Of a stretch of 64,000 nucleotides of DNA, positions 1 through 64,000 are shown one piece after another (the stretch's first letter is position 1; each line of letters opens with the position of its first letter). The translations under genes and the position numbers were made by a program. The notes under the pieces are model-generated. The model saw nothing but the letters and a program-made list of their open reading frames with translations, had not been told where the DNA came from and searched no databases. The DNA is from Rhabdothermincola salaria. GTDB lineage: Bacteria; Actinomycetota; Acidimicrobiia; Acidimicrobiales; Acidimicrobilacustridaceae. The stretch covers positions 372,001 to 436,000 of the forward strand of contig NZ_JAJQXW010000003.1 in assembly GCF_021246445.1 (NCBI RefSeq), in the 5' to 3' direction.

Positions 1-597
1 GGCGAACAGGTCGTCCTGGCGCCACATGACGCCCTTGGGCAGGCCGGTGGTGCCCCCGGTGTAGACGAGGTAGAGCTGGTCCGGGCTCCGACCCCAGGGG
101 GGCCGTGTGGGGGTCGGTGGCGGGGCGTCCGGCTCGACGGCCACCGCACCCACGATGTCGGCGTGGTCGGTGGCCCATTCGGGACAGGGGCCGTGGCCGT
201 CGTCCACCCAGATCCAACGCCGCACGCCGGGCACCCGGTCGAGCATCGAGGCGATGGTGTCGGTGAACTCGCCGTGGAAGACCACCGTGCCCACGTCGGC
301 GTTGTCCCACAGGTAGGCCAGCTCGGCCGGCCCGTAGCGGTAGTTGGTGTTGATCGGGGGCAGGCCCAACTTGAAGGCGGCGAACACCGCTTCGAGGTAG
401 GGCGGCGCCGAGTAGAGGTACTGGGCGAAGGTCTCGCCCTCCTCCACGCCCTCGGCGAGGAGCCAGGCGGCCAGCGCGTCGGCCCGCCGCTCGAATTCGG
501 CCCACGTGGAGCGCTCGTCGCCGTGGATCTGGGCGGGGGCGTCGGGGAGGGTGGCGGCCACCGTCTCCCACACGTCGGCGAAGTTCCAGGAGGTCAT
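1..597 (-). CDS. Acyl-CoA synthetase (AMP-binding, FadD19-like), truncated by window edge
   Basis: Manual translation MTSWNFADVWETVAATLPD...NTNYRY...LVYTGGTTGLPKGVMWRQ (AMP-binding P-loop); not in ORF track because it runs off the edge. Confidence 0.9.
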   Translation of the reverse strand, partial: MTSWNFADVWETVAATLPDAPAQIHGDERSTWAEFERRADALAAWLLAEGVEEGETFAQYLYSAPPYLEAVFAAFKLGLPPINTNYRYGPAELAYLWDNADVGTVVFHGEFTDTIASMLDRVPGVRRWIWVDDGHGPCPEWATDHADIVGAVAVEPDAPPPTPTRPPWGRSPDQLYLVYTGGTTGLPKGVMWRQDDLFA

Positions 598-727
598 CGG
601 CGACGATCGTAGACAATATCCAAGATCGACGGGACCGGACGGCCACCGGGAGCCGAGCCCCACCGCGAACGGCGCCGAACGATCGCACCCGGTTCTCCGC
701 CGGGCCGACAACGGGAACATGCCCACC

Positions 728-1021
728 ATGCGTCGCGCCATCACTGCCACAGCCTTCTCCTTCGCGCTGGTGTTGGGGGTGGCCGCCTGCGGGGACGACG
801 ACGGCAGCGGCGGCACCGACACCACCTGCCCCCCGTTCGTCGAGGACGCCGGCAACGAACCGCTGGTCGACGGCGACAACCCGGGCATCCCCGGGGCCGA
901 GGGCGGTCCGGCCGAGGACCCCGACGACATCTCCGCCGCCGGCGGGGCACCCGAGGTCACCGTCACCACGGTCGACGGCGACGGCATCGGGGCGGCCGGG
1001 GCGATCGACCCCGGCTGCTGA
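728..1021 (+). CDS. Small acidic lipoprotein, hypothetical
   Basis: MRRAITATAFSFALVLGVAAC signal peptide with lipobox (VAAC), followed by D/G-rich region. Confidence 0.7.
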   Translation: MRRAITATAFSFALVLGVAACGDDDGSGGTDTTCPPFVEDAGNEPLVDGDNPGIPGAEGGPAEDPDDISAAGGAPEVTVTTVDGDGIGAAGAIDPGC

Positions 1022-1136
1022 GCCTCCCGTCGAGGCCGGTCGGGTGCGGCCGCGCACCGAGCCGCCCCCTCGCCGAGAGCACGGACCCACCCGGAGATGG
1101 AACGTGCGTTCGGTCTGCCGGTACCCTGAGGCCGTG

Positions 1137-1826
1137 GTGCAGTGGCAGTCCTCGCTCTTCGCCGTCGGGCCGGTCGAGCTCGACCCCGCGGCCGCCACCG
1201 AGCGGATCGCGCTCGACGACCACTCGTGGATCGACGTCACCCGCGGGTACCTGCACGGTGCCGACGACCTCTGCGCCGAGCTGGTCGCCACCGTGGGCTG
1301 GAAACAGGGACGGCGCCGCATGTACGACCGCGAGGTCGACGATCCTCGGCTGTCGCACTGGTACCCGGCCGGGGACGCCGTGCCCGACGTGCTCGACGAG
1401 GTCGGCCAGGCGCTCGGTGTCCGCTACGGCCGATCCCTCGGACGCCCGGGACTCAACTTCTACCGCGACGGGCGCGACAGCGTCGCCTTCCACCGCGACC
1501 GCGAGCTGCGCCGGGTCGACGACGCCTTGGTGGCGGTGCTCACGCTCGGCGCTCGACGCTCCTTCCTCGTACGTCCTCGAGGCGGGGGGCGCTCCCTCGA
1601 CCTGGCCCCCTCGTCGGGCGACCTGCTCGTGATGGGCGGCCGGTGCCAGCTCGACTGGGAGCACGGCGTGCCCAAGGTGGCCCGGGCCGGCGCCCGCATC
1701 TCGGCCTCGTGGCGTTGGTCCGGACCGTCCCCGGCCCCACCGGCCACCCCTCGCCGACGCGGCTCCTCCCGCCCCGGCTCAGGAGCGGGTCACGAGGCCA
1801 CCGCCTCCTGGGACAGCACCACGTAG
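1137..1826 (+). CDS. AlkB-like 2OG-Fe(II) dioxygenase
   Basis: NFYRDGRDSVAFHRD (HxD), WEHGVPK, RIS motifs; start uncertain (GTG 1134/1137). Confidence 0.85.
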   Translation: MQWQSSLFAVGPVELDPAAATERIALDDHSWIDVTRGYLHGADDLCAELVATVGWKQGRRRMYDREVDDPRLSHWYPAGDAVPDVLDEVGQALGVRYGRSLGRPGLNFYRDGRDSVAFHRDRELRRVDDALVAVLTLGARRSFLVRPRGGGRSLDLAPSSGDLLVMGGRCQLDWEHGVPKVARAGARISASWRWSGPSPAPPATPRRRGSSRPGSGAGHEATASWDSTT

Positions 1827-2656
1827 TAGGCGTCGGCCGCCGCCGTCCACCGGGACTGGAGCTCCTGGAAGCGGGCCTGGGCCCGGGCCCCCGCCCAGTC
1901 GGGCGGCAGCAGCTCCGGCGGCAGGGCCGGATCGATGCTGAGCAGGTGGCGCCACTCGTGGGCGAGGCGGGTCCGCAGGGCGAACGCCTCGCGCTCGTCG
2001 GTCGGCTCGGCGTCGGCGAACTCGGCGAGGAAGCGCTCGTGGGCGGCGGCCGCCCCCTCGAGGTCCCATGCCCGGGCCACCACCTCGGAGGGGCTCTCGG
2101 AGGTCTCGGTGGGCACCGCGGTGAAGAACACGGCCTGGTCCTCGAGGTCGAGCTCCCCGAGCACGACGCGGGCACCCGCCTCGGCCCGCTGGTCGGCCGC
2201 CACCCACAGGCCCGGGCCGAGCGACCCGAAGCCCTCGAAGTCGAGGCCGGCGGCCAGACGCTCACGGGAACGCCGATCGGGTGGGGCGCCGGTGAGGCTG
2301 GCCAGGAGGAAGTGGCCATCCCAGGACCGGTCGGCCACCAGGGAGCGGCTGAGGCGGGACCAGGCCGACTCGAGGAGGCGGCGGCCGGCCGGCGACAGCG
2401 ACCAGCGCGTGTAGCGGCCGACGGACTCGCCCACCAGCCACCCGTCGCTGGCAGTGCGGTTCACGGCCTGGCGGGCGGCTCGCTCCTCCACCCCCAGCGC
2501 CTCCAGGCCACGCACGAGGGTGGACGTCCACACCGGCTCGTCGCGGGGCACCATGTACTGGCCCAGGATGCCCACCAACAGCGCGCGGGCGCTGGGCCCG
2601 CCGTCGGAACGACGGCGGGTGGCGGTGACCACGACGCCGGACCCGGACCCACTCAT
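1790..2656 (-). CDS. PaaX family transcriptional regulator
   Basis: SARALLVGILG...LGVEERAARQA HTH, WDG, GFGSLGPGLW, DPALPPELLPPDWAG C-terminal signature. Confidence 0.9.
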   Translation of the reverse strand: MSGSGSGVVVTATRRRSDGGPSARALLVGILGQYMVPRDEPVWTSTLVRGLEALGVEERAARQAVNRTASDGWLVGESVGRYTRWSLSPAGRRLLESAWSRLSRSLVADRSWDGHFLLASLTGAPPDRRSRERLAAGLDFEGFGSLGPGLWVAADQRAEAGARVVLGELDLEDQAVFFTAVPTETSESPSEVVARAWDLEGAAAAHERFLAEFADAEPTDEREAFALRTRLAHEWRHLLSIDPALPPELLPPDWAGARAQARFQELQSRWTAAADAYYVVLSQEAVAS

Positions 2657-2715
2657 GGCTCGTGATCGTAGAGCCCGCCGCCCGGGGAGCGATCCCGGTC
2701 GGCGAGACTGGGGCC

Positions 2716-3348
2716 ATGGCCGACGACGACACCCCCGACCGCACCGCCGGCGACGGTGGTCGCCCTCGCTCGGCGGAGTGGTCCCAGTGGCGTCGCCGGG
2801 TCGACCTCGACGACTACGACGCCCGCTGGCAGCGCATGGCCGCGGCGGGCCAGAACCCCCACGGCGAAGCCGATCTCGTCATGGGCTTCGAACCGTCGAG
2901 CGCCCTCGACGCCGGCTGCGGCACCGGGCGGGTGGCCGTGGAGCTGGCCCGGCGAGGCGTCGACGCCGCCGGGGTGGACCTCGACCCCGACCTGCTGGCG
3001 CGGGCTCGGGCCAAGGCCCCGGACCTGCTCTGGGCCCACGCCGACCTGGCCGAGCTCGACCTCGGCCGCCGCTTCGACGTGGTGGTGGCCGCCGGCAACG
3101 TGGTGGGCTTCGTCGTCGCCGAGCACCGCCCTGCCGCGGTGGCCGCCTGCGCCGCCCACCTCGAACCAGGCGGCCGCCTCGTCGCCGGGTTCCAGCTGCG
3201 GGCGGGCTGGCCGACCCTCGACGAGTACGACCGCTGGTGTGCCGCGGCGGGCCTCGCCCTCGAGGCCCGTTACGCCACGTGGGATCGACAGCCGCTCGGC
3301 CCGGCACCCGACTACGCCGTGTCGGTCCACCGCAGGGCATCGGACTGA
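2716..3348 (+). CDS. Class I SAM-dependent methyltransferase
   Basis: LDAGCGTGR motif I, GVDLD, FDVVVAAGNV, HLEPGGRL. Confidence 0.9.
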   Translation: MADDDTPDRTAGDGGRPRSAEWSQWRRRVDLDDYDARWQRMAAAGQNPHGEADLVMGFEPSSALDAGCGTGRVAVELARRGVDAAGVDLDPDLLARARAKAPDLLWAHADLAELDLGRRFDVVVAAGNVVGFVVAEHRPAAVAACAAHLEPGGRLVAGFQLRAGWPTLDEYDRWCAAAGLALEARYATWDRQPLGPAPDYAVSVHRRASD

Positions 3349-4418
3349 GCGGCGGCGAACTCCTCGCGGTCCACCACGGCGTCGACCAACTCCCACGCCC
3401 GGGCCACCTCGGCGCCGATCGTCTGCCCGGTGAGGGCCAGGTGAGCGGTGCGCTGGCGGCCGATGCGGCGGGGGATGCTGGCCGTGCCGCCGGCGCCCGG
3501 GACCAGGCCCATGGACACCTCGGGGAGGCGGAAGGTGGCGTCGTCGCGGGCCACCACCCGACGGGCGAACGCCGCCCACTCGCAGCCCGCCCCCACGGCT
3601 GCGCCGTGCACGTGGACCACCAGCCGTTCGCCGCACCGGGTCAGGTCGAGCGCCGGGGATCGGGTGGTGCGAACGAGGTGGGCGGTGACCGGGTCGGGCG
3701 CCGATCCGAACTCGTCGAGGTCGCCGCCGGCGCAGAACGAGGGGCCTCGACCCCACAGGTGCACCTCGGCGACGGTGGGGTCGGTCAGGGCGACGGCCAG
3801 GGCCTCGTGCACACCGTCGCGGAGCCCGGCGCTCACTGCGTTGCGACGTGCGGCCCGGTCGAGGTGCACGTCGAGACGGCGGCCGGACCGAGCCACCTGC
3901 ACCGACGCCTCGGCGGCGGCGCCGCCACCGGGAGCAGGACGCGACCGGAGCCAGCCCTGGTGGTCGGGCCCGGCCTGCAGCATCGAGTAGACCCACGACT
4001 CGGCCACCACGGCCTCGGCCACGGACAGGTGGATGCCCGCTCGCAGCAGCTGCACCAGCGCCACCGCGGCCGCCGGCGAGGCGGCCACGCCGGCGGCGAG
4101 AGCGTCGACCTCGGCCCTCGGGTCGTCGGCCAGCACCGCCGAGCGAGGGACGCCCCCCGGGGGGTCGAAGTCCGCCCGGGCCACGACCACGTCGAAGCGG
4201 TCGAGGATGTGCGCCGGCGGGGAGGCCCCTTCGACCACCCCGACCACCACGGCCGGGGCGCCGATCACCGCCATGGCGGCGGCGTGGGTGGCGTCGTCGT
4301 CCGTGGCCGCCACCGCCACCATCGGCCGTCCGAACGGCACGCCCAGCGTCTCGCCCAGGCCGGGGGCCAGCAGGGCGGCGGCCTCGGTCGCGTCGAGCAG
4401 TGCGGTGCGATCAGCCAT
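3312..4418 (-). CDS. Enoyl-CoA hydratase/isomerase family protein with N-terminal extension
   Basis: FCAGGDL, HGAAVGAG, LPEVSMGLVPGAGGT crotonase motifs in C-terminal half. Confidence 0.85.
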   Translation of the reverse strand: MADRTALLDATEAAALLAPGLGETLGVPFGRPMVAVAATDDDATHAAAMAVIGAPAVVVGVVEGASPPAHILDRFDVVVARADFDPPGGVPRSAVLADDPRAEVDALAAGVAASPAAAVALVQLLRAGIHLSVAEAVVAESWVYSMLQAGPDHQGWLRSRPAPGGGAAAEASVQVARSGRRLDVHLDRAARRNAVSAGLRDGVHEALAVALTDPTVAEVHLWGRGPSFCAGGDLDEFGSAPDPVTAHLVRTTRSPALDLTRCGERLVVHVHGAAVGAGCEWAAFARRVVARDDATFRLPEVSMGLVPGAGGTASIPRRIGRQRTAHLALTGQTIGAEVARAWELVDAVVDREEFAAAQSDALRWTDTA

Positions 4419-5862
4419 GCACGATGTTCCCATCGATGACGGTGGCTCTCACCAACCCCTCGGTCGGGCCGCCGTCCACCTCCCGTCGGGGGACGCCGAG
4501 CACGCAGAGGTCGGCGGGGGCGCCGACCTCCAGCCGACGGATGGGGCCGTCGGGCGCGAGGGGGTCGCGCAGGAAGCCGTCGAGGGCGACGACGGGGGCG
4601 ACCGCCTCGGCCGATCCGAGCGGGGCCCCGGTCCGGGTACGCCGGTCACGAGCCGCCCGCAGGGCGGCCCAGGGGTCGACCGACGCCACCGGGGCGTCGC
4701 TGCCGAGGGCGACGACGACCCCGGCCGCCCGCAACGAGGCGTGGCGGTACAGCGCCGAGCGGTCGGCGGGGTCCACCTCGGCGAGATAGTGGTCGCCTCG
4801 CTCGTGGACGAACGCCGGTTGGGTGACCACCACCACGCGGTGGGCGGACAGCGCGGGGTCGAGCTCCGGCGGGAGCACCGAGGCGTGCTCGAGGCGATCG
4901 CCGGGGAGGGCGCCGGCGGCGAGCAGGGCCGACACGGTCACCACGCACTCGGCCCGGGTGACGCAGTGGACGGCCACCCGGCGGTGCTGGCGGTGGGCGG
5001 CGGCGATCGCCTCGACCATGGCGTCGGGGTCGAGGCCGGCGTGCTCGTCGGCGACCAGCTTGACCGGCCCGAGGCGAGCCCAGGGGTCGAGCCCGCGCCC
5101 GTCCGCGCGGCCCAGCAGCACCACCCGTTGGGGGAGGCAGCCGGTCGCGACGGCCTCGCGGAGCACGCCGACGGCCGCGTCGTCGAGCACCGGGGTGGTG
5201 TCGGTGACCCCGGTGACGCCGAGGGCGGCCAGCCGGGACCCGACCGGGCCCAGGTCCGGCGGGATTCGCCCCACCCGCCGACCCAGCCAGTCGTCGAGGC
5301 GGTGCAGCCACCCCGTGGCCGCCCGGTCCGCGGCCCGCTCCACCCCCGGTGTCGGGTCGGTGCCGGCCAGTCCCTCGGGATCGAGGCCCACGGCCCGCAG
5401 CCCGGGCGTCGACAGCACCCACGACAGCCCGCTGCGGTGCTGCACCCGCACTCTGGCGCCGGGCGCCACCGCATCGAGTCGCGCCCGGTCGAGCGGTCCG
5501 TGGCGGTGCTCGTCGTACCCGCCGGCGCGCACCCACCCCGGCGAGGAGGAAGCACCGGCGCCGGCGGCCGCGGCGGCTGCGGCTGCGGCTGCGGCTGCGG
5601 CCAGGGCGGCGTCGGCCTCGTCGGGGGTGGCGGCGTGGTCGAGGTCGACCGAGGCCATGCGGGCGGCGAGGGCCAGCAGGTGGAGGTGGTGGTCGTGCAG
5701 CCCGGGGAGCACCGCACCGCCGGCGGCGTCGAGCACCTCGGCACCGGCCCGGTCGATGTCGGCGTCGGGTCCGATGGCCACGATCCGACCGGCTTCCGTG
5801 CGCAGCGACCAGCCCGGCCTCCCCTCGACCTCGGCGCCGACGACCACCAGCGGTGTGGTCAT
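4411..5862 (-). CDS. Amidohydrolase family protein (YtcJ-like)
   Basis: DAAGGAVLPGLHDHHLH, VAVHCV, RLEHAS, ALGSDAP, GAPADL; ATGA overlap with upstream stop at 5859. Confidence 0.9.
   Translation of the reverse strand: MTTPLVVVGAEVEGRPGWSLRTEAGRIVAIGPDADIDRAGAEVLDAAGGAVLPGLHDHHLHLLALAARMASVDLDHAATPDEADAALAAAAAAAAAAAAAGAGASSSPGWVRAGGYDEHRHGPLDRARLDAVAPGARVRVQHRSGLSWVLSTPGLRAVGLDPEGLAGTDPTPGVERAADRAATGWLHRLDDWLGRRVGRIPPDLGPVGSRLAALGVTGVTDTTPVLDDAAVGVLREAVATGCLPQRVVLLGRADGRGLDPWARLGPVKLVADEHAGLDPDAMVEAIAAAHRQHRRVAVHCVTRAECVVTVSALLAAGALPGDRLEHASVLPPELDPALSAHRVVVVTQPAFVHERGDHYLAEVDPADRSALYRHASLRAAGVVVALGSDAPVASVDPWAALRAARDRRTRTGAPLGSAEAVAPVVALDGFLRDPLAPDGPIRRLEVGAPADLCVLGVPRREVDGGPTEGLVRATVIDGNIVHG
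5575..5600. repeat. (GGCTGC)x4 hexamer microsatellite within a poly-Ala tract of the amidohydrolase
   Basis: ggctgcggctgcggctgcggctgcgg seen directly. Confidence 0.8.
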
Positions 5863-7016
5863 CCGGCGTCCTCGCGATCGCGTCCGGGCGTCGATGCCGC
5901 GGCGCGGGCGACCTCGCGCAGGGCCACGTCGACGACCGCTCCCCCGCCCGCGGCCCACGACGACGCCGCGGCGGCGGCGGCCACCAGCCCGGCGAGGGGG
6001 TCGGCCACCGCGTCGCCGACGAAGGTCGGCACCCCATCGGCGTCGCGCCGCACCAGCCCACCGGCCGCCGCCGCGTCGTCGCCGAAGCCCACCCGGTTGC
6101 GCCAGGGTCCGGTGCGGCCGTAGGCCGTGATCGACACCCACACCCGCCCCGGCCCGCCCGCCACGACCGCCGCGGGCTCGATGCCCATCTGCTCGAGGGC
6201 TCGGGGACGCGAGCCCTCGATGACCACGTCGGCGGCGGTCAGCAGGTCGGCCAGCGCCCGGCGCCCCTCGGTGCTCGCCAGCGGCAGGGCGAGGTGGCGC
6301 TTGTCCCCGTTGAGGTGATCGAAGAACGCGGGCGAGCCGCGGCGGGCGCCGTCCGGACGGGTGGTGGACTCCACCTTCACCACCTCCATCCCGAGCGCGG
6401 CCAGCAGCCGCCCGCACAACGGTCCGGCCCACAGCGACGACAGGTCGACCACCCGCGCCGGGGTCGCCTCCCCCCGGCTGCGGTCCGCCCCCGGACCGAC
6501 ACGGGTGGCCACGTGGGTGCGGCTGGGGTCGAGCATCCCCCGGTCGACCAGCTGGGCATCGCCCACGTGCCGACCGGCGTCGTCGTCGGGGACGGCGGCC
6601 ACGGCCAGGCCGACCAGCTGGCCCTGCTCGACGACGTCGAGGGTCGGTCGCCGGCGTACGGCCTCCCCCACGGCTCGCCAGAGCGCCGGTGAGCGGACCG
6701 GTCCGTCGGGGTCGATCCCCAGCCAGGCCGGCAGCAGGTGGACGTCGTCGTGGCGCGCCAGGTTGGCCGCCACCCAACCGTCGGCCGTGGCCATGATCCG
6801 GCACGATCCGCCGGGCGACACCGGACCGGCCGGCCGGTGCCCGAGCAGGGTGGCCCGTTCGAGCAGCACGGCCCCCGCCTGGTCCGGGTCGAACGGCGCC
6901 GCCCGACCGAGCCGGCGAGCGGTGGCGGCCAGCTCGGCCAGCGCCCGGCGGGCGACGGCCTCGGCCGGGGCAAGGCCGGGCCAGCCGTCAGGAGGTGAGG
7001 TCGGCGAGAACCTCAC
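5859..7016 (-). CDS. CaiB/BaiF family III CoA-transferase
   Basis: VVDLSSLWAGP, VVKVES..RPDGAR, ADVVIEGSRPRAL, VGFGDDAA; start uncertain (in-frame GTG at 7016 or 6869). Confidence 0.85.
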   Translation of the reverse strand: MRFSPTSPPDGWPGLAPAEAVARRALAELAATARRLGRAAPFDPDQAGAVLLERATLLGHRPAGPVSPGGSCRIMATADGWVAANLARHDDVHLLPAWLGIDPDGPVRSPALWRAVGEAVRRRPTLDVVEQGQLVGLAVAAVPDDDAGRHVGDAQLVDRGMLDPSRTHVATRVGPGADRSRGEATPARVVDLSSLWAGPLCGRLLAALGMEVVKVESTTRPDGARRGSPAFFDHLNGDKRHLALPLASTEGRRALADLLTAADVVIEGSRPRALEQMGIEPAAVVAGGPGRVWVSITAYGRTGPWRNRVGFGDDAAAAGGLVRRDADGVPTFVGDAVADPLAGLVAAAAAASSWAAGGGAVVDVALREVARAAASTPGRDREDAG

Positions 7017-8475
7017 GGCGCAGCAGCTTCCCGGTGGGGGTGCGCGGGAGCTCGTCGCGGAAGACGACGAGCTCGGGGGTCTTGGAGCCCCGCAGGTGCA
7101 CCCGGGCGTAGGCCTGCACGGCGTCGACGTCGAGGCTGGCACCGGAGCGGACCACGACGACCGCGGCGATGCGCTGACCCCACTCGTCGTCGGGCACGCC
7201 CACCACGACGACGTCGTCGATGGCGTCGTGGCCGGCGAGCACGTCCTCGATCTCGGCCGGGGCGATGTTCTCGCCTCCCCGGATGATCGTGTCGTCCGCC
7301 CGTCCCTCGATGAACAGGAAGCCGTCCGGGTCGACCCACCCGCGGTCCTTGGTGGGGAACCACCCTTCGTCGTCGAGCACGCTGCCCCCGGCGTACTCGC
7401 CCGAGACCTGCTCGCCGCGCAGGAACACCAGGCCGGCTTCGCCGGCGGGCAGCACCTGGCCGAGCTCGTCGCGGACCTCGACCTCGATGCCGGGCAGCAG
7501 CTTGCCGACCGAGCCCAGCCGGGTGCGGGCGACGGGGTCACCGGCACGCGCCGCGGCGTGGTCGTCGGGGCCCAGCAGGGCGATGGTGGAGGAGGTCTCG
7601 GTGAGCCCGTAGGCGTTGACGAACCCGGTGCCCTCGAACGCCTCGAGGGCCTGTTCGAGCACCGGCAGCGGCATGCGGCTGCCGCCGTAGGACAACGTGG
7701 CCAGCGAGGGCACGTCGGCCGGGGCGCCCTCGAGGTGGTGCACCACCCGGGCCAACATGGTGGGCACGACCATGGCCTGGGTGATGCCCTGGTCGCGCAC
7801 GGTGTCGAGCCACACCTGGGGGTCGAACGCCCCCAGGTAGACGATGCGTCGTCCGGCGTAGAGGTTCGACAGCAGGTTCGCCAAGCCGGCGATGTGGTAG
7901 GGCGGCACCGACACCAGCGCGGCCTGGTGCTCCTCGGCGGCGGCGAACTCGACCGTGCCCAGGACGTACGCGGTGAGGTGGCGGTGCCGCAGCAGGGCGG
8001 CCTTGGGCGCACCCGACGTGCCCGAGGTGTAGAGCACGACGGCCACGTCCTCGGGGTCGACGAACCCGGGCAGCTCGACCTGCGCATCGGGGTCGTCGCC
8101 ACCGGCGCCCGCCACCAGCTCTCGCCGGTCGATGGTGCGCGCCGGGTCGGCGCCGACCACGGGCAGCACCTCGGCCACCAGCAACGCGCCCGGGTGGGCC
8201 CGCACCAGCGGCTCGAGCTGTTCGGCCCCCAACCGGTAGTTGAGCGGGATGAACGGCACGCCGGCCAGGGACGCCCCGAACAAGGCGACCGGGAACGATG
8301 CGTCGTTGGTGCCGCAGTACACCACCGAGTCGGCCCCCTCGGCGGCGACCCGCCGGGCGAAGCGGGTCGCGGTGTCGGCCAGCGCGTCGAAGGTCAGGGA
8401 CACGTCACCGTCGGCGACCGCGTCGCGGCCGACCAACGTCGAACCGGCCATCTCCAACAACAACCCCAGGTTCAC
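6988..8475 (-). CDS. Long-chain fatty acid--CoA ligase (AMP-binding)
   Basis: YTSGTSGAPK, AYGLTET, GRADDTIIRGGENI, PRTPTGK. Confidence 0.95.
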   Translation of the reverse strand: MNLGLLLEMAGSTLVGRDAVADGDVSLTFDALADTATRFARRVAAEGADSVVYCGTNDASFPVALFGASLAGVPFIPLNYRLGAEQLEPLVRAHPGALLVAEVLPVVGADPARTIDRRELVAGAGGDDPDAQVELPGFVDPEDVAVVLYTSGTSGAPKAALLRHRHLTAYVLGTVEFAAAEEHQAALVSVPPYHIAGLANLLSNLYAGRRIVYLGAFDPQVWLDTVRDQGITQAMVVPTMLARVVHHLEGAPADVPSLATLSYGGSRMPLPVLEQALEAFEGTGFVNAYGLTETSSTIALLGPDDHAAARAGDPVARTRLGSVGKLLPGIEVEVRDELGQVLPAGEAGLVFLRGEQVSGEYAGGSVLDDEGWFPTKDRGWVDPDGFLFIEGRADDTIIRGGENIAPAEIEDVLAGHDAIDDVVVVGVPDDEWGQRIAAVVVVRSGASLDVDAVQAYARVHLRGSKTPELVVFRDELPRTPTGKLLRREVLADLTS

Positions 8476-8488
8476 GGCGAGGCCCCGA

Positions 8489-8794
8489 TCAGTCCGACGA
8501 CGGCAGCGGCTTGGCGCCCTTCACCGGCATCGGGCGGCCGGCGCACGCCAGGGCTCCTTCGCCGGCCTTGGAGCACAGCACCTCGAGCCCCGACTCCTCG
8601 TCGCTGTAGCGCTTGCCGACCAACGTGGGGTCGCCGCCCGGATCGGCATGGCCGCCGCCGGGACGCTCGTCGCCCGGGTCCCCCACGGCCACGCCACCAC
8701 AGGTCACCTCGACCGGAGCCGACGGCGGACGCACCACCACGAGCTCGGTCGCACATGTCGGGCACGCCAACCGCTGTCCTGCCTTGATCTCCAT
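8489..8794 (-). CDS. Small Cys-rich protein with two desulforedoxin-like half repeats
   Basis: MEIKAGQRLACPTCATELVVV...VTCGG and GKRYSDEESGLEVLCSKAGEGALACAG; GGAG SD upstream. Confidence 0.75.
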   Translation of the reverse strand: MEIKAGQRLACPTCATELVVVRPPSAPVEVTCGGVAVGDPGDERPGGGHADPGGDPTLVGKRYSDEESGLEVLCSKAGEGALACAGRPMPVKGAKPLPSSD

Positions 8795-8976
8795 GCTCTC
8801 CTGATCCTTCGTCGTGAGGCCCTGTGCACAGTACCGTCGGCCCGCCCCCCTCTCTGCCCTCGCCGCCGGCACCGCGGTCCGGGCGATCGTCGTCGGGCAC
8901 GCGCCCGGGCCCGGCCGACCTACGATCCAGCAGCCCGGTGAGCACCGGGACCAGAGGCACGAGGGGGCTCTTCCAC

Positions 8977-9744
8977 ATGGGTGACGGTCTGCGGCGGTTC
9001 GAGGACAAGGTGGCACTGATCACCGGCGCCGGCTCCGGCATCGGGCGAGCCACCGCCGCCCGCCTCGCCGCCGAGGGGGCCAAGGTGCTGGCCCTCGACA
9101 TCAGCGAGGCCGGCCTGGTGGGCACGGCCGAGCTGGTGAGCGCCGAGGGGGGCGGCACCATCGAGACCCTCGTCACCGACGTGAGCGACCCCGACGCCTG
9201 CCGCTCCGCGGTGCAGACCGCAGTCGACACCTTCGGCCGCCTCGACGTGCTCGGCAACGTGGCCGGCATCGCCCGGGGCGAGCACGTCACCGACACGACG
9301 GTCGAGGGCTACCGCAAGATGTTCGGGGTGAACACCGACGGCCCGTTCTTCATGAGCCAGGCCGCCATCCCCCACCTGATCGAATCCGACGGCAACATCG
9401 TCAACATCGCCTCCAACGCCGGGCTCATGGGTGGCGCCTACACGGTCGTGTACTGCATGACCAAGGGCGCGGTGGTGCAGCTCACCCGGGCGCTGGCCAT
9501 GGAGCTGGCCAAGACCAAGGTCCGGGTCAACGCCATCGCACCGGGCGGCATCGAGTCCAGCCTCACCAAGGGCTACGAGATGCCTCCCGACGTCGACTTC
9601 GACCTCGTGCAGCGCTACATGGGCTTTCGGGGCATGGGCAGCCCCGACGACATCGCCGTGCTCTTCGCCCTGGTGGCCTCCGACGAGGGCCGCAACATCC
9701 ACGGCGCCATCTTGTCGAGCGACCTCGGCATCACCACCGGCTGA
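8977..9744 (+). CDS. Short-chain dehydrogenase/reductase (SDR)
   Basis: [17 protein letters not shown] (YxxxK), RVNAIAPG. Confidence 0.95.
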
Positions 9745-9748
9745 CACG

Positions 9749-11374
9749 GTGACCACCCGGCCCGCGGCCCCACGGCTCACCACCTCGGTGGACGCCGGCG
9801 CCGAGGGCGCGGCGCGCAACCGGGCCGCGCTCGACGCCGCCGTGCAGCAGCTGCGCGAGCGCACGGCCGCGGCCCGCCGCGGTGGTTCCGACGCGGCCCG
9901 GGCCCGCCACGTCGACCGGGGCAAGCTCCTCCCCCGCGACCGGGTCGAAGGGCTGCTCGACCCCGGCACGCCGTTCCTCGAGCTGTCGCCGCTGGCCGCC
10001 CACGACCTCTACGACGGCGACGCACCCGGTGCGGGCATCATCACCGGCGTCGGGCGCGTCGAGGGGCGCCTCTGCGTGGTGGTGGCCAACGACGCCACCG
10101 TCAAGGGAGGCACGTACTACCCCATGACGGTGAAGAAGCACCTCCGGGCCCAGGAGGTGGCGGCCCAGAACCGGTTGCCGTGCCTCTACCTGGTCGACTC
10201 CGGGGGCGCCTTCCTGCCCGCCCAGGACGAGGTCTTCCCCGACCGCGACCACTTCGGGCGGATCTTCTACAACCAGGCCACCATGTCGGCCGCGGGCATC
10301 GCCCAGATCGCCGCCGTCATGGGTTCGTGCACCGCCGGTGGCGCCTACGTGCCGGCCATGGCCGACGAGACGGTGATCGTGCGCGAGCAGGGCACGATCT
10401 TCCTCGGTGGCCCACCCCTCGTGAAGGCGGCCACCGGCGAGGTGGTGAGCGCCGAGGAGCTGGGGGGCGGGGAGCTGCACGCGGCCACGTCCGGCGTGGC
10501 CGACCACCTGGCCGAGAACGACCGCGACGCGCTGCGCCTCGTGCGCCAGATCGTGGCCACGCTCCCACCCACCTCGACGCCGCCGTGGGCGTTGCAGCCC
10601 CCCGAGGAGCCCGCCGTCGACCCCGGCGACCTCCACGCCCTCGTGCCCACCGACCCCCGCCAGCCCTACGACGCCCGTGAGATCGTCGCCCGCCTCGTCG
10701 ACGGGTCCCGCTTCGCCGAGTTCAAGGCGGCCTACGGCACCACGCTGGTCACCGGGTTCGCCCACGTCTGGGGCCACCCGATCGGCATCGTGGCCAACAA
10801 CGGCGTGCTCTTCGGCGAGTCGGCCCTGAAGGGAGCCCACTTCATCGAGCTGTGCGACCAGCGCCGCATCCCGCTGCTCTTCCTGCAGAACATCACCGGG
10901 TTCATGGTGGGTCGCGACTACGAGGCCTCGGGGATCGCCAAGCACGGCGCCAAGATGGTCAACGCGGTGGCGTGCGCCCGGGTGCCCAAGCTCACCGTGG
11001 TCGTGGGCGGATCGTTCGGGGCCGGCAACTACTCCATGTGCGGTCGGGCCTACTCGCCCCGGTTCCTCTGGATGTGGCCCAACGCCCGCATCTCGGTCAT
11101 GGGCGGCGAACAGGCCGCCGCCGTGCTGGCCACCGTGCGGCGCGACCAGATGGAGGGGCGCGGCGAGACCTGGTCGGCCGACGACGAGGAGGCGTTCAAG
11201 GCGCCCATCCGGTCCCAGTACGAGACCCAGGGCGACGCCTACTACTCCACCGCCCGGTTGTGGGACGACGGGATCCTCGAGCCCGGCGACACCCGCACGG
11301 CGGTCGGGCTGGCTCTGGCCGCCTGCGGGGCCGCTCCCCTCGACGACGTCGGCTACGGCGTCTTCCGGATGTGA
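9749..11374 (+). CDS. Acyl-CoA carboxylase beta subunit (3-methylcrotonyl-CoA carboxylase, AccD1/LiuB-like)
   Basis: [43 protein letters not shown]-terminal GVFRM. Confidence 0.95.
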
Positions 11375-13428
11375 CGGCGGTGTTCGAGCGGGTCCTCGTC
11401 GCCAACCGGGGCGAGATCGCGGTGCGCATCACCCGCACGCTGCACCGCCTGGGCATCGAGGCGGTGGCCGTGCACAGCGAGGCCGACGCCGGCGCCCTCC
11501 ACGTGCGCGTCGCCGACCGGGCCGTGCCCATCGGACCGGCACCGGCCCGCGACAGCTACCTCGCCGTCGACCGCATCATCGACGCCGCCCTCGCCAGCGG
11601 CGCCGAGGCCGTGCACCCGGGCTACGGCTTCTTGTCGGAGAACCCCGCCCTGGCCGAGGCCTGCGTGGCCGCCGGGTTGGTCATCGTGGGCCCGCCGGCC
11701 GCCGCCATCGCCGCCATGGGCGACAAGGTCCGGGCCAAGGCGCTGGTGGCCGCGGCCGGGGTGGCGGTGGTGCCCGGCAGCGTCGAGCGCGACCTCGACG
11801 ACGACGCCCTGGCCGCCGAGGCCCACCGCATCGGCTTCCCGGTGCTGGTGAAGCCGTCGGCCGGGGGCGGGGGCAAGGGGATGCGGGTGGTGGCCGGGGC
11901 CGACGAGGTGGCCGACCAGATCGCCGCCGCCCGTCGGGAGGCCCGGGCCGCGTTCGGCGACGACACGCTGCTGGTCGAGCGCTTCCTCGCCACCCCGCGC
12001 CACCTCGAGATCCAGGTGCTGGCCGACACCCACGGCCAGGTGGTGCACCTCGGCGAGCGCGAGTGCAGCCTGCAACGCCGCCACCAGAAGATCGTGGAGG
12101 AGGCCCCCTCCCCCCTCGTCGACGACCGTGCCCGGGCCGCCATGGGCGCGGCCGCGGTGGCCGCAGCGAGGGCCTGCGGCTACACCGGCGCCGGGACGGT
12201 CGAGTTCATCGTGTCGGCCGACCGACCCGACGAGTTCTTCTTCATGGAGATGAACACCCGCCTCCAGGTCGAGCACCCGGTCACCGAGGCCGTGCTCGGC
12301 CTCGACCTCGTCGAGTGGCAGCTGCGGGTGGCCGCCGGTGAGCCCCTCGCGCCGGGCCTGGGCGAGCTGGTGCCACGCGGCCACGCCATCGAGGCACGCG
12401 TCTACGCCGAGGACCCCTCCGCCGGGTTCCTGCCCACCGGGGGCACGGTGCTGGCGCTGCACGAACCGACCGACCACCCGGGCGTCCGGGTCGACTCCGG
12501 GCTCGCCGTGGGCACCGTCGTGGGGTCCGACTACGACCCCATGGTGGCCAAGGTCGTCGCCCACGGCACCGACCGCGACGACGCCCGGCGTCGCCTCGAC
12601 GCCGCCCTGGCCGACACCGCGGTGCTGGGGCTCACCACCAACGTGGGGTTCCTGCGAGACCTGCTGGCCCACCCCGACGTGGTCGCCGGCCGCCTCGACA
12701 CCGGGCTGGTCGACCGTCTCGCCACCGGGCAGGGCGACGGGGACTCCTCGACCCAGGCACCGAGCTGGGTGGTGGCGCTGGTCGCCCTGTGGTGGCTCAC
12801 CGGCGGCACCGACCCCCACCACCCCTGGGACCGTCGCGACGGCTGGACCGTGGCCGGCGGACGCACCACCACCATCACCGTCGAGACCGGGGGCACCACC
12901 CACGAGGTGGCGGTCGGGCCGGGGGCCGGCGCCGACCGTTCGGTCGCCGTCGGGGACGGGCCGTCCATGGCCGTCTCCCTCTCACCCCTCGCACGCTCGG
13001 CCGACGATCCCGAGGGTGCCTCGGTGGTGGTCGACGGTCGACGCCGCACCGTGCGTCGCGCCGTGGCCCCCGACGGCACCTGGTGGCTGGCCCACGGCGG
13101 TCGCACCTGGGCGGCACGGGTCGAGGAGCCGTGGGAGGCCCACCCGGGCGACCGCCACCTCGGCCACCAGGGACCTGTGCTCGCCCCCATGCCCGGCACC
13201 GTGACCGAGGTGCTGGTAGCGGCGGGTGACCAGGTGCACCACGGCGAGGCGCTGGCCGTGGTCGAGGCCATGAAGATGGAGTTCACCCTGCGCGCCCCGT
13301 TCGACGGGGTCGTCAGTGCGGTACACGCCTCGGCCGGCCACCGCGTCGCCCTCGGCGACGCGGTGGTCACCGTCGACGACCAGGCGGACGACGACGCCAC
13401 CGACGGCGACGAGCCGAGGCCGCGCTAG
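11371..13428 (+). CDS. Biotin carboxylase/biotin carrier alpha subunit (AccA1/LiuD-like)
   Basis: [44 protein letters not shown] biotinylation site; GTGA overlap. Confidence 0.95.
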
Positions 13429-15077
13429 TGGAGTTCAACCTGGCCGATGTGATCCGGGCGGTGGCCGACGCCGTCCCCGACCGCGACGGCATCGTCCACG
13501 GCGACCGCCGCGCGTCCTACCGCCACTTCCGGACCCGGGTCGACCAGGTCGCCAACCTCCTCCACGCCCACGGCCTGGGCTGCCACCACGACCGGGCCGG
13601 GCTGGCCAACCACGAGTCGGGCCAGGACCACCTGGCCCTCTACCTGCACAACAGCATCGAGTTCCTCGAGGTCAACGTGGGGGCCTACGCCGCCCGGGTG
13701 GCGCCGTTCAACGTCAACTACCGCTACGTCGACGACGAGCTGGTGCCGTTGCTCGCCGACCAGCGGGCCCGGGCGGTCGCCTACCACGAGACCTACGCGC
13801 CGGTGATCGACCGCATCCGCCACCGCCTCCCCGACCTCGACCTGCTGCTGCAGGTGGCGGACGGCTCCGGCCACGGGCTCGTCGAGGGGGCCCTCTGGTA
13901 CCACGAGGCCGTCGCCGACCAGCCCACCGTCCCGCCCCCGGTCGAGACCAGCCCCGACGACCTCTACGTGCTCTGCACCGGCGGCACCACCGGCACCCCC
14001 AAGGGCGTCCTGTGGCGCCAGGCCGACATCTACGCCGCTGCCCTCGGCGGCACGAGCGTCCGGACCCGCCGCGAGTTCACCTCGCTCGACGAGATCGCCG
14101 AGGAGGCCGTGGCCCGCGGTGGGCGGCGCAACATGCCCACGGCACCGTTCATGCACGGGGCCGCCCAGTGGACGGCTCTCACCACGCTCGCCCAGGGCAG
14201 CACCCTGGTGGTGCCCACCAACGTGGTGTCGCTGGACCCGGTCGACGTGTGGAGCACTGTGGAACGCGAGGGCGTCACGCTGCTGCAGATCGTCGGCGAC
14301 GCCTTCGCCCGCCCCCTGCTCGACGAGCTCGACCGGGCCCGGCACGACGTCTCGTCGCTGCGGGTGCTCACCAACGGCGGGGCCATCCTCAGCCGCGACA
14401 GCAAGGCCCGGTTCCTCGCCCACCGTCCGGGGTTGTTGATCGCCGACGGCCTGGGGTCGTCGGAAGCCGGCCCCATCGCCAGCAACGTGGCCGAGGGCGA
14501 CGCCGCAGCCACGACGGTGTTCGACCTCGGACCCAACGGCCACATCCTGGCGCCCGACCTCGACGGCGAGATCGGCGCCCCCGATCCCACCGTGGGGTGG
14601 CTGGCCAGCAGCGGCCGGATCCCGCTCGGCTACCTCGACGACCCCGAGCGCACGGCCCGCACCTTCCCCGTGGCCGACGGCACCCGGTATGCGGTGGCCG
14701 GCGACCGGGCCCGGTTCCGCCCCGACGGGCTGGTGGAGCTGCTCGGGCGCGACTCGGTCACCATCAACTCCGGCGGCGAGAAGATCTTCGCCGAAGAGGT
14801 CGAGCAGGCCCTGCTCGGCCACCCGGCGGTCCACGACGCCGTGGTCTGCGGGCGCCCGTCCACCCGCTGGGGCAGCGAGGTCGTGGCCGTCGTCGCCCTC
14901 CGTCCCGGCGCCGCCGCCACCGTCGAGGAGCTGCGCGAGGCCGCCGGCGCCCACCTGGCCCGCTACAAGCTGCCCAAGGACATCGTGTTCCGCGACCGCA
15001 TCGAGCGGAGCCCGGCCGGCAAGGCCGACTACGCATGGGCCCGCGCCCAGGCCGGAGACGAGCACCCGACGAGCTGA
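13428..15077 (+). CDS. Acyl-CoA synthetase (FadD19-like)
   Basis: NVNYRY, TGGTTGTPKGV, INSGGEKIFAEEVE, RSPAGK. Confidence 0.92.
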   Translation: MEFNLADVIRAVADAVPDRDGIVHGDRRASYRHFRTRVDQVANLLHAHGLGCHHDRAGLANHESGQDHLALYLHNSIEFLEVNVGAYAARVAPFNVNYRYVDDELVPLLADQRARAVAYHETYAPVIDRIRHRLPDLDLLLQVADGSGHGLVEGALWYHEAVADQPTVPPPVETSPDDLYVLCTGGTTGTPKGVLWRQADIYAAALGGTSVRTRREFTSLDEIAEEAVARGGRRNMPTAPFMHGAAQWTALTTLAQGSTLVVPTNVVSLDPVDVWSTVEREGVTLLQIVGDAFARPLLDELDRARHDVSSLRVLTNGGAILSRDSKARFLAHRPGLLIADGLGSSEAGPIASNVAEGDAAATTVFDLGPNGHILAPDLDGEIGAPDPTVGWLASSGRIPLGYLDDPERTARTFPVADGTRYAVAGDRARFRPDGLVELLGRDSVTINSGGEKIFAEEVEQALLGHPAVHDAVVCGRPSTRWGSEVVAVVALRPGAAATVEELREAAGAHLARYKLPKDIVFRDRIERSPAGKADYAWARAQAGDEHPTS

Positions 15078-15164
15078 CGCCTGCTGGCCGGAGCCCCCGG
15101 GCGGGCTGTCGGACGACTGCGGGGCCATGGGGCACCATGGGGCGCACCCCGACCAGGAGGCACC

Positions 15165-17135
15165 GTGTCCGACGCCGCCCTGTGGACCCCCTCACCCGAT
15201 CGGATCGCCCGGAGCCGGATGGAGGCCTTCCGGGTCGACGCCGAGACCGCCACCGGTCGGGCCCTGCCCGACCAGCCGTCGCTGCACCGCTGGTCGGTCA
15301 CCGCCCCCGAGGAGTTCTGGCCGCTGGTGTGGGATCGATGCGGGGTGGTGGGCGAGCGCGGTGAACGGGTCGTGGCGCCCGGAGCGTCGTTCCCGGCCAC
15401 CCGCTTCTTCCCCGACGCCCGGCTGAGCGTGGTCGAGAACCTGCTCGCCCGGCGAGGCGCGGACGCCGCGGTGGTCGCGGTCGACGAGACCGGCCGACGG
15501 GTCGAGAGGAGCTGGGACGAGCTGGCGACGCGCGCGGCCGTGGTGGCAGGCGGTCTGCGCGCCCTCGGCGTCGAGGCCGGCGACCGTGTGGTGGCGTGGT
15601 TGCCCAACGGCCTCGAGGCCATCGAGACCATGCTCGGAGCGGCGTCGATCGGGGCGGTCTTCGCGTCGGCGTCGCCGGACTTCGGGGTCGGCGGCGTCCT
15701 CGACCGCTTCGCCCAGATCGAGCCCGTCGTGCTGGTGGCTGCCGACCACTACCACTACGGGGGCAGGCCCTTCGACTGCCTCGAACGCCTGGAGGCCATC
15801 CGGGCCGGGCTCCCCACCCTGCGGGCCACCGTGGTGGTGAGCGACGACGCCGACGACCTCCCGGCCGGCGTGATCCGCTGGCGTGACCTGGGTGCCGGCG
15901 ACGCGCCGGTGGCACCGGAGCGCTTCGCCTTCGACCACCCCTGGTACGTCATGTTCTCTTCGGGCACGACCGGGGTGCCCAAGTGCATCGTGCACCGCAC
16001 CGGCGGGGTGCTGCTCCAGCACGTCAAGGAGCATCAGCTGCACTGCGACCTGCGCGCCGGCGACCGCCTGCTCTACTTCACGACGACCGGCTGGATGATG
16101 TGGAACTGGCAGGTCGGCAGCCTGGCCTCCGGCGTCACGCCAGTGTGCTTCGACGGCTCGCCGTTCCATCCGTCGCCCACGGCGCTGTTCGACCTCGTCG
16201 ATGCGGAAGGCGTGACCCTGCTCGGCGTGTCGGCCAAGTACATCGATGCCCTGCGCACGCAGGGCGTGCGACCGGCCGACACCCACGGGCTGTCGAGCCT
16301 GCGCACGGTGTGCTCCACCGGGTCTCCGCTCTCGCCCGAGGGGTTCGCCCACGTGTACGGCGCGGTGAAGGCCGACGTGCACCTGGCGTCCATCGCCGGA
16401 GGCACCGACCTGCTGGGCTGCTTCCTGGCCGGCGACCCCACCTCCCCGGTGTACGCCGGCGAGCTGCAACGCCCCGCGCTCGGGATGGCGGTCGACGCCT
16501 ACGACGAGCACGGCAGATCGCTCGCCGACCGGCCCGGGGTGCCCGGCGAGCTGGTGTGCACCGCGCCCTTCCCGTCGGTCCCGCTCGGCTTCTGGGCCGA
16601 CGGCACCGACGCGGCACCCGACCCCGCCACCCCGGGCCCCCGCTTCCGGGCCGCCTACTTCGAGGGGTTCGACGGGGTGTGGACCCACGGGGACTTCGCC
16701 TCGTGGACCGAGCACGGCGGCATGGTGATCCACGGGCGCAGCGATGCCACCTTGAACCCCGGCGGGGTGCGCATCGGCACCGCCGAGATCTACCGGGCGG
16801 TCGAGGGGGCCGAGGGGGTGGTGGAGGCCTTGGTGTTCGGCCAGCAGGTCGGCGACGACATGCGCATCGTGCTGCTGGTGCGGCTGCACCCGGGCCTGGT
16901 CCTCGACGACGACCTGCGGACGGATCTGCGGGCTCGCATCCGCCGGGCCTGCACCCCGCGCCACGTGCCGGCGGTCGTGGCCCAGGTCGACGACCTGCCC
17001 CGCACCCGCTCCGACAAGCTGGTGGAGCTGGCCGTCGCCGACGCCGTCAACGGCCGCCCGGTGCGCAACACCGAGGCGCTGGCCAACCCCGAGGCCATCG
17101 ACGCCATCGTCGCCCTCCCCGAGCTGCGCCGCTGA
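15165..17135 (+). CDS. Acetoacetate--CoA ligase
   Basis: FSSGTTGVPKCIVH, YFTTTGWMMWNW, GRSDATLNPGGVRIGTAEIY, ALANPEA; AGGAGG SD. Confidence 0.95.
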   Translation: MSDAALWTPSPDRIARSRMEAFRVDAETATGRALPDQPSLHRWSVTAPEEFWPLVWDRCGVVGERGERVVAPGASFPATRFFPDARLSVVENLLARRGADAAVVAVDETGRRVERSWDELATRAAVVAGGLRALGVEAGDRVVAWLPNGLEAIETMLGAASIGAVFASASPDFGVGGVLDRFAQIEPVVLVAADHYHYGGRPFDCLERLEAIRAGLPTLRATVVVSDDADDLPAGVIRWRDLGAGDAPVAPERFAFDHPWYVMFSSGTTGVPKCIVHRTGGVLLQHVKEHQLHCDLRAGDRLLYFTTTGWMMWNWQVGSLASGVTPVCFDGSPFHPSPTALFDLVDAEGVTLLGVSAKYIDALRTQGVRPADTHGLSSLRTVCSTGSPLSPEGFAHVYGAVKADVHLASIAGGTDLLGCFLAGDPTSPVYAGELQRPALGMAVDAYDEHGRSLADRPGVPGELVCTAPFPSVPLGFWADGTDAAPDPATPGPRFRAAYFEGFDGVWTHGDFASWTEHGGMVIHGRSDATLNPGGVRIGTAEIYRAVEGAEGVVEALVFGQQVGDDMRIVLLVRLHPGLVLDDDLRTDLRARIRRACTPRHVPAVVAQVDDLPRTRSDKLVELAVADAVNGRPVRNTEALANPEAIDAIVALPELRR

Positions 17136-17189
17136 CCCCGGGCCCTGGCGACTGGTGCCCGTCGCGCAACGTGTCGCCGCGTTCGGTCA

Positions 17190-17272
17190 CCTCGTTCCCT
17201 CGTTCCCTCGTTCCGTCGCTCAGGGCCGGGGCTCAGAGCTCCGGGCTCCGGGCTCCGGGCTCCGGGCTCCGG
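17190..17272. repeat. Intergenic microsatellites: (CCTCGTTC)x3 at 17190-17213 and (GCTCCGG)x5 at 17238-17272
   Basis: Read directly between two convergent genes. Confidence 0.9.
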
Positions 17273-17282
17273 GCCTCTCCGC

Positions 17283-18041
17283 TCAGCCCTTCGAGGAGAT
17301 CTTGGCCTTGAGCCGGGCCAGGAGCTCGGTGAAGGCGGGCTGGCCCATCGACTCGAACTGGGGCTCGAGCTCGACCGCCACCGCTTCGGCACCCGAGTCG
17401 ACGGCCCCCAACGAGGCGATGGTGGCCTTGGTGCGCCGCACCAGGTCGGGTGGCGCGGCGGCGGCTCCGGCCGCCACGGCTCGGGCGGCGTCGAGCAGCT
17501 CGCCGTCGGCGACGCACGACCAGGCCAGACCGATCTCGGCGGCCCGAGCGCCGTCGACGACCTGACCGAACACCACCAGGGCCATGGCCGTCTGGTGGTC
17601 GGTGATGCGACGGAGGCGCCAGGTGTGCCCCCCGCCGGGGTGGATGCCGATCTGCATGAAGCGGGTGTCGAAGCGGGCCGAGGCGCCGGCCACGATGACG
17701 TCGCAGGCCAGCGCCATGTTCATGCCCGCCCCCACCGCCGGGCCGTTGACGGCGGCCACCGTGGGCAGCGGCGAGTCGGCCACGCGGAGGAACCCCGCGT
17801 AGATGGCCTCGAGCTCCTCCGGGCTCGACGCGCCGGACAGGTCGTCGAGGTCCGCCCCCGCGCAGAACGCCTTGCCGGCCCCCGTGACCACCAGCGCCCC
17901 CACGTCGTCACGCGCCTCCAGGTCGTCCATGGCCGCGGCCAGCTCCGCGTTGAGGGCGTGGGAGACCACGTTGCGCCGGTCGGGGTCGTTGAGCGTGAGG
18001 AGCGCGACCCGGTCGGCCACCTCCAGCCTGAGCAGAGCCAT
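17283..18041 (-). CDS. Enoyl-CoA hydratase
   Basis: LTLNDPDRRN, AFCAGADL, VNGPAVGAG, GIHPGGG. Confidence 0.92.
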   Translation of the reverse strand: MALLRLEVADRVALLTLNDPDRRNVVSHALNAELAAAMDDLEARDDVGALVVTGAGKAFCAGADLDDLSGASSPEELEAIYAGFLRVADSPLPTVAAVNGPAVGAGMNMALACDVIVAGASARFDTRFMQIGIHPGGGHTWRLRRITDHQTAMALVVFGQVVDGARAAEIGLAWSCVADGELLDAARAVAAGAAAAPPDLVRRTKATIASLGAVDSGAEAVAVELEPQFESMGQPAFTELLARLKAKISSKG

Positions 18042-18050
18042 GCCGCGAGT

Positions 18051-18552
18051 ATGGCGCCCTCCTCGCGAGCTCGTCGGGACGCGGTGTGGGCGGGTCGCTG
18101 CGCTCCCGTCGCCCACCTGACGGAAAGGATCAGCCAACTCCCGACAGCCGACACCGCGCAGCAAGGAGGCTCAGACCGGCCACGCGCTTCGCCGAAGGCG
18201 GCGGAGGGAGGCTTGCCGACCGGAGCAAGACGTCATGGCGCCCTCCTCGCGAGCTCGTCGGGACGCGGTGTGGGCGGGTCGCTGGCGCTCCCATCGCCCA
18301 CCGGACTGAGCTTCTCAGCCGACTCGCAAGAGCCGAAGGAGCGCCAGCGACGAAGGCTCAGCACGCGTACGCGCTTCGCCGAAGGCGGCGGAGGGAGGCT
18401 TGCCGACCGGAGCAAGATGTCGCGGCACGCAACAGCCGACGCCGCGCAGCAAGGAGGCTCAGCCAGGCCACGCGTTTCGGCGAAGCCGGCTCGGCGAGGC
18501 TTGCCGAGCTGAGCGAAGCATCACGGCTTGCCGACCGGAGCAAGACGTCATG
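18051..18552. repeat. Mosaic REP/BIME-like intergenic repeat array (modules A, B, C)
   Basis: A at 18051-18117 and 18235-18302; B at 18144-18174 and 18432-18462; C at 18182-18234, 18369-18421 and partial 18525-18552; internal hairpins. Confidence 0.85.
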
Positions 18553-19144
18553 AGACCGCGCGCAGGCCGGCGAGGACGAACGCCGTGGTGGTGCGCACGA
18601 AGGTGGGGGTGAGCGGCTTGTCGCGTAGGTAGGCCCGGTGGTGCAGGGGGCCGGCGAGGAGGCTCCAGGCCACCTCGGCCGAGGGCGGCTCGCTCAGCTC
18701 GCCCCGGTCGCGTGCCCGGGCGAGGATGTCGCCGATGAGTGCCAGGCGGGGCGTGGCGAACTTGGCCTCGATGGCGGCCCGCAGGTCGTCGTCGTGGCGC
18801 AGCTCGGTGGACAGGGCCCCGGCGAGATCGTCGCGTCGCACCGACATGGACTTGGCCATGCGGGCGACCAGGGCGGTGACGTCGCCCTCGAGCGACCCGG
18901 TGTCGATGTCGACCGGTTCGGGGTGCAACGAGGCCAGCGCGGCGGCGACGAGCTCTTCCTTGGTGGCCCACCGCCGATAGAGCGTGGCCGACGAGACGCC
19001 CGCCCGGGCGATGACCGCGGCGACCGTGAAGCTCCCGTACCCCGACTCGGCCAGCTCGTCGATCGCCGCCGACAGGATGGCCCGGTCGGCCTCGACGCTG
19101 CGCTGGCGCCCAGGGCGGGCCTTGACCTCGACGCTGGAGCTCAT
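18548..19144 (-). CDS. TetR/AcrR family regulator
   Basis: RPGRQRSVEADRAIL...GYGSFTVAAVIARAGVSSATLYRRW, DTGSLEGD; ATGA overlap with MFS gene. Confidence 0.92.
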   Translation of the reverse strand: MSSSVEVKARPGRQRSVEADRAILSAAIDELAESGYGSFTVAAVIARAGVSSATLYRRWATKEELVAAALASLHPEPVDIDTGSLEGDVTALVARMAKSMSVRRDDLAGALSTELRHDDDLRAAIEAKFATPRLALIGDILARARDRGELSEPPSAEVAWSLLAGPLHHRAYLRDKPLTPTFVRTTTAFVLAGLRAVS

Positions 19145-20865
19145 CGTCCCGAGTCTGCCCCGGAATCGGCTCGGCCTCGCGACGGCGGCGACGGCGGCGG
19201 GGGGTCGCCGTCGTCGAAGTGGGGGTCGGCGTCGGCCCCGATGAGGCCGTGGTCGACGGCGGCGTCGTGTTCGAGGACCCCTTCCGCCTCGGCCCAGGTG
19301 AGCGAGGCCAGCCCGTCGAGCGGGCCCTCCTCGTCCTCGCGTGCGTCCCGGGCCCGGGCCGGCAGGAAGGCGAAGACCACGGCGGCCGCCACCAGGATGA
19401 CCACACCGCCGACCCGCATGGCGAGGTGGGCGCCGTCGACGTAGGCGGCCGCGGCGACGTCCACGACCTGGGCACCGACGTCGGCGGGGAGCTGGGGGGC
19501 GACCTGGGTGAGCGCACCGCCGACCGAGTCGACGGCGGTGCCGAGGGCCGGTTCGCCGACACCGATGTCGGTGAGACCGCTCTCGACGGCTGGGCGGTAC
19601 ACGCCGGCCAGGATCGAGCCCAGCACGGCGACGCCCAGGGCCCCGCCCATCTGGCGGGTGGTGTCGTTCATGGCCGAGCCGATCCCGGCCTTGGCCGGAG
19701 GCAGCGAGCCCATGATCGACTCCGTGGCCGGGGCCATGGTGAGCGCCATGCCGAAGGCGAGGATGATCATGCCGGTGATGACCCGGGGGTAGCCGTCGGT
19801 GACGGGGATGGTGGACAGCGTGAACACGCCCACGGCCACGAGGCAGAGTCCGCCGCCGACGACGAGCTTGGTGCCGATCTTCTCGACGAGCCGAGGGGCG
19901 AGGGGCGCCGTGCACAGCATCACGACCGACATGGGCAGCATGCGCAGACCGGCCTCCAACGCCTCGTACCCGAGCACGATCTGGAGGTACTGCGTCATCA
20001 CGAACATCTGCCCGAACATGGCGAAGAACACGAGGGTGATGGCCATGTTGGCGGCGGTGAAGCGGGGGTTGGCGAAGAAGCGCATGTCGAGCATGGGCTC
20101 GTCGACGTGGAGCTCCCAGGCGATGAAGGCGGCGAGCATGGTCAGACCGATGCCGAACGCAGCCACCACCAACGGGTCGGCCCAGCCCTTGACCGGCGTC
20201 TCGATGACGCCGAAGAGCAGGGCCACCAGGGCGGCGATCGAGAGCACCGCGCCCACAGGGTCGAGCCGGGTCTTGTTCGGCGCCTTGGAGGTGGGCAGCA
20301 GGAACTTCCCGGCGATGAGCATGGTGATGATGATGGGGACGTTGACGAGGAACACCGAACCCCACCCGAACCATCGCAGCAGGAGGCCGCCCAGGACGGG
20401 CCCGAGGGCGCCGCTGGCGCCGGCGACCGCGGCCCACACCCCGATGGCTCGCCCCCGCTCCTTGGCGTCGCGGAAGATGTTGGTGAGCAGCGAGAGCGTG
20501 GAGGGCATGATCATCGCCCCGCCGACGCCCATGAACGCCCGGGCGAGGATCAGCTGGGTGGGCGAATCGGCCATCGACGCCCACAGCGACGTGACGCCGA
20601 AGATGGCCAGGCCGATCTGGAGCATGCCCTTGCGGCCGAAGCGGTCGCCGAGTGCGCCGGCGGTGAGCAGCAGGCCGGCGAACACGATGACGTAGCCGTC
20701 GATGATCCACTGCAGCTCGCTGGTCGAGGCATCGAGGTCCCTCACCAGGCTGGGGATGGCGACGTTGAGGATCGTGTTGTCCAACGTGATCACCAGCAGG
20801 CTGCCGGCGAGCACGGCCAGGGCCCACCACCGCCGATCGTGCATCTCTGCGACGTCCACATCCAC
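19141..20865 (-). CDS. DHA2 (EmrB/QacA) 14-TM MFS efflux transporter
   Basis: LDNTILNVAIP, LGDRFGRK motif A, GPVLGG, VFLVNVP. Confidence 0.95.
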   Translation of the reverse strand: MDVDVAEMHDRRWWALAVLAGSLLVITLDNTILNVAIPSLVRDLDASTSELQWIIDGYVIVFAGLLLTAGALGDRFGRKGMLQIGLAIFGVTSLWASMADSPTQLILARAFMGVGGAMIMPSTLSLLTNIFRDAKERGRAIGVWAAVAGASGALGPVLGGLLLRWFGWGSVFLVNVPIIITMLIAGKFLLPTSKAPNKTRLDPVGAVLSIAALVALLFGVIETPVKGWADPLVVAAFGIGLTMLAAFIAWELHVDEPMLDMRFFANPRFTAANMAITLVFFAMFGQMFVMTQYLQIVLGYEALEAGLRMLPMSVVMLCTAPLAPRLVEKIGTKLVVGGGLCLVAVGVFTLSTIPVTDGYPRVITGMIILAFGMALTMAPATESIMGSLPPAKAGIGSAMNDTTRQMGGALGVAVLGSILAGVYRPAVESGLTDIGVGEPALGTAVDSVGGALTQVAPQLPADVGAQVVDVAAAAYVDGAHLAMRVGGVVILVAAAVVFAFLPARARDAREDEEGPLDGLASLTWAEAEGVLEHDAAVDHGLIGADADPHFDDGDPPPPSPPSRGRADSGADSGR

Positions 20866-20894
20866 TCCCGTCTCGCTGACCGCAGCACCCTAGC

Positions 20895-20934
20895 GAAAGA
20901 CGATCGTTCCGAAACACCTCTGTTTCCAATTGTG
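20895..20934 (-). promoter_or_regulatory. Putative TetR operator(s) GAAACA-N4-TGTTTC (20911-20926) with degenerate tandem copy (20895-20910) and -10-like CACAAT
   Basis: AT-rich palindrome between divergent MFS-tetR operon and P450. Confidence 0.5.
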
Positions 20935-21019
20935 ACCGACGACACCCGACGACGACCACTACCATCGGCTCGCACACGCGCCGGTCCCCCGGCCGGCGCC
21001 GGCCTCCTGGGGGAGACAC

Positions 21020-22210
21020 GTGGTGGAACGCCTGAAGATCGACCTGCTGGCACCGGAGCTCTACGCCGGCGACCCGTACCCGACCTATGCGTGGATGCGG
21101 GCCAACGAACCCGTCTACTGGGACGACGTCAACGAGCTGTGGGGCATCGCCCGCTACGACGACATCGTGGCCATCGAGCGGAACAAGGCCGTCTTCATCA
21201 ACTCCGACCAGGAGAAGGGCGGCTACCGCCCGAACCTCCCCGCCGACGGCGCCATCATCGGCCTCGACGACCCGATGCACCTCAAGCGCCGCAACCTGGT
21301 CTCGCGACGCTTCACCCCGCGGGCGGCCGCCAACTGGGAGGACGACATCCGCGGCAAGGTCACCCGACTCCTCGATGCCGTCGAGGCCAAGGGGGGCAGC
21401 GCCGAGATCGTCAACGAGCTCGCCGCCCCGCTGCCGGCCATGATGATCGGCAAGCTCCTCGGCTTCGACGAGGAGCAGTGGCCCGAGCTCAAGCACTGGT
21501 CCGAGACCACCATCGCCATGGGCGGCGGACCCCGCTACTTCTCCGAGGTCGGCATGACCTCGGCCATGGAGTTCGCCGGCGCCACCGCCGAGCTCTACGA
21601 GGCCAAGAAGAGCTGCCCGGCCGACGACGTCCTCAGCCACTACACCACCGCCGAGATCGACGGCTGCCCCATGTCGCTCGAGGACGCCATCGCCGACTCG
21701 CTGCTGCTGCTCGACGGCGGCGCCGAGACCACCCGCACCGTCATCGCCCGCACCATCCTCAACCTCATCGAGCACCCCGAGGAGCTGGCCAAGCTCCGCG
21801 ACGGCGCCGACCTCACCATCGCCGTCGAGGAGTTCATCCGCTACGTCACCCCGGTGCACAACATGTGCCGGGTGGCCACCGAGGACACCGTGGTCAACGG
21901 GGTCACCATCCCCAAGGGCAACCAGGTCGTGCTCATGTACAGCTCCGGCAACCGCGACGAGGACCACTTCGACGACCCGGAGCGCCTCGACGTCACCCGG
22001 CACCCGAACAACCACATCGCCTTCGGGTTCGGCACCCACTTCTGCATGGGGGCCTCGCTGGCCCGCCTCGAGATCAAGGTCTTCTTCGAGGAGCTGTTGC
22101 GCCGCACCTCGGGTTGGCAGCTGGCCCCGGGCACGGCGCCCGTCGACATGCCCAACGCCTTCGTGCACGGCCTCGAGTCGGCCCAGGTCGAGTTCGAGTT
22201 CAGGAGCTGA
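21020..22210 (+). CDS. Cytochrome P450 (CYP142-like)
   Basis: GGAETT I-helix, EEFIR (ExxR), HIAFGFGTHFCMGASLARLE heme motif. Confidence 0.95.
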   Translation: MVERLKIDLLAPELYAGDPYPTYAWMRANEPVYWDDVNELWGIARYDDIVAIERNKAVFINSDQEKGGYRPNLPADGAIIGLDDPMHLKRRNLVSRRFTPRAAANWEDDIRGKVTRLLDAVEAKGGSAEIVNELAAPLPAMMIGKLLGFDEEQWPELKHWSETTIAMGGGPRYFSEVGMTSAMEFAGATAELYEAKKSCPADDVLSHYTTAEIDGCPMSLEDAIADSLLLLDGGAETTRTVIARTILNLIEHPEELAKLRDGADLTIAVEEFIRYVTPVHNMCRVATEDTVVNGVTIPKGNQVVLMYSSGNRDEDHFDDPERLDVTRHPNNHIAFGFGTHFCMGASLARLEIKVFFEELLRRTSGWQLAPGTAPVDMPNAFVHGLESAQVEFEFRS

Positions 22211-22212
22211 AC

Positions 22213-22740
22213 GTGACCGAGCCCGTCCAGGACCCCACCACCGTCGAGCTGCCCATCGAGGGCAAGGAGCCGATCTTTCGCCACATGGACGACCCCGAGG
22301 TGCCGTGGCAGCTGGTGCGAGCCCAGCGCAACGCCGACGGCACCGAGGCCTACGTCCGCGAGAAGTGGTTCTCGTTCAGCCCCGATCCCCAGTACCTGTC
22401 GCTCTACGCCGAGTACGACCCGGGGATGATGGTGCGCCGCCACGGCCACTACAGCCCCCACATCGTCTTCGTCATCGACGGAGGCCTCTGGTTCGACGAC
22501 CGGTGGTGCCCGGCCGGCACCCACGTGGAGCTGCCGTTCGGCGCCGCGTTCGGCCCGGTGCGCGCCGGCGACGACGGCGCCAAGCTCTTCGAGGTGATGA
22601 TGGGCGACCCCCGCTCCTGGGGCGACCAGCCCGAGGTCTACGAGGCCGCCCTGGCCGAGCAGGGCGTCACGCCCCTGCCCGACCCCCCCATCGACTTCCC
22701 CGACTGGCTGGCCGACCTGCGCACCCACTGGAACGCGTGA
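22213..22740 (+). CDS. Cupin-like protein
   Basis: RRHGHYSPHIVFVIDG...CPAGTHVELPFGAAFGP; 2-nt gap after the P450 stop. Confidence 0.75.
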   Translation: MTEPVQDPTTVELPIEGKEPIFRHMDDPEVPWQLVRAQRNADGTEAYVREKWFSFSPDPQYLSLYAEYDPGMMVRRHGHYSPHIVFVIDGGLWFDDRWCPAGTHVELPFGAAFGPVRAGDDGAKLFEVMMGDPRSWGDQPEVYEAALAEQGVTPLPDPPIDFPDWLADLRTHWNA

Positions 22741-23002
22741 CGCTCGGCGTGACGTCGATCTGACGAGTCGCCGTCGAGAACGGGGCCCCACCTGTCGGAG
22801 CTCCGGCTCGGCCCGCATCCCAGGGGCCACGGGGCCGAGCGGGACGGTCAGGCGGCTCGGACGAGTTGCGCGAAGCGACATTGCCGCAGCCGAGATCGCG
22901 GCACCAGGCGCGGTGGCCAGCATCGAGACGACGAGGCACGCCACCCTCGTTCACTGAGGCGGACCAGGCGGTCCGTCGGATCTCCGCGCTCGTCCCACCA
23001 TG

Positions 23003-23029
23003 AACTACACATTATGTGTAGTTTATAGT
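23003..23029 (+). promoter_or_regulatory. Perfect palindromic operator AACTACACAT-T-ATGTGTAGTT abutting -10 TATAGT
   Basis: 10-1-10 inverted repeat at 23003-23023; TATAGT at 23024-23029; second copy at 24345. Confidence 0.85.
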
Positions 23030-23056
23030 CCGTCCACGACGAGCAAGGAGACATCG

Positions 23057-23656
23057 ATGAAGCTCACGCTGAACAAGTGGCAAGGACGGACAGCTGCGAC
23101 GGCAGCCTTCGCGCTGGCCCTGGCAGTGCCGATCGGGTGCAGCAGCGACAGCAGCGACGAGGCGGAGCCCGCTCAGCCAGTCGCTGCCGACGAGACGAAC
23201 GCCGACGTCGGTCCGACCACGGTCGAAGTCACCCTGGTCGACTACGGCTTCGAGGGCCTCCCCGACGAGGTCCCTGCCGGAACCAAGCTGACCGTGGTGA
23301 ACGCATCGGACATCGAGGTCCACGAACTGGTGGCGATCCTCCTTCCCGACGGCGAGGAGCGGTCGGCACAGGAGTTGCTCGCGCTCCCAGAGGACGAGCA
23401 GACGGCGCTCCTCGCGGGCCGAGCACCAGCGACGGTGTTGCTGGCCGAGCCCGGCGGTGCGCCGATGATCCCAGCCGTCGGCGACGGGACACTGATCGAG
23501 CCCGGCCGCTACCTCATCACCTGCTTCATCCCCGTCGGAGCCGATCCTGCGGAGTTCATGGCAGCTGCCGCCGAGAGCCAGGGCGGACCGCCGCAGGTCG
23601 ACGGGGGGCCGCCTCACGTCACCCAAGGCATGTACGCCGAGCTACGAGTCACCTGA
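23057..23656 (+). CDS. Cupredoxin-like (type 1 copper) lipoprotein
   Basis: Lipobox PIGC; VHEL...YLITCFIP...PHVTQGM gives H/C/H/M ligand set; AAGGAG SD. Confidence 0.8.
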   Translation: MKLTLNKWQGRTAATAAFALALAVPIGCSSDSSDEAEPAQPVAADETNADVGPTTVEVTLVDYGFEGLPDEVPAGTKLTVVNASDIEVHELVAILLPDGEERSAQELLALPEDEQTALLAGRAPATVLLAEPGGAPMIPAVGDGTLIEPGRYLITCFIPVGADPAEFMAAAAESQGGPPQVDGGPPHVTQGMYAELRVT

Positions 23657-23703
23657 GCCCCGGGCCATCTGCGGGTCGGCGCGACGCGCAGATGGCCGAC
23701 CGC

Positions 23704-24321
23704 TCATCCACCAGCGCCGTTGAGCAGTGTCCGGCTGAGGAGCACGGTGAGAAGTTCGCGGTACTGCTCGACGCTCCAGTTTCGCTGAGCGGTCAAGCGC
23801 TGGAGCGTCTCGGGGAACATGAACGACCAGACCAGGTCGGCCCCCGTCTCGATCGTCCAGGGCTCTGCCAACCGGTCTTCACGCGCCAGACGCCCCACGA
23901 GCTCACGGCATCCCTCGTGCCAGACCCGGGATGCGTGCTCCAGGAGCGCCGCCACCTCGGGATCTGAGTCCGCCGCGCCGAGGAGGGCACTGTCGATACG
24001 ACTGATCTTGAAGTGGTACCGCGCCAGGTGAGCGCTGAACTCCGCGATCGTCGTCTCGCTGTCCGGGGCCTCCAGGACGGGGGCGAGGGACCCCTCCAGA
24101 TCCAGCTGCTCGTCGACGTGGCGGTGGAGGGCCAGGAGCAGCTCGCCCCGCGTGGGGAAGTGGAGGTACAGGGCGCGGCGGGTGATGCCGGCCCGCTCAG
24201 CGACCGCCGCCATGGTCACCCGTCGGGGGCCTTCTTCCTCGAGCAGGCGCCACGTCGCATCGAGTGCTGCGGCTCGTGTCCGACGGCTGCGCACGTTGAG
24301 CGGTTCCTCGATGTGACCCAT
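23704..24321 (-). CDS. TetR/AcrR family regulator
   Basis: TMAAVAERAGITRRALYLHFPTRGELL HTH. Confidence 0.92.
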   Translation of the reverse strand: MGHIEEPLNVRSRRTRAAALDATWRLLEEEGPRRVTMAAVAERAGITRRALYLHFPTRGELLLALHRHVDEQLDLEGSLAPVLEAPDSETTIAEFSAHLARYHFKISRIDSALLGAADSDPEVAALLEHASRVWHEGCRELVGRLAREDRLAEPWTIETGADLVWSFMFPETLQRLTAQRNWSVEQYRELLTVLLSRTLLNGAGG

Positions 24322-24344
24322 TGCCGAATCAGTCCCTGCCTACC

Positions 24345-24365
24345 AACTACACATCAAGTGTAATT
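24345..24365 (-). promoter_or_regulatory. Second operator copy AACTACACAT-C-AAGTGTAATT upstream of tetR, containing -10 TACACT on minus strand
   Basis: 18/21 identical to 23003-23023; 23 bp before the tetR ATG. Confidence 0.8.
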
Positions 24366-24434
24366 ATTGCGATGATCGGACGATAGCGCCGGGCCGAACC
24401 GCGCCGCGCCGTCGTCTCGATCGAGCGAGAGAGG

Positions 24435-24743
24435 TCAGCTCGCTGCCGGGTCGTCGGCGTGCCAGCGTGCCATGTGGTCTGCGTGGGTCTCGAGGTAGGC
24501 CCCTGGCTGGTAGTGGGTGTCGTAGAAGCCTGTGTCGAGGTGAACCGCCTGCACGAAGCCCGACAGCACCATCGTCGTGAACGTGTTCGGGAACCTGCCG
24601 TACGTGTCGTAGACGTACTGGGCGACGTCGGTGAGCGCATCGACGAACTCATCGGAATGCGGCGTGACACCTTCCTCGACGGCCGTCGCGGCTCGCCATG
24701 GACCGGGGGCTCCTGGGTCATAGGCGCCATCGGGACCGAACTA
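24435..24743 (-). pseudogene. C-terminal fragment (~101 aa) of a conserved hypothetical protein, preceded by in-frame TAG
   Basis: Manual translation *FGPDGAYDPGAPGPW...AQYVYDTYGRFPNTF...QAVHLDTGFYDTHYQPGAYLETHADHMARWH...*; coding-like codon bias, no start at the 5' end of the fragment. Confidence 0.65.
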
Positions 24744-25031
24744 GGCACGGGGCGCCCCACTCCCATCGCAGGGGTGGGCCATCGGAGCGGGCCTGACCGC
24801 CACCACCGCCGAGGAGGGGCCTCGTCCAGTGATGGTCGCGATGCCCCTCGGCGACGGAACGCCCGAACTTCAGAGCTGCGAGCTGTCCAGCGAAGAGCTC
24901 GTCGCCCTCGGTGCTGACGTCCACACGGTCGACGATGCCGGCCAGCGCGCGGCTGGCGAACAAGTGCGGTAGTCCTCAGACCGCCGCACTCCCGGCGTTG
25001 CGGGGCACCCTCGACAGTCCCGGTCGGTGGT

Positions 25032-25046
25032 TATACTAATTGGTAT
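25032..25046 (+). promoter_or_regulatory. -10 TATACT 7 nt before antitoxin ATG (leaderless) with overlapping imperfect palindrome ATACTAATTGGTAT
   Basis: Seen directly; typical TA autoregulation geometry. Confidence 0.65.
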
Positions 25047-25275
25047 GACTCACCGGGTGGGCCCCAAAGGCCAAGTCGTGATTCCCAAGGAGCTGCGTGA
25101 CGAGATGGGGATCGAACCTGGCGACGAGGTGAGCTTCTGGCGCCACGATGACCACGTCGCCCTCCGCCGCGCGGGTCGTCCGGCGAACCTGCGGGGTCGC
25201 TTCCTCGCCTCGGAACTGACCAACGAGTTGGAACGAGAACGTCGTGCCGATCGGGATCGTGAGGCCGTCCGGTGA
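25045..25275 (+). CDS. vapB: AbrB/MazE/SpoVT-family antitoxin (VapB)
   Basis: VGPKGQVVIPKELRDEMGIEPGDEV swapped-hairpin motif; GTGA overlap with PIN gene. Confidence 0.9.
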   Translation: MTHRVGPKGQVVIPKELRDEMGIEPGDEVSFWRHDDHVALRRAGRPANLRGRFLASELTNELERERRADRDREAVR

Positions 25276-25661
25276 GCGTCGTCCTGGACTCGTGGGCGGT
25301 GCTGAGGCTGCTCGAGGACGACGGACCAGCTGCTCGAACGGTCGAGGAGCTCCTGGAACGTGACCGGCCCGTGATCTCGTGGATCAACCTCGGCGAGGTG
25401 TTCTACGTGCTTCGTCGGCTCCACGGCGACGATGCCGCTCGAAGCACGGTCCGTGACGTGCGTGACGCAGTGGAGGCGCGCCTACCCGACGAGCGCCTCG
25501 TACTCGACGCCGCTCGCATCAAGTCTGAGGTTGCGATGTCCTACGCCGATGCCTTCGCGGCAGCCCAGGCCGTGGCTCTCGACGCCGAGCTCTGGACCGG
25601 CGATCCAGAGCTTCTCGTGAAGGACTGCGCATGGCGGTGGCGAGACCTGCGAACGACGTAG
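25272..25661 (+). CDS. vapC: PIN-domain toxin (VapC)
   Basis: VVLDSWA, INLGEV, MSYADAF, LWTGD acidic PIN residues. Confidence 0.92.
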   Translation: MSVVLDSWAVLRLLEDDGPAARTVEELLERDRPVISWINLGEVFYVLRRLHGDDAARSTVRDVRDAVEARLPDERLVLDAARIKSEVAMSYADAFAAAQAVALDAELWTGDPELLVKDCAWRWRDLRTT

Positions 25662-25894
25662 GTGTCGCCGCCGAGCCGGCGATCGGAGACGCCTCACTCG
25701 GCGGAGCGAAGCCGGATCGGAGCTGCGCCTCACCGCAGACTCCGCCCCGTCGGTCTGAGGCCACGACCTCGCAGCCGCCCCTGCCCACGGGTCGGCAGAG
25801 CGCGTCTCTCGACCGCCGGCGCGCCACGACTCTTGGTCGCTGATCAGCGCTGGCGACCGCCGACACCACGTCTGGACGGGCGCAGAGTAGGAGC

Positions 25895-26551
25895 TCACCC
25901 CTCCCAGAGGGGTTCGGGGACCTCGAAGCCGACCGGTTGGCCCCACTGGTTGCGGAACGACACCTCGTGGGCCGGTTGGCGGGCGGCCACGCCCCACCTC
26001 CCGGTGGGGTAGCCGAAGGACACACAACAGCCCATGTGCCAGCCCTCCTCGGCCGGCACGCCGAGGATCTCCTTGGTCTCGGCATCGTGGAACGCCAACG
26101 CCTGGGTGAGCGACGTGCCCACCCCCTCGGCGCGGGCCGCCAGCTGGGCGCTCCACACCGCGGGGTACAGCGAGCTGCCGCTCGGGTCGCCCTGGGCGAA
26201 GGCGAACAGGTAGAGCGGCACGTCCTCGAAGTGGTCGGCCAGCCACTGCGCCGAGCGCTGCACGGCCAGGAACGACTTGGACTCGTCGAGGTCGGGGTCG
26301 GCGTGGGCGGCGGCGACGCGATCGGCGTAGAAGTTGGACCACAGCCAGCTCATGGCCTGGCGGTAGATGGGCCCCAGCTTCGCCTTCACGTCGGCGTCGT
26401 CGACGAGGAGGAACCGCCAGTTCTGGGTGTTGCCGCCGCTGGGGGCCCGGATGGCGGCGTCGAGGATCTTCTCCTGCACCTCCGTCGGGATGGGGTCGGG
26501 ACGCACCCGGCGCATGGCCCGGGTGGTGTACAGGGCCTCGTAGACGTCCAC
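25895..26551 (-). CDS. Nitroreductase family protein
   Basis: TTRAMRR, AAIRAPSGGNTQNWRF, LAARAEGVG, FGYP. Confidence 0.92.
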   Translation of the reverse strand: MDVYEALYTTRAMRRVRPDPIPTEVQEKILDAAIRAPSGGNTQNWRFLLVDDADVKAKLGPIYRQAMSWLWSNFYADRVAAAHADPDLDESKSFLAVQRSAQWLADHFEDVPLYLFAFAQGDPSGSSLYPAVWSAQLAARAEGVGTSLTQALAFHDAETKEILGVPAEEGWHMGCCVSFGYPTGRWGVAARQPAHEVSFRNQWGQPVGFEVPEPLWEG

Positions 26552-26552
26552 C

Positions 26553-27305
26553 TCAGCCCTCCTTGCTCTTCAGCCAGGCGCTGTGCAGGCCGGTGACCAG
26601 CTCGACCAGCTCGGCCCGCTCGGTGTCGTCGAGGACCGACAGCACGCGGCCCATGGCCACGTCGGTGCCCGTCTCGGCCACCTTCCAGCGTTCGGCGGCG
26701 ACGGCGCCGTCGGGCAACGAGTCGGGGTCCCACCCGAAGATCGGGGCCATGCCCGGGGCGTTGACTGCCACCGCCTCGATGGGCGACAGCCCGGCGGCGA
26801 GGACGGCCCCACCGTGGAGGCCACCTCGCAGCTCCCGCAGGGCGTTGAGCAGGTGCTGGGCCCGGGCCCTGGGTCGGTCGGCACCCGGCACGGCCAGGGT
26901 GCGCCAGCCGGCGAAGAGCGGGGCGCCGGCGGGGCTGGTCTCGGCCACCACCTTCCCGGCGAGCACACCGAGGCGGTCGAGGCCGTCGACGTCGGGGAGG
27001 TTGGTGTCGCCGTAGGTGTGGCACACGTCGGCCCAGGCGGCCGCTCCGTCGGCGGGGGACATCACGGCCCGACCCGCCTCCCACTGGGTGGCCACGTGGC
27101 CGGGGTTCCAGTACAGGAAGGCGGAGGCGACCACGTCGGCGCTGGTGTCGCCGAGCGCGCCACCCCGACCGAGGACGTAGAAGTCGATGCCGGAGAAGCC
27201 CAGTTCGGCGCCCTTGGCGTAGGTGGCGCCGTCGAGCATGAAGGCGCCGCCGAGGTCGCCGACGGGCCGGGCGATGGCGCGCGCTGCGTCTTCGGGTGTG
27301 GTCAC
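26553..27305 (-). CDS. SCO6745-like conserved actinobacterial protein
   Basis: FYVLGRGGALG, PLFAGWR, LRELRGGLH motifs. Confidence 0.8.
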   Translation of the reverse strand: MTTPEDAARAIARPVGDLGGAFMLDGATYAKGAELGFSGIDFYVLGRGGALGDTSADVVASAFLYWNPGHVATQWEAGRAVMSPADGAAAWADVCHTYGDTNLPDVDGLDRLGVLAGKVVAETSPAGAPLFAGWRTLAVPGADRPRARAQHLLNALRELRGGLHGGAVLAAGLSPIEAVAVNAPGMAPIFGWDPDSLPDGAVAAERWKVAETGTDVAMGRVLSVLDDTERAELVELVTGLHSAWLKSKEG

Positions 27306-27425
27306 GATGTCCCCCTGGATGGCGAGTCGGCCCCACACCACTGCGGCGCGAGGCGGTCGAGCCGCACCCTACCGTCCGCCACTCGCCCCGGTGCCGGCCG
27401 GGTGGGGCGCTCCGGGAGGCTGACC

Positions 27426-29840
27426 TCAGACCAGGTCGCGGCGACGCAACCAGGCCAAGGAGGCCCAGCCCCAGATCGGGGGCAGGTAGGCCGTGAAGGC
27501 CCGATAGGTGAAGGTGGCGGCCACGGCGGCATCGTCGGGAATCCCGGCGGAGGTGAGCCCGGCGATCAGACCGGCCTCGATGACGCCCATGCCGCCAGGG
27601 ACGGGGGCGATGCCGCCGAGCAGCGACGCGATGGTGTTGATGACCACCAGCTGCAACAACGGCAGGTGGTAGCCGTAGGCGCCGAGTGCGGCCCACAGGG
27701 CGAGGGCGAAGAGCAGCTGGGCGGCCAGGTTGCCGCCGAAGAGCAGCACCGCCCGGCGCGGCTCGGCGATCACCCCGCGGATGTTCTCCTTGGCCGCCTG
27801 CCACTGCGGGGCCAGCTTCTGCACGACGTAGCGTCGCAGGCGCGGCACCGAGACGAGGATGCCGAGCACCACGCCGATGCCGATGATGGCGTAGAGCACC
27901 GTGCCCAGGTCGATGCCCCCGCCGGAGCCCCCCGCGTCGTCGCCGCCCACGTCGCTGCTGAACGCCGTCGCGCTGAACACGAGCGCCACGATGAAGAGGG
28001 TGGTCTGGGTGAGGAACTGGGAGATGGACGTGAGGGCGGCCGACGACACGGCCACCGCCACCCCCATGCCCCGCTTCTGCAGGTAGCGGGTGAACAGCGC
28101 CAGGTTGGCCATGGTGCCGCCGACGAGCCCGGTGAACTTGTTGGCCAGCTGCAGCATCGTGGTCTGGCGCAGGGGGAGCTCCTGCTGGGACACCGACCCG
28201 ACGAGGGCCAGCCCGGTGCCCAGCGCGGGCATCTGGGCGATGATCGCCACGGCCACCACCCACCCGATGGAGGCGGTGGTGAAGGTGGACCACACGTCGC
28301 CCAGGTCGGCGAGCTGACCGATGAGCATGTAGGCGCCGATGACCGTGCCCACCGCGAGGACGATGTCGGTGGGGCTGACCCGGCGCAGCTCCTCGGGCTC
28401 GGGCACGTCGATGCCGAGCAGCTCGGCGCCCCGGCGACGCAGGTCGGCGCAGCGGGACTTGGTCTCGGCCCGCGTCTCCCGGTCGGGTCCGGCGAGGGCG
28501 GCGGGCGTGACGGTGGGCAGGATCGCAGCCAGGTGCTCGTCGCCCAGGGCCCGACGGGCCGAGGCGAGGGCCCGGTCGACACCCGCGACGCCGCTGGTCG
28601 CGACCAGCAGGCCGACGTCGTCGAGGTCCTGGCGTGCCGTGGGAGCATCGGCCGAGCCGCGGTCGACCCCGACGAGCGTGACGTCCCCGTCGTCGGCGAC
28701 CATCACCGCCGAGCCGTCGAGGTGACCGTGGGCGATGCCGGCGCGGTGGAGGGCACCCAGGGCGGCCCAGGACCGGTCGAGCACGGTGTCGTCGACGTCG
28801 GGCGACTCGCCGAGCGACCGTCCTTCGGGTCGGGTGAGCACGAGGACGGCGTCGTCGCGCGCCCCGCCCGTGCCGGCCGTGACGAGGGCGGGCACCGGCA
28901 CACCCCGGCTGGCGGCCAGGAGCAGCACGAAACCCTGGTGCTCCACCTGCCCGGCCCGCGTGGGTGAGACCCGGGCCCCGGGATCGCGGTACCAGATCGT
29001 GCGCCAGATCTTGGAGAAGAGCCGGGCATCGGTCTCGTCGCGACCGATCACCGAGACCGTCAACGGGCTCCCGTCGACGGCGGTGGCCGTGAACCGGGTC
29101 TGCCCCCAGACCTCCCGGGGCACGGCCAGGAGCTCACGGACCCTGACCCCTCGCGACTCGAGGGCGTTGCGGACCTGGTCGACGTTGGGAGACCCGGCGG
29201 GCGAGCCCAGGATCAAGTTGACCACGGCGGCCAGGCCGGCGGCCAGGGCGACACCGCCGATGACGTCGACGACCTTGGCGTCGCCACTGGCCAGGGCACC
29301 GACCGACGCCACCCACACGACGGCGAGCAGGAGCCGCCGCAGGGGCCGGGTCACGTGGGGTTCGGCGACGACGACCACGCCCACGGCGAGCGCCAGGCGC
29401 ACCGCCGGATAGGGGGCGTCGCCGATGGGCTGACGGTCGCCGGGATCGAGCCCATCGGCGAGCCAGAGGCCCATCGCGAGCGTGGCGCCGACCACCATCG
29501 CGAGCGCGGCGGCGAAGCGCCACCGCCGACGACCGATGGCCGTGCCCACGGCCACCAGGACGACCCCCACCGTGCCCCACCGGTACAAGTTGGACAGCAG
29601 CGGGCGGGCGACGTCGGGGATGACATCGATCAGGTCGGACACCCAGCCACCGAGGGGCAGGCGGTCGTCGGCCGACAGCGACACGAGGAAGAGCAGGAAC
29701 GACCAGCCGAGCAGCCGGGTGAGGTCGCTGGGGCGGCGGCGCACCTCACCGACGGGGACCACGTTGAACACCCCGGCGAACGTCCGACCCGACCGGTGCC
29801 GGCCCGACGCCGCGACGGAGGGTGGGGCGGCGGTGCTCAC
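27426..29840 (-). CDS. Membrane protein with kinase-like central domain and C-terminal lysylphosphatidylglycerol synthase TM (flippase-like) domain
   Basis: N-terminal TMs; LHRAGIAHGHLD kinase-like loop; APVPGGMGVIEAGL...YR LPG_synthase_TM motif. Confidence 0.8.
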   Translation of the reverse strand: MSTAAPPSVAASGRHRSGRTFAGVFNVVPVGEVRRRPSDLTRLLGWSFLLFLVSLSADDRLPLGGWVSDLIDVIPDVARPLLSNLYRWGTVGVVLVAVGTAIGRRRWRFAAALAMVVGATLAMGLWLADGLDPGDRQPIGDAPYPAVRLALAVGVVVVAEPHVTRPLRRLLLAVVWVASVGALASGDAKVVDVIGGVALAAGLAAVVNLILGSPAGSPNVDQVRNALESRGVRVRELLAVPREVWGQTRFTATAVDGSPLTVSVIGRDETDARLFSKIWRTIWYRDPGARVSPTRAGQVEHQGFVLLLAASRGVPVPALVTAGTGGARDDAVLVLTRPEGRSLGESPDVDDTVLDRSWAALGALHRAGIAHGHLDGSAVMVADDGDVTLVGVDRGSADAPTARQDLDDVGLLVATSGVAGVDRALASARRALGDEHLAAILPTVTPAALAGPDRETRAETKSRCADLRRRGAELLGIDVPEPEELRRVSPTDIVLAVGTVIGAYMLIGQLADLGDVWSTFTTASIGWVVAVAIIAQMPALGTGLALVGSVSQQELPLRQTTMLQLANKFTGLVGGTMANLALFTRYLQKRGMGVAVAVSSAALTSISQFLTQTTLFIVALVFSATAFSSDVGGDDAGGSGGGIDLGTVLYAIIGIGVVLGILVSVPRLRRYVVQKLAPQWQAAKENIRGVIAEPRRAVLLFGGNLAAQLLFALALWAALGAYGYHLPLLQLVVINTIASLLGGIAPVPGGMGVIEAGLIAGLTSAGIPDDAAVAATFTYRAFTAYLPPIWGWASLAWLRRRDLV

Positions 29841-29913
29841 GGCGAGACGATACGTGACGCCGATCGGCGCCGGAGGACCGTGGCCGGCGAGGTGAGACTG
29901 GTAGACCGAGGTC

Positions 29914-31641
29914 GTGGCCGCCTCTCCCCTGCGCCGATGGCTTCCCGGCCTCACCGTCGCGGCGCGGTACCGCAGAGCCTGGCTCCGCTCGGACCTGCTC
30001 GCCGGGTTGGTGCTCACCGCACTGCTCATCCCCGCAGGCATGGGATACGCGGTCGCCGCCGGCCTGCCCCCCGAGACCGGGCTGTACGCCACCATCGTCC
30101 CGCTGCTGGCCTACGCCGTCTTCGGACCGTCACGGATCCTGGTGCTCGGACCGGACTCGTCGTTGGCTCCCCTCATCGCCGCCGCGATCGTGCCCCTCGC
30201 CGCCGCCGACGCCGACCGGGCCGTGGCGCTCGCCGGGCTCCTCGCCATCATGATGGGCGGCCTGTTGGTGCTCGGCGGCGTGCTCCGCCTGGGCTTCGTC
30301 ACCGATCTGCTCTCGAAACCCATCCGGCTCGGCTACCTCAACGGCATCGCCCTCGTCGTGGTGGTGGGCCAGATCCCGAAGCTGCTGGGGTTCTCGATCG
30401 ACGGCGACTCCTTCCTCGGGGACCTCCGGGAGCTCGCGCAGGGCGTGGCCGACGGTCTCGTCGACCCCACCGCGGTGGGCATCGGGGTGGCCTGTCTGGT
30501 CACCATCCTCGGGCTGCGGCTGGTCGACCGACGCGTGCCCGGCGTCCTCGTGGCCGTCGTGGGCGCGATCGTGGCGGTCGTCGCGTTCGGATGGAAGGAC
30601 GACGTCGCGGTCGTGGGAGCCCTGCCCGAGGGCCTGCCCACCCCGGCCCTGTCCGGCATCACGTGGAGCGACGTGGCCTCGCTGGCCGGGCCGGCGCTGG
30701 GCATCGCCCTGATCGCCTTCGCCGACACCGGGGTGCTGTCGCGCACGTTCGCCGAACGGCGGGGGGAGCACGTCGCCGGCAACGACGAGATGCGGGGGGT
30801 GGGCCTCGCCAACGTGGCGGGTGGACTGCTCGGGGGCTTCCCCGTGTCGGCATCTTCGTCGCGGACCCCCGTGGCCGACCAGGCCGGCGCCCACACCCAG
30901 CTCACCGGGATCACCGGAGCGGTGCTCATCGTGGCGTTCATCCTGGTCGCCCCCGGCCTCACCGGCTACCTCCCGTCCGCCGCCCTGGCCGCCGTGGTGA
31001 TCGTGGCCGCCAGCGCGCTGGTCGACGTGCGCTCGGTGGTGCGCCTGCTGCGTGTCGACCCGGCCGAGGGCCTGCTCTCCGTGGCGGCCTTCCTCGGTGT
31101 CGCCGTCATCGGCGTCCTCGAAGGCATCGTGGTGGCGGTGGTGCTGTCCTTCGTGGCCTTCGTGAACCAGGCCTGGCGTCCCTACCGGGCCGAGCTCGGG
31201 CGCATCCCCGAGGTGCGGGGCTACCACGACCTCGGTCGGCACCCGGAGGGCGAGCGCCTCCCGGGCATCGTGATCGTGCGTTTCGATGCACCGCTCTTCT
31301 TCGCCAACGGCGGCATGTTCGGCGACTACGTCCGTTCCGTGGTGGCCGACGCCGGGCACGAGGTCGAGACGGTGATCCTCGCCGCCGAGCCCATCACCGA
31401 CATCGACGCCACCGCGGTCGACGAGCTGGTCGATCTCGACGACCACCTGGCCGCGAGGGGGATCACGCTGATCCTCGCCGAGATGAAGGGCCCGGTGAAG
31501 GACCACCTCCGTCGCTACGGCTTGGGCGATCGCTTCGACCCGGACCGCTTCGCCCCCACGGTCGGCAGCGCCGTCGACGCCATCCTCGGCGCCGAGCGCG
31601 ACGACATCGGGAACCCGTCCGATCGAGACGACGGGAGCTGA
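29914..31641 (+). CDS. SulP family anion transporter with STAS domain
   Basis: DLLAGL..IPAGMGYA..AGLPP..GLY, SSSRT, RFDAPLFFAN, DIDAT. Confidence 0.95.
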   Translation: MAASPLRRWLPGLTVAARYRRAWLRSDLLAGLVLTALLIPAGMGYAVAAGLPPETGLYATIVPLLAYAVFGPSRILVLGPDSSLAPLIAAAIVPLAAADADRAVALAGLLAIMMGGLLVLGGVLRLGFVTDLLSKPIRLGYLNGIALVVVVGQIPKLLGFSIDGDSFLGDLRELAQGVADGLVDPTAVGIGVACLVTILGLRLVDRRVPGVLVAVVGAIVAVVAFGWKDDVAVVGALPEGLPTPALSGITWSDVASLAGPALGIALIAFADTGVLSRTFAERRGEHVAGNDEMRGVGLANVAGGLLGGFPVSASSSRTPVADQAGAHTQLTGITGAVLIVAFILVAPGLTGYLPSAALAAVVIVAASALVDVRSVVRLLRVDPAEGLLSVAAFLGVAVIGVLEGIVVAVVLSFVAFVNQAWRPYRAELGRIPEVRGYHDLGRHPEGERLPGIVIVRFDAPLFFANGGMFGDYVRSVVADAGHEVETVILAAEPITDIDATAVDELVDLDDHLAARGITLILAEMKGPVKDHLRRYGLGDRFDPDRFAPTVGSAVDAILGAERDDIGNPSDRDDGS

Positions 31642-31667
31642 TCGACCCAGGGGCCCATCGGCGGGCC

Positions 31668-31790
31668 AAAAGACGACAGGAGGGGCCCGAAGGCCCCTCC
31701 TGCGATCCGGCTGACCGATCGTGGAGCGACGCCTGGACTCGTCACTCCGTCGGTCCCCGGGACCGGTTGGCGTCGTCGTGCGACGCCGTT
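31668..31790 (-). ncRNA. Candidate ~120-nt multi-hairpin small RNA
   Basis: Own promoter copy (31798-31825), four hairpins, then C(UUCG)G terminator with U tail; no credible ORF. Confidence 0.55.
31677..31702 (-). terminator. Intrinsic terminator, 11-bp stem with UUCG loop
   Basis: Minus strand CAGGAGGGGCC-TTCG-GGCCCCTCCTG-TCGTCTTTT. Confidence 0.8.
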
Positions 31791-31797
31791 GGATGGA

Positions 31798-31825
31798 TCA
31801 TCGCCGCACCCCGCCGTCGCGATAC
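31798..31825 (-). promoter_or_regulatory. sigma28/WhiG-like promoter copy 4: GTATC-N15-GGCGATGA
   Basis: Same motif and spacing as upstream of the three LPYTG genes. Confidence 0.6.
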
Positions 31826-31868
31826 GCCCGCCCCGGAAAAATCCCGGCGAGGCGCGGCGGGCGCGAGG

Positions 31869-31901
31869 ACGACCGGAGGGCGCACCCGGCCCTCCGGTCG
31901 T
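31869..31901 (-). terminator. 13-bp stem hairpin after LPYTG gene 1
   Basis: ACGACCGGAGGGC-N7-GCCCTCCGGTCGT, 30 nt after stop. Confidence 0.7.
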
Positions 31902-31931
31902 GCTCGGTCGACGTCGGTCAGCTCAAGCGGA

Positions 31932-32834
31932 TCAGGCGTTGCGGCGACGGGCCAGCATGACCAGCAGCAGGCCACCGGCCAGCACCGAGCCGCCGGCGAC
32001 GAGGAGCCGCCCGCTCTCGGAACCGGTGTAGGGCAGGGCGCCGGTCGGGGTGACCGACTGGGTCGTGCCCAGCACCTCGGCCGCCTGCTGGTTGGCGGCG
32101 GTGGTCGGCGCGGACGATTCCGGGGTCGAGATGATGGTCGTGCCGAGCACGCTGCTGGTGGTGGTGGTGTCCTCGGTCGTCGTCGTCGGGGCCTCGGTCG
32201 TGGTGGGCTGCACCTCGGTCGTGGTGGTCGTCGGGGCCGTCGTGGTGGTGGTCGGGGCCGTCGTGGTGGTCGTCGGGGCCGTCGTGGTGGTCGTCGGGGC
32301 CGTCGTGGTGGTCGTCGGGGCCGTCGTGGTGGTCGTCGGGGCCGTCGTGGTGGTCGTCGGGGCCGTCGTGGTGGTCGTGGTGCCGGTGCCGACGCACACG
32401 TGGCTCAGCACGAACATGTTCGGCGCCTCACCCGTGTAGGTGGCCGACGAGCCCGACGCGACGAGGTCGCCGAGGGCGTAGCCATCGGGGACAGCCACGA
32501 AGACGTTGTCCTGCTGCGACCCGTTCGGGATGATCTGGGCGCCCGAGAACGCCATCACGGTGCCATCGAGGTTCAAGGTGATGGTGTCGAACGCCGCCGA
32601 GTCGTTGTTCGGCGTGAAGACGAAGTGCCAGTAGTCCTCGACCGTGCCCGGGCAGTCGCTCTCGGCACCGGCGGTGTCGTTGTGCAGCGGGATGCCGTGA
32701 GTGTCGGCGCCGGCCACCGTGGGGGTGGTGGAGGAGGTGAAGGCGAAGATCCCGAAGGTGATGAGGGCCATCGCCGCGACGATGGCGACGATGCGGGTGA
32801 TCGGGTTCTCCACAGAGAGGGGGGTGCGAATCAT
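31932..32834 (-). CDS. LPXTG (LPYTG) cell-wall-anchored surface protein 1 with Thr-rich stalk
   Basis: Signal peptide, Cys-bounded ~100-aa domain, (TTTTTAP)n, LPYTG + TM + RRR tail; AGGAG SD. Confidence 0.9.
   Translation of the reverse strand: MIRTPLSVENPITRIVAIVAAMALITFGIFAFTSSTTPTVAGADTHGIPLHNDTAGAESDCPGTVEDYWHFVFTPNNDSAAFDTITLNLDGTVMAFSGAQIIPNGSQQDNVFVAVPDGYALGDLVASGSSATYTGEAPNMFVLSHVCVGTGTTTTTTAPTTTTTAPTTTTTAPTTTTTAPTTTTTAPTTTTTAPTTTTTAPTTTTTEVQPTTTEAPTTTTEDTTTTSSVLGTTIISTPESSAPTTAANQQAAEVLGTTQSVTPTGALPYTGSESGRLLVAGGSVLAGGLLLVMLARRRNA
32218..32380. repeat. 21-bp coding tandem repeat (~7 copies, TTTTTAP)
   Basis: gtcgtggtggtcgtcggggcc repeated. Confidence 0.9.
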
Positions 32835-32880
32835 TCCAGGCTCCTGTCGGATCCGACATGTGCGGATCGTGTACGTCGAC

Positions 32881-32951
32881 GGGGCCGGTTTCGCTCTGAC
32901 TCCTCGCCCGGCCTAAGCGACCAGTTGCACCGGGCGGATCGATGTCTCCCC
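32881..32951 (-). ncRNA. c-di-GMP-II-like riboswitch, copy 1
   Basis: GGGG-AGAC-AUCGA-UCCGCCCGG..UGGUCGCUU..CCGGGCGAG-GA-GUC-AG-AGCGAAACCGG-CCCC: P1, kink-turn, P3 and UCGCU/AGCGA pseudoknot. Confidence 0.8.
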
Positions 32952-32981
32952 GACCGCCACGGTGAGTGGCGGTCACAGGGG

Positions 32982-33009
32982 CAATCGCCACCCAGCGACG
33001 TCGGGATAC
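32982..33009 (-). promoter_or_regulatory. sigma28/WhiG-like promoter copy 1: GTATC-N15-GGCGATTG
   Basis: Conserved position ~30 nt upstream of riboswitch. Confidence 0.6.
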
Positions 33010-33034
33010 GGCCTGAACCACAAAAGGAACGGAA

Positions 33035-33065
33035 ATGGGCCGTCCGGACTAGCCGGACGGCCCAT
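33035..33065 (-). terminator. Intrinsic terminator after LPYTG gene 2
   Basis: ATGGGCCGTCCGG-N5-CCGGACGGCCCAT followed by TTCCGTTCCTTTT on minus strand. Confidence 0.8.
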
Positions 33066-33118
33066 CTCGTGGATCGACCCCCCTCAGATGTGGCAGGGGT
33101 CACTGCGGTTCGTGTCGA

Positions 33119-33871
33119 TCAGGCCAAGCGACGACGGGCGAGCACCACCAGGGCGGTGCCGCCCAGGAGCACGGCCGCACCGACCGTGAGGAGCCATCCG
33201 TCGGACAGACCGGTGTAGGGCAGCTGGCCCGCCGCCGCCTGGGTCGTGCCCAACACCTCGGCGGCCTGGACCGCACCCGTGGTGGGCGAGCCCGCCGTGG
33301 TCGGGGCGCTCTCGGTGGTGGGGGTGCTGACCGTGGTGGTCCCCAGCACGCTCGTCGTGGTCGTCGCCTCGGTCGTGGTGGTGGTGGTCGTCGCCTCGGT
33401 CGTCGTGGTCGTCGACTCCGTCGTGGTGGTCGTGGTGCCGGTGCCGACGCACACGTGGCTCAGCACGAACATGTTCGGCGCCTCACCCGTGTAGGTGGCC
33501 GACGAGCCCGACGCGACGAGGTCGCCGAGGGCGTAGCCATCGGGGACAGCCACGAAGACGTTGTCCTGCTGCGACCCGTTCGGGATGATCTGGGCGCCCG
33601 AGAACACCACGGTGTCCCCGTCGAGGTTCAAGGTGATGGTGTCGAACGCCGCCGAGTCGTCGTTCGGCGTGAAGACGAAGTGCCAGTAGTCCTCGACCGT
33701 GCCCGGGCAGTCGCTCTCGGCACCGGCGGTGTCATTGTGCAACGGGATCGAGCTGCCCGCTCCAGCCGCGGCCGGCGAGACGCCGAGCGCGAGCACGCCG
33801 AGGACGAGCGCGAGAGCCGCACCGAGCGTGGCGAACATCCGCGCCGTTGGCCGAAGGTGATCGTGTGCCAT
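33119..33871 (-). CDS. LPXTG (LPYTG) surface protein 2, near-identical head domain to protein 1
   Basis: MAHDHLRP... signal peptide, shared IPLHNDTAGAESDCPG...LSHVCVGTG domain, Thr stalk, LPYTG + TM + RRR. Confidence 0.9.
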   Translation of the reverse strand: MAHDHLRPTARMFATLGAALALVLGVLALGVSPAAAGAGSSIPLHNDTAGAESDCPGTVEDYWHFVFTPNDDSAAFDTITLNLDGDTVVFSGAQIIPNGSQQDNVFVAVPDGYALGDLVASGSSATYTGEAPNMFVLSHVCVGTGTTTTTTESTTTTTEATTTTTTTEATTTTSVLGTTTVSTPTTESAPTTAGSPTTGAVQAAEVLGTTQAAAGQLPYTGLSDGWLLTVGAAVLLGGTALVVLARRRLA

Positions 33872-33918
33872 GAGGAAGCTCCTGTGGGAGTCCGGCACGA
33901 AGACCGGACGGTAGCGAA

Positions 33919-33991
33919 GGGGCCGGTTTCGCTCTGACTCCCCGCCCGGCCAGAAGCGACCAGTCACACCCGGGCGGATCCACGTCTCCCC
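33919..33991 (-). ncRNA. c-di-GMP-II-like riboswitch, copy 2
   Basis: GGGG-AGAC-GUGGA-UCCGCCCGG..UGGUCGCUU..CCGGGCGGG-GA-GUC-AG-AGCGAAACCGG-CCCC. Confidence 0.8.
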
Positions 33992-34022
33992 GTCCACCGC
34001 CAGATCGGGGTGGATGCGGTTG

Positions 34023-34050
34023 TCATCGCCACGCTGGGCGGTCGCGATAC
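34023..34050 (-). promoter_or_regulatory. sigma28/WhiG-like promoter copy 2: GTATC-N15-GGCGATGA
   Basis: Conserved motif and position. Confidence 0.6.
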
Positions 34051-34143
34051 CCCCTCGGGAAGAAAGCCGGCCAACGGTCTCGCGTCGTGTCCATCCGACC
34101 ACAAGGCGTGACCACTGCGCCGGGGGAGGGCTCCGACGCGCCT

Positions 34144-34174
34144 CGTCGGCGGAAGACCAGGTCTTCCGCCGACG
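34144..34174 (-). terminator. 14-bp stem hairpin after LPYTG gene 3
   Basis: CGTCGGCGGAAGAC-CAG-GTCTTCCGCCGACG, 12 nt after stop. Confidence 0.75.
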
Positions 34175-34186
34175 GGGGCAGTGCGC

Positions 34187-34996
34187 TCAGGTGAGCAGCC
34201 GGCGCCGGGCCAACAGCACCAGGAAGGTGCCGCCCAGCAGGACGGCGGCGGCCCCCGCAGCCAGCCATCCGGTCTCGTCGCCGGTGTAGGGCAGGGCCTC
34301 GACGGCCGGGGCCTGGGTCGCTCCCAGCACCTCGGCGCCCGCGGTGGGCGCCACCGGGGTGGTGGATCCGGGAAGGGTGGTGGTCCCGAGGACGCTGCTC
34401 GTGGTCGTCGGCTCCACCGTCGTGGTCGTCGGCTCCACCGTCGTGGTGGTCGGCTCCACCGTCGTGGTCGTCGGCTCCACCGTCGTGGTCGTCGGCTCCA
34501 CCGTCGTGGTGGTGGCGAAGGTGCCGTAGCAGGCGACGATGTTGCTGATCTGCTTGCCGTTCGCGGTGGTCAGGCCAGTGCCGCCGGTCGCCCCGGTGGC
34601 GGGGTCGTAGAGGTAGATCTGCGAGGCCCCCGTCCCGCTCTTGACGAACACGATGTTCATCGGCTGGGTGGACGACCAGTCGAAGCTCGGCGGCTCGGCG
34701 TTGTCCATGGCGGATACGGTGAACGGGCCGACCGTCGTGTCGCGAGGTGGGTCGACCTTCACCTGGGTCCAGTCGGGGACCTCGGCGAGGTAGCCCTCGG
34801 CGACGAGGATGGCCCCGAGGCTGGCGCACGTCTGGGCGCTGGTGTCCTCGACGGGAACGACGATCGGGTAGCCGACCTGGGCGCCGGCCGACGTCGTCAG
34901 GGCGACGCCACCGAACACGATGAGGGCCATGGCGGCGAAGATCGCCACCGAGCGGGCGGCGAGGCCGCCTCGATGGAGGGTGATCGTGCGGGTCAT
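34187..34996 (-). CDS. LPXTG (LPYTG) surface protein 3 with different Cys-bounded head domain
   Basis: MTRTITLHR... signal peptide, VFVKSG domain, (TTTTVEP)x5, LPYTG + TM + RRR; GAGGAGG SD. Confidence 0.9.
   Translation of the reverse strand: MTRTITLHRGGLAARSVAIFAAMALIVFGGVALTTSAGAQVGYPIVVPVEDTSAQTCASLGAILVAEGYLAEVPDWTQVKVDPPRDTTVGPFTVSAMDNAEPPSFDWSSTQPMNIVFVKSGTGASQIYLYDPATGATGGTGLTTANGKQISNIVACYGTFATTTTVEPTTTTVEPTTTTVEPTTTTVEPTTTTVEPTTTSSVLGTTTLPGSTTPVAPTAGAEVLGATQAPAVEALPYTGDETGWLAAGAAAVLLGGTFLVLLARRRLLT
34400..34515. repeat. 21-bp coding tandem repeat (x5, TTTTVEP)
   Basis: ctccaccgtcgtggtcgtcgg repeated. Confidence 0.88.
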
Positions 34997-35043
34997 GACC
35001 GCCTCCTCTCCCCTCCGACCGGTGGCCGGAGGTCCGATGGAAA

Positions 35044-35119
35044 GGGGCCGGTTTCGCCAGTGGCTCCCCACCCGGCCGCACGGCGGCCAAGGGATTTCCG
35101 GGTGGATCATCGCCTCCCC
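35044..35119 (-). ncRNA. c-di-GMP-II-like riboswitch, copy 3
   Basis: GGGG-AGGC-GAUGA-UCCACCCGG..UGGCCGCCG..CCGGGUGGG-GA-GCC-ACU-GGCGAAACCGG-CCCC; compensatory changes relative to copies 1 and 2. Confidence 0.82.
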
Positions 35120-35149
35120 GGCGACCACTCTCTGTGGTCTCCACTTGAA

Positions 35150-35178
35150 ACATCGTCCGAAGGGGTGCGCCAGGATAC
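35150..35178 (-). promoter_or_regulatory. sigma28/WhiG-like promoter copy 3: GTATC-N16-GACGATGT
   Basis: Same position relative to riboswitch as the other copies. Confidence 0.5.
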
Positions 35179-35262
35179 GGGCGGCGGCCACTGACCGTAG
35201 CGACATGTGGCACACCAGCCGGGCAGCCGGCGAGGGCGGCGGCGGTCGGCCATGCTGGCCCC

Positions 35263-35982
35263 ATGGCCGACTTCATCCCCACCCGCATCGAGATCCCCGG
35301 ACCCGACGGCACCGTGCCGGCGCTGACCGTCGAACCATCGGGAGAGGTTCGCGGAGGTGTGGTGGTGATCCAGGAGGCGTTCGGACTGACCGGGCACATC
35401 GCCCAGGTGGCGGCGGACCTGGCCGAGGCCGGCTACCGGGCGGTGGCCCCGGCGCTGTTCCACCGGTCGGGGTCGCCGGTCTTCGGCTACGACGACCTGG
35501 CCGAGCTCGGTCCCGTGATCGGCGCGATGACCGGCGACGGCATCGCCGCCGACGTCGACGCCGCCATCAGCGAGCTCGCACGGGGCGGGGTCGAGCCGGG
35601 TCGCACCGCGATCATCGGCTTCTGCATGGGCGGCTCCGTCGCCTTCGCCACCGCCGCCCGGCGACCGCTCGGCGCCGCCGTCACCTACTACGGCGGGGGC
35701 ATCGCCGAAGGTCGCTTCGGCCTGCCCTCCCTGCTCGAGATGGCCCCCGACCTCGAGACCCCGTGGCTCGGGCTCTACGGCGATCTCGATGCGCACATCC
35801 CGGTCGCCGAGGTCGAGCAGCTCCGCCACGCGGCGCAGGGCGCGGATGTGCCCACCGAGGTGGTGCGCTACCCCGACGCCGACCACGGCTTCCACTGCCG
35901 GGACCGCAGCTCGTTCCACCCGGCGTCGTCCGCCGACGCCTGGCGGCGCACCCTCGATCTCCTGACCCGACAGCTCGGCTGA
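35263..35982 (+). CDS. Dienelactone hydrolase family protein
   Basis: IQEAFG, GFCMGG nucleophile, YPDADHGF. Confidence 0.95.
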   Translation: MADFIPTRIEIPGPDGTVPALTVEPSGEVRGGVVVIQEAFGLTGHIAQVAADLAEAGYRAVAPALFHRSGSPVFGYDDLAELGPVIGAMTGDGIAADVDAAISELARGGVEPGRTAIIGFCMGGSVAFATAARRPLGAAVTYYGGGIAEGRFGLPSLLEMAPDLETPWLGLYGDLDAHIPVAEVEQLRHAAQGADVPTEVVRYPDADHGFHCRDRSSFHPASSADAWRRTLDLLTRQLG

Positions 35983-36097
35983 GGCGGCGCCTCCGCACCG
36001 CGCCCAGCTCGATCCTCGGGGACCGACGCCGTCTATCGTCGGCGGGGAGAGGGACCGGGGGCGGTCGCGCCGCGACCACCCACAGGGGGAGGATCCG

Positions 36098-37651
36098 TTG
36101 GACGATCACCGTAGGCGTCGACTCCCGAGCCCGGCGCGCCATCGAGGGCCTGTCCTGGTGGTCACCCTGTGCCTGGCCGCGCTGGCCCTCGGCGCCTGTT
36201 CCGGCGACGACGAGGGCACCAGCGGCACCACTGCCGGCGAGGAGACCTCCGAGCCGACCACGACCCTGGTGGCCCCTGCCGACGTCAGCGTCGCCGGCCC
36301 CATCACCGGAGGGGCGCGCAGGGTGCCGTACAACCCGATGCCGCTCGGGCTCGCCGACGAGTACGGCTACACCGAGGAGGAGTACTTCGTCAGCGGTGAC
36401 GCCGCCTCCTACGTCCCGGCGGGCGAACTGGCCCCCGACGGGCAGTGGACCGTCACGGAGGGAGAGTCCGCCCCCTACGAGACCCGCATCCTGGTGCGGC
36501 GCCCGATCGACCCCGAGGACTTCAACGGCACCGTCGTCGTCGAGTGGCTCAACGTGAGCGCCGGGCGCGACTCCGATCCCGTCTTCGGCTACCTCCACCC
36601 CTACCTCCTGCGCGAGGGGTATGCGTATGTGGGCGTCTCGGCCCAGGCCACGGGCATCGAGGGGGGCGGCGCGCGCCTCGAGGTCCCCGGCGTCCCGCCC
36701 GACGCGCTGGCGCCCCTCAGGGAGTGGGACCCGGAGCGCTACGGGTCGCTCACCCATCCGGGCGACGCCTGGTCGTACGGCATCTACACCGACGTGGCCG
36801 AGATGGTCCGGGCCCCTGGCGAACCGAACCCCCTCGAGGGGCTCGCCGTCGACCACGTGCTGGCCGTGGGCGAGTCGCAGTCCGCCGCCCGCCTGGCCTC
36901 CTACGTCAACGCCGTCCAGCCGGTCGAGGACGCCTTCGACGGGATCTTCGTGCACAGCCGGGGAGCCGGCGGGGCGGACCTGGGCGAGGACCCGGCCGCG
37001 GCCGCCCCGTCGCCCCTGCGGCTGCGCACGGACCTCGATGTGCCGGTCATGCAGTTCGAGGCTGAGACCGACCTGATGTTCCTGCGCTTCCGGGAGGCCC
37101 GCCAACCCGACGCCGAGCAGCTGTTGACCTGGGAGGTGGCCGGCACCGCTCACGCGGATGCCGACACGCTCGTCTACGGCACCGAGTCCGGACAGGCCTG
37201 GAACAGCGGTGGCGGCCTCGATTCCGAGGCGCTGTGCGGCACGATCAACGACGGTCCCCACGGGGCCGTGCTCCGGGCCGCCATGCACGCGTTCCGGGCC
37301 TGGGTCGTCGACGGCACCCGGCCGCCGTCGTCACCCCGGATCGAGATCGCCGACGACCAGATCGTGCGCGACGACCTGGGCAACGCGCGCGGCGGCATCC
37401 GCACGCCGGCCGTCGACGTGCCCGTGTCGGCCCTGAGCGGCGAAGGGAACCCGTCGAGCGTGTTCTGCAGCCTCTTCGGCCAGAGCGCCCCCTTCAGCGA
37501 CGAGCAGCTGCGCTCGCTCTACGGCGACCATGCCACCTACGTGGAGCGGTTCACCGCGGCGGCCGACGAGGCGCTCGAGGCGGGCTTCCTCCTCGAACCC
37601 GAGCGCGACGAGATGGTGGCCGAAGCCGAAGCCCGCGACGTCGCCCGCTGA
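36098..37651 (+). CDS. Secreted lipoprotein, alpha/beta hydrolase domain
   Basis: Lipobox LGAC; FNGTVVVEWLNVS, GESQSA, EVAGTAHAD, GNARGGIR; start uncertain. Confidence 0.8.
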   Translation: MDDHRRRRLPSPARHRGPVLVVTLCLAALALGACSGDDEGTSGTTAGEETSEPTTTLVAPADVSVAGPITGGARRVPYNPMPLGLADEYGYTEEEYFVSGDAASYVPAGELAPDGQWTVTEGESAPYETRILVRRPIDPEDFNGTVVVEWLNVSAGRDSDPVFGYLHPYLLREGYAYVGVSAQATGIEGGGARLEVPGVPPDALAPLREWDPERYGSLTHPGDAWSYGIYTDVAEMVRAPGEPNPLEGLAVDHVLAVGESQSAARLASYVNAVQPVEDAFDGIFVHSRGAGGADLGEDPAAAAPSPLRLRTDLDVPVMQFEAETDLMFLRFREARQPDAEQLLTWEVAGTAHADADTLVYGTESGQAWNSGGGLDSEALCGTINDGPHGAVLRAAMHAFRAWVVDGTRPPSSPRIEIADDQIVRDDLGNARGGIRTPAVDVPVSALSGEGNPSSVFCSLFGQSAPFSDEQLRSLYGDHATYVERFTAAADEALEAGFLLEPERDEMVAEAEARDVAR

Positions 37652-37810
37652 AGGAGCCCTCGATGGGCGCGTCGACCCGGGTCCCGGCTCCGTGCACCTG
37701 CTAGACAGGAAAGCAACGGTTCAACCGGGGGGCTGGCGTGACCGTCCGCACCGCGCACCGTCGGGTCGCAGTCTCGCCGGGGTTCGTCGGTCGGCAAAGG
37801 GGATGGGGCG

Positions 37811-39124
37811 ATGTCGAGGTCGAATCGGCAGGCACGCAGACGGTGGGGACTCGTGGCCTCGGCCGTCCTCGTGGCCCCGATCGTGCTGGCGGGGTGCGGT
37901 AGCGACGACGGCGGCCCGCCTCTGCTGACCTGGTACACGAACCCCGACAACGGGGGCCAGGCCACGTTGGCGGCGGAGTGCACCGAGTCGTCCGGTGGCG
38001 CCTATCGCATCCAGACCCAGGTCCTGCCCAACGATGCCGACTCCCAGCGAGAGCAGCTCGTGCGCCGTCTGGCCGCCGGCGACTCCTCGGTGGACCTCAT
38101 GAGCCTCGATCCGCCCTTCGTCGCCGAGTTCGCCAACGCCGGCTACCTCCTCCCCGTCACCGACCCGGCCGACGTCGACGAGCTCACCGAGGGGGTGCTC
38201 GAGGGGCCTCTGCTCACCGCCTACTGGGACGACGAGCTGGTGGCCACCCCGTTCTGGGCCAACACCCAGCTGCTCTGGTACCGCCAGTCGGTGGCCGACG
38301 CCGCCGGCGTCGACCCCACCGCCGAGGGCTTCACGTGGGCCGAGATGATCGACGCCGCCGAGGCCGAGGGCAAGCGCATCGGGGTGCAGGGCAACCGCTA
38401 CGAGGGCTACATGGTCTGGGTCAACGCCCTCATCAGCTCGGCCGGGGGCCAGATCATCGAGGACGCGGAGCTCGGCGCCGAGGCCACCCCGACGGTGGCC
38501 TCGCCGGCGGGCGACGCCGCGGCCGAGGTGGTGGGGGGCCTGGCCCGCTCGTCGGCGGCGCCCTCGGACCTCACCACCGCCGGCGAGGAGGAAGCCCGGT
38601 CCCTCTTCCAGAGCGACGACGGCTCCTTCATGGTGAACTGGCCCTACGTCTACCAAGCGGCGCGCGAGGGCGTGGAGGGTGGTGCGGTCGACCAGGACGT
38701 CTTCGACGACATCGCCTGGGCCCGCTACCCGCGCGTCGACGCCGACGAGGCCAGCCGGCCACCGCTGGGCGGCATCAACCTGGCCATCGGCGACTTCACC
38801 GACCACCCCGACCTGGCCCTCGACGCGGTGAAGTGCATCACGTCGGTGGAGAACAACGCTCAGTACATGGTCGAGGCCGGCAACCCCGCGGCTCGCTCCG
38901 GCGCCTACGACGATCCCGAGGTGCGCGAGGCCTTCCCCATGGCCGACCTGATCCGCGAGTCGATCAACGACGCCGGTCCCCGCCCGATCACCCCCTACTA
39001 CGGCGACGTGTCCACCTCGGTGCAACGCACCTGGCATCCGGCCTCGTCGGTGCAGGCCCCGGGCACGCCCGAGGACACCGACAGCTACATGTCCGAAGTC
39101 CTCGCCGGGGAGCGCCTGCTGTGA
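37811..39124 (+). CDS. Sugar ABC transporter substrate-binding lipoprotein (LpqY-like)
   Basis: Lipobox LAGC; LPNDADSQREQLVRRLAA, NTQLLWYR, FMVNWPYVY. Confidence 0.9.
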   Translation: MSRSNRQARRRWGLVASAVLVAPIVLAGCGSDDGGPPLLTWYTNPDNGGQATLAAECTESSGGAYRIQTQVLPNDADSQREQLVRRLAAGDSSVDLMSLDPPFVAEFANAGYLLPVTDPADVDELTEGVLEGPLLTAYWDDELVATPFWANTQLLWYRQSVADAAGVDPTAEGFTWAEMIDAAEAEGKRIGVQGNRYEGYMVWVNALISSAGGQIIEDAELGAEATPTVASPAGDAAAEVVGGLARSSAAPSDLTTAGEEEARSLFQSDDGSFMVNWPYVYQAAREGVEGGAVDQDVFDDIAWARYPRVDADEASRPPLGGINLAIGDFTDHPDLALDAVKCITSVENNAQYMVEAGNPAARSGAYDDPEVREAFPMADLIRESINDAGPRPITPYYGDVSTSVQRTWHPASSVQAPGTPEDTDSYMSEVLAGERLL

Positions 39125-39194
39125 GCGCGCCTCACCGCGACGACGCCGTCTCGGCGAGCACGCTGCCCCCGGAACCCCTGCGGAGGTCCCTGCC

Positions 39195-40142
39195 ATGACG
39201 GTCACCGAGACCCCGGCCGGCCCCGACGAGCCGGCCACCGAGCCCGACGGCAAGGCGCCGGTCTCGGACCGGCTGCGCCACGAGCGCAAGCTGGGCTTCC
39301 GCCTGTCGGCACCGGCGTTCATCGTGATGATCCTGGTGACGGCGTATCCCCTCGGCTACGCGTTGGTCCTGTCGCTGTACAGCTACCGGCTCACCGACCC
39401 CGACGGCCGCGAGTTCATCGGCCTGCAGAACTACATGACCGTGCTCACCGACCCCATCTGGTGGAGCTCGGTGAGCACCACCGCCATCATCACCGTGGTC
39501 AGCGTGGCCATCGAGCTGGTGCTCGGCTTCGCCTTCGCATGGGTCATGTACCGCATCATCAAGGGCCGCTCGTTCGTCCGCACCGCCATCCTGGTGCCCT
39601 ACGGCATCATCACCGTGGTCTCGGCGTTCATCTGGCGCTACGCCTTCCAGCTCGACTCCGGCTTCGTGAACTCCTGGTTCGGCCTGGGCGACTTCAACTG
39701 GTTCGGCGAACGCTGGTCGTCGTTGTTCGTGATCACGTTCTCCGAGATCTGGAAGACCACCCCGTTCATCTCGCTGCTGCTGCTCGCCGGGCTGGTGCAG
39801 GTGCCCGAGGAGCTGCAGGAAGCCGCCAAGGTCGACGGCGCCACCCCCTGGCAGCGCCTCTGGAAGGTGGTGCTGCCCAACATGAAGGCGGCGATCATGG
39901 TGGCGGTGCTGTTCCGCACGCTCGACGCGTGGCGGATCTTCGACAACCCGTTCATCATGACCGCCGGGGCCAACGACACCGAGACGCTGTCGTTCCTCGC
40001 CTACCGCCAGAACGTGACACTGGTGAACCTCGGAGCGGGCTCGGCCGTCTCGGTGCTGCTCTTCCTCACCGTGGTGCTGATCGCCTTCATCTTCATCAAG
40101 GGGTTCAAGACCGACCTGTCGCAGGTGAGGGGGGACGACTGA
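39195..40142 (+). CDS. Sugar ABC permease (SugA-like)
   Basis: EIWKTTPF, EAAKVDGA EAA motif. Confidence 0.93.
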   Translation: MTVTETPAGPDEPATEPDGKAPVSDRLRHERKLGFRLSAPAFIVMILVTAYPLGYALVLSLYSYRLTDPDGREFIGLQNYMTVLTDPIWWSSVSTTAIITVVSVAIELVLGFAFAWVMYRIIKGRSFVRTAILVPYGIITVVSAFIWRYAFQLDSGFVNSWFGLGDFNWFGERWSSLFVITFSEIWKTTPFISLLLLAGLVQVPEELQEAAKVDGATPWQRLWKVVLPNMKAAIMVAVLFRTLDAWRIFDNPFIMTAGANDTETLSFLAYRQNVTLVNLGAGSAVSVLLFLTVVLIAFIFIKGFKTDLSQVRGDD

Positions 40143-40972
40143 TGGGCACCAAGGCCAGCAACTGGTGGACCTTCTGGGGCGTGTTGATCCTCGCCTGGGC
40201 CGCCTTCCCCCTCGTCTGGATGGCGTCGCTGGCCTTCAAGAGCCCGGCCACCTTCCGCGACGGCGACTCCGGGTTCTTCCCGAGCGAGTGGACGTGGGAG
40301 AACTTCCAGACCGTCTTCGAGGACGAGCTGTTCACCTCGGCGCTGCGCAACTCCGCCGGCATCGCCGTGATCGCCACCCTGCTGTCGGTGATCGTGGCCA
40401 TGTTCGCGGCCTATGCCATCGCCCGCCTCGAGTTCCGCGGCAAGAAGCTGCTGCTGTCGATGGCGCTCGGCATCGCCATGTTCCCGCAGGCCGCCCTCGT
40501 CGGCCCGCTGTTCAACATGTGGCGAGGGCTGGGCATCTACGACACCTGGATCGGGCTGATCATCCCCTACCTCACGTTCGCTCTCCCCCTGTCCATCTGG
40601 ACGATGTCGGCGTTCTTCCGCCAGATCCCCTGGGAGATGGAACAGGCCGCCCAGGTCGACGGGGCCACTGCGTGGCAGGCGTTCCGCAAGGTCATCGTCC
40701 CGCTGGCCGCCCCCGGCGTGTTCACCACCGGCATCCTCACCTTCTTCTTCTGCTGGAACGAGTTCCTCCTGGCCGCGTCGCTCACGTCGACGGACCGGGC
40801 CCGCACCGTGCCGGCCGCCCTCTCGTTCTTCACCGGGGCCTCGCAGTTCCAGTCCCCCGTCACCGCGGTGATGGCCGCGTCCGTCGTCGTCACCATCCCG
40901 GTCGTCGTTCTCGTGCTGCTGTTCCAGCGGCGCATCGTGGCCGGTCTCACCGCCGGCGCCGTCAAGGGCTGA
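40142..40972 (+). CDS. Sugar ABC permease (SugB-like)
   Basis: EQAAQVDGA, FQRRIVAGLTAGAVKG. Confidence 0.93.
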   Translation: MGTKASNWWTFWGVLILAWAAFPLVWMASLAFKSPATFRDGDSGFFPSEWTWENFQTVFEDELFTSALRNSAGIAVIATLLSVIVAMFAAYAIARLEFRGKKLLLSMALGIAMFPQAALVGPLFNMWRGLGIYDTWIGLIIPYLTFALPLSIWTMSAFFRQIPWEMEQAAQVDGATAWQAFRKVIVPLAAPGVFTTGILTFFFCWNEFLLAASLTSTDRARTVPAALSFFTGASQFQSPVTAVMAASVVVTIPVVVLVLLFQRRIVAGLTAGAVKG

Positions 40973-40987
40973 CAAAGGAGCGCACCC

Positions 40988-42166
<1,179 letters not shown>

Positions 42167-42227
42167 CCCGCCGCCGACCCGCGCACGGGGTCGGCGAGGC
42201 GTCGGCGATCGGCCGGGAGGTGGCTGC

Positions 42228-43550
42228 GTGGCGACACTCGATCTGCGGCTCCGGGAACCGTCGCCGGAGCTGTTGTCGCTGCCCTGGCGGGAACCCCTCG
42301 CCGACTGGGACGTCACGGCCGTCGCCTTCCGCGACATCCCGGTGGGCCCCAGCCGCCACCTGGTGCGCTTCGTCGAGGCCGACGGCCGTCTGTGGGCCCT
42401 GAAGGACCTCCCCCGACGGGTCGCCCTGCACGAGTACGAGGCGTTGCGGGTGATCGAGGCCCGGGAGCTGGCCGCGGTGAGGGCGGCCGGGGTCGCCCTG
42501 CAGCCGAGCGAGGAGGGCGCCGTCCTCGTCACCCGCTACCTCGAACGCTCCTGGCAGTACCGACGGCTGTTGACCCGCCTGCCGTGGACGATGACCGCCC
42601 ACCGGGCTCGCCTGTTCGCCGCCATGACCGCCCTGCTCGTCGATCTGCACCGCAACGGCATCTACTGGGGCGACTGCTCGCTGGCCAACACCTTGTTCAT
42701 GCGCGACGGCCAGGCCATCCAGGCCTGGATGGTCGATGCCGAGACCGCCGAGTTCCACCCCTCGCTCACCGACGGGCAGCGACGCCTCGACCTCGACATC
42801 ATGATCGAGAACGTCGCCGGCGGCCTGCTCGACGTCACGGCCCGACGCGGTGAGCCGTCCGAGGCCGCGGCCCAGGTGATCGAGGAGGCCAACGGGCTGG
42901 CCGAGCGTTACGGGCAGCTCTGGGGCCTCCTGCACGACGAGCCGGTCGTGGCCCTGGGCGATGCCGACGGCATCGGGTCTCGGCTGCGGCGGCTCAACGA
43001 CGCCGGGTTCGCGGTCGACGAGCTCCGGCTGGAGTCGGCGGAGGGGGACGAGAGCGACCGCGAGACGGTGCGGGTGACGGCCAAGGTGGCCGCCCGACGG
43101 TTCCACTCGGAGCGGCTGCAGGCCCTCACCGGGCTGCTGGTGGGCGAGGGCCAGGCCACCATCTTGTTGAACGACCTCGACGACCACCGACGGCGCATGC
43201 AGGACGACCTCGGCCATCCGGTGCCCGAGCCCACCGCCGCCCGCAGCTGGCTCCTGCACGTGCTCACCCCCGGTGTCGAGTCGGCCCATGCCGCGGTCGG
43301 TCACCGAGGTGACCCCACCCAGGCCTACTGCGACCTGCTCGAGGTCCGGTGGCTGCTGAGCGAACGCGAGGGCCACGACGTGGGGGACGAGCCCGCCCTG
43401 CGGGCCCTCGCCGAGCGCACCACGCCCGGTGGCGCCGCCGCCAACCTGGCCTTCGTGGACGCCCCCACCAGCGAGGTGCCGGCGCTCACCCCCGAGATGC
43501 TCGGCACCTCCGGCTCACCCGACGACGAGACCGCCCAGGAGATGGGCTGA
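42228..43550 (+). CDS. DUF4032 / kinase-like (Kdo-like) protein
   Basis: LPWREPLADW, SRHLVRFV, YWGDCSLANTLF, VDAET, RWLLSEREGHDVG. Confidence 0.85.
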   Translation: MATLDLRLREPSPELLSLPWREPLADWDVTAVAFRDIPVGPSRHLVRFVEADGRLWALKDLPRRVALHEYEALRVIEARELAAVRAAGVALQPSEEGAVLVTRYLERSWQYRRLLTRLPWTMTAHRARLFAAMTALLVDLHRNGIYWGDCSLANTLFMRDGQAIQAWMVDAETAEFHPSLTDGQRRLDLDIMIENVAGGLLDVTARRGEPSEAAAQVIEEANGLAERYGQLWGLLHDEPVVALGDADGIGSRLRRLNDAGFAVDELRLESAEGDESDRETVRVTAKVAARRFHSERLQALTGLLVGEGQATILLNDLDDHRRRMQDDLGHPVPEPTAARSWLLHVLTPGVESAHAAVGHRGDPTQAYCDLLEVRWLLSEREGHDVGDEPALRALAERTTPGGAAANLAFVDAPTSEVPALTPEMLGTSGSPDDETAQEMG

Positions 43551-43556
43551 ACCCGC

Positions 43557-44828
43557 TCAGGGGAGCAGGTCGAGCGGTCCGGGGTCGTTGGGGTCGAGGC
43601 CCCGGTCGGGTCCGTCCGGGTCGCGGCGGCCGTCCGTGTCGTCCGGCCGGCCCGGATCGTCCGGCCCGTCGGAGAGGGCGGCGGCGGCCAGGGCGGTGGT
43701 GACCGGGACGGCCAGAACCAGGCCGATGCTGCCCACCAGGGTGCGCACGATCTCGATCGCCACCAGCTCGCTGGTGAGCGCCCGGTCCCAGGGCCGTGCC
43801 CCCTGCATGAACACCAACAGCAGCGGCAACGAGGCGCCGGCGTAGGCCAGCACGAGCGTGTTGACGACCGAGGCGATGTGGTCACGGCCGACCGTGACCG
43901 CGGCCCGGTACAGCTCGAGCCGGGAGAGGCCGGGGTTCACCCGGCGCAGCTCGACCACGGTGGCCACCTGGGTGACGGTCACGTCGTCGAGCACGCCGAG
44001 CGCGCCGATGACGATGCCGGCCACCAGCAGGGCCCGCAGGTCCACCAGCCCGGCGGTGACCCGCAGGGTCTGGGCGTCGTCGCCGAAGAGGCCCGTGAAT
44101 CCGGCTGCCCCCACGAAGACCTGGGCCAGCAGGGCGGTGACCACGAGGCTCACGAGCGTGCCGACGAGAGCGACGGTGGTGGAGGGCCGGAACCCGTGGG
44201 CCAGGTAGAGCACGAGGAAGGCGATGACGAAGGTGGCGGCCAGGGCCACGGGCAGCGCCGGGTTCCCCCGCAGCAGCGAGGGCAGGAGGAAGACCACGAT
44301 GACGGCCAGCCCCACGAAGATCCCCGCCAGGGCGCGCAGGCCCTTCCACCGGCCCAGGGCCACGACGACCACGACGAAGAGGATGGTCAGCAACAGCAGC
44401 GGCATGGTGCGCTGCTGGTCGACGTAGCTGTACTGGAACTCGGGCGGGGCCATGGGGTTGCGGGCCAGCACCACGTCGTCGCCGACCTCCAGCTGGGGCT
44501 TGGAGAAGTCGCTGGCCTGGATGCGGAACTCGGCGCTGGTCCCGCTGGTCTCGCCGGAGGTGACGTCGACCGTCACGATCTGGCAGTCCTCGGTGGCCCC
44601 GGCCACCTCGATGCTCACGCAGTCCTCGGTGGCCACGTCGGTGACGGTGGCGTCGACGTACTGCAGGGTCACGCCGCCCGGGTTCAGCTCGGGAGCCTCA
44701 CCTCTCGGCCACCACACGGCCACGCCGACCAGGCCCACCATCAGCACGGCGACCACGGCGACGGTGAGGCCTCGGCGCAGGCGCGCCTCGTCGGGGCCGT
44801 CGTGGAGGTGACCGTGCGCCCCGGACAT
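43557..44828 (-). CDS. YibE/F family membrane protein
   Basis: IGALGVLDDVTVTQ, GRDHIASVVNTLVLAYAG, EIVRTLVGSIG. Confidence 0.93.
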   Translation of the reverse strand: MSGAHGHLHDGPDEARLRRGLTVAVVAVLMVGLVGVAVWWPRGEAPELNPGGVTLQYVDATVTDVATEDCVSIEVAGATEDCQIVTVDVTSGETSGTSAEFRIQASDFSKPQLEVGDDVVLARNPMAPPEFQYSYVDQQRTMPLLLLTILFVVVVVALGRWKGLRALAGIFVGLAVIVVFLLPSLLRGNPALPVALAATFVIAFLVLYLAHGFRPSTTVALVGTLVSLVVTALLAQVFVGAAGFTGLFGDDAQTLRVTAGLVDLRALLVAGIVIGALGVLDDVTVTQVATVVELRRVNPGLSRLELYRAAVTVGRDHIASVVNTLVLAYAGASLPLLLVFMQGARPWDRALTSELVAIEIVRTLVGSIGLVLAVPVTTALAAAALSDGPDDPGRPDDTDGRRDPDGPDRGLDPNDPGPLDLLP

Positions 44829-44947
44829 GGGCCCCGAGTCTGGCGCGTCGGTCGCCCGTCGCCGGGTCGGTTGCCCCGGGAACGATCGGCGCGGCTCACC
44901 AGGCGCAGCTGCGGGAACCAGCGCGGTCCGCGTAGCGTCGAACCACC

Positions 44948-45826
44948 ATGCGACGGCCTCTGTTGATCACCCTCGCCCTCATGAGCTTGCTGGCGGCCAC
45001 CGCCTGCGGCGACGGCAGCAGCAACAACAACAGCGGCAGCAGCAGCGCCGCCGATCCCGCTCCCGGTGCGCCCGCCGACGAGGTGATCGGCAGCACCTAC
45101 CTGGGCGAGTCGATCGAGGTCGACGGAGCACCGGTCGCCGTGCCGGGCGGCGGCACGTTCGAGATCACCTTCGCCGGACCCGACGGACCCGCCGCCGGCA
45201 CGGTGCGCGCCCACGCGGTCTGCAACCACTTCGGCGGCCACTACACGCTCGACGGCGACCAGCTCGCCGTGGAGGGTTGGGGCACGACGGAGATGGCCTG
45301 CGAACCACCCGCGGAGGAGTTCGACAGCCTGGTGAAGGAGCTGTTGACCGACGCCCGCCTCAGCCTCGACGGCGACACCCTCACCGTCGAGGCCGACAGT
45401 GAGGGCCGGACGCTGCGGGCGGTCCTCACCGACGCCGAGGTGCTCGACCCGTCGGCGCCGGTGGAGGGCACGACGTGGCTGCTCGAGGGCATCCTCGACG
45501 ACGAGATGGCCACCGCTGTCCCCATCGACACCGGCCCGGTGACGATGACGCTCGAGGGCGGCTTCCTCAGCGTCGACACCGGCTGCAACGGCGTCGGCGG
45601 CGACTACGTGCTCGAGGACGACACCCTCACGGTGACCGTGGGCCCCTCCACCGAGATGTGGTGCGGCGGGGCGGTCGACGAACTCGAGGGCCGACTGCGA
45701 GAGCTGTTCTCCCAGCCGCTCGAGGTGCGCACCGAGCGTCGCCGCGACGCCGGCACGCTCCTCAGCCTGCTCGACGCCACCGGGCAGGGCGCCCTGTTCG
45801 GCGCCGAGCACACCGCCGAGGGGTGA
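44948..45826 (+). CDS. Lipoprotein with two META (HslJ-like) domains
   Basis: Lipobox ATAC; CNHFGGHY...TEMAC and GCNGVGGDY...TEMWC. Confidence 0.85.
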   Translation: MRRPLLITLALMSLLAATACGDGSSNNNSGSSSAADPAPGAPADEVIGSTYLGESIEVDGAPVAVPGGGTFEITFAGPDGPAAGTVRAHAVCNHFGGHYTLDGDQLAVEGWGTTEMACEPPAEEFDSLVKELLTDARLSLDGDTLTVEADSEGRTLRAVLTDAEVLDPSAPVEGTTWLLEGILDDEMATAVPIDTGPVTMTLEGGFLSVDTGCNGVGGDYVLEDDTLTVTVGPSTEMWCGGAVDELEGRLRELFSQPLEVRTERRRDAGTLLSLLDATGQGALFGAEHTAEG

Positions 45827-45874
45827 CGGCCGAGCCGTCACCCCTGCCGCGGGCGGCGCGGTCGGTGGGCCGGG

Positions 45875-46750
45875 TCAGATGTCGGCCGGGACCTGGGTGA
45901 GCGAGGGGTAGCCGGCGCGCACGGCGGCGATGTCGTCGGCGGGGTCCGGGGTCAGGTCGCACAGCGAGACGAAGACGCTCTCGCCCTCGGGCAGCTCGGG
46001 CACGACCTCGGCGCGGGGCACCTCCTGGAGGGGGCCCATCTCCTCGGGCGGACAGGTGGGGATGTTCACGCTGGTGACCGTGTCGGTCTGGAACTCGCCG
46101 CCGATGAGCGCCTCGCAGTTCTCCTCGATCCAGTCGGCGGCGAAGTCGGCGCCCCAGCCGAACTGGGCGTCGTCGAGCTCGAGCCCGGCGCTCATGGCCA
46201 GGGCCGGCACGTCGCGGCGGATGGCGGTGCGGCCCACGCCCACGGTGCCCGACAACGAGGCCAGCGGCCCGAAGTTGTGGCCGGGGTTGATGCCCGAGAC
46301 GACGAGGTCCGGCTCGAGGCCGAGGTCGTCGAGGGCGACGAGGACGGCGTCGGCCGGGAAGCCGTCGACGGCGTAGCCCTCGTTGCCCCCGGGGGTGGTG
46401 GCCTCTTCGTAGGTCGCCCCGCCCTCCGTGGTCCGATCCGAGCTGCCGCTCTTCTCGTCGGCGGGGGCGACGACGGTGAGCTCGAAGTCCTCGTTCTGCG
46501 AGAGGCGGTCGATCATCACGTCGATGGCCGGGTTGACCATGCCGTCGTCGTTGACCAGCAGGATCTGCAGCGGACCGGTCTCGGCGGTGACGCACCCGGT
46601 GTCGGCGGCGACCGTGGTCGAGGTGGTCTCGGCCGCCTCGGTGGTGTCGGGGCTGGCGCTGTCGCCGTCGTCGCTGCTGCACGCACCGAAGGACAGGGCC
46701 GCCAGCAACGCGACGGGGACGGGGGCGAACACTCGGGTGGCGCGACGCAC
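45875..46750 (-). CDS. SurE-like 5'/3'-nucleotidase, lipoprotein form
   Basis: ILLVNDDG, VVAP..SG.S, DLVVSGINPG.N, SGTVG; lipobox FGAC; GGAGG SD before GTG 46750. Confidence 0.85.
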   Translation of the reverse strand: MRRATRVFAPVPVALLAALSFGACSSDDGDSASPDTTEAAETTSTTVAADTGCVTAETGPLQILLVNDDGMVNPAIDVMIDRLSQNEDFELTVVAPADEKSGSSDRTTEGGATYEEATTPGGNEGYAVDGFPADAVLVALDDLGLEPDLVVSGINPGHNFGPLASLSGTVGVGRTAIRRDVPALAMSAGLELDDAQFGWGADFAADWIEENCEALIGGEFQTDTVTSVNIPTCPPEEMGPLQEVPRAEVVPELPEGESVFVSLCDLTPDPADDIAAVRAGYPSLTQVPADI

Positions 46751-46871
46751 GAAGGACCTCCATGGGGAACGGACGCCGGAGAGTCTCAGGGGCGCAGTCC
46801 TCGGCGTCCAACGCCCTTCGGGGCCGGTCCGATGCCCAGCGGGCATCGGACGCGTCCTAGGCTCCGGGCTC

Positions 46872-47744
46872 GTGAACCTCCAGCAGCTGCGCTACGTGGT
46901 GGCCACGGCCGAGCTCGGCACCATGACCAGCGCCGCCGCCGCCTGCCACGTGGGCCAACCGGCCCTGACCCGGGCGGTGCGGGCCCTCGAACGCGAGCTG
47001 GGCCTCACCATGTTCGTGCGGCGGGGCCGCAGCGTGGAGCTCACCGCGGAGGGCGAGGAGGTCGTGGCCATCGCCCGCAGGGTGCTCGGAGAGGTGGACG
47101 CCCTCGAGCGGCTGAGCCGTCGCGGAGGGCGGGGGCAGGGGCTCAAGCTGGCCGCCACCCCCACGATCCAGGCCGACCTGGGTTCGGGCCTCATCCGTGA
47201 CTACTGGCGCGACCACCCCGAGCACCCGGTGCGCTTCGTGCACTGCGAGAGCCGCCTGGCGGTGGCCGAGGCGGTGCGCAGCGGTCGAGCCGACGTGGGC
47301 GTCGCCGACCTGCCGATCCCCGACGACGGCCTCGAAACGGTGCCGTTCGAGTGGCGCGACGTGGTGCTGCTGGGCCCGCCCGGCACCGGGCTCCCCGACC
47401 CGTTCCCCGTCGCCCGGCTGGCCGAGGTCCGCCTCATCACCACCAGTCGGGGCGGGCATCGACGAGCAGAGTTCGACGGGCTGTTCGCCGAGCTGGGGGT
47501 CACCCCCGACGTCGCCTTCGAGAGCGACGAGCGGGCCTCGTGGATCCCCGCCGTGCTCGCCGGCGTCGGGTGCTGCCTCTGGTACCGATCTCAAGGCGAG
47601 TCGGCCAGCCTCCAGGGGATCGAGGTCGTGGCGCTCGAGCCCGCCCTCGGGCGGGCCATCGGCGTGGTCCACCGACGCGGACCGCTCGCCACCCCGGTCG
47701 CCGCCCTGGTCGACGCCGCCCGCCGCCGCGCCGACGCCCGCTGA
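46872..47744 (+). CDS. LysR family transcriptional regulator
   Basis: MNLQQLRYVVA...AAAACHVGQPALTRAVRALERELG HTH. Confidence 0.93.
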   Translation: MNLQQLRYVVATAELGTMTSAAAACHVGQPALTRAVRALERELGLTMFVRRGRSVELTAEGEEVVAIARRVLGEVDALERLSRRGGRGQGLKLAATPTIQADLGSGLIRDYWRDHPEHPVRFVHCESRLAVAEAVRSGRADVGVADLPIPDDGLETVPFEWRDVVLLGPPGTGLPDPFPVARLAEVRLITTSRGGHRRAEFDGLFAELGVTPDVAFESDERASWIPAVLAGVGCCLWYRSQGESASLQGIEVVALEPALGRAIGVVHRRGPLATPVAALVDAARRRADAR

Positions 47745-47891
47745 CACAGCCCCACCGTCGGCCGACGAAAGCGACGACGACCCGACGACCGCCCGACACG
47801 GCGCCGAGGCCGGCGCCGAACCGACCGCTACCGTGATGGCGCGCCCCGGCCCGGACGGCGGTCGTCCGCGATCCACGAGCGCACCTGGATC

Positions 47892-50114
47892 ATGGCCTCC
47901 CCCACCCCCCAGACGCTCGAACAGACCGAGCCCCGAGATCCACCGGGTCCCGTTCGCGACCGGCTCCTGGATGTCGTGCGCTCGATCGCGGTCGTCCGCG
48001 TCGTGCTCTGGCACACCTGGTCGTGGGCGTGGCTCAGCTGGATCCCGGCCATGCCCGCGATGTTCTTCGGGTCGGGCGCCCTCCTCGAGGCCTCGCTCGA
48101 GAAGCGAGGGTGGTGGGCCACGGTCCGTCGGCGGACGCGGCGCCTCTTGGTGCCCTTCTGGGTCTACGCCGCCGCGTGCTGGGCCCTGATGCTGGCGGTG
48201 GGTTGGCGACCGGACCCGGCCGACGCCGTCGGGTGGTTCGTCCCCCTCGTCGATCCCGTCGGCAGCGACGCCACCCCTGGCCTGTGGATCACGCTCTGGT
48301 ACGTGCGGGCCTACCTCTGGTTCGTGCTGGCCGCCGGGGTCCTCTCCTGGCTCCTCCGCCGCATCGGTCCCGCCGTCATCGCCCTGGCCGCTGCGGGCAC
48401 CTTCGCCCTGTGGCGGTGGCAGGAGTCCGGTGCCGAGGTCCCCCTCGAGCTCGGCGACGCCGTCACCTACGCCGCCTTCGTCCTGGCCGGCATGTGGTAC
48501 TGGCAGGGTGGTCGCCTGTCGCGGCCGGCCAGCGCTGTGCTGGCGGGCCTCGCCGCCGTCGCCGCCCTCTGGTGGTGGCAGCGGCTGGGGCCGGTCGACG
48601 GGGTCGTCAACCGGTCGTACCCGCTCATGGTGCTGGCGGGCACCGCCGGAATCGGTCTCGTGCTGCTCTTCCGCGCCCAGCTGGCCGGGGTGTCCGGCCT
48701 GACCGGTCGGGCCGTCGACCTCATCGGACGCCGGGCGCTCACCATCTACCTGTGGCAGGGGTTCGGCCTGGTGGCGGCCGAATGGTTGGTCGAGCCCCTC
48801 GAGGTACCGGCCGCGCTCGGGGCGGTGCTGGCGATCGCTGTGGTGGCGGCGGTGATCGTCGCAGCCGTGATCATCGTCGGTCCGATCGAGGACCTCGCCG
48901 CCGGCCGGAGCCAGGTGCGGACCTGGGATCGGACGGCGGCGCTGGCCGTGCCCGGCGTCGGACTGCTGCTCGGATCGCTGCTGGTGCCGATCGACCGGTC
49001 GGCTCCCGTTGACGGTCCCCTGTCGGGTCAGGCGGTGGTGGCCCGGGCCGGACTCGTCGAGGACTCGACCGGCGGTCCCGACGGTGGCTCGCTCTGGGAG
49101 GCCGGGATGACGGTCGCCGACGTCGTGAGCACCTGGGCCGTGCACCACACGGACGTGATCGACGACGTGGGCCTCACCCGCATCGAGGGGGCCTACGCCG
49201 CACCGGGGGGCCGGACGGTCGAGTTCGCCTGGGGCGCGGACGAGCCCGTGCGGTCCAGCTCGCTCGACGAACCCGGTACCCCTCTCGTCGATGCCGACGA
49301 CCCGATGGCCTGGTACTCGATCACCAAGGCCGCCACCACCACCTGGCTGCTCCGTTCCGTCGAAGCGGGCGTGGTGGCGCTCGACGAACCCATCGCCACC
49401 TGGGCGCCCGAGATCCCCAACGCCGACCGGATCACCCTCGAGCACCTGGCCCGTCACACCTCGGGCATCCCCAGCGAGCTCGACACCGACTTCTTCACCG
49501 CCGACCCGCAAGCCGACCTGGCGGCCTACACGGGACAACCGGAGCTCCTCTTCGAACCGGGCGAGGGGTTCGCCTACTCCCGCATCGGCTACCACGTGCT
49601 CGGTCTGGTGCTCGAGCGCGCCAACGCCACGACCTGGCGAACGGCCATGGAGGAGTTGGCCCGCGCCTCGGGGACCCGCCTGGAATTCGACGAAGACACC
49701 GATCCCGTCGACGGGGTCACGGACCCGGACGGCCACGGCTACCGCGGGATGCTCTGGGCCAGCGGCGGGCTCATGTCCACCGTGAGCGACGGTGCCCGGT
49801 TCTTCCAGTGGATGTTCACCGATGGCCTCAGCCGGGAGTCCCGGGAGCTGATGACGAGCTTCTCGTCCGATCCCGACTGGTGGTACTACGGGCTCGGCCT
49901 CATGCCGTTGTGCCCGTGCGAGTTCGAGGACGACAGGCTGCAGGCCAGCCGCTACGGGGTGGACGGCCCCGACGGCAGCATCGCCATCGACGGGGACACG
50001 GGCGCCACCGTGATGCTGCGCCCCGACTCCTGGTTCGACACGGCGGGCCCCGTCACCGAGCTGTACGAGCTCCAGCAGGGCATCCTCGACGCCCTCGCGG
50101 CCTCGGCGACCTGA
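47892..50114 (+). CDS. Fusion: acyltransferase-3 membrane domain + serine hydrolase/beta-lactamase-like domain
   Basis: LDVVRSIA..VVLWH, RRTRRLLVP, LWY, LTIYLWQ; then YSITK (SxxK), LARHTSG, FEPGEGFAYS. Confidence 0.85.
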   Translation: MASPTPQTLEQTEPRDPPGPVRDRLLDVVRSIAVVRVVLWHTWSWAWLSWIPAMPAMFFGSGALLEASLEKRGWWATVRRRTRRLLVPFWVYAAACWALMLAVGWRPDPADAVGWFVPLVDPVGSDATPGLWITLWYVRAYLWFVLAAGVLSWLLRRIGPAVIALAAAGTFALWRWQESGAEVPLELGDAVTYAAFVLAGMWYWQGGRLSRPASAVLAGLAAVAALWWWQRLGPVDGVVNRSYPLMVLAGTAGIGLVLLFRAQLAGVSGLTGRAVDLIGRRALTIYLWQGFGLVAAEWLVEPLEVPAALGAVLAIAVVAAVIVAAVIIVGPIEDLAAGRSQVRTWDRTAALAVPGVGLLLGSLLVPIDRSAPVDGPLSGQAVVARAGLVEDSTGGPDGGSLWEAGMTVADVVSTWAVHHTDVIDDVGLTRIEGAYAAPGGRTVEFAWGADEPVRSSSLDEPGTPLVDADDPMAWYSITKAATTTWLLRSVEAGVVALDEPIATWAPEIPNADRITLEHLARHTSGIPSELDTDFFTADPQADLAAYTGQPELLFEPGEGFAYSRIGYHVLGLVLERANATTWRTAMEELARASGTRLEFDEDTDPVDGVTDPDGHGYRGMLWASGGLMSTVSDGARFFQWMFTDGLSRESRELMTSFSSDPDWWYYGLGLMPLCPCEFEDDRLQASRYGVDGPDGSIAIDGDTGATVMLRPDSWFDTAGPVTELYELQQGILDALAASAT

Positions 50115-50172
50115 CCGTTGCCCAGCACCGCCGGGGTGCCGCCGGGTCGGCGGGCCCTGGTCGGTGCCCGAC

Positions 50173-51009
50173 TCACCGCGGGAGGAGCCGATGCAACCGT
50201 CCACGGACGCGGCTCGTCTGGTGGCGGGACACCACCCGTAGCGTCGCTCGACGGGCCGTGAGCCGCATCCGGGCGCCCTCCACCCCTCCCGGCCCGAAGC
50301 GCCGCACCATCTCGAGGGCGGCGCGCTGGTGGTCGCCGGGCGCCTGCCGAAAGGTCGTGTGGGTGTTGGCGTCGTGGTAGCGCTTCCGGGTGCTGGTGGT
50401 CGGCACCGACACCCAACCGGAGCGCAGGCCCACCGCCAGGGTCCAGGTCATGTCGACCCCCGGGTAGTCCCCGTACGGCTCCATGCCGATCCCGGCGGCC
50501 AGCACCTCACGGCGACGGAAGAGGCCACGGAACGGCTGCCACGCCTGCTGGGCGAGCGCCAGGTCGAGCACCTCCACCCCCTCGAGGAGGCCCGACCGAA
50601 TCGGCGGCGGCTGCCACGTGGTGGCCGTCGCACCGTCGGCCCTGACCCCGAGGACCCGTCCGAAGGCCAGCCACGCCGTCGGGTTCTCGGCCAGGCCGGC
50701 CCGGAGCGCGGGCACCCAGGACGCATCGAAGTCGTCGTCGTGCGGGAGCCAGGAGCAGAGATCGCCCGTGGCTCGTTCGACCAGGTCCTGGTAATGCTCG
50801 AACCAGGTCAACTCCTCGGCGCGCGCCAGGACCGTCACCCGGTCGTCGTCCGCCAGTCTGGCCGAGAGCACCTCGGCGGCGTCGTCCTCGACCGTTGCGT
50901 CCGAGATCAGCACCTCGGTCACCTCGGCGGGGAGTCGACGCACGTTGGCCTCGACGTTGTCGACCCACCGTCTCGACCGGTGAAGGGGGACCGCAACGGT
51001 GACGGTCAC
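50173..51009 (-). CDS. Glycosyltransferase family 2
   Basis: VTVAVP, VLISD, ATGD..WLPHDD; GTGA overlap with upstream stop. Confidence 0.8.
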   Translation of the reverse strand: MTVTVAVPLHRSRRWVDNVEANVRRLPAEVTEVLISDATVEDDAAEVLSARLADDDRVTVLARAEELTWFEHYQDLVERATGDLCSWLPHDDDFDASWVPALRAGLAENPTAWLAFGRVLGVRADGATATTWQPPPIRSGLLEGVEVLDLALAQQAWQPFRGLFRRREVLAAGIGMEPYGDYPGVDMTWTLAVGLRSGWVSVPTTSTRKRYHDANTHTTFRQAPGDHQRAALEMVRRFGPGGVEGARMRLTARRATLRVVSRHQTSRVRGRLHRLLPR

Positions 51010-52259
51010 GACCTCACCTGCGGCGAACCAGGGCCGAGGAGGGAGGCCACCTGGTGGGCGAAGAGCGGTGCCGTGGTGAACTTGCCGGTGTCGACGGACA
51101 CGTACCCATCGTGGTCGTGCACGCCGATGGCGTCGCGTCGGTGCAGCTCCGACGACGGTTGGTCGATGTCGCGCTCGCCCCACGCCACGATGACCCCAGC
51201 GGCCACCGCGTCGACACGCAGCGCGGCCAGGGCCGGCACGTGCCGGGCCAGTCCGGCCACCGTGCGCCGGGCGAGATCGACCTGGCTCCCCGCAGGGTCC
51301 TCACCGTGGATCGCCGGCAACCACGACGAGGGTGGCTCGAGGTCGTCCGACCATCCCGCGAGGCATTCCGGATACCAGGAGGCGTACACCCGGCCGTCTT
51401 GTCTTCGCACGACGTCGCCGAAGGGTCCGAGCACCAGCGTCGCGCTCGGAAGCGCGGGAACCGATGGGGGGAGCACGCCCTGCACCGCGTACTTCAGCCG
51501 GTAGGAACAGGGCCGGTCGGCCGCGATGCCCATCGACGCATCGATGGCGAGACGCCCGCCCCAGAGGCAGTTGACCACGGCATCGGCCTCCCATCGCCGC
51601 GAACCACCGTCCGTCGTGGTCCCACGGACCGCGAAGCCCGCGGGACCCGAGGTGACCTCCCGGACCTCGACGCCCCCACACACCTCGACGCCCGCGGGGG
51701 CGAGCGCACCGACGAGGTGGCCGCGCAGGACGTGAGGATCGACCGCCCGTTCCTCGGTGGCGAAGGCGGCGACGACCCGGTTGCCGAACCCCCGGGCCTC
51801 GAGGTCGGTCACGGCGAGCGTCGGCGCGAGAGCGGTCGAGCCCAGATACGTGGGTGTGCCGTCGCCCCCGGCGAGGAGATCGGCCACGCGATCGTCGACC
51901 CAGGCGTAGTGCTCGGCCAGCCGGTCGGGGGCCACCATCGTGTCCTCGAGCACGCCGTACACGAAAGGCTCGGAGCGCACCGCGGCCCACTCGACCGGCG
52001 AGGCTGACCACGAGTCGATGAGCGACGAGAAGCGAACGGCCGCCGTGGCCATGAGGTCCGCGGTGGCCCGCCCGGCGTCGTTGGCGTAGACGTGGCCGAG
52101 GTGGATCTTGCCCTCCCCGCGCAGGCTCGTCGCCGACCACGGCGCCCACGTGCGGTCGAGGATCGCCACCTGCCACCCCCGTCGAGCGAGGGCCAACGAC
52201 ACGCAGGTCCCCTGGATCCCACCCCCCAGCACGACGGCCCGCCGCGACGGCGAGAACAT
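51006..52259 (-). CDS. FAD-dependent oxidoreductase (DAO-like)
   Basis: VVLGGGIQG Rossmann, GEGKIHLG, TGKFTTAP; start uncertain. Confidence 0.85.
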   Translation of the reverse strand: MFSPSRRAVVLGGGIQGTCVSLALARRGWQVAILDRTWAPWSATSLRGEGKIHLGHVYANDAGRATADLMATAAVRFSSLIDSWSASPVEWAAVRSEPFVYGVLEDTMVAPDRLAEHYAWVDDRVADLLAGGDGTPTYLGSTALAPTLAVTDLEARGFGNRVVAAFATEERAVDPHVLRGHLVGALAPAGVEVCGGVEVREVTSGPAGFAVRGTTTDGGSRRWEADAVVNCLWGGRLAIDASMGIAADRPCSYRLKYAVQGVLPPSVPALPSATLVLGPFGDVVRRQDGRVYASWYPECLAGWSDDLEPPSSWLPAIHGEDPAGSQVDLARRTVAGLARHVPALAALRVDAVAAGVIVAWGERDIDQPSSELHRRDAIGVHDHDGYVSVDTGKFTTAPLFAHQVASLLGPGSPQVRS

Positions 52260-52263
52260 GGCG

Positions 52264-54168
52264 CTATCCACGGTCCTTCGCGTCGCCAGGGTGATGGACA
52301 CGTGCCGCCCGACCCAGCCGGGTCTCGCGCAGCGCCCGCACCCGATCGGCCCACGCCGGCCGGTTGAGCGCGGGGATCCGGCTGCCGAGCGCCAGGCCCA
52401 GCAGCACGCCGAGCGAGACACCCACCATGGTGGCCACGGTGGTGACCATGGCGCTGATCCCCTCGATCTGGTCGTCACCGAAGATGCGGGTGATCCCCTC
52501 GAGCCCGAGGGCTCCCGGCACCAGCAGCCAGAAGCCCGGCAGGAACGACACGAGCATGGCCGGGCCGTCCTCCTGTCGGGCCGCCAGCATGGCGATGGGG
52601 GTCATGGCCACGGCCCCGAAGAACGCCGAGAGGGTGCCCCCGAAGAAGAGCCCACCGATCACCTGACCGGCGTAGGCCACGTAGAGCACCAGCAGGATCC
52701 AGCGCAGCGACTCGGTGCGGGCGCCGTAGAAGACGTACACCCCGAACCCGAACACGGCCACGCCCAGCCAGGCGGCGGCCACGCCCAGCGGGTTGGTGGG
52801 CGTCTCGCCGATGACCGAGGCGGGGAACCCGACCAGCTGGGCACCGGCGACGATCCCGAGGGCCAACAGCACGAGCTGCATCAACCCCGACGCCAGGCGA
52901 CCGGCACCCGAGATCACGTGGCCGCTCGACAGCTCGAGCACGCCGGTGGTGAGCAGCCCACCGGGCAGGAAGGTGACCAGGGGGGCCACGAGCGGGGCGA
53001 ACACCGACAGGTCGGACCACACCCGACCGAGCGCCAGCACGACCACCGTCACCGTGAAGGCGGCGAGCAGGGGCCAGAAGGCCTGGTAGTTGCGGATCTC
53101 GCGGCTCGTGGTGCGGGCCAGGGCGATCTGCAGGGCGCCGACGCCCACCCCCAGGACGGCGCCGAGCAGCAGGTCGGCCCAGCTGCCCCGCAGCAACAAG
53201 ACGAGGCCGACCGTGAAGATGGTGGCCCCGAGCAGCCGCACCGGGGGGCTGAACCGCGGCGGCAGCGTGCGGGCCCGGGCGATGGCCGCCAGACCCTCGA
53301 GCGGGGTGACCTCGCCGCGCTCGGCCCGGCGCACCAGGCGGAACAGCTCGTCGCTCTGGTCCATGGTGAGCTTCGACGTGCCCGCCGTGCGCACCTCGGT
53401 CTGGACGTCGGTCCCGTGGGGCACGGAGAGGATGAGGGCCGTGGGCAGCACGACGGCGCCCAGGCCGAAGATGCCGTTCACCTCGGCGATGTCCTCGAGC
53501 GTCTGGGCGGTGTTGGCGCTCGACTCCCCGGCGTCGATGAGGGCCTGGCCCATCTCGAGCAGGAAGTGCAGGGCCTGCAGCTCCTCGGGGCTGCCGGGCA
53601 CCGCCACCGGCGCGTCGACGACGGGCCCGCTCGCCTCGGACTCGGCTGCGGGACGCGCCTGCGGCTCCTCGGCGGTGCGCCGCGGCCGCGCCGGGGCCGG
53701 CGCCGGCGCCCGTCGCAGCGCCATCCACACCAGCACGGCCACGGCCACGAGGACCGCCCCGGCGAAGACCACGGAACCCACCGGGATCGTGGACGTCTGC
53801 ACGGCTGGACGAGTGGCCGGGCGGGGTTCGAGCGTGGTGGTGGGCTCGGGCTCGGTCGTGTCGGTCGGCGTCGTGGTCGCCGTGGTCGCCGTGCTCTCCG
53901 GCGACTCGGTGGTGGAGGTGGTCTCCGACGTCGTCGAGGTCGTCGCCTCGGTCGTGGAGGTGGTGGACGTCGGGGAGGTCGTGTCCGACCTGGCCGTGGT
54001 CGTCGAGGTCGTCTCGACGACCGCGACCGGGTCCACGGCCGTCGTGGGTTCCTGGGCGGCGACCGACGTCGCCGTGCCGAGCGCGGCCACCGCGAAGAGG
54101 GCGGCGAGGAGGACCCCCCTCGTCCACGGCGATCGTCGTCCGGATCCGGTCGTCGGGAGAAGGTGCAT
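52264..54168 (-). CDS. ThrE threonine/serine exporter family protein with N-terminal signal peptide and Thr-rich extension
   Basis: MGQALIDAG, LPGG..T..V.EL..G..ISG..RL, LLVPG ThrE motifs; AQEPTT...TTTSTT extracellular stalk. Confidence 0.85.
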   Translation of the reverse strand: MHLLPTTGSGRRSPWTRGVLLAALFAVAALGTATSVAAQEPTTAVDPVAVVETTSTTTARSDTTSPTSTTSTTEATTSTTSETTSTTESPESTATTATTTPTDTTEPEPTTTLEPRPATRPAVQTSTIPVGSVVFAGAVLVAVAVLVWMALRRAPAPAPARPRRTAEEPQARPAAESEASGPVVDAPVAVPGSPEELQALHFLLEMGQALIDAGESSANTAQTLEDIAEVNGIFGLGAVVLPTALILSVPHGTDVQTEVRTAGTSKLTMDQSDELFRLVRRAERGEVTPLEGLAAIARARTLPPRFSPPVRLLGATIFTVGLVLLLRGSWADLLLGAVLGVGVGALQIALARTTSREIRNYQAFWPLLAAFTVTVVVLALGRVWSDLSVFAPLVAPLVTFLPGGLLTTGVLELSSGHVISGAGRLASGLMQLVLLALGIVAGAQLVGFPASVIGETPTNPLGVAAAWLGVAVFGFGVYVFYGARTESLRWILLVLYVAYAGQVIGGLFFGGTLSAFFGAVAMTPIAMLAARQEDGPAMLVSFLPGFWLLVPGALGLEGITRIFGDDQIEGISAMVTTVATMVGVSLGVLLGLALGSRIPALNRPAWADRVRALRETRLGRAARVHHPGDAKDRG

Positions 54169-54225
54169 GACCCGAGCGACCTTAGAGGGGTGCGAGGCCT
54201 CGCCGCCCTCGGGTCCCGGTCGTCC

Positions 54226-54702
54226 TCAGGTGAGCACGGACTCGATGCGCTCGAGGGTGGCGGCCATGTTCTTGCGGGTCTGGTCGGCCAGGCGGCGCAC
54301 GAACGGCCGGCTGACCGGCGACTCCTGGCGGATGTCCCAGCTCTCGCGCACCAGGGTGCCGCCGTCGACCGGTTCGAGCTCGTAGCGCCAGATGCGCCCG
54401 GCCACGTGCTGTCCGATGCGGCCCGGACCACGCGTCTGCCAGGCGATGCGACGGTCGGGCTCGAACTCCACGACCTCCGAGACCATGGAGTACGGGATGC
54501 CCATCTTCATGGACATGCCGAACGTGGCGCCGAGGGCCAGCTGCTGCGACCCGGTCTTGGCGTCACGCACCGTTCCCGAGCCGTCGATCTCGTGGTGGCG
54601 GCTCGGGTCGGCCAGCAGGGCGAAGATGGCGCCGGCATCGGCGGGGATGACCCGCTCGACGCTCACCACGTCGTCGGATCCGGTCTGGTCGGTGTCGCTC
54701 AT
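54226..54702 (-). CDS. SRPBCC family protein
   Basis: VSVERVIPA, IDGSGTV, FEPDRRIAW, WRYEL. Confidence 0.88.
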   Translation of the reverse strand: MSDTDQTGSDDVVSVERVIPADAGAIFALLADPSRHHEIDGSGTVRDAKTGSQQLALGATFGMSMKMGIPYSMVSEVVEFEPDRRIAWQTRGPGRIGQHVAGRIWRYELEPVDGGTLVRESWDIRQESPVSRPFVRRLADQTRKNMAATLERIESVLT

Positions 54703-54799
54703 GGGCGCACGCTACCCACGCGCCCCGACCGCGCCTCGGTTCGAGGCATCGATGCCCGATCGGGGACGGCCCCCGATCGGACACCGTGGCCTCGGCCGT

Positions 54800-55630
54800 T
54801 CAGCTGCGGGTGCTGGTGCGGTAGTCGCCGAACTTGGCGTCGCGCTCGCTGAGAGCCGTCGTGAGGCCCTTCTCCTGGCTGGCGGCCACGAAGTCGGCCA
54901 TGGCCTGGGTGTGGGTGCCGAGCGCGCAGAGCTCGGTCCCGGCTCGGATGCCGGACCGCAGACCCATGTGCTCCATCTGGCGGTGCACGACGCGCTTGTT
55001 GAGCTGCACCACCTCGGGCGGCAGGGCGGCGATGCGCTCGGCCATCTTGATGGCCTCGGCGTCGAGCTCGTCGGCCGGGAAGGCCCGGTTGGCCCACCCC
55101 TCGGCCACCGCCTCGATCCCCGTGACGGAGTCGCCGGTGACCATCATCTCCATGGCCCGCCGCATGCCCAGGAACCAGGGGTGGAAGTGCATGTCCGGCA
55201 CCCCGAAGCGCACGGCCGGGTAGCCCATCTGGGCGTCCTCGGCGATGTAGACGAGGTCGCAGCAGGTGGCCAGCTCGCTGCCGCCGGCCAGGCAGAAGCC
55301 GTGCACCTGGGCGATGACCGGTTTGGCCAGGTCCCAGATGCCCATCCAGCCCTCGGTGACGTGCCGGGGCCACTGCCCGTCGCCCCCCGGTGTGTAGAAC
55401 GGGTATTCGTGGCCCTCGTTGCCGTCGCCGAGGTCGTAGCCGGCCGAGAACGACGGGCCCGCCCCCCGCACGATCTGCACGTGCACGTCGTCGTCCTGGT
55501 CGCCGGCCTGCAGGGCCTCGAGGATCGCTCCTCGCAACGGGTGGTTGAGCGCGTTGCGCTTCTCCGGCCGGTTCATGGTGATGCGCCGCACATGAGGCGC
55601 GGGCTCGTCGACGATGACCCACTCGGTCAT
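54800..55630 (-). CDS. Enoyl-CoA hydratase/isomerase
   Basis: MNRPEKRNAL, FSAGYDL, KPVIAQVHGFCLAGG. Confidence 0.92.
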   Translation of the reverse strand: MTEWVIVDEPAPHVRRITMNRPEKRNALNHPLRGAILEALQAGDQDDDVHVQIVRGAGPSFSAGYDLGDGNEGHEYPFYTPGGDGQWPRHVTEGWMGIWDLAKPVIAQVHGFCLAGGSELATCCDLVYIAEDAQMGYPAVRFGVPDMHFHPWFLGMRRAMEMMVTGDSVTGIEAVAEGWANRAFPADELDAEAIKMAERIAALPPEVVQLNKRVVHRQMEHMGLRSGIRAGTELCALGTHTQAMADFVAASQEKGLTTALSERDAKFGDYRTSTRS

Positions 55631-55742
55631 GGATGTCCCCCCTGGGTTGTGGAACGCGCCGCGTCGGCGCGCGTGGTCGACGCATCTTGCCAGGGCGCCG
55701 ACGCACCCGGCTCCGGCGGCCCCGGAGCGGGCTACTTCGCCG

Positions 55743-56663
55743 CTACTTGGGGATCACGCCGCCGGCGGCGAGCCAGCGAGAGATCACGTCCTGGGCCTCG
55801 GCCGGCGAGTACACGTCCTCCTCGTAGCTCCACTTGCCGTTGCCGGCGTAGTGCAGGATCGTGTTCACGTCGAAGCCGTAGTAGCCGTCGTCGCCCTCCG
55901 GCGCCGGCAAGATGTTGGGGATGAGCGCGCTCACCCGGTTGCCGTCGACCGTGAAGTAGCTGACCGGGAACTCCATGGTGGGGAAGGGCTGCATCACGCC
56001 GTTGATCCAGTCGCGGATCTCCTGCTGGCCCTTGAAGTAGCCGTAGTGGTGCTCGCGGTACTCGGCGTCGTCGGTGAACTGGTCGGCCCACTGGTTCCAG
56101 TCGCCCGTGGCCACCGCGATCGATCCCCGCTCGCGGTACTTGGCGAACTCGGCCTCGATCTCGTCGCGGGGGAACGCCGGCTCCGGCACGGGCGGTGACC
56201 ACCCGTCGATCCCCTGCAGCGAACGGTCCTGCGGGGTCGATCGGCGACCACCCGCCTTGAGCCACTCGCCGAACACCCGGCCGGCGTCCTCGGGGTTGTA
56301 GTAGTCGCCCTCGAAGCTGAACTTCCCGTCGCCGGCGTACTCGAGGAACGTGGTGTTGGGGAAGCCGAAGCGCTGGCCGGTGCCCGTCGGGTCCGGCAGG
56401 TTGTTCCAGATGTAGAAGCTGATGCGGTTGCCGTCGATGGCGTACCACTCGATCCACAGCGTCATGGACGGGTAGTCGGCCATGCAGTCGACGATCCACC
56501 GCTCGATCTCGGCCCGACCGTGGAACACCCCGAGGTTGTGCTCCTCGTAGAGCGCGTCCTCGGTGAACAGCTGGGCCCAGGCCGGCCAGTCGTGCGTCTC
56601 GACGCCACGACGCCGGAACTCGGCGAACGCCGCCTCGATCTCTTCGCGCGGATACTCGGTCAT
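55743..56663 (-). CDS. Tandem SnoaL/NTF2-like domain protein
   Basis: Two repeats PRE/DEIEA..W...FT.DA.Y.EH..G...YAG.GK.S.E.D.Y. Confidence 0.85.
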   Translation of the reverse strand: MTEYPREEIEAAFAEFRRRGVETHDWPAWAQLFTEDALYEEHNLGVFHGRAEIERWIVDCMADYPSMTLWIEWYAIDGNRISFYIWNNLPDPTGTGQRFGFPNTTFLEYAGDGKFSFEGDYYNPEDAGRVFGEWLKAGGRRSTPQDRSLQGIDGWSPPVPEPAFPRDEIEAEFAKYRERGSIAVATGDWNQWADQFTDDAEYREHHYGYFKGQQEIRDWINGVMQPFPTMEFPVSYFTVDGNRVSALIPNILPAPEGDDGYYGFDVNTILHYAGNGKWSYEEDVYSPAEAQDVISRWLAAGGVIPK

Positions 56664-56898
56664 CTCGGTTCCCCCGAACTCGTACGGGCCCGTCGAGCGG
56701 ACGGCATCGAGCCGCGCCCCATCGGACCTCCCCCAAGGGGGCCAACCTACCGGCCCGACGGCGGGGGCGCTCGGGCGGGAGGGCGCGGGCCGCCTCAGGG
56801 AAGCTCGGCGACGACGTCGAGCGCGGCGGCGGGCGGGAACGGCAACGCCGACGATTCCCCCGTTGGCCGACACCGACCCGAACGGCGACGCCCCGGGG

Positions 56899-58188
56899 TC
56901 AGGCAGTCGCGGTGCGATGGCGGCCCAGGGCCTCGAGGCGGGCGATGAGGTCGTCGGTGCGGGTCTCGGCGGCGATGGACTCGGCCAGGCGGCGGGCGGC
57001 GTACCGGTAGGTGTCGTCGGCGAGCACCCGCTCGACCGCGGCGGCGATGCGGGGGGCGCCGGCCCGGGGTGGGAGGCGGACCCCGGCGCCGGCGTGCACC
57101 ACTCGGGCCGCCGTGTCGTTCTGGTCGCGGCCCATCGGCAGGCACACCAACGGCACGCCCGCGGCCAACGCCTTCATCGTGGTGCCGTGACCGCAGTGGC
57201 TGATGGCCAGGGCGGCGTCGCGCAGCAGCGGCCCGTGGGGGGTGGAGGGCACCACCGCCACGTTGGGTGCCGCCGGCACCTCGTCGGCCTCGACGGCCCC
57301 GCCCAGGGTGACCACGCCCCGCACGGGCAGACGGGAGAGCGCCTCCACCACCCTTCGCAGCTGGGCGGCCTGGTCCTGGAACGTGGTGCTGAACCCCACC
57401 AGCACCAGGGGGTCGTCGGGATCGCCGACGAGCGGCGACGTCCACTCCCCGGCCGGGTCGGGCTCGTCGAGGACGGGGCCCACATAGGTGACCTCCTCAC
57501 CCAACGTCGGCGCGGCGAAGTCGAAGGTCGGGCTGGTCAGCACGTAGATCCCGTCGGCGCCGAGCACCTGGTCCCACAGCGAGGCGAGCGGGGTGAGCCC
57601 GTGCTGGGCCCGGACCGCGTTGAACGCACTGCGATCCTTCTGGAAGATCCGGTTCGTCATCAACCGCATGAGGTCATCGCGCCGCCGGCCGGCGAAGGTG
57701 CGGGCCGGGGCGAAACCGGGGCCGATGGTGGGACACCCCGGCGTGGGCAGCATCCAGATGTTGGGCACCAGCACGGCGACCGGCCGTCCCGCCCCCTGGG
57801 CGCCGGCCATGGCCCCGAGGATCAACGAGTCGACCAGCACCACGTCGGGGTCCACGACGTCGACCACCGCCCTGGTGTCCGCCGCGAAGGCCGCCGCCGG
57901 GCCGGTCATGAACCGGTCGCGGACGTTGCGGAGCATGGCGATGGGGCTGGACACCTCCCAGTCGCGCAGGACCTCGTCGCGCGGGTCGTGCGTGCGGCGG
58001 TGCGGTGCGGTCGTCCACGGGGAGAACCCGGCCCCGACGGCCTGGGCCCGGTCGCAGACGGTCGGGTCGGCCAGCACGTGCACGCGGTGGCCCCGTTCCA
58101 GGAGGCGTCGGGCCACCGCCAGCTGGGGAGCCACGTTGCCGCCACCGTCCCAGGTGGCCAACAGGTAGGAGCGGGTCGGTTCCGTCAT
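56899..58188 (-). CDS. GT1 (MGT/UDP-glycosyltransferase) family glycosyltransferase
   Basis: GGGNV, ISHCGHGT, GVPLV..P..RDQ motif. Confidence 0.9.
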   Translation of the reverse strand: MTEPTRSYLLATWDGGGNVAPQLAVARRLLERGHRVHVLADPTVCDRAQAVGAGFSPWTTAPHRRTHDPRDEVLRDWEVSSPIAMLRNVRDRFMTGPAAAFAADTRAVVDVVDPDVVLVDSLILGAMAGAQGAGRPVAVLVPNIWMLPTPGCPTIGPGFAPARTFAGRRRDDLMRLMTNRIFQKDRSAFNAVRAQHGLTPLASLWDQVLGADGIYVLTSPTFDFAAPTLGEEVTYVGPVLDEPDPAGEWTSPLVGDPDDPLVLVGFSTTFQDQAAQLRRVVEALSRLPVRGVVTLGGAVEADEVPAAPNVAVVPSTPHGPLLRDAALAISHCGHGTTMKALAAGVPLVCLPMGRDQNDTAARVVHAGAGVRLPPRAGAPRIAAAVERVLADDTYRYAARRLAESIAAETRTDDLIARLEALGRHRTATA

Positions 58189-58820
58189 CGGGGGTTCCCT
58201 TCGGGCCGAGGGGGCAGCGTGAGCAGGACGCCTTCGACGAGGCGACGCATCACGGCCTCGGTGTCGCTCCGGGACTGGTCCAGGTCCCGCCGCAGCAACT
58301 TCCAGACCATGAGGTCGGTGGCCCCGTAGAGGGCGAGCAGCGCCTGGGTCCGGGCCTTGGACCCACGACGGGGCAGGTGGTCGGCGAAGCCGCGCTCGAG
58401 CCCGGCCATGTGGGCCTCGCGGCCCTGGGCGAGGAAGTAGTCGACGGCATCGATGCGCCCTTCCATGGCCGCCAGGCGCACGTTGGCGTCCCCCATGCGC
58501 TCGTAGCGGTCCACGGTGACGGACACGATGCCGGCCACGTCGCCGGGCTCGGGCACCGCCGCGGCGGCGTCCTCGAAGGGCCGACGCCAGTCGATCACCT
58601 CGACGAAGAGGTCGTCCTTGGACCCGAACTGGCGATGCACGGTCTGACGGGACACACCGGCGGCCTCGGCGATGTGCTCGAGGCCGACCTCGTCGTAGGG
58701 CTCGGCCAACCAGAGCCGGTAGGCGGCGTCCAGGATGGCCAGGCGGGTTCGATCCACCTTGTCGCGACGGGCTGTCATCCGATACGGACGGGTGACACCC
58801 CCGAGCCCCTCCTCTTTCAT
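58185..58820 (-). CDS. TetR family regulator co-transcribed with the glycosyltransferase
   Basis: LEHIAEAAGVSRQTVHRQFGSKDDL; start could be 58778. Confidence 0.9.
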   Translation of the reverse strand: MKEEGLGGVTRPYRMTARRDKVDRTRLAILDAAYRLWLAEPYDEVGLEHIAEAAGVSRQTVHRQFGSKDDLFVEVIDWRRPFEDAAAAVPEPGDVAGIVSVTVDRYERMGDANVRLAAMEGRIDAVDYFLAQGREAHMAGLERGFADHLPRRGSKARTQALLALYGATDLMVWKLLRRDLDQSRSDTEAVMRRLVEGVLLTLPPRPEGNPR

Positions 58821-58978
58821 GCAACGGAGTGTCGCACGAAGTTGGCGAGGCGACAAGGGGCCCGTCGACGCGCGACCGCGTGGCCCCGAGGGCGCGTCGG
58901 ACCCAGGGTCCGTCGTGAGGTGATCGTGGTCGTCGAGGTCCGCGGTCTGGCGGCTCGTCCGCCGGGGTCGGGGTCGGA

Positions 58979-60646
58979 TCAGACCTCGACGACCACCGGG
59001 ACGATCATGGGCTGGCGCTTGGTGCGGTTCTTGACGAACCGACCAGCGGTGCGGCGCACCACGGCCTGGAGGGCTTCGATGTCGATGGCCGACCCCTCGT
59101 TGGTGGCGTGGTCGAGGGCGTCGGCCACCGCGGCCGAGCACTCCTCCACCAGGGGACCGGTGTCGCTCTCGCTGATCCAGCCGCGCGACAGCACCTCGGG
59201 GCCGGTGACGATCTCACGCTCGTTCACGTCGACCGTCACGAAGATCATGACGATGCCCTCCTCGGCGAGGACCTGCCGGTCGCGCAGCACACCGTGGCCG
59301 ATGTCGCCCACGCCGGCCCCGTCGACGTAGAGGTAGCCCGACGGCACGCGATTGCCCTTGGTCACGCCGTCGTCGGTGACGATGAGCTGGTCGCCGTCCT
59401 CGCACACGTTGATGCGGTCCTCGGGGACGCCCATCTGAGCGGCGAGGCGGGCGTGGCTGACCAGGTGGTGGTATTCGCCGTGCACGGGCGTGAACCACGC
59501 CGGCTGGGTGATCGACAGGACGGTCTTGAGCTCTTCCTGCTTGGCATGGCCGGTGGCGTGCACGTCCTCGATGCCCGAGTGCACCACGTCGACGCCGATG
59601 CGGAACAACGCGTCGATCACCTTGGTGACGTTCATCTCGTTGCCGGGGATGGGGTGCGACGACAGCACGACGGTGTCGTCGGCGGTGAGGTCGAGCCACT
59701 TGCTCTCGTTGGCCGCCATGCGGGCCAGCGCCGACATGGGCTCGCCCTGCGAGCCGGTGGAGATCACGCACACCTCGCCCGGAGGGCGCTTGTCGATCTC
59801 CTTGATGTCGACCAGCTTGTTCTCGGGGATGCTCAGCACGCCGAGCTCGCGAGCCAGCTTCACGTTCTTCTTCATCGACAGCCCGAGCGTGGCCACCACC
59901 CGTCCCTGGGCGATGGCGGCGTCCGCGATCTGCTGCACGCGGTGGATGTGGCTGGCGAAGCAGGCGGTGATGATGCGGCGTCCGGCGTGGGCGGCGAACA
60001 CCTCGCGCAGGACCTTGCCGACCGACGTCTCCGACCGCGAGTGGCCGTGCTGGTCGGCGTTGGTGGAGTCGGCCAGCAGCAGACGGATGCCCTCGAACTT
60101 GGCGATGGCACCCATGGTGGCCAGGTCGGTGAGGCGACCGTCGACCGGGTTGAGGTCGATCTTGAAGTCACCGGTGTGCAGGATCGTGCCCTGCGGCGTG
60201 TGGAACGCGGTGGCGAAGCCGTTGGGCACCGAGTGGGTGACGGGGATGAACTCGCAGTCGAAGGGCCCGAACTTCTTGCGGTCGCCGTCCTCGACCGGGA
60301 TGAACGAGGTGCGGTCGAGCAGGCCGGCCTCCTCGATGCGGTTGCGGGCCAACCCGAGGGCGAGGGGCGAACCGATGATCGGGAACGAGCAGTCCCGCAA
60401 CAGGAACGACAGGCCACCGGTGTGGTCCTCGTGGCCGTGGGTGACGATGCAGCCCTCGATCCGATCCTTGTTCTGGCGCAGGTAGGTGAAGTCGGGGAGC
60501 ACCAGGTCGATGCCGAGCATGTCGGCGTCGGGGAACATGAGCCCGCAGTCGAGCAACATGATGCGGTCCTCGACCTCGAAGGCGGCGCAGTTGCGGCCGA
60601 TCTCGCCGAGCCCTCCGAGGAAGGTGATGGTCACGGGGGAAGCGAT
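58979..60646 (-). CDS. rnj: Ribonuclease J
   Basis: LGGLGEIGRN, THGHEDH, HTGDFK, FASHIHR, TGSQGEP, HATGHA, PVHGE; start at ATC 60646 or GTG 60634. Confidence 0.95.
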   Translation of the reverse strand: MASPVTITFLGGLGEIGRNCAAFEVEDRIMLLDCGLMFPDADMLGIDLVLPDFTYLRQNKDRIEGCIVTHGHEDHTGGLSFLLRDCSFPIIGSPLALGLARNRIEEAGLLDRTSFIPVEDGDRKKFGPFDCEFIPVTHSVPNGFATAFHTPQGTILHTGDFKIDLNPVDGRLTDLATMGAIAKFEGIRLLLADSTNADQHGHSRSETSVGKVLREVFAAHAGRRIITACFASHIHRVQQIADAAIAQGRVVATLGLSMKKNVKLARELGVLSIPENKLVDIKEIDKRPPGEVCVISTGSQGEPMSALARMAANESKWLDLTADDTVVLSSHPIPGNEMNVTKVIDALFRIGVDVVHSGIEDVHATGHAKQEELKTVLSITQPAWFTPVHGEYHHLVSHARLAAQMGVPEDRINVCEDGDQLIVTDDGVTKGNRVPSGYLYVDGAGVGDIGHGVLRDRQVLAEEGIVMIFVTVDVNEREIVTGPEVLSRGWISESDTGPLVEECSAAVADALDHATNEGSAIDIEALQAVVRRTAGRFVKNRTKRQPMIVPVVVEV

Positions 60647-60825
60647 GGGAGTTCTCCTGGAGAAGACGCCGGGGGACGTCGGACGGTGGCGGGGGGCGGG
60701 GTCAGCCCGTCAGCGCAGGCCGACGCATTGGCGAGCTGCCGGCGCGAAGCGGCGGCGTGCGGTCGGCTGGTTCGCCGCTCACTGATCCCACATGTGCCCG
60801 CGAGGGTACCGCCCGGGGCGCGCCG

Positions 60826-61995
60826 CTAGCGGGAGCGGGGGAATCCGAGCCCGAACATGGCGATGAGGTCGCGCTGCAGCTCGTTGGTGCCGCCCCCGAA
60901 GGTGAGGATGATGGCCCCGCGGACCATGGCCTCGAGCCGTCCGGCCAGCACCGACTCCGGGGAGCCCTCGGCCAGGTAGGAGGTGGGGCCGATGACCTCC
61001 ATCAAGAGGCGGTAGACCTCGAGGTAGAACTCGGTGCCGAAGACCTTCACCGTCGACGCGTCGGCCGGGTGCAGCGACTCGTGGGCCGCCGCCCACGCCA
61101 CCTTCCAGTTGGCCAGGCGCAGGAACTCGAGGCGGGCGTGCACCCGGGCCAGGTTGAGCTGCACCCACTCCTGGTCGATCACGCGACGGCCGTCGGCCAG
61201 CGTGGTCTCCTGGGCCCAGCGGCGCACGTCGGTGAGGCTGCGCTCGGGGCTGCCGCTGGCGCACAGCGTGACCCGTTCGTGGTTGAGCTGGTTGGTGATG
61301 AGCCCCCAGCCGCCGTTCTCCTCGCCCACCAGGTACTTGGCCGGCACCCGCACGTCGTCGAAGAACGTGGCGTTGATGTCGTGCGACGCCATCAGGGTGA
61401 GCGGTTGCAGGGTGATGCCCGGGGTGTCGAGCGGCACGATGATGACCGAGATGCCCTTGTGCTTCTTGGCCTCGGGGTCGGTGCGCACGGCCAGCCACAC
61501 GTAGTCGGAGCCACCGGCCAGCGAGGTCCACATCTTCTGGCCGTTGATGACGTACTCGTCGCCGTCGCGCACGGCCCGGGTCTGCAGCGACGCGAGGTCG
61601 GTGCCGGCCTCGGGCTCGGAGTAGCCGATCGCGAAGTGGATGTCGCCGGCCAGGATCCGGGGCAGGAAGAAGTCCTTCTGCCACTCGGTGCCGTAGTTCA
61701 TGATGGTCGGACCGACGGTGTTGAGCGTGAGCGTCGGCACCGGCGCGCCGGCGCGCATCGACTCGTCGAAGAAGATGAAGTGGTCGATCGGGTCGCGCTC
61801 CTGGCCGCCGTACTCCTTGGGCCAGCTCAGGCCGGCCCACCCGTCGGCGCACATCTGCTTCCAGACCCGCTTGGCCGTCTCACCGACGCTGTCGGACCGG
61901 ACCTGGCGCGCCGTCTCTTCGTCGAGGACGTCGTCGTAGTAGGCGCGCAGCTCGGAACGGAACGCCTCTTGCTCGGGTGTGTAGCCGATGTCCAT
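60826..61995 (-). CDS. Acyl-CoA dehydrogenase, FadE26/ChsE4-like
   Basis: IGYSEPEAGTDLA, NGQKMWTS, NQLNHERV, ILTFGGGTNE. Confidence 0.9.
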   Translation of the reverse strand: MDIGYTPEQEAFRSELRAYYDDVLDEETARQVRSDSVGETAKRVWKQMCADGWAGLSWPKEYGGQERDPIDHFIFFDESMRAGAPVPTLTLNTVGPTIMNYGTEWQKDFFLPRILAGDIHFAIGYSEPEAGTDLASLQTRAVRDGDEYVINGQKMWTSLAGGSDYVWLAVRTDPEAKKHKGISVIIVPLDTPGITLQPLTLMASHDINATFFDDVRVPAKYLVGEENGGWGLITNQLNHERVTLCASGSPERSLTDVRRWAQETTLADGRRVIDQEWVQLNLARVHARLEFLRLANWKVAWAAAHESLHPADASTVKVFGTEFYLEVYRLLMEVIGPTSYLAEGSPESVLAGRLEAMVRGAIILTFGGGTNELQRDLIAMFGLGFPRSR

Positions 61996-62110
61996 GTGCT
62001 CCCCCTCGAACTGGCTGCGGCCGGCCGGCTCGGGCGACCGCGGTGGTCGTCAGCATCGCACGCGGTCCGCGGCCGGCGCCTCACCGGCGGGGACCGTCAC
62101 CAGCGCCAGC

Positions 62111-62193
62111 GGCCACCAACGGCCACCAACGGCCACCAACGGCCTTCTTGCATGGAATCGTCGCTGCCGGCAGCGACGATTCCATGCAAGAAG
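62111..62193. repeat. (GGCCACCAAC)x3 followed by a perfect 50-bp palindrome (62144-62193)
   Basis: CTTCTTGCATGGAATCGTCGCTGCC|GGCAGCGACGATTCCATGCAAGAAG. Confidence 0.92.
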
Positions 62194-62218
62194 CACCTCC
62201 GCGCGGTCCCGCTGTCGG

Positions 62219-63775
62219 CTAGCCGGTGAAGGCCGGGGTGACGACTCCCACCGCGACGGGCGCGGGGACCGTGGCCTCACCGCCGCCGTCATCCGACGGC
62301 CAGGGGCCGATGTCGGGGTCGGTGGACGCGGCGAGCGTGGCCGTGTCGCACCGGGCGCCCTCGGCGCGGCTCGGGGTGGCGACGTCGTCGAGGTAGTCCG
62401 AGGCGATGCGCTCCAGACAAGCGTCGCCGGTGAACAGCGCCACGTGCGTGGCCCCGTTCCAGGTGACGAGGACGCCGGAGTCGAGGTTGGTGCTGAGCGA
62501 CCGGGCCCAGACGTAGGAGGTGGCCGGGTCCCAGCGGGAGGCGATGACCAGGATCGGCGGCGCACCCGGGGCGTCGACCGGGCGGTCGCGGGGCTCGACG
62601 GGCACGTTCATCATCGCCGAGAAGCGGTTCTCCCGGATCAGCCCGGGCCCCATGACCGGGGCGGGCCCGGAGACGGCGTCGATCTCGGCGGGGTCGCCCG
62701 GCATGATCCCGCTCGCTCGGGAGATCGGCCAGTAGGCGGGGATGGTCACGGAGTCGACCGAGACGAAGGCGGCCTCCTCCAGGTCGCCGGCCTCGAGGCC
62801 GGCGAGCAGCTGACCCAGCTGCGGCCAACCCTCGTTCTGGAACAACTTGCCGAAGATGAGGGTCGAGACCCGTGCGCCGTCCACGGGCGGCCCCACCGGC
62901 GGGCCGTCAGGGTCCGGACGGTAGGGGGTCGGGTCGTCGGCGAAGCGCTGGACCAACCGGGCCGTGCGCTCCCCCACATCGGTGCCGTCGTTGAAGGCGC
63001 AGTTGCGGTCCGCCTCGCAGAGCTCGGCCCAGTGCTCGAAGGCCTCCTCGGAGCCGAGCGCGTTGTTGAGGTTGAGCTCCTCGGGGGTGTCGGAGGGGTC
63101 GAGCGGACCGTCCAGGATGAACTTGTCCACGCGGTCCGGGAACAGGTCGGCGTAGACCGCACCCAGGAAGGTGCCGTAGGACGCGCCGTAGAAGGAGATG
63201 CGCTCCTCGCCCAGCGCCTGGCGGATGAGCTCCATGTCCTGGGCCACCGCCACCGTGCCGACGTGGTCGAACAGATCGGGATCGCCGGTGCGGCACGACG
63301 CCTCGAACGCGGCGGCGGCATCGGTCCATGCCTGGCGCTCCTCGGAGGTGCGCGGCGGCGACGCCAGGGTCTCGACCGCCATGGCGGCATCTTGCGAGCA
63401 GGGCAGCGGCGTGGAGTCGCCGGTGCCGCGTGGGTCGAAGCCGATCTGGTCGTAGCGCTCCTGGGCCAATGGGAGGCGCAGGCCCAGACCGCCGGCTCCC
63501 GGGCCCCCGGGGTTGAGCAGCAGCACGCCTCGCCGGTTGTCGGGGTCGGTGGCGGGGATCCGGCTCACCGCGATCTCGATGGTGGGGCCGGTCGGGTCGG
63601 CGTGGTCGAGGGGGACCTCGAGCAGACCGCACTCGACATCGAAGCCACACGGGCTCCAGTCGATCGGCGGAGCCGCTTGTGCGGCCGCCGTCTCGGTGTC
63701 CGGCGTCGGGGCGATCGTGACGCCGGCGACGAGCGTGGCGACGAGGAGTGGGAAGGCGACGACCCGGCGGAGCAT
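62219..63775 (-). CDS. Secreted alpha/beta hydrolase (TAP/tripeptidyl-peptidase-like)
   Basis: Signal peptide, ECGLLEVPLD, NPGGPG, FDPRG, GASYG, DPAT, TH. Confidence 0.9.
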   Translation of the reverse strand: MLRRVVAFPLLVATLVAGVTIAPTPDTETAAAQAAPPIDWSPCGFDVECGLLEVPLDHADPTGPTIEIAVSRIPATDPDNRRGVLLLNPGGPGAGGLGLRLPLAQERYDQIGFDPRGTGDSTPLPCSQDAAMAVETLASPPRTSEERQAWTDAAAAFEASCRTGDPDLFDHVGTVAVAQDMELIRQALGEERISFYGASYGTFLGAVYADLFPDRVDKFILDGPLDPSDTPEELNLNNALGSEEAFEHWAELCEADRNCAFNDGTDVGERTARLVQRFADDPTPYRPDPDGPPVGPPVDGARVSTLIFGKLFQNEGWPQLGQLLAGLEAGDLEEAAFVSVDSVTIPAYWPISRASGIMPGDPAEIDAVSGPAPVMGPGLIRENRFSAMMNVPVEPRDRPVDAPGAPPILVIASRWDPATSYVWARSLSTNLDSGVLVTWNGATHVALFTGDACLERIASDYLDDVATPSRAEGARCDTATLAASTDPDIGPWPSDDGGGEATVPAPVAVGVVTPAFTG

Positions 63776-63811
63776 CGCCCGACCCTAGTGACCGGGTGAG
63801 CTCCGACGCGC

Positions 63812-64000
63812 CTACGAGGGCCGTGCGGGCAGGCCGAGCACGTCGGCCTTGGCCGCGGTGTACTCGTCGTCGCTCAGGGCACCGCGGCCGTGGAGCTCGG
63901 CCAGACGCTCCAACGAGTCGACCGAGGCCGTACCGGTACCGGCCGCAGCGGCGTTCGTGCCCCGACGCGCCCACCAGTCCGACACCGACGACCATCCCGA
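63812..64000 (-). CDS. C-terminus of SHOCT-domain protein (partial)
   Basis: Manual translation VDSLERLAELHGRGALSDDEYTAAKADVLG...*. Confidence 0.75.
   Translation of the reverse strand, partial: SGWSSVSDWWARRGTNAAAAGTGTASVDSLERLAELHGRGALSDDEYTAAKADVLGLPARPS

Follow-up and report, generated by a model that had tools for sequence, protein, structure and literature searches.

Putative class II c-di-GMP riboswitches precede three tandem LPXTG surface-protein genes of Rhabdothermincola salaria

Each of three tandem minus-strand genes for LPXTG surface proteins in a 64,000-nucleotide stretch of R. salaria DNA (the window) is preceded by one 71-76-nt aptamer, located 5' of the gene and in the same orientation when read on the minus strand; quite probably, these elements act as class II c-di-GMP riboswitches that control the three genes (Table 1). 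Aptamer identity, fold and gene association are the demonstrated part of this account, and the function most likely to accompany them is that of ordinary c-di-GMP-sensing ON switches, probably translational. Rfam already lists the c-di-GMP-II family, of which the three copies are additional members, as well as a named actinobacterial-type variant, and the same gene association is established in Clostridioides difficile (PMC11477304).

Table 1. Coordinates of the array in the window, with covariance-model scores in bits. Rfam gathering scores (cut-offs) are 40 bits for RF03169, 47.9 bits for RF03170 and 53.5 bits for RF01786; R1 is our own covariance model. SD, Shine-Dalgarno sequence.
Feature	Position	Strand	Description	Scores
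Promoter-like box upstream of aptamer A	35150..35178	(-)	GTATCC-N-GACGATG; putative; C3:407178	
Aptamer A, gene 3 leader	35036..35126	(-)	core GGGG..CCCC 35119-35044	RF03169 52.4; RF03170 51.1; RF01786 42.1; R1 67.0
Hairpin between aptamer A and SD	35012..35032	(-)	CCUCCGGCC/GGUCGGAGG; SD GGAGAGGAGG at about 35011-35002	
Gene 3	34187..34996	(-)	269-aa LPYTG surface protein; putative signal peptide, ~130-aa head domain, TTTVEPT repeats	
Promoter-like box upstream of aptamer B	34023..34050	(-)	GTATCG-N16-CGATG; putative; C3:406050	
Aptamer B, gene 2 leader	33913..33998	(-)	core 33991-33919	RF03169 38.7 (short by 1.3); RF01786 40.5; R1 73.2
Hairpin between aptamer B and SD	33890..33909	(-)	GUCCGG/CCGGAC; SD AGGAG 33883-33879	
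Gene 2	33119..33871	(-)	250-aa LPYTG surface protein, paralogue of gene 1	
Intrinsic-terminator-like hairpin and T-run after gene 2	33032..33068	(-)	16 pairs, 11 GC	
Promoter-like box upstream of aptamer C	32982..33009	(-)	GTATCC-N16-CGATT; putative; C3:405009	
Aptamer C, gene 1 leader	32875..32958	(-)	core 32951-32881	RF03169 42.9; RF01786 46.1; R1 77.5
Hairpin between aptamer C and SD	32850..32868	(-)	GAUCCG/CGGAUC; SD AGGAG 32845-32841	
Gene 1	31932..32834	(-)	300-aa LPYTG surface protein, TTTTAPT repeats	

Family assignment, covariation and distribution

Comparison with Rfam bears out the topology of a class II c-di-GMP riboswitch that a sequence-only reading had recognized: all three copies match c-di-GMP-II models of clan CL00127 end to end, with cmscan E-values between 1e-8 and 1e-6 (1.2e-8, 4.1e-8 and 1.6e-6 for the 4-kb region). 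RF03169, c-di-GMP-II-GAG (RF03170 being c-di-GMP-II-GCG), is the top Rfam model for copies A and C, and the copies have the GGUCGC/GCGA pseudoknot and high G+C content in common with these two families; its cut-off is passed by two of the three copies, A and C, and not by B. The gathering score of RF01786, the cyclic di-GMP-II riboswitch (Lee et al. 2010; structure 3Q3Z), is reached by none of the three, although their E-values for the whole genome are 9e-9 to 4e-7. The copies resemble RF01786 and 3Q3Z in their three helices, pseudoknot, GA/AG kink-turn letters and ligand-contact letters (see below), and resemble RF01786 in 5' leader position and in control of surface structures, which is here suggested by gene association; they differ from RF01786 in score (40.5-46.1 bits), in very G+C-rich helices, in an expression platform that has no terminator, and in two pseudoknot pairs.

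The GGGG...CCCC cores lie exactly where the sequence-only reading had placed them, and the pattern GGGG-A-GRC-NNNGA-[P3]-UGGYCGCY-[P3']-GGA-GYC-..RGCGAAACCGG-CCCC that it had drawn is present in all three. The compensatory changes it had noted can likewise all be read in the sequence, and set copy A apart from B and C: P2 is GGC/GCC in A and GAC/GUC in B and C; P3 is CCACCCGG/CCGGGUGG in A and CCGCCCGG/CCGGGCG(G/A) in B and C; and the pseudoknot is CGCC/GGCG in A and CGCU/AGCG in B and C. Aptamers B and C are 86.7% identical across the aligned core, and a 300-nt stretch shared by the coding regions of genes 1 and 2 shows 94% identity. Because B and C are, on the evidence of these identities, recent duplicates, the three compensatory changes amount to a single comparison, A versus B/C.

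Wider covariation was assessed with 60 related elements aligned to a model without the pseudoknot. Pairing is maintained in 94.5% of 1256 cells and two-sided changes occur in 16 of 21 pairs; none of 500 shuffles equals the observed pairing and covariation, and slid controls pair at 30-47%. P1, P2 and P3 are all backed by covariation, and so is the pseudoknot that joins P3 loop and 3' strand, even though it is absent from the aligning model: its pair 55-86 is G-C in 41 elements and A-U in 18, and the following pair is U-A in 26, C-G in 27, G-C in 3 and A-U in 1. The letters GA (columns 26-27), AG (77-78) and A (81) are invariant in 60/60 elements; this invariance includes the GA and (G)AG of the putative kink-turn between P2 and P3, and concerns sequence letters and not a three-dimensional turn. 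On the favoured account, every gene has a transcribed 5' leader of its own that folds into this architecture of three helices and a pseudoknot, with a kink-turn-like GA motif in P2.

Of 151 genomes sampled from the phylum, 38 carry the element, mostly 5' of surface or secreted proteins (surface or secreted-type domains in 31 of 51 downstream ORFs in relatives, by our own classification), and tandem arrays occur in other genomes too. It is hardly credible that these elements are degenerate, or resemble a riboswitch by chance, and have no regulatory role: copy B does fall short of every Rfam cut-off and an aptamer-less promoter-like box lies downstream of gene 1, but each of the three copies keeps all its helices, and the changes that separate A from B/C are compensatory; the invariant core letters are all there; no other place in 31500-35400 scores above 8 bits with R1 (filters off), against 67-77.5 for the copies; placement and orientation before genes are kept across those 38 genomes; and the structure counts on the 60 elements contradict it.

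Surface proteins and composition of the array

In translation, the three proteins begin with basic residues followed by a hydrophobic stretch and end with LPYTG, a hydrophobic stretch and a basic tail (...ARRR). All three pass TIGR01167 (cut-off 15.9; 20.7, 20.0 and 20.5 bits for genes 1, 2 and 3), and PF00746 matches gene 1 (20.3 bits) and gene 3 (20.7 bits). The head domain of gene 3 has 18 homologues, a predicted beta-rich fold (pLDDT 84.7) and no PDB match at E<=0.001; that of gene 2 has, apart from the two in the window, 48 homologues, many of them named LPXTG-motif cell wall-anchored protein, and is a predicted eight-strand beta domain (pLDDT 88.1) with weak best PDB matches (Foldseek E 0.03, VIA Z 4.5). 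The homologous proteins carry the source names of Acidimicrobiaceae, Ilumatobacteraceae or Actinomycetes MAG proteins.

The proposal of an actinobacterial c-di-GMP-switched array agrees with the finding of one class II aptamer per LPXTG gene in a genome that encodes a sortase (one PF04203 match, 101.4 bits, C3:326807) and has 24 GGDEF matches, 23 of them over cut-off. The best NCBIfam match of the sortase is class E sortase, at 143.7 bits under its cut-off of 160, and TIGR01076 is passed (47.7, over 39.35). The genome has a fourth copy, D, which precedes a thioester-domain surface protein (PF08341, 6.8e-17). The array arose as entire units of leader and gene were duplicated; the recent copies are genes 1 and 2.

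Bacillus thuringiensis Bc3-5 is reportedly a triple-tandem c-di-GMP-I riboswitch, with three class I aptamers in one 5' UTR before an adhesin-type gene. The window likewise has three neighbouring c-di-GMP aptamers that precede adhesin-type coding sequence; unlike those of Bc3-5, they are of class II, each serves a gene of its own, and they are separated by ORFs and by one terminator or more. In C. difficile, class II switches control two sortase substrates, the collagen-binding CD2831 and the thioester-domain protein CD3246, and act as ON switches (PMC11477304). The two systems are alike in having one aptamer per adhesin gene and LPXTG-type anchoring, in the ON response expected here, and in that copy D, like the CD3246 switch, precedes a thioester-domain adhesin; they differ in phylum, in that the clostridial switches are transcriptional with terminators, and in that the window has three switch-plus-gene units head to tail, encoding small uncharacterised head domains.

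Ligand pocket and specificity

In 3Q3Z, G-alpha bonds A69, and G-beta is bonded both to G73 and to the A70 ribose; A70 itself intercalates, the ceiling is an adenine, A61, the floor is an A.G pair, and the first pair of P2 is stacked against the backbone (PMC13715770). A constant offset of -1 puts A61, A69, A70 and G73 of 3Q3Z on A60, A68, A69 and G72 of the RF01786 consensus, and by this inferred mapping all three window copies read A, A, A and G at the equivalent positions, with A/G as the floor. With pocket letters AAG in A, B and C, the ligand pocket is canonical as judged from sequence, which makes c-di-GMP most probably the sensed ligand. The sequence-only reading had raised the possibility of a specificity variant from the difference between GCGAAACC and the clostridial GUGCAACC; this idea gave way, since the two differing letters are both in pseudoknot pairs (A-U to G-C, and G-C to U-A or, in copy A, C.A) and each has its counterpart change in the P3 loop, GGGCAC to GGUCGC, and the ligand-contact letters are canonical.

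Specificity for another cyclic dinucleotide or related nucleotide (3'3'-cGAMP, c-di-AMP, pGpG) is altogether improbable. It would accord with RF03169, a variant family, being the best Rfam label for two copies, with all three lying under the RF01786 cut-off, and with the pseudoknot-top pair that caps the pocket, where copy A has C.A and the other two U-A rather than the clostridial G-C; yet the change from G-C to U-A is compensated, and the controlled genes are classic c-di-GMP outputs. The first P2 pair is G-C in the copies and A-U in the crystal, and in an engineered c-di-GMP-II derivative the same A-U to G-C change shifted selectivity between cGAMP isomers (PMC13715770), so that this difference, as well as that at the pseudoknot top, may affect the selectivity of these copies; the RF01786 consensus itself, however, is g-c at this pair. 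The variant names presumably stand for the letters at [A69][A70][G73]. RF03169 reads GCGA-GA-CCG and RF03170 GCGA-GC-CCG, against the canonical GUGC-AA-CCG; the first bulged G of both consensus lines (GCGA-G-A/C-CCG) is A in the window copies, which read the canonical AA-CCG. AAG is common to 43 of the 60 related elements and GAG is found in only 3. The RF03169 label, by the letters, reflects overall likeness rather than the variant's distinguishing letter.

The letters also speak against identity as a GAG variant: the G at the first bulged position (consensus GGCGAGACCG) is absent, all three copies read GCGAAACCG, and cmscan displays the mismatch.

Expression platform and direction of control

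When ligand is bound, the 3' strand (ACCGG-CCCC) would be held in P1 and the pseudoknot; with no ligand present it would be free for other pairing, and the SD region is complementary to it in copies A and C. The strand of copy A, ACCGGCCCCUUUCC, can pair with GGAGAGG..GG..CGGU around its hairpin (duplex -19.4 kcal/mol versus -14.3 for shuffles, z -1.84), and that of copy C, CCGGCCCCGUCG, pairs with CGAC-AGG-AGCC-UGG (-16.4 versus -10.6, z -2.01), each against 300 shuffles; complementarity does not exceed that of shuffles in copy B (z -0.35) or copy D (z +0.97). Given this complementarity in A and C, the likeliest output is translation ON at high c-di-GMP, so that sessile cells would carry more wall-anchored protein. 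The ON direction appears reasonably probable, and translational rather than transcriptional control is slightly favoured. In partition-function models, freeing or blocking the aptamer strand leaves mean SD accessibility the same (free/blocked: A 0.23/0.21, B 0.54/0.54, C 0.41/0.38, D 0.48/0.55), so that folding favours neither direction of switching.

Binding of c-di-GMP might instead turn the genes OFF, or act on transcription through Rho or the U-less hairpin terminators proposed for high-GC actinobacteria; we regard this as unlikely, although more plausible than a change of ligand. A stable hairpin that could serve such a mechanism lies between aptamer and SD in every leader, but these hairpins have no U-run and lie clear of the aptamer. 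The unchanged accessibility and the lack of complementarity in copy B, whose alternative pairings are readable either way, also leave room for it. On the other side, adhesins are normally raised rather than lowered by c-di-GMP. Moreover, a hairpin with a U-run follows 20 of the 60 related elements, and in all of these its 5' arm is the aptamer's own CCG plus the P1 3' strand, an ON-switch layout; the C. difficile class II switches are also ON (PMC11477304).

Translational ON control might be joined to a second level, in a two-key arrangement that we consider doubtful: an ECF-sigma-type promoter (GTATC-N16-CGAT) would act together with the translational c-di-GMP switch, and the U-A or C.A cap would tune affinity per copy. 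The genome's Flp/Tad pilus genes and an operon ending in an ECF sigma gene share this promoter type. Under such an arrangement, expression would need an envelope or environmental signal as well as high c-di-GMP, and tuning by the cap would set graded thresholds from copy to copy along the array.

The promoter-like box downstream of gene 1 has no aptamer. The sequence-only reading had each repeated cassette end in a terminator, which holds for gene 2 (33068-33032, hairpin and T-run) and fails for genes 1 and 3, each of which has GC-rich hairpins without a T-run on its 3' side. RNA contigs of close relatives, from a metatranscriptome library that may contain DNA and giving no transcript start, extend from the ORFs into the aptamers at 34990-35068 and at 32650-32966, the latter spanning aptamer C and coming from a relative that is ~91% alike.

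Three tandem class II c-di-GMP aptamers

Three genes lie head-to-tail on the minus strand of the window (read from 31600 to 35400), each with an aptamer in its leader (table below). The observation of three elements is confirmed, their GGGG...CCCC cores lying on the minus strand exactly where the sequence-only reading had put them. An Rfam scan of the whole window at gathering thresholds returns two matches, copies A and C, both to RF03169 (c-di-GMP-II-GAG); copy A also scores 51.1 bits with RF03170 (the GCG variant, cut-off 47.9). Because the scores are split over RF03169, RF01786 (c-di-GMP-II) and RF03170, the window elements are intermediate between these three members of clan CL00127. A covariance model built from 29 related elements (model R1, alignment A1) gives the three copies 67-77.5 bits and, with filters off, no other site in 31500-35400 more than 8 bits; weak Rfam rows for mir-326, Rhodo-rpoB, Guanidine-III and sot0042 in the region (E 1.1-7.8) are taken as chance. 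A hand-written regular expression missed nearly all copies of the element, and coordinates and the covariance model were used instead.

Coordinates of genes, aptamers and associated signals (RF03169 cut-off, 40 bits; RF01786 cut-off, 53.5 bits; C1 and C2, contigs of the host genome)
Feature	Location	Strand	Remarks
Gene 3	34187-34996	minus	head-to-tail with genes 2 and 1
Gene 2	33119-33871	minus	middle of trio
Gene 1	31932-32834	minus	last of trio
Copy A	35036-35126	minus	leader of gene 3; RF03169 52.4, RF01786 42.1 bits
Copy B	33913-33998	minus	leader of gene 2; RF03169 38.7, RF01786 40.5 bits
Copy C	32875-32958	minus	leader of gene 1; RF03169 42.9, RF01786 46.1 bits
Copy D	C2:580918-581001 (locus L004, 1501-1584)		pocket ACG; precedes thioester-domain surface protein (adhesin; PF08341)
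Stalk repeats, gene 3	34315-34534		5 copies in repeat table
Stalk repeats, gene 2	33295-33451		2 copies in repeat table
Stalk repeats, gene 1	32135-32396		9 copies in repeat table
Promoter-like box	35178-35150	minus
Promoter-like box	34050-34023	minus
Promoter-like box	33009-32982	minus
Promoter-like box (fourth)	31825-31799	minus	downstream of gene 1; no ORF
Promoter-like boxes elsewhere in host genome	C1:1439478, C1:1440396, C1:1545244
Strong terminator	31703-31676	minus	about 95 nt beyond fourth box
SulP-like gene	29914-31641		convergent
Inverted repeat 5' of copy A	35139-35123		GACCAC-agaga-GTGGTC
TTGTCA-like/GTGG-TAnnnT signal	L009, L016, L019, L020, L021, L023, L027, L006, L004		40-90 nt 5' of aptamers

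Among relatives, RF03169 matches 25 of 61 genomes at E<=0.01, 19 of the 61 over its cut-off (both counts including the host genome). An aligning search from 55 sources, taken from the window and 64 loci after leaving out the window duplicates (L001-L003, L035), weak hits (L005, L025, L029), an element identical to that of L014 (L015), a sortase locus (L034) and a locus of an unpublished genome (L058), yielded 60 elements (alignment A2), to which the pseudoknot was added by hand. Standard pairs fill 94.5% of the 1256 cells of A2 with the pseudoknot included; 16 of the 21 pairs show two-sided change; none of 500 shuffles reaches any of the five measures, and sliding the partners by 1-3 columns lowers pairing to 30-47%. 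For the nested helices these counts are biased upwards, since the aligning model itself fitted them. The pseudoknot covaries though it lies outside that model: one pair is G-C in 41 elements and A-U in 18, and the adjacent pair is U-A in 26, C-G in 27, G-C in 3 and A-U in 1 of 60. The three compensatory differences listed in the sequence-only reading are all correct in sequence, and because each separates copy A from the near-identical B and C, they amount to a single comparison. Its core interpretation, a class II c-di-GMP riboswitch, is supported by the covariance-model matches and the covariation; the family is already catalogued in Rfam, and the window copies are additional members.

The ligand pocket

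A divergent core had suggested that the elements might be a ligand-specificity variant. The consensus lines reported by cmscan have loop UGGGCAC and 3' strand GUGC-AA-CCG for RF01786, GGuCGCC and GGCGA-GA-CCG for RF03169, and GGUCGCC and GGCGA-GC-CCG for RF03170; the window copies have UGGUCGC (UGGCCGC in copy A) and GCGA-AA-CCG. The two divergent letters (U to C, C to A) have pseudoknot partners in the loop that changed in step (A to G, G to U), the second forming a C.A mismatch in copy A. In structure 3Q3Z, as described in a 2026 structural paper (PMC13715770), A69 is bonded by G-alpha, G73 and the ribose of A70 are bonded by G-beta, A70 intercalates, an adenine forms the ceiling and an A.G pair of P1 the floor, and the first P2 pair (A14-U60) is stacked on the backbone. 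We infer that, after a uniform shift of one position, these contacts map onto A60, A68, A69, G72 and pair 13-59 of the RF01786 consensus, where the letter is right at every position. All three window copies have A, A, A and G at the mapped contacts and A and G at the floor. A G replacing the first bulged A sets both variant consensus lines apart from that of RF01786; the window copies retain the A. Because the pocket letters are canonical and the variant G is absent, the RF03169 label reflects overall G+C-rich likeness, which calls for care in automatic annotation, and the specificity-variant idea finds no support.

The letters matching A69/A70/G73 of 3Q3Z are AAG in 43 of the 60 elements, ACG in 9, GAG in 3 and others in 5. 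At the top of the pseudoknot, beside the pocket, the pair is U-A in 49, G-C in 3, A.A in 6, C.A in 1 and G.A in 1. The first P2 pair of the window copies is G-C; the crystal differs here and at the pseudoknot-top pair, and these pocket neighbours could possibly have a modest influence on affinity or selectivity. Five elements from low-G+C members of the phylum (L053, L055, L059, L061, L064) have A.A at the pseudoknot top, adjoining the pocket, and clean terminators downstream that overlap P1. The ACG sub-type, with C at the position of the intercalating A, also occurs in copy D and is a stronger candidate for altered binding, ahead of the three window copies.

Wall-anchored proteins and the wider regulon

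The translated products of all three genes begin with a basic and hydrophobic N-terminus, continue with a head of 110-130 residues and a threonine-rich repeat stalk, and end in LPYTG, a hydrophobic stretch and an RRR tail. The NCBIfam LPXTG anchor model exceeds its cut-off in all three, bearing out their earlier description as sortase substrates, and Pfam Gram_pos_anchor does so in two (18.4 bits against 20 in the other). The stalks are encoded by 21-nt tandem repeats giving TTTTAPT- or TTTVEPT-like heptads, and stalk length is probably variable. Genes 1 and 2 share 94% identity across 300 nt and are recent duplicates. Besides the two in the window, their head has 48 homologues. All are short proteins of LPXTG type that come from metagenomes or MAGs and are assigned, where named, to Acidimicrobiaceae, Ilumatobacteraceae or Actinomycetes; the head of gene 3 has 18 homologues. 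AlphaFold models of both heads are confident (gene 1/2, pLDDT 88.1, eight strands; gene 3, pLDDT 84.7). Foldseek finds no PDB match at E<=0.001 for either model, and a wide VIA-align search with the gene-1/2 head reaches a best Z of 4.5, under the level that exceeds a common beta-sandwich; lack of a convincing match to a solved structure does not imply that the predicted folds are novel.

In the host genome (3.9 Mb, 97.8% complete), GGDEF has 24 matches, 23 of them over cut-off, and c-di-GMP-I (RF01051) has none. Genome-wide searches for a sortase and for further riboswitch copies, which the sequence-only reading had proposed, found one sortase, whose best match is to class E below that subfamily's cut-off, and four class II elements in all, one beyond the window (copy D). 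In the phylum sample, R1 matches 38 of 151 genomes at E<=0.001, including the host and an unpublished genome (37 of 150 without the latter). Tandem arrays elsewhere in this sample include three matches about 2 kb apart in one genome (G125) and pairs in G131, G134 and G153.

The Pfam scan covered 51 ORFs downstream of related elements, chosen as the longest with a start no more than 300 nt away, except for one case in which the first ORF was used. A family matches at E<=0.001 in 38 of them, and 13 have none. Surface or secreted-type domains, by our own classification and a few below Pfam's cut-off, occur in 31 of the 38: VWA with SpaA/DUF11 (6), SdrD_B/SpaA (6), camelysin-like (2), subtilase (2), and also Big, PKD, LRR, CAP, DUF5979, DUF7507, Laminin_G_3 and Flp; the other seven are FUR, transposase, TPR (2), GT2 and weak coiled-coil (2). 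The element occurs in 38 of the 151 genomes, mostly 5' of surface or secreted proteins, and the phylum-wide sample suggests that this RNA is one of the main ways in which c-di-GMP acts on the cell surface across the phylum. At L008 and L030 (and L017 by eye) the gene downstream of the riboswitch encodes a camelysin/TasA-like protein bearing a SipW-type signal, and at L022 a Flp pilin; these putative targets extend the predicted regulon to matrix fibres and pili. According to PMC11477304, the Clostridioides difficile sortase substrates CD2831 and CD3246, the latter a thioester-domain protein, are under class II switches of ON type, control that the surface-protein targets of the window and its relatives match. 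The window adds a clean actinobacterial (Acidimicrobiia-like) instance to the Clostridioides rule of class II c-di-GMP switches directly 5' of wall-anchored adhesin genes. A search of a literature library on c-di-GMP-II and c-di-GMP riboswitches in actinobacteria found no description of them before actinobacterial adhesin genes; the finding opens no long-standing question. Sequencing runs contain no more than 0.20 of the sampled words, and no habitat is claimed.

Switching and upstream signals

A hairpin and U-run built on the aptamer's own 3' strand is the standard ON layout. It occurs in 20 of the 60 related elements, mostly of lower G+C, with the aptamer's CCG and P1 3' strand as 5' arm; it was not found in the window leaders, which have instead a stable U-less hairpin between aptamer and Shine-Dalgarno (SD) sequence. 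Genes 1 and 3 are also followed by U-less hairpins. When the platform is folded alone, the aptamer 3' strand pairs with the SD region around the hairpin in copy A (ACCG:CGGU, CC:GG, CCUUUCC:GGAGAGG) and in copy C (CC:GG, GGC:GCC, CC:GG, GUCG:CGAC), and does not in copy B; compared with 300 shuffles, the duplex energies have z-scores of -1.84 (A), -2.01 (C), -0.35 (B) and +0.97 (D). Partition functions of local apo and holo models show no difference in SD accessibility, and whole-leader folding with and without the aptamer constraint shows no consistent change; neither is counted as support. Mainly from the relatives and by analogy, an ON switch is reasonably probable and control at the level of translation slightly favoured. 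Under translational ON control, the ligand-bound aptamer would engage its 3' strand, which could otherwise pair with the SD region in copies A and C, and so turn translation on. In RNA libraries, contigs of close relatives (90-99% alike) extend from ORF into aptamer over 32650-32966 and over 34990-35068, which fits co-transcription without proving it, since DNA may be present in these libraries and the contigs show no starts.

About 55 nt 5' of each aptamer lies a box C(C/G)GTATC(C/G)-N16-CGAT(G/T). The pattern GTATC-N16-18-CGAT(G/T) has eight matches genome-wide, four in the window; because permuted boxes match as often (mean 10.7; at least 8 in 60 of 150), the number of matches carries no weight, and the positions alone are suggestive. 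Elsewhere in the genome, two matches lie 5' of a Flp-pilin-like ORF and a TadE/G-like gene, and one lies 5' of an operon whose last gene, at C1:1546126-1546740, encodes an ECF sigma factor. These positions hint at a regulon of ECF-sigma type, and the box resembles the Mycobacterium tuberculosis SigD consensus GTAACG-N17-CGAT. The fourth window box and the terminator beyond it occupy the gap before the convergent SulP-like gene. By eye, likeness to GGCGAUGAUCCAYCC and CAACCGGYCCC raised the idea of a decayed fourth aptamer at this box, which was rejected with an R1 score of only 5.2 bits (E 1.6); the segment 31825-31676 (minus strand) may be what is left of a cassette, or may encode a small RNA.

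Relatives and copy D have another upstream signal, TTGTCA-like, followed after about 17 nt by GTGG-TAnnnT, which may be an extended -10 promoter or an operator. It often lies within an inverted repeat ACCAC-N5-GTGGT, and the 5' hairpin that the sequence-only reading placed in each cassette is, at copy A, this same inverted repeat.
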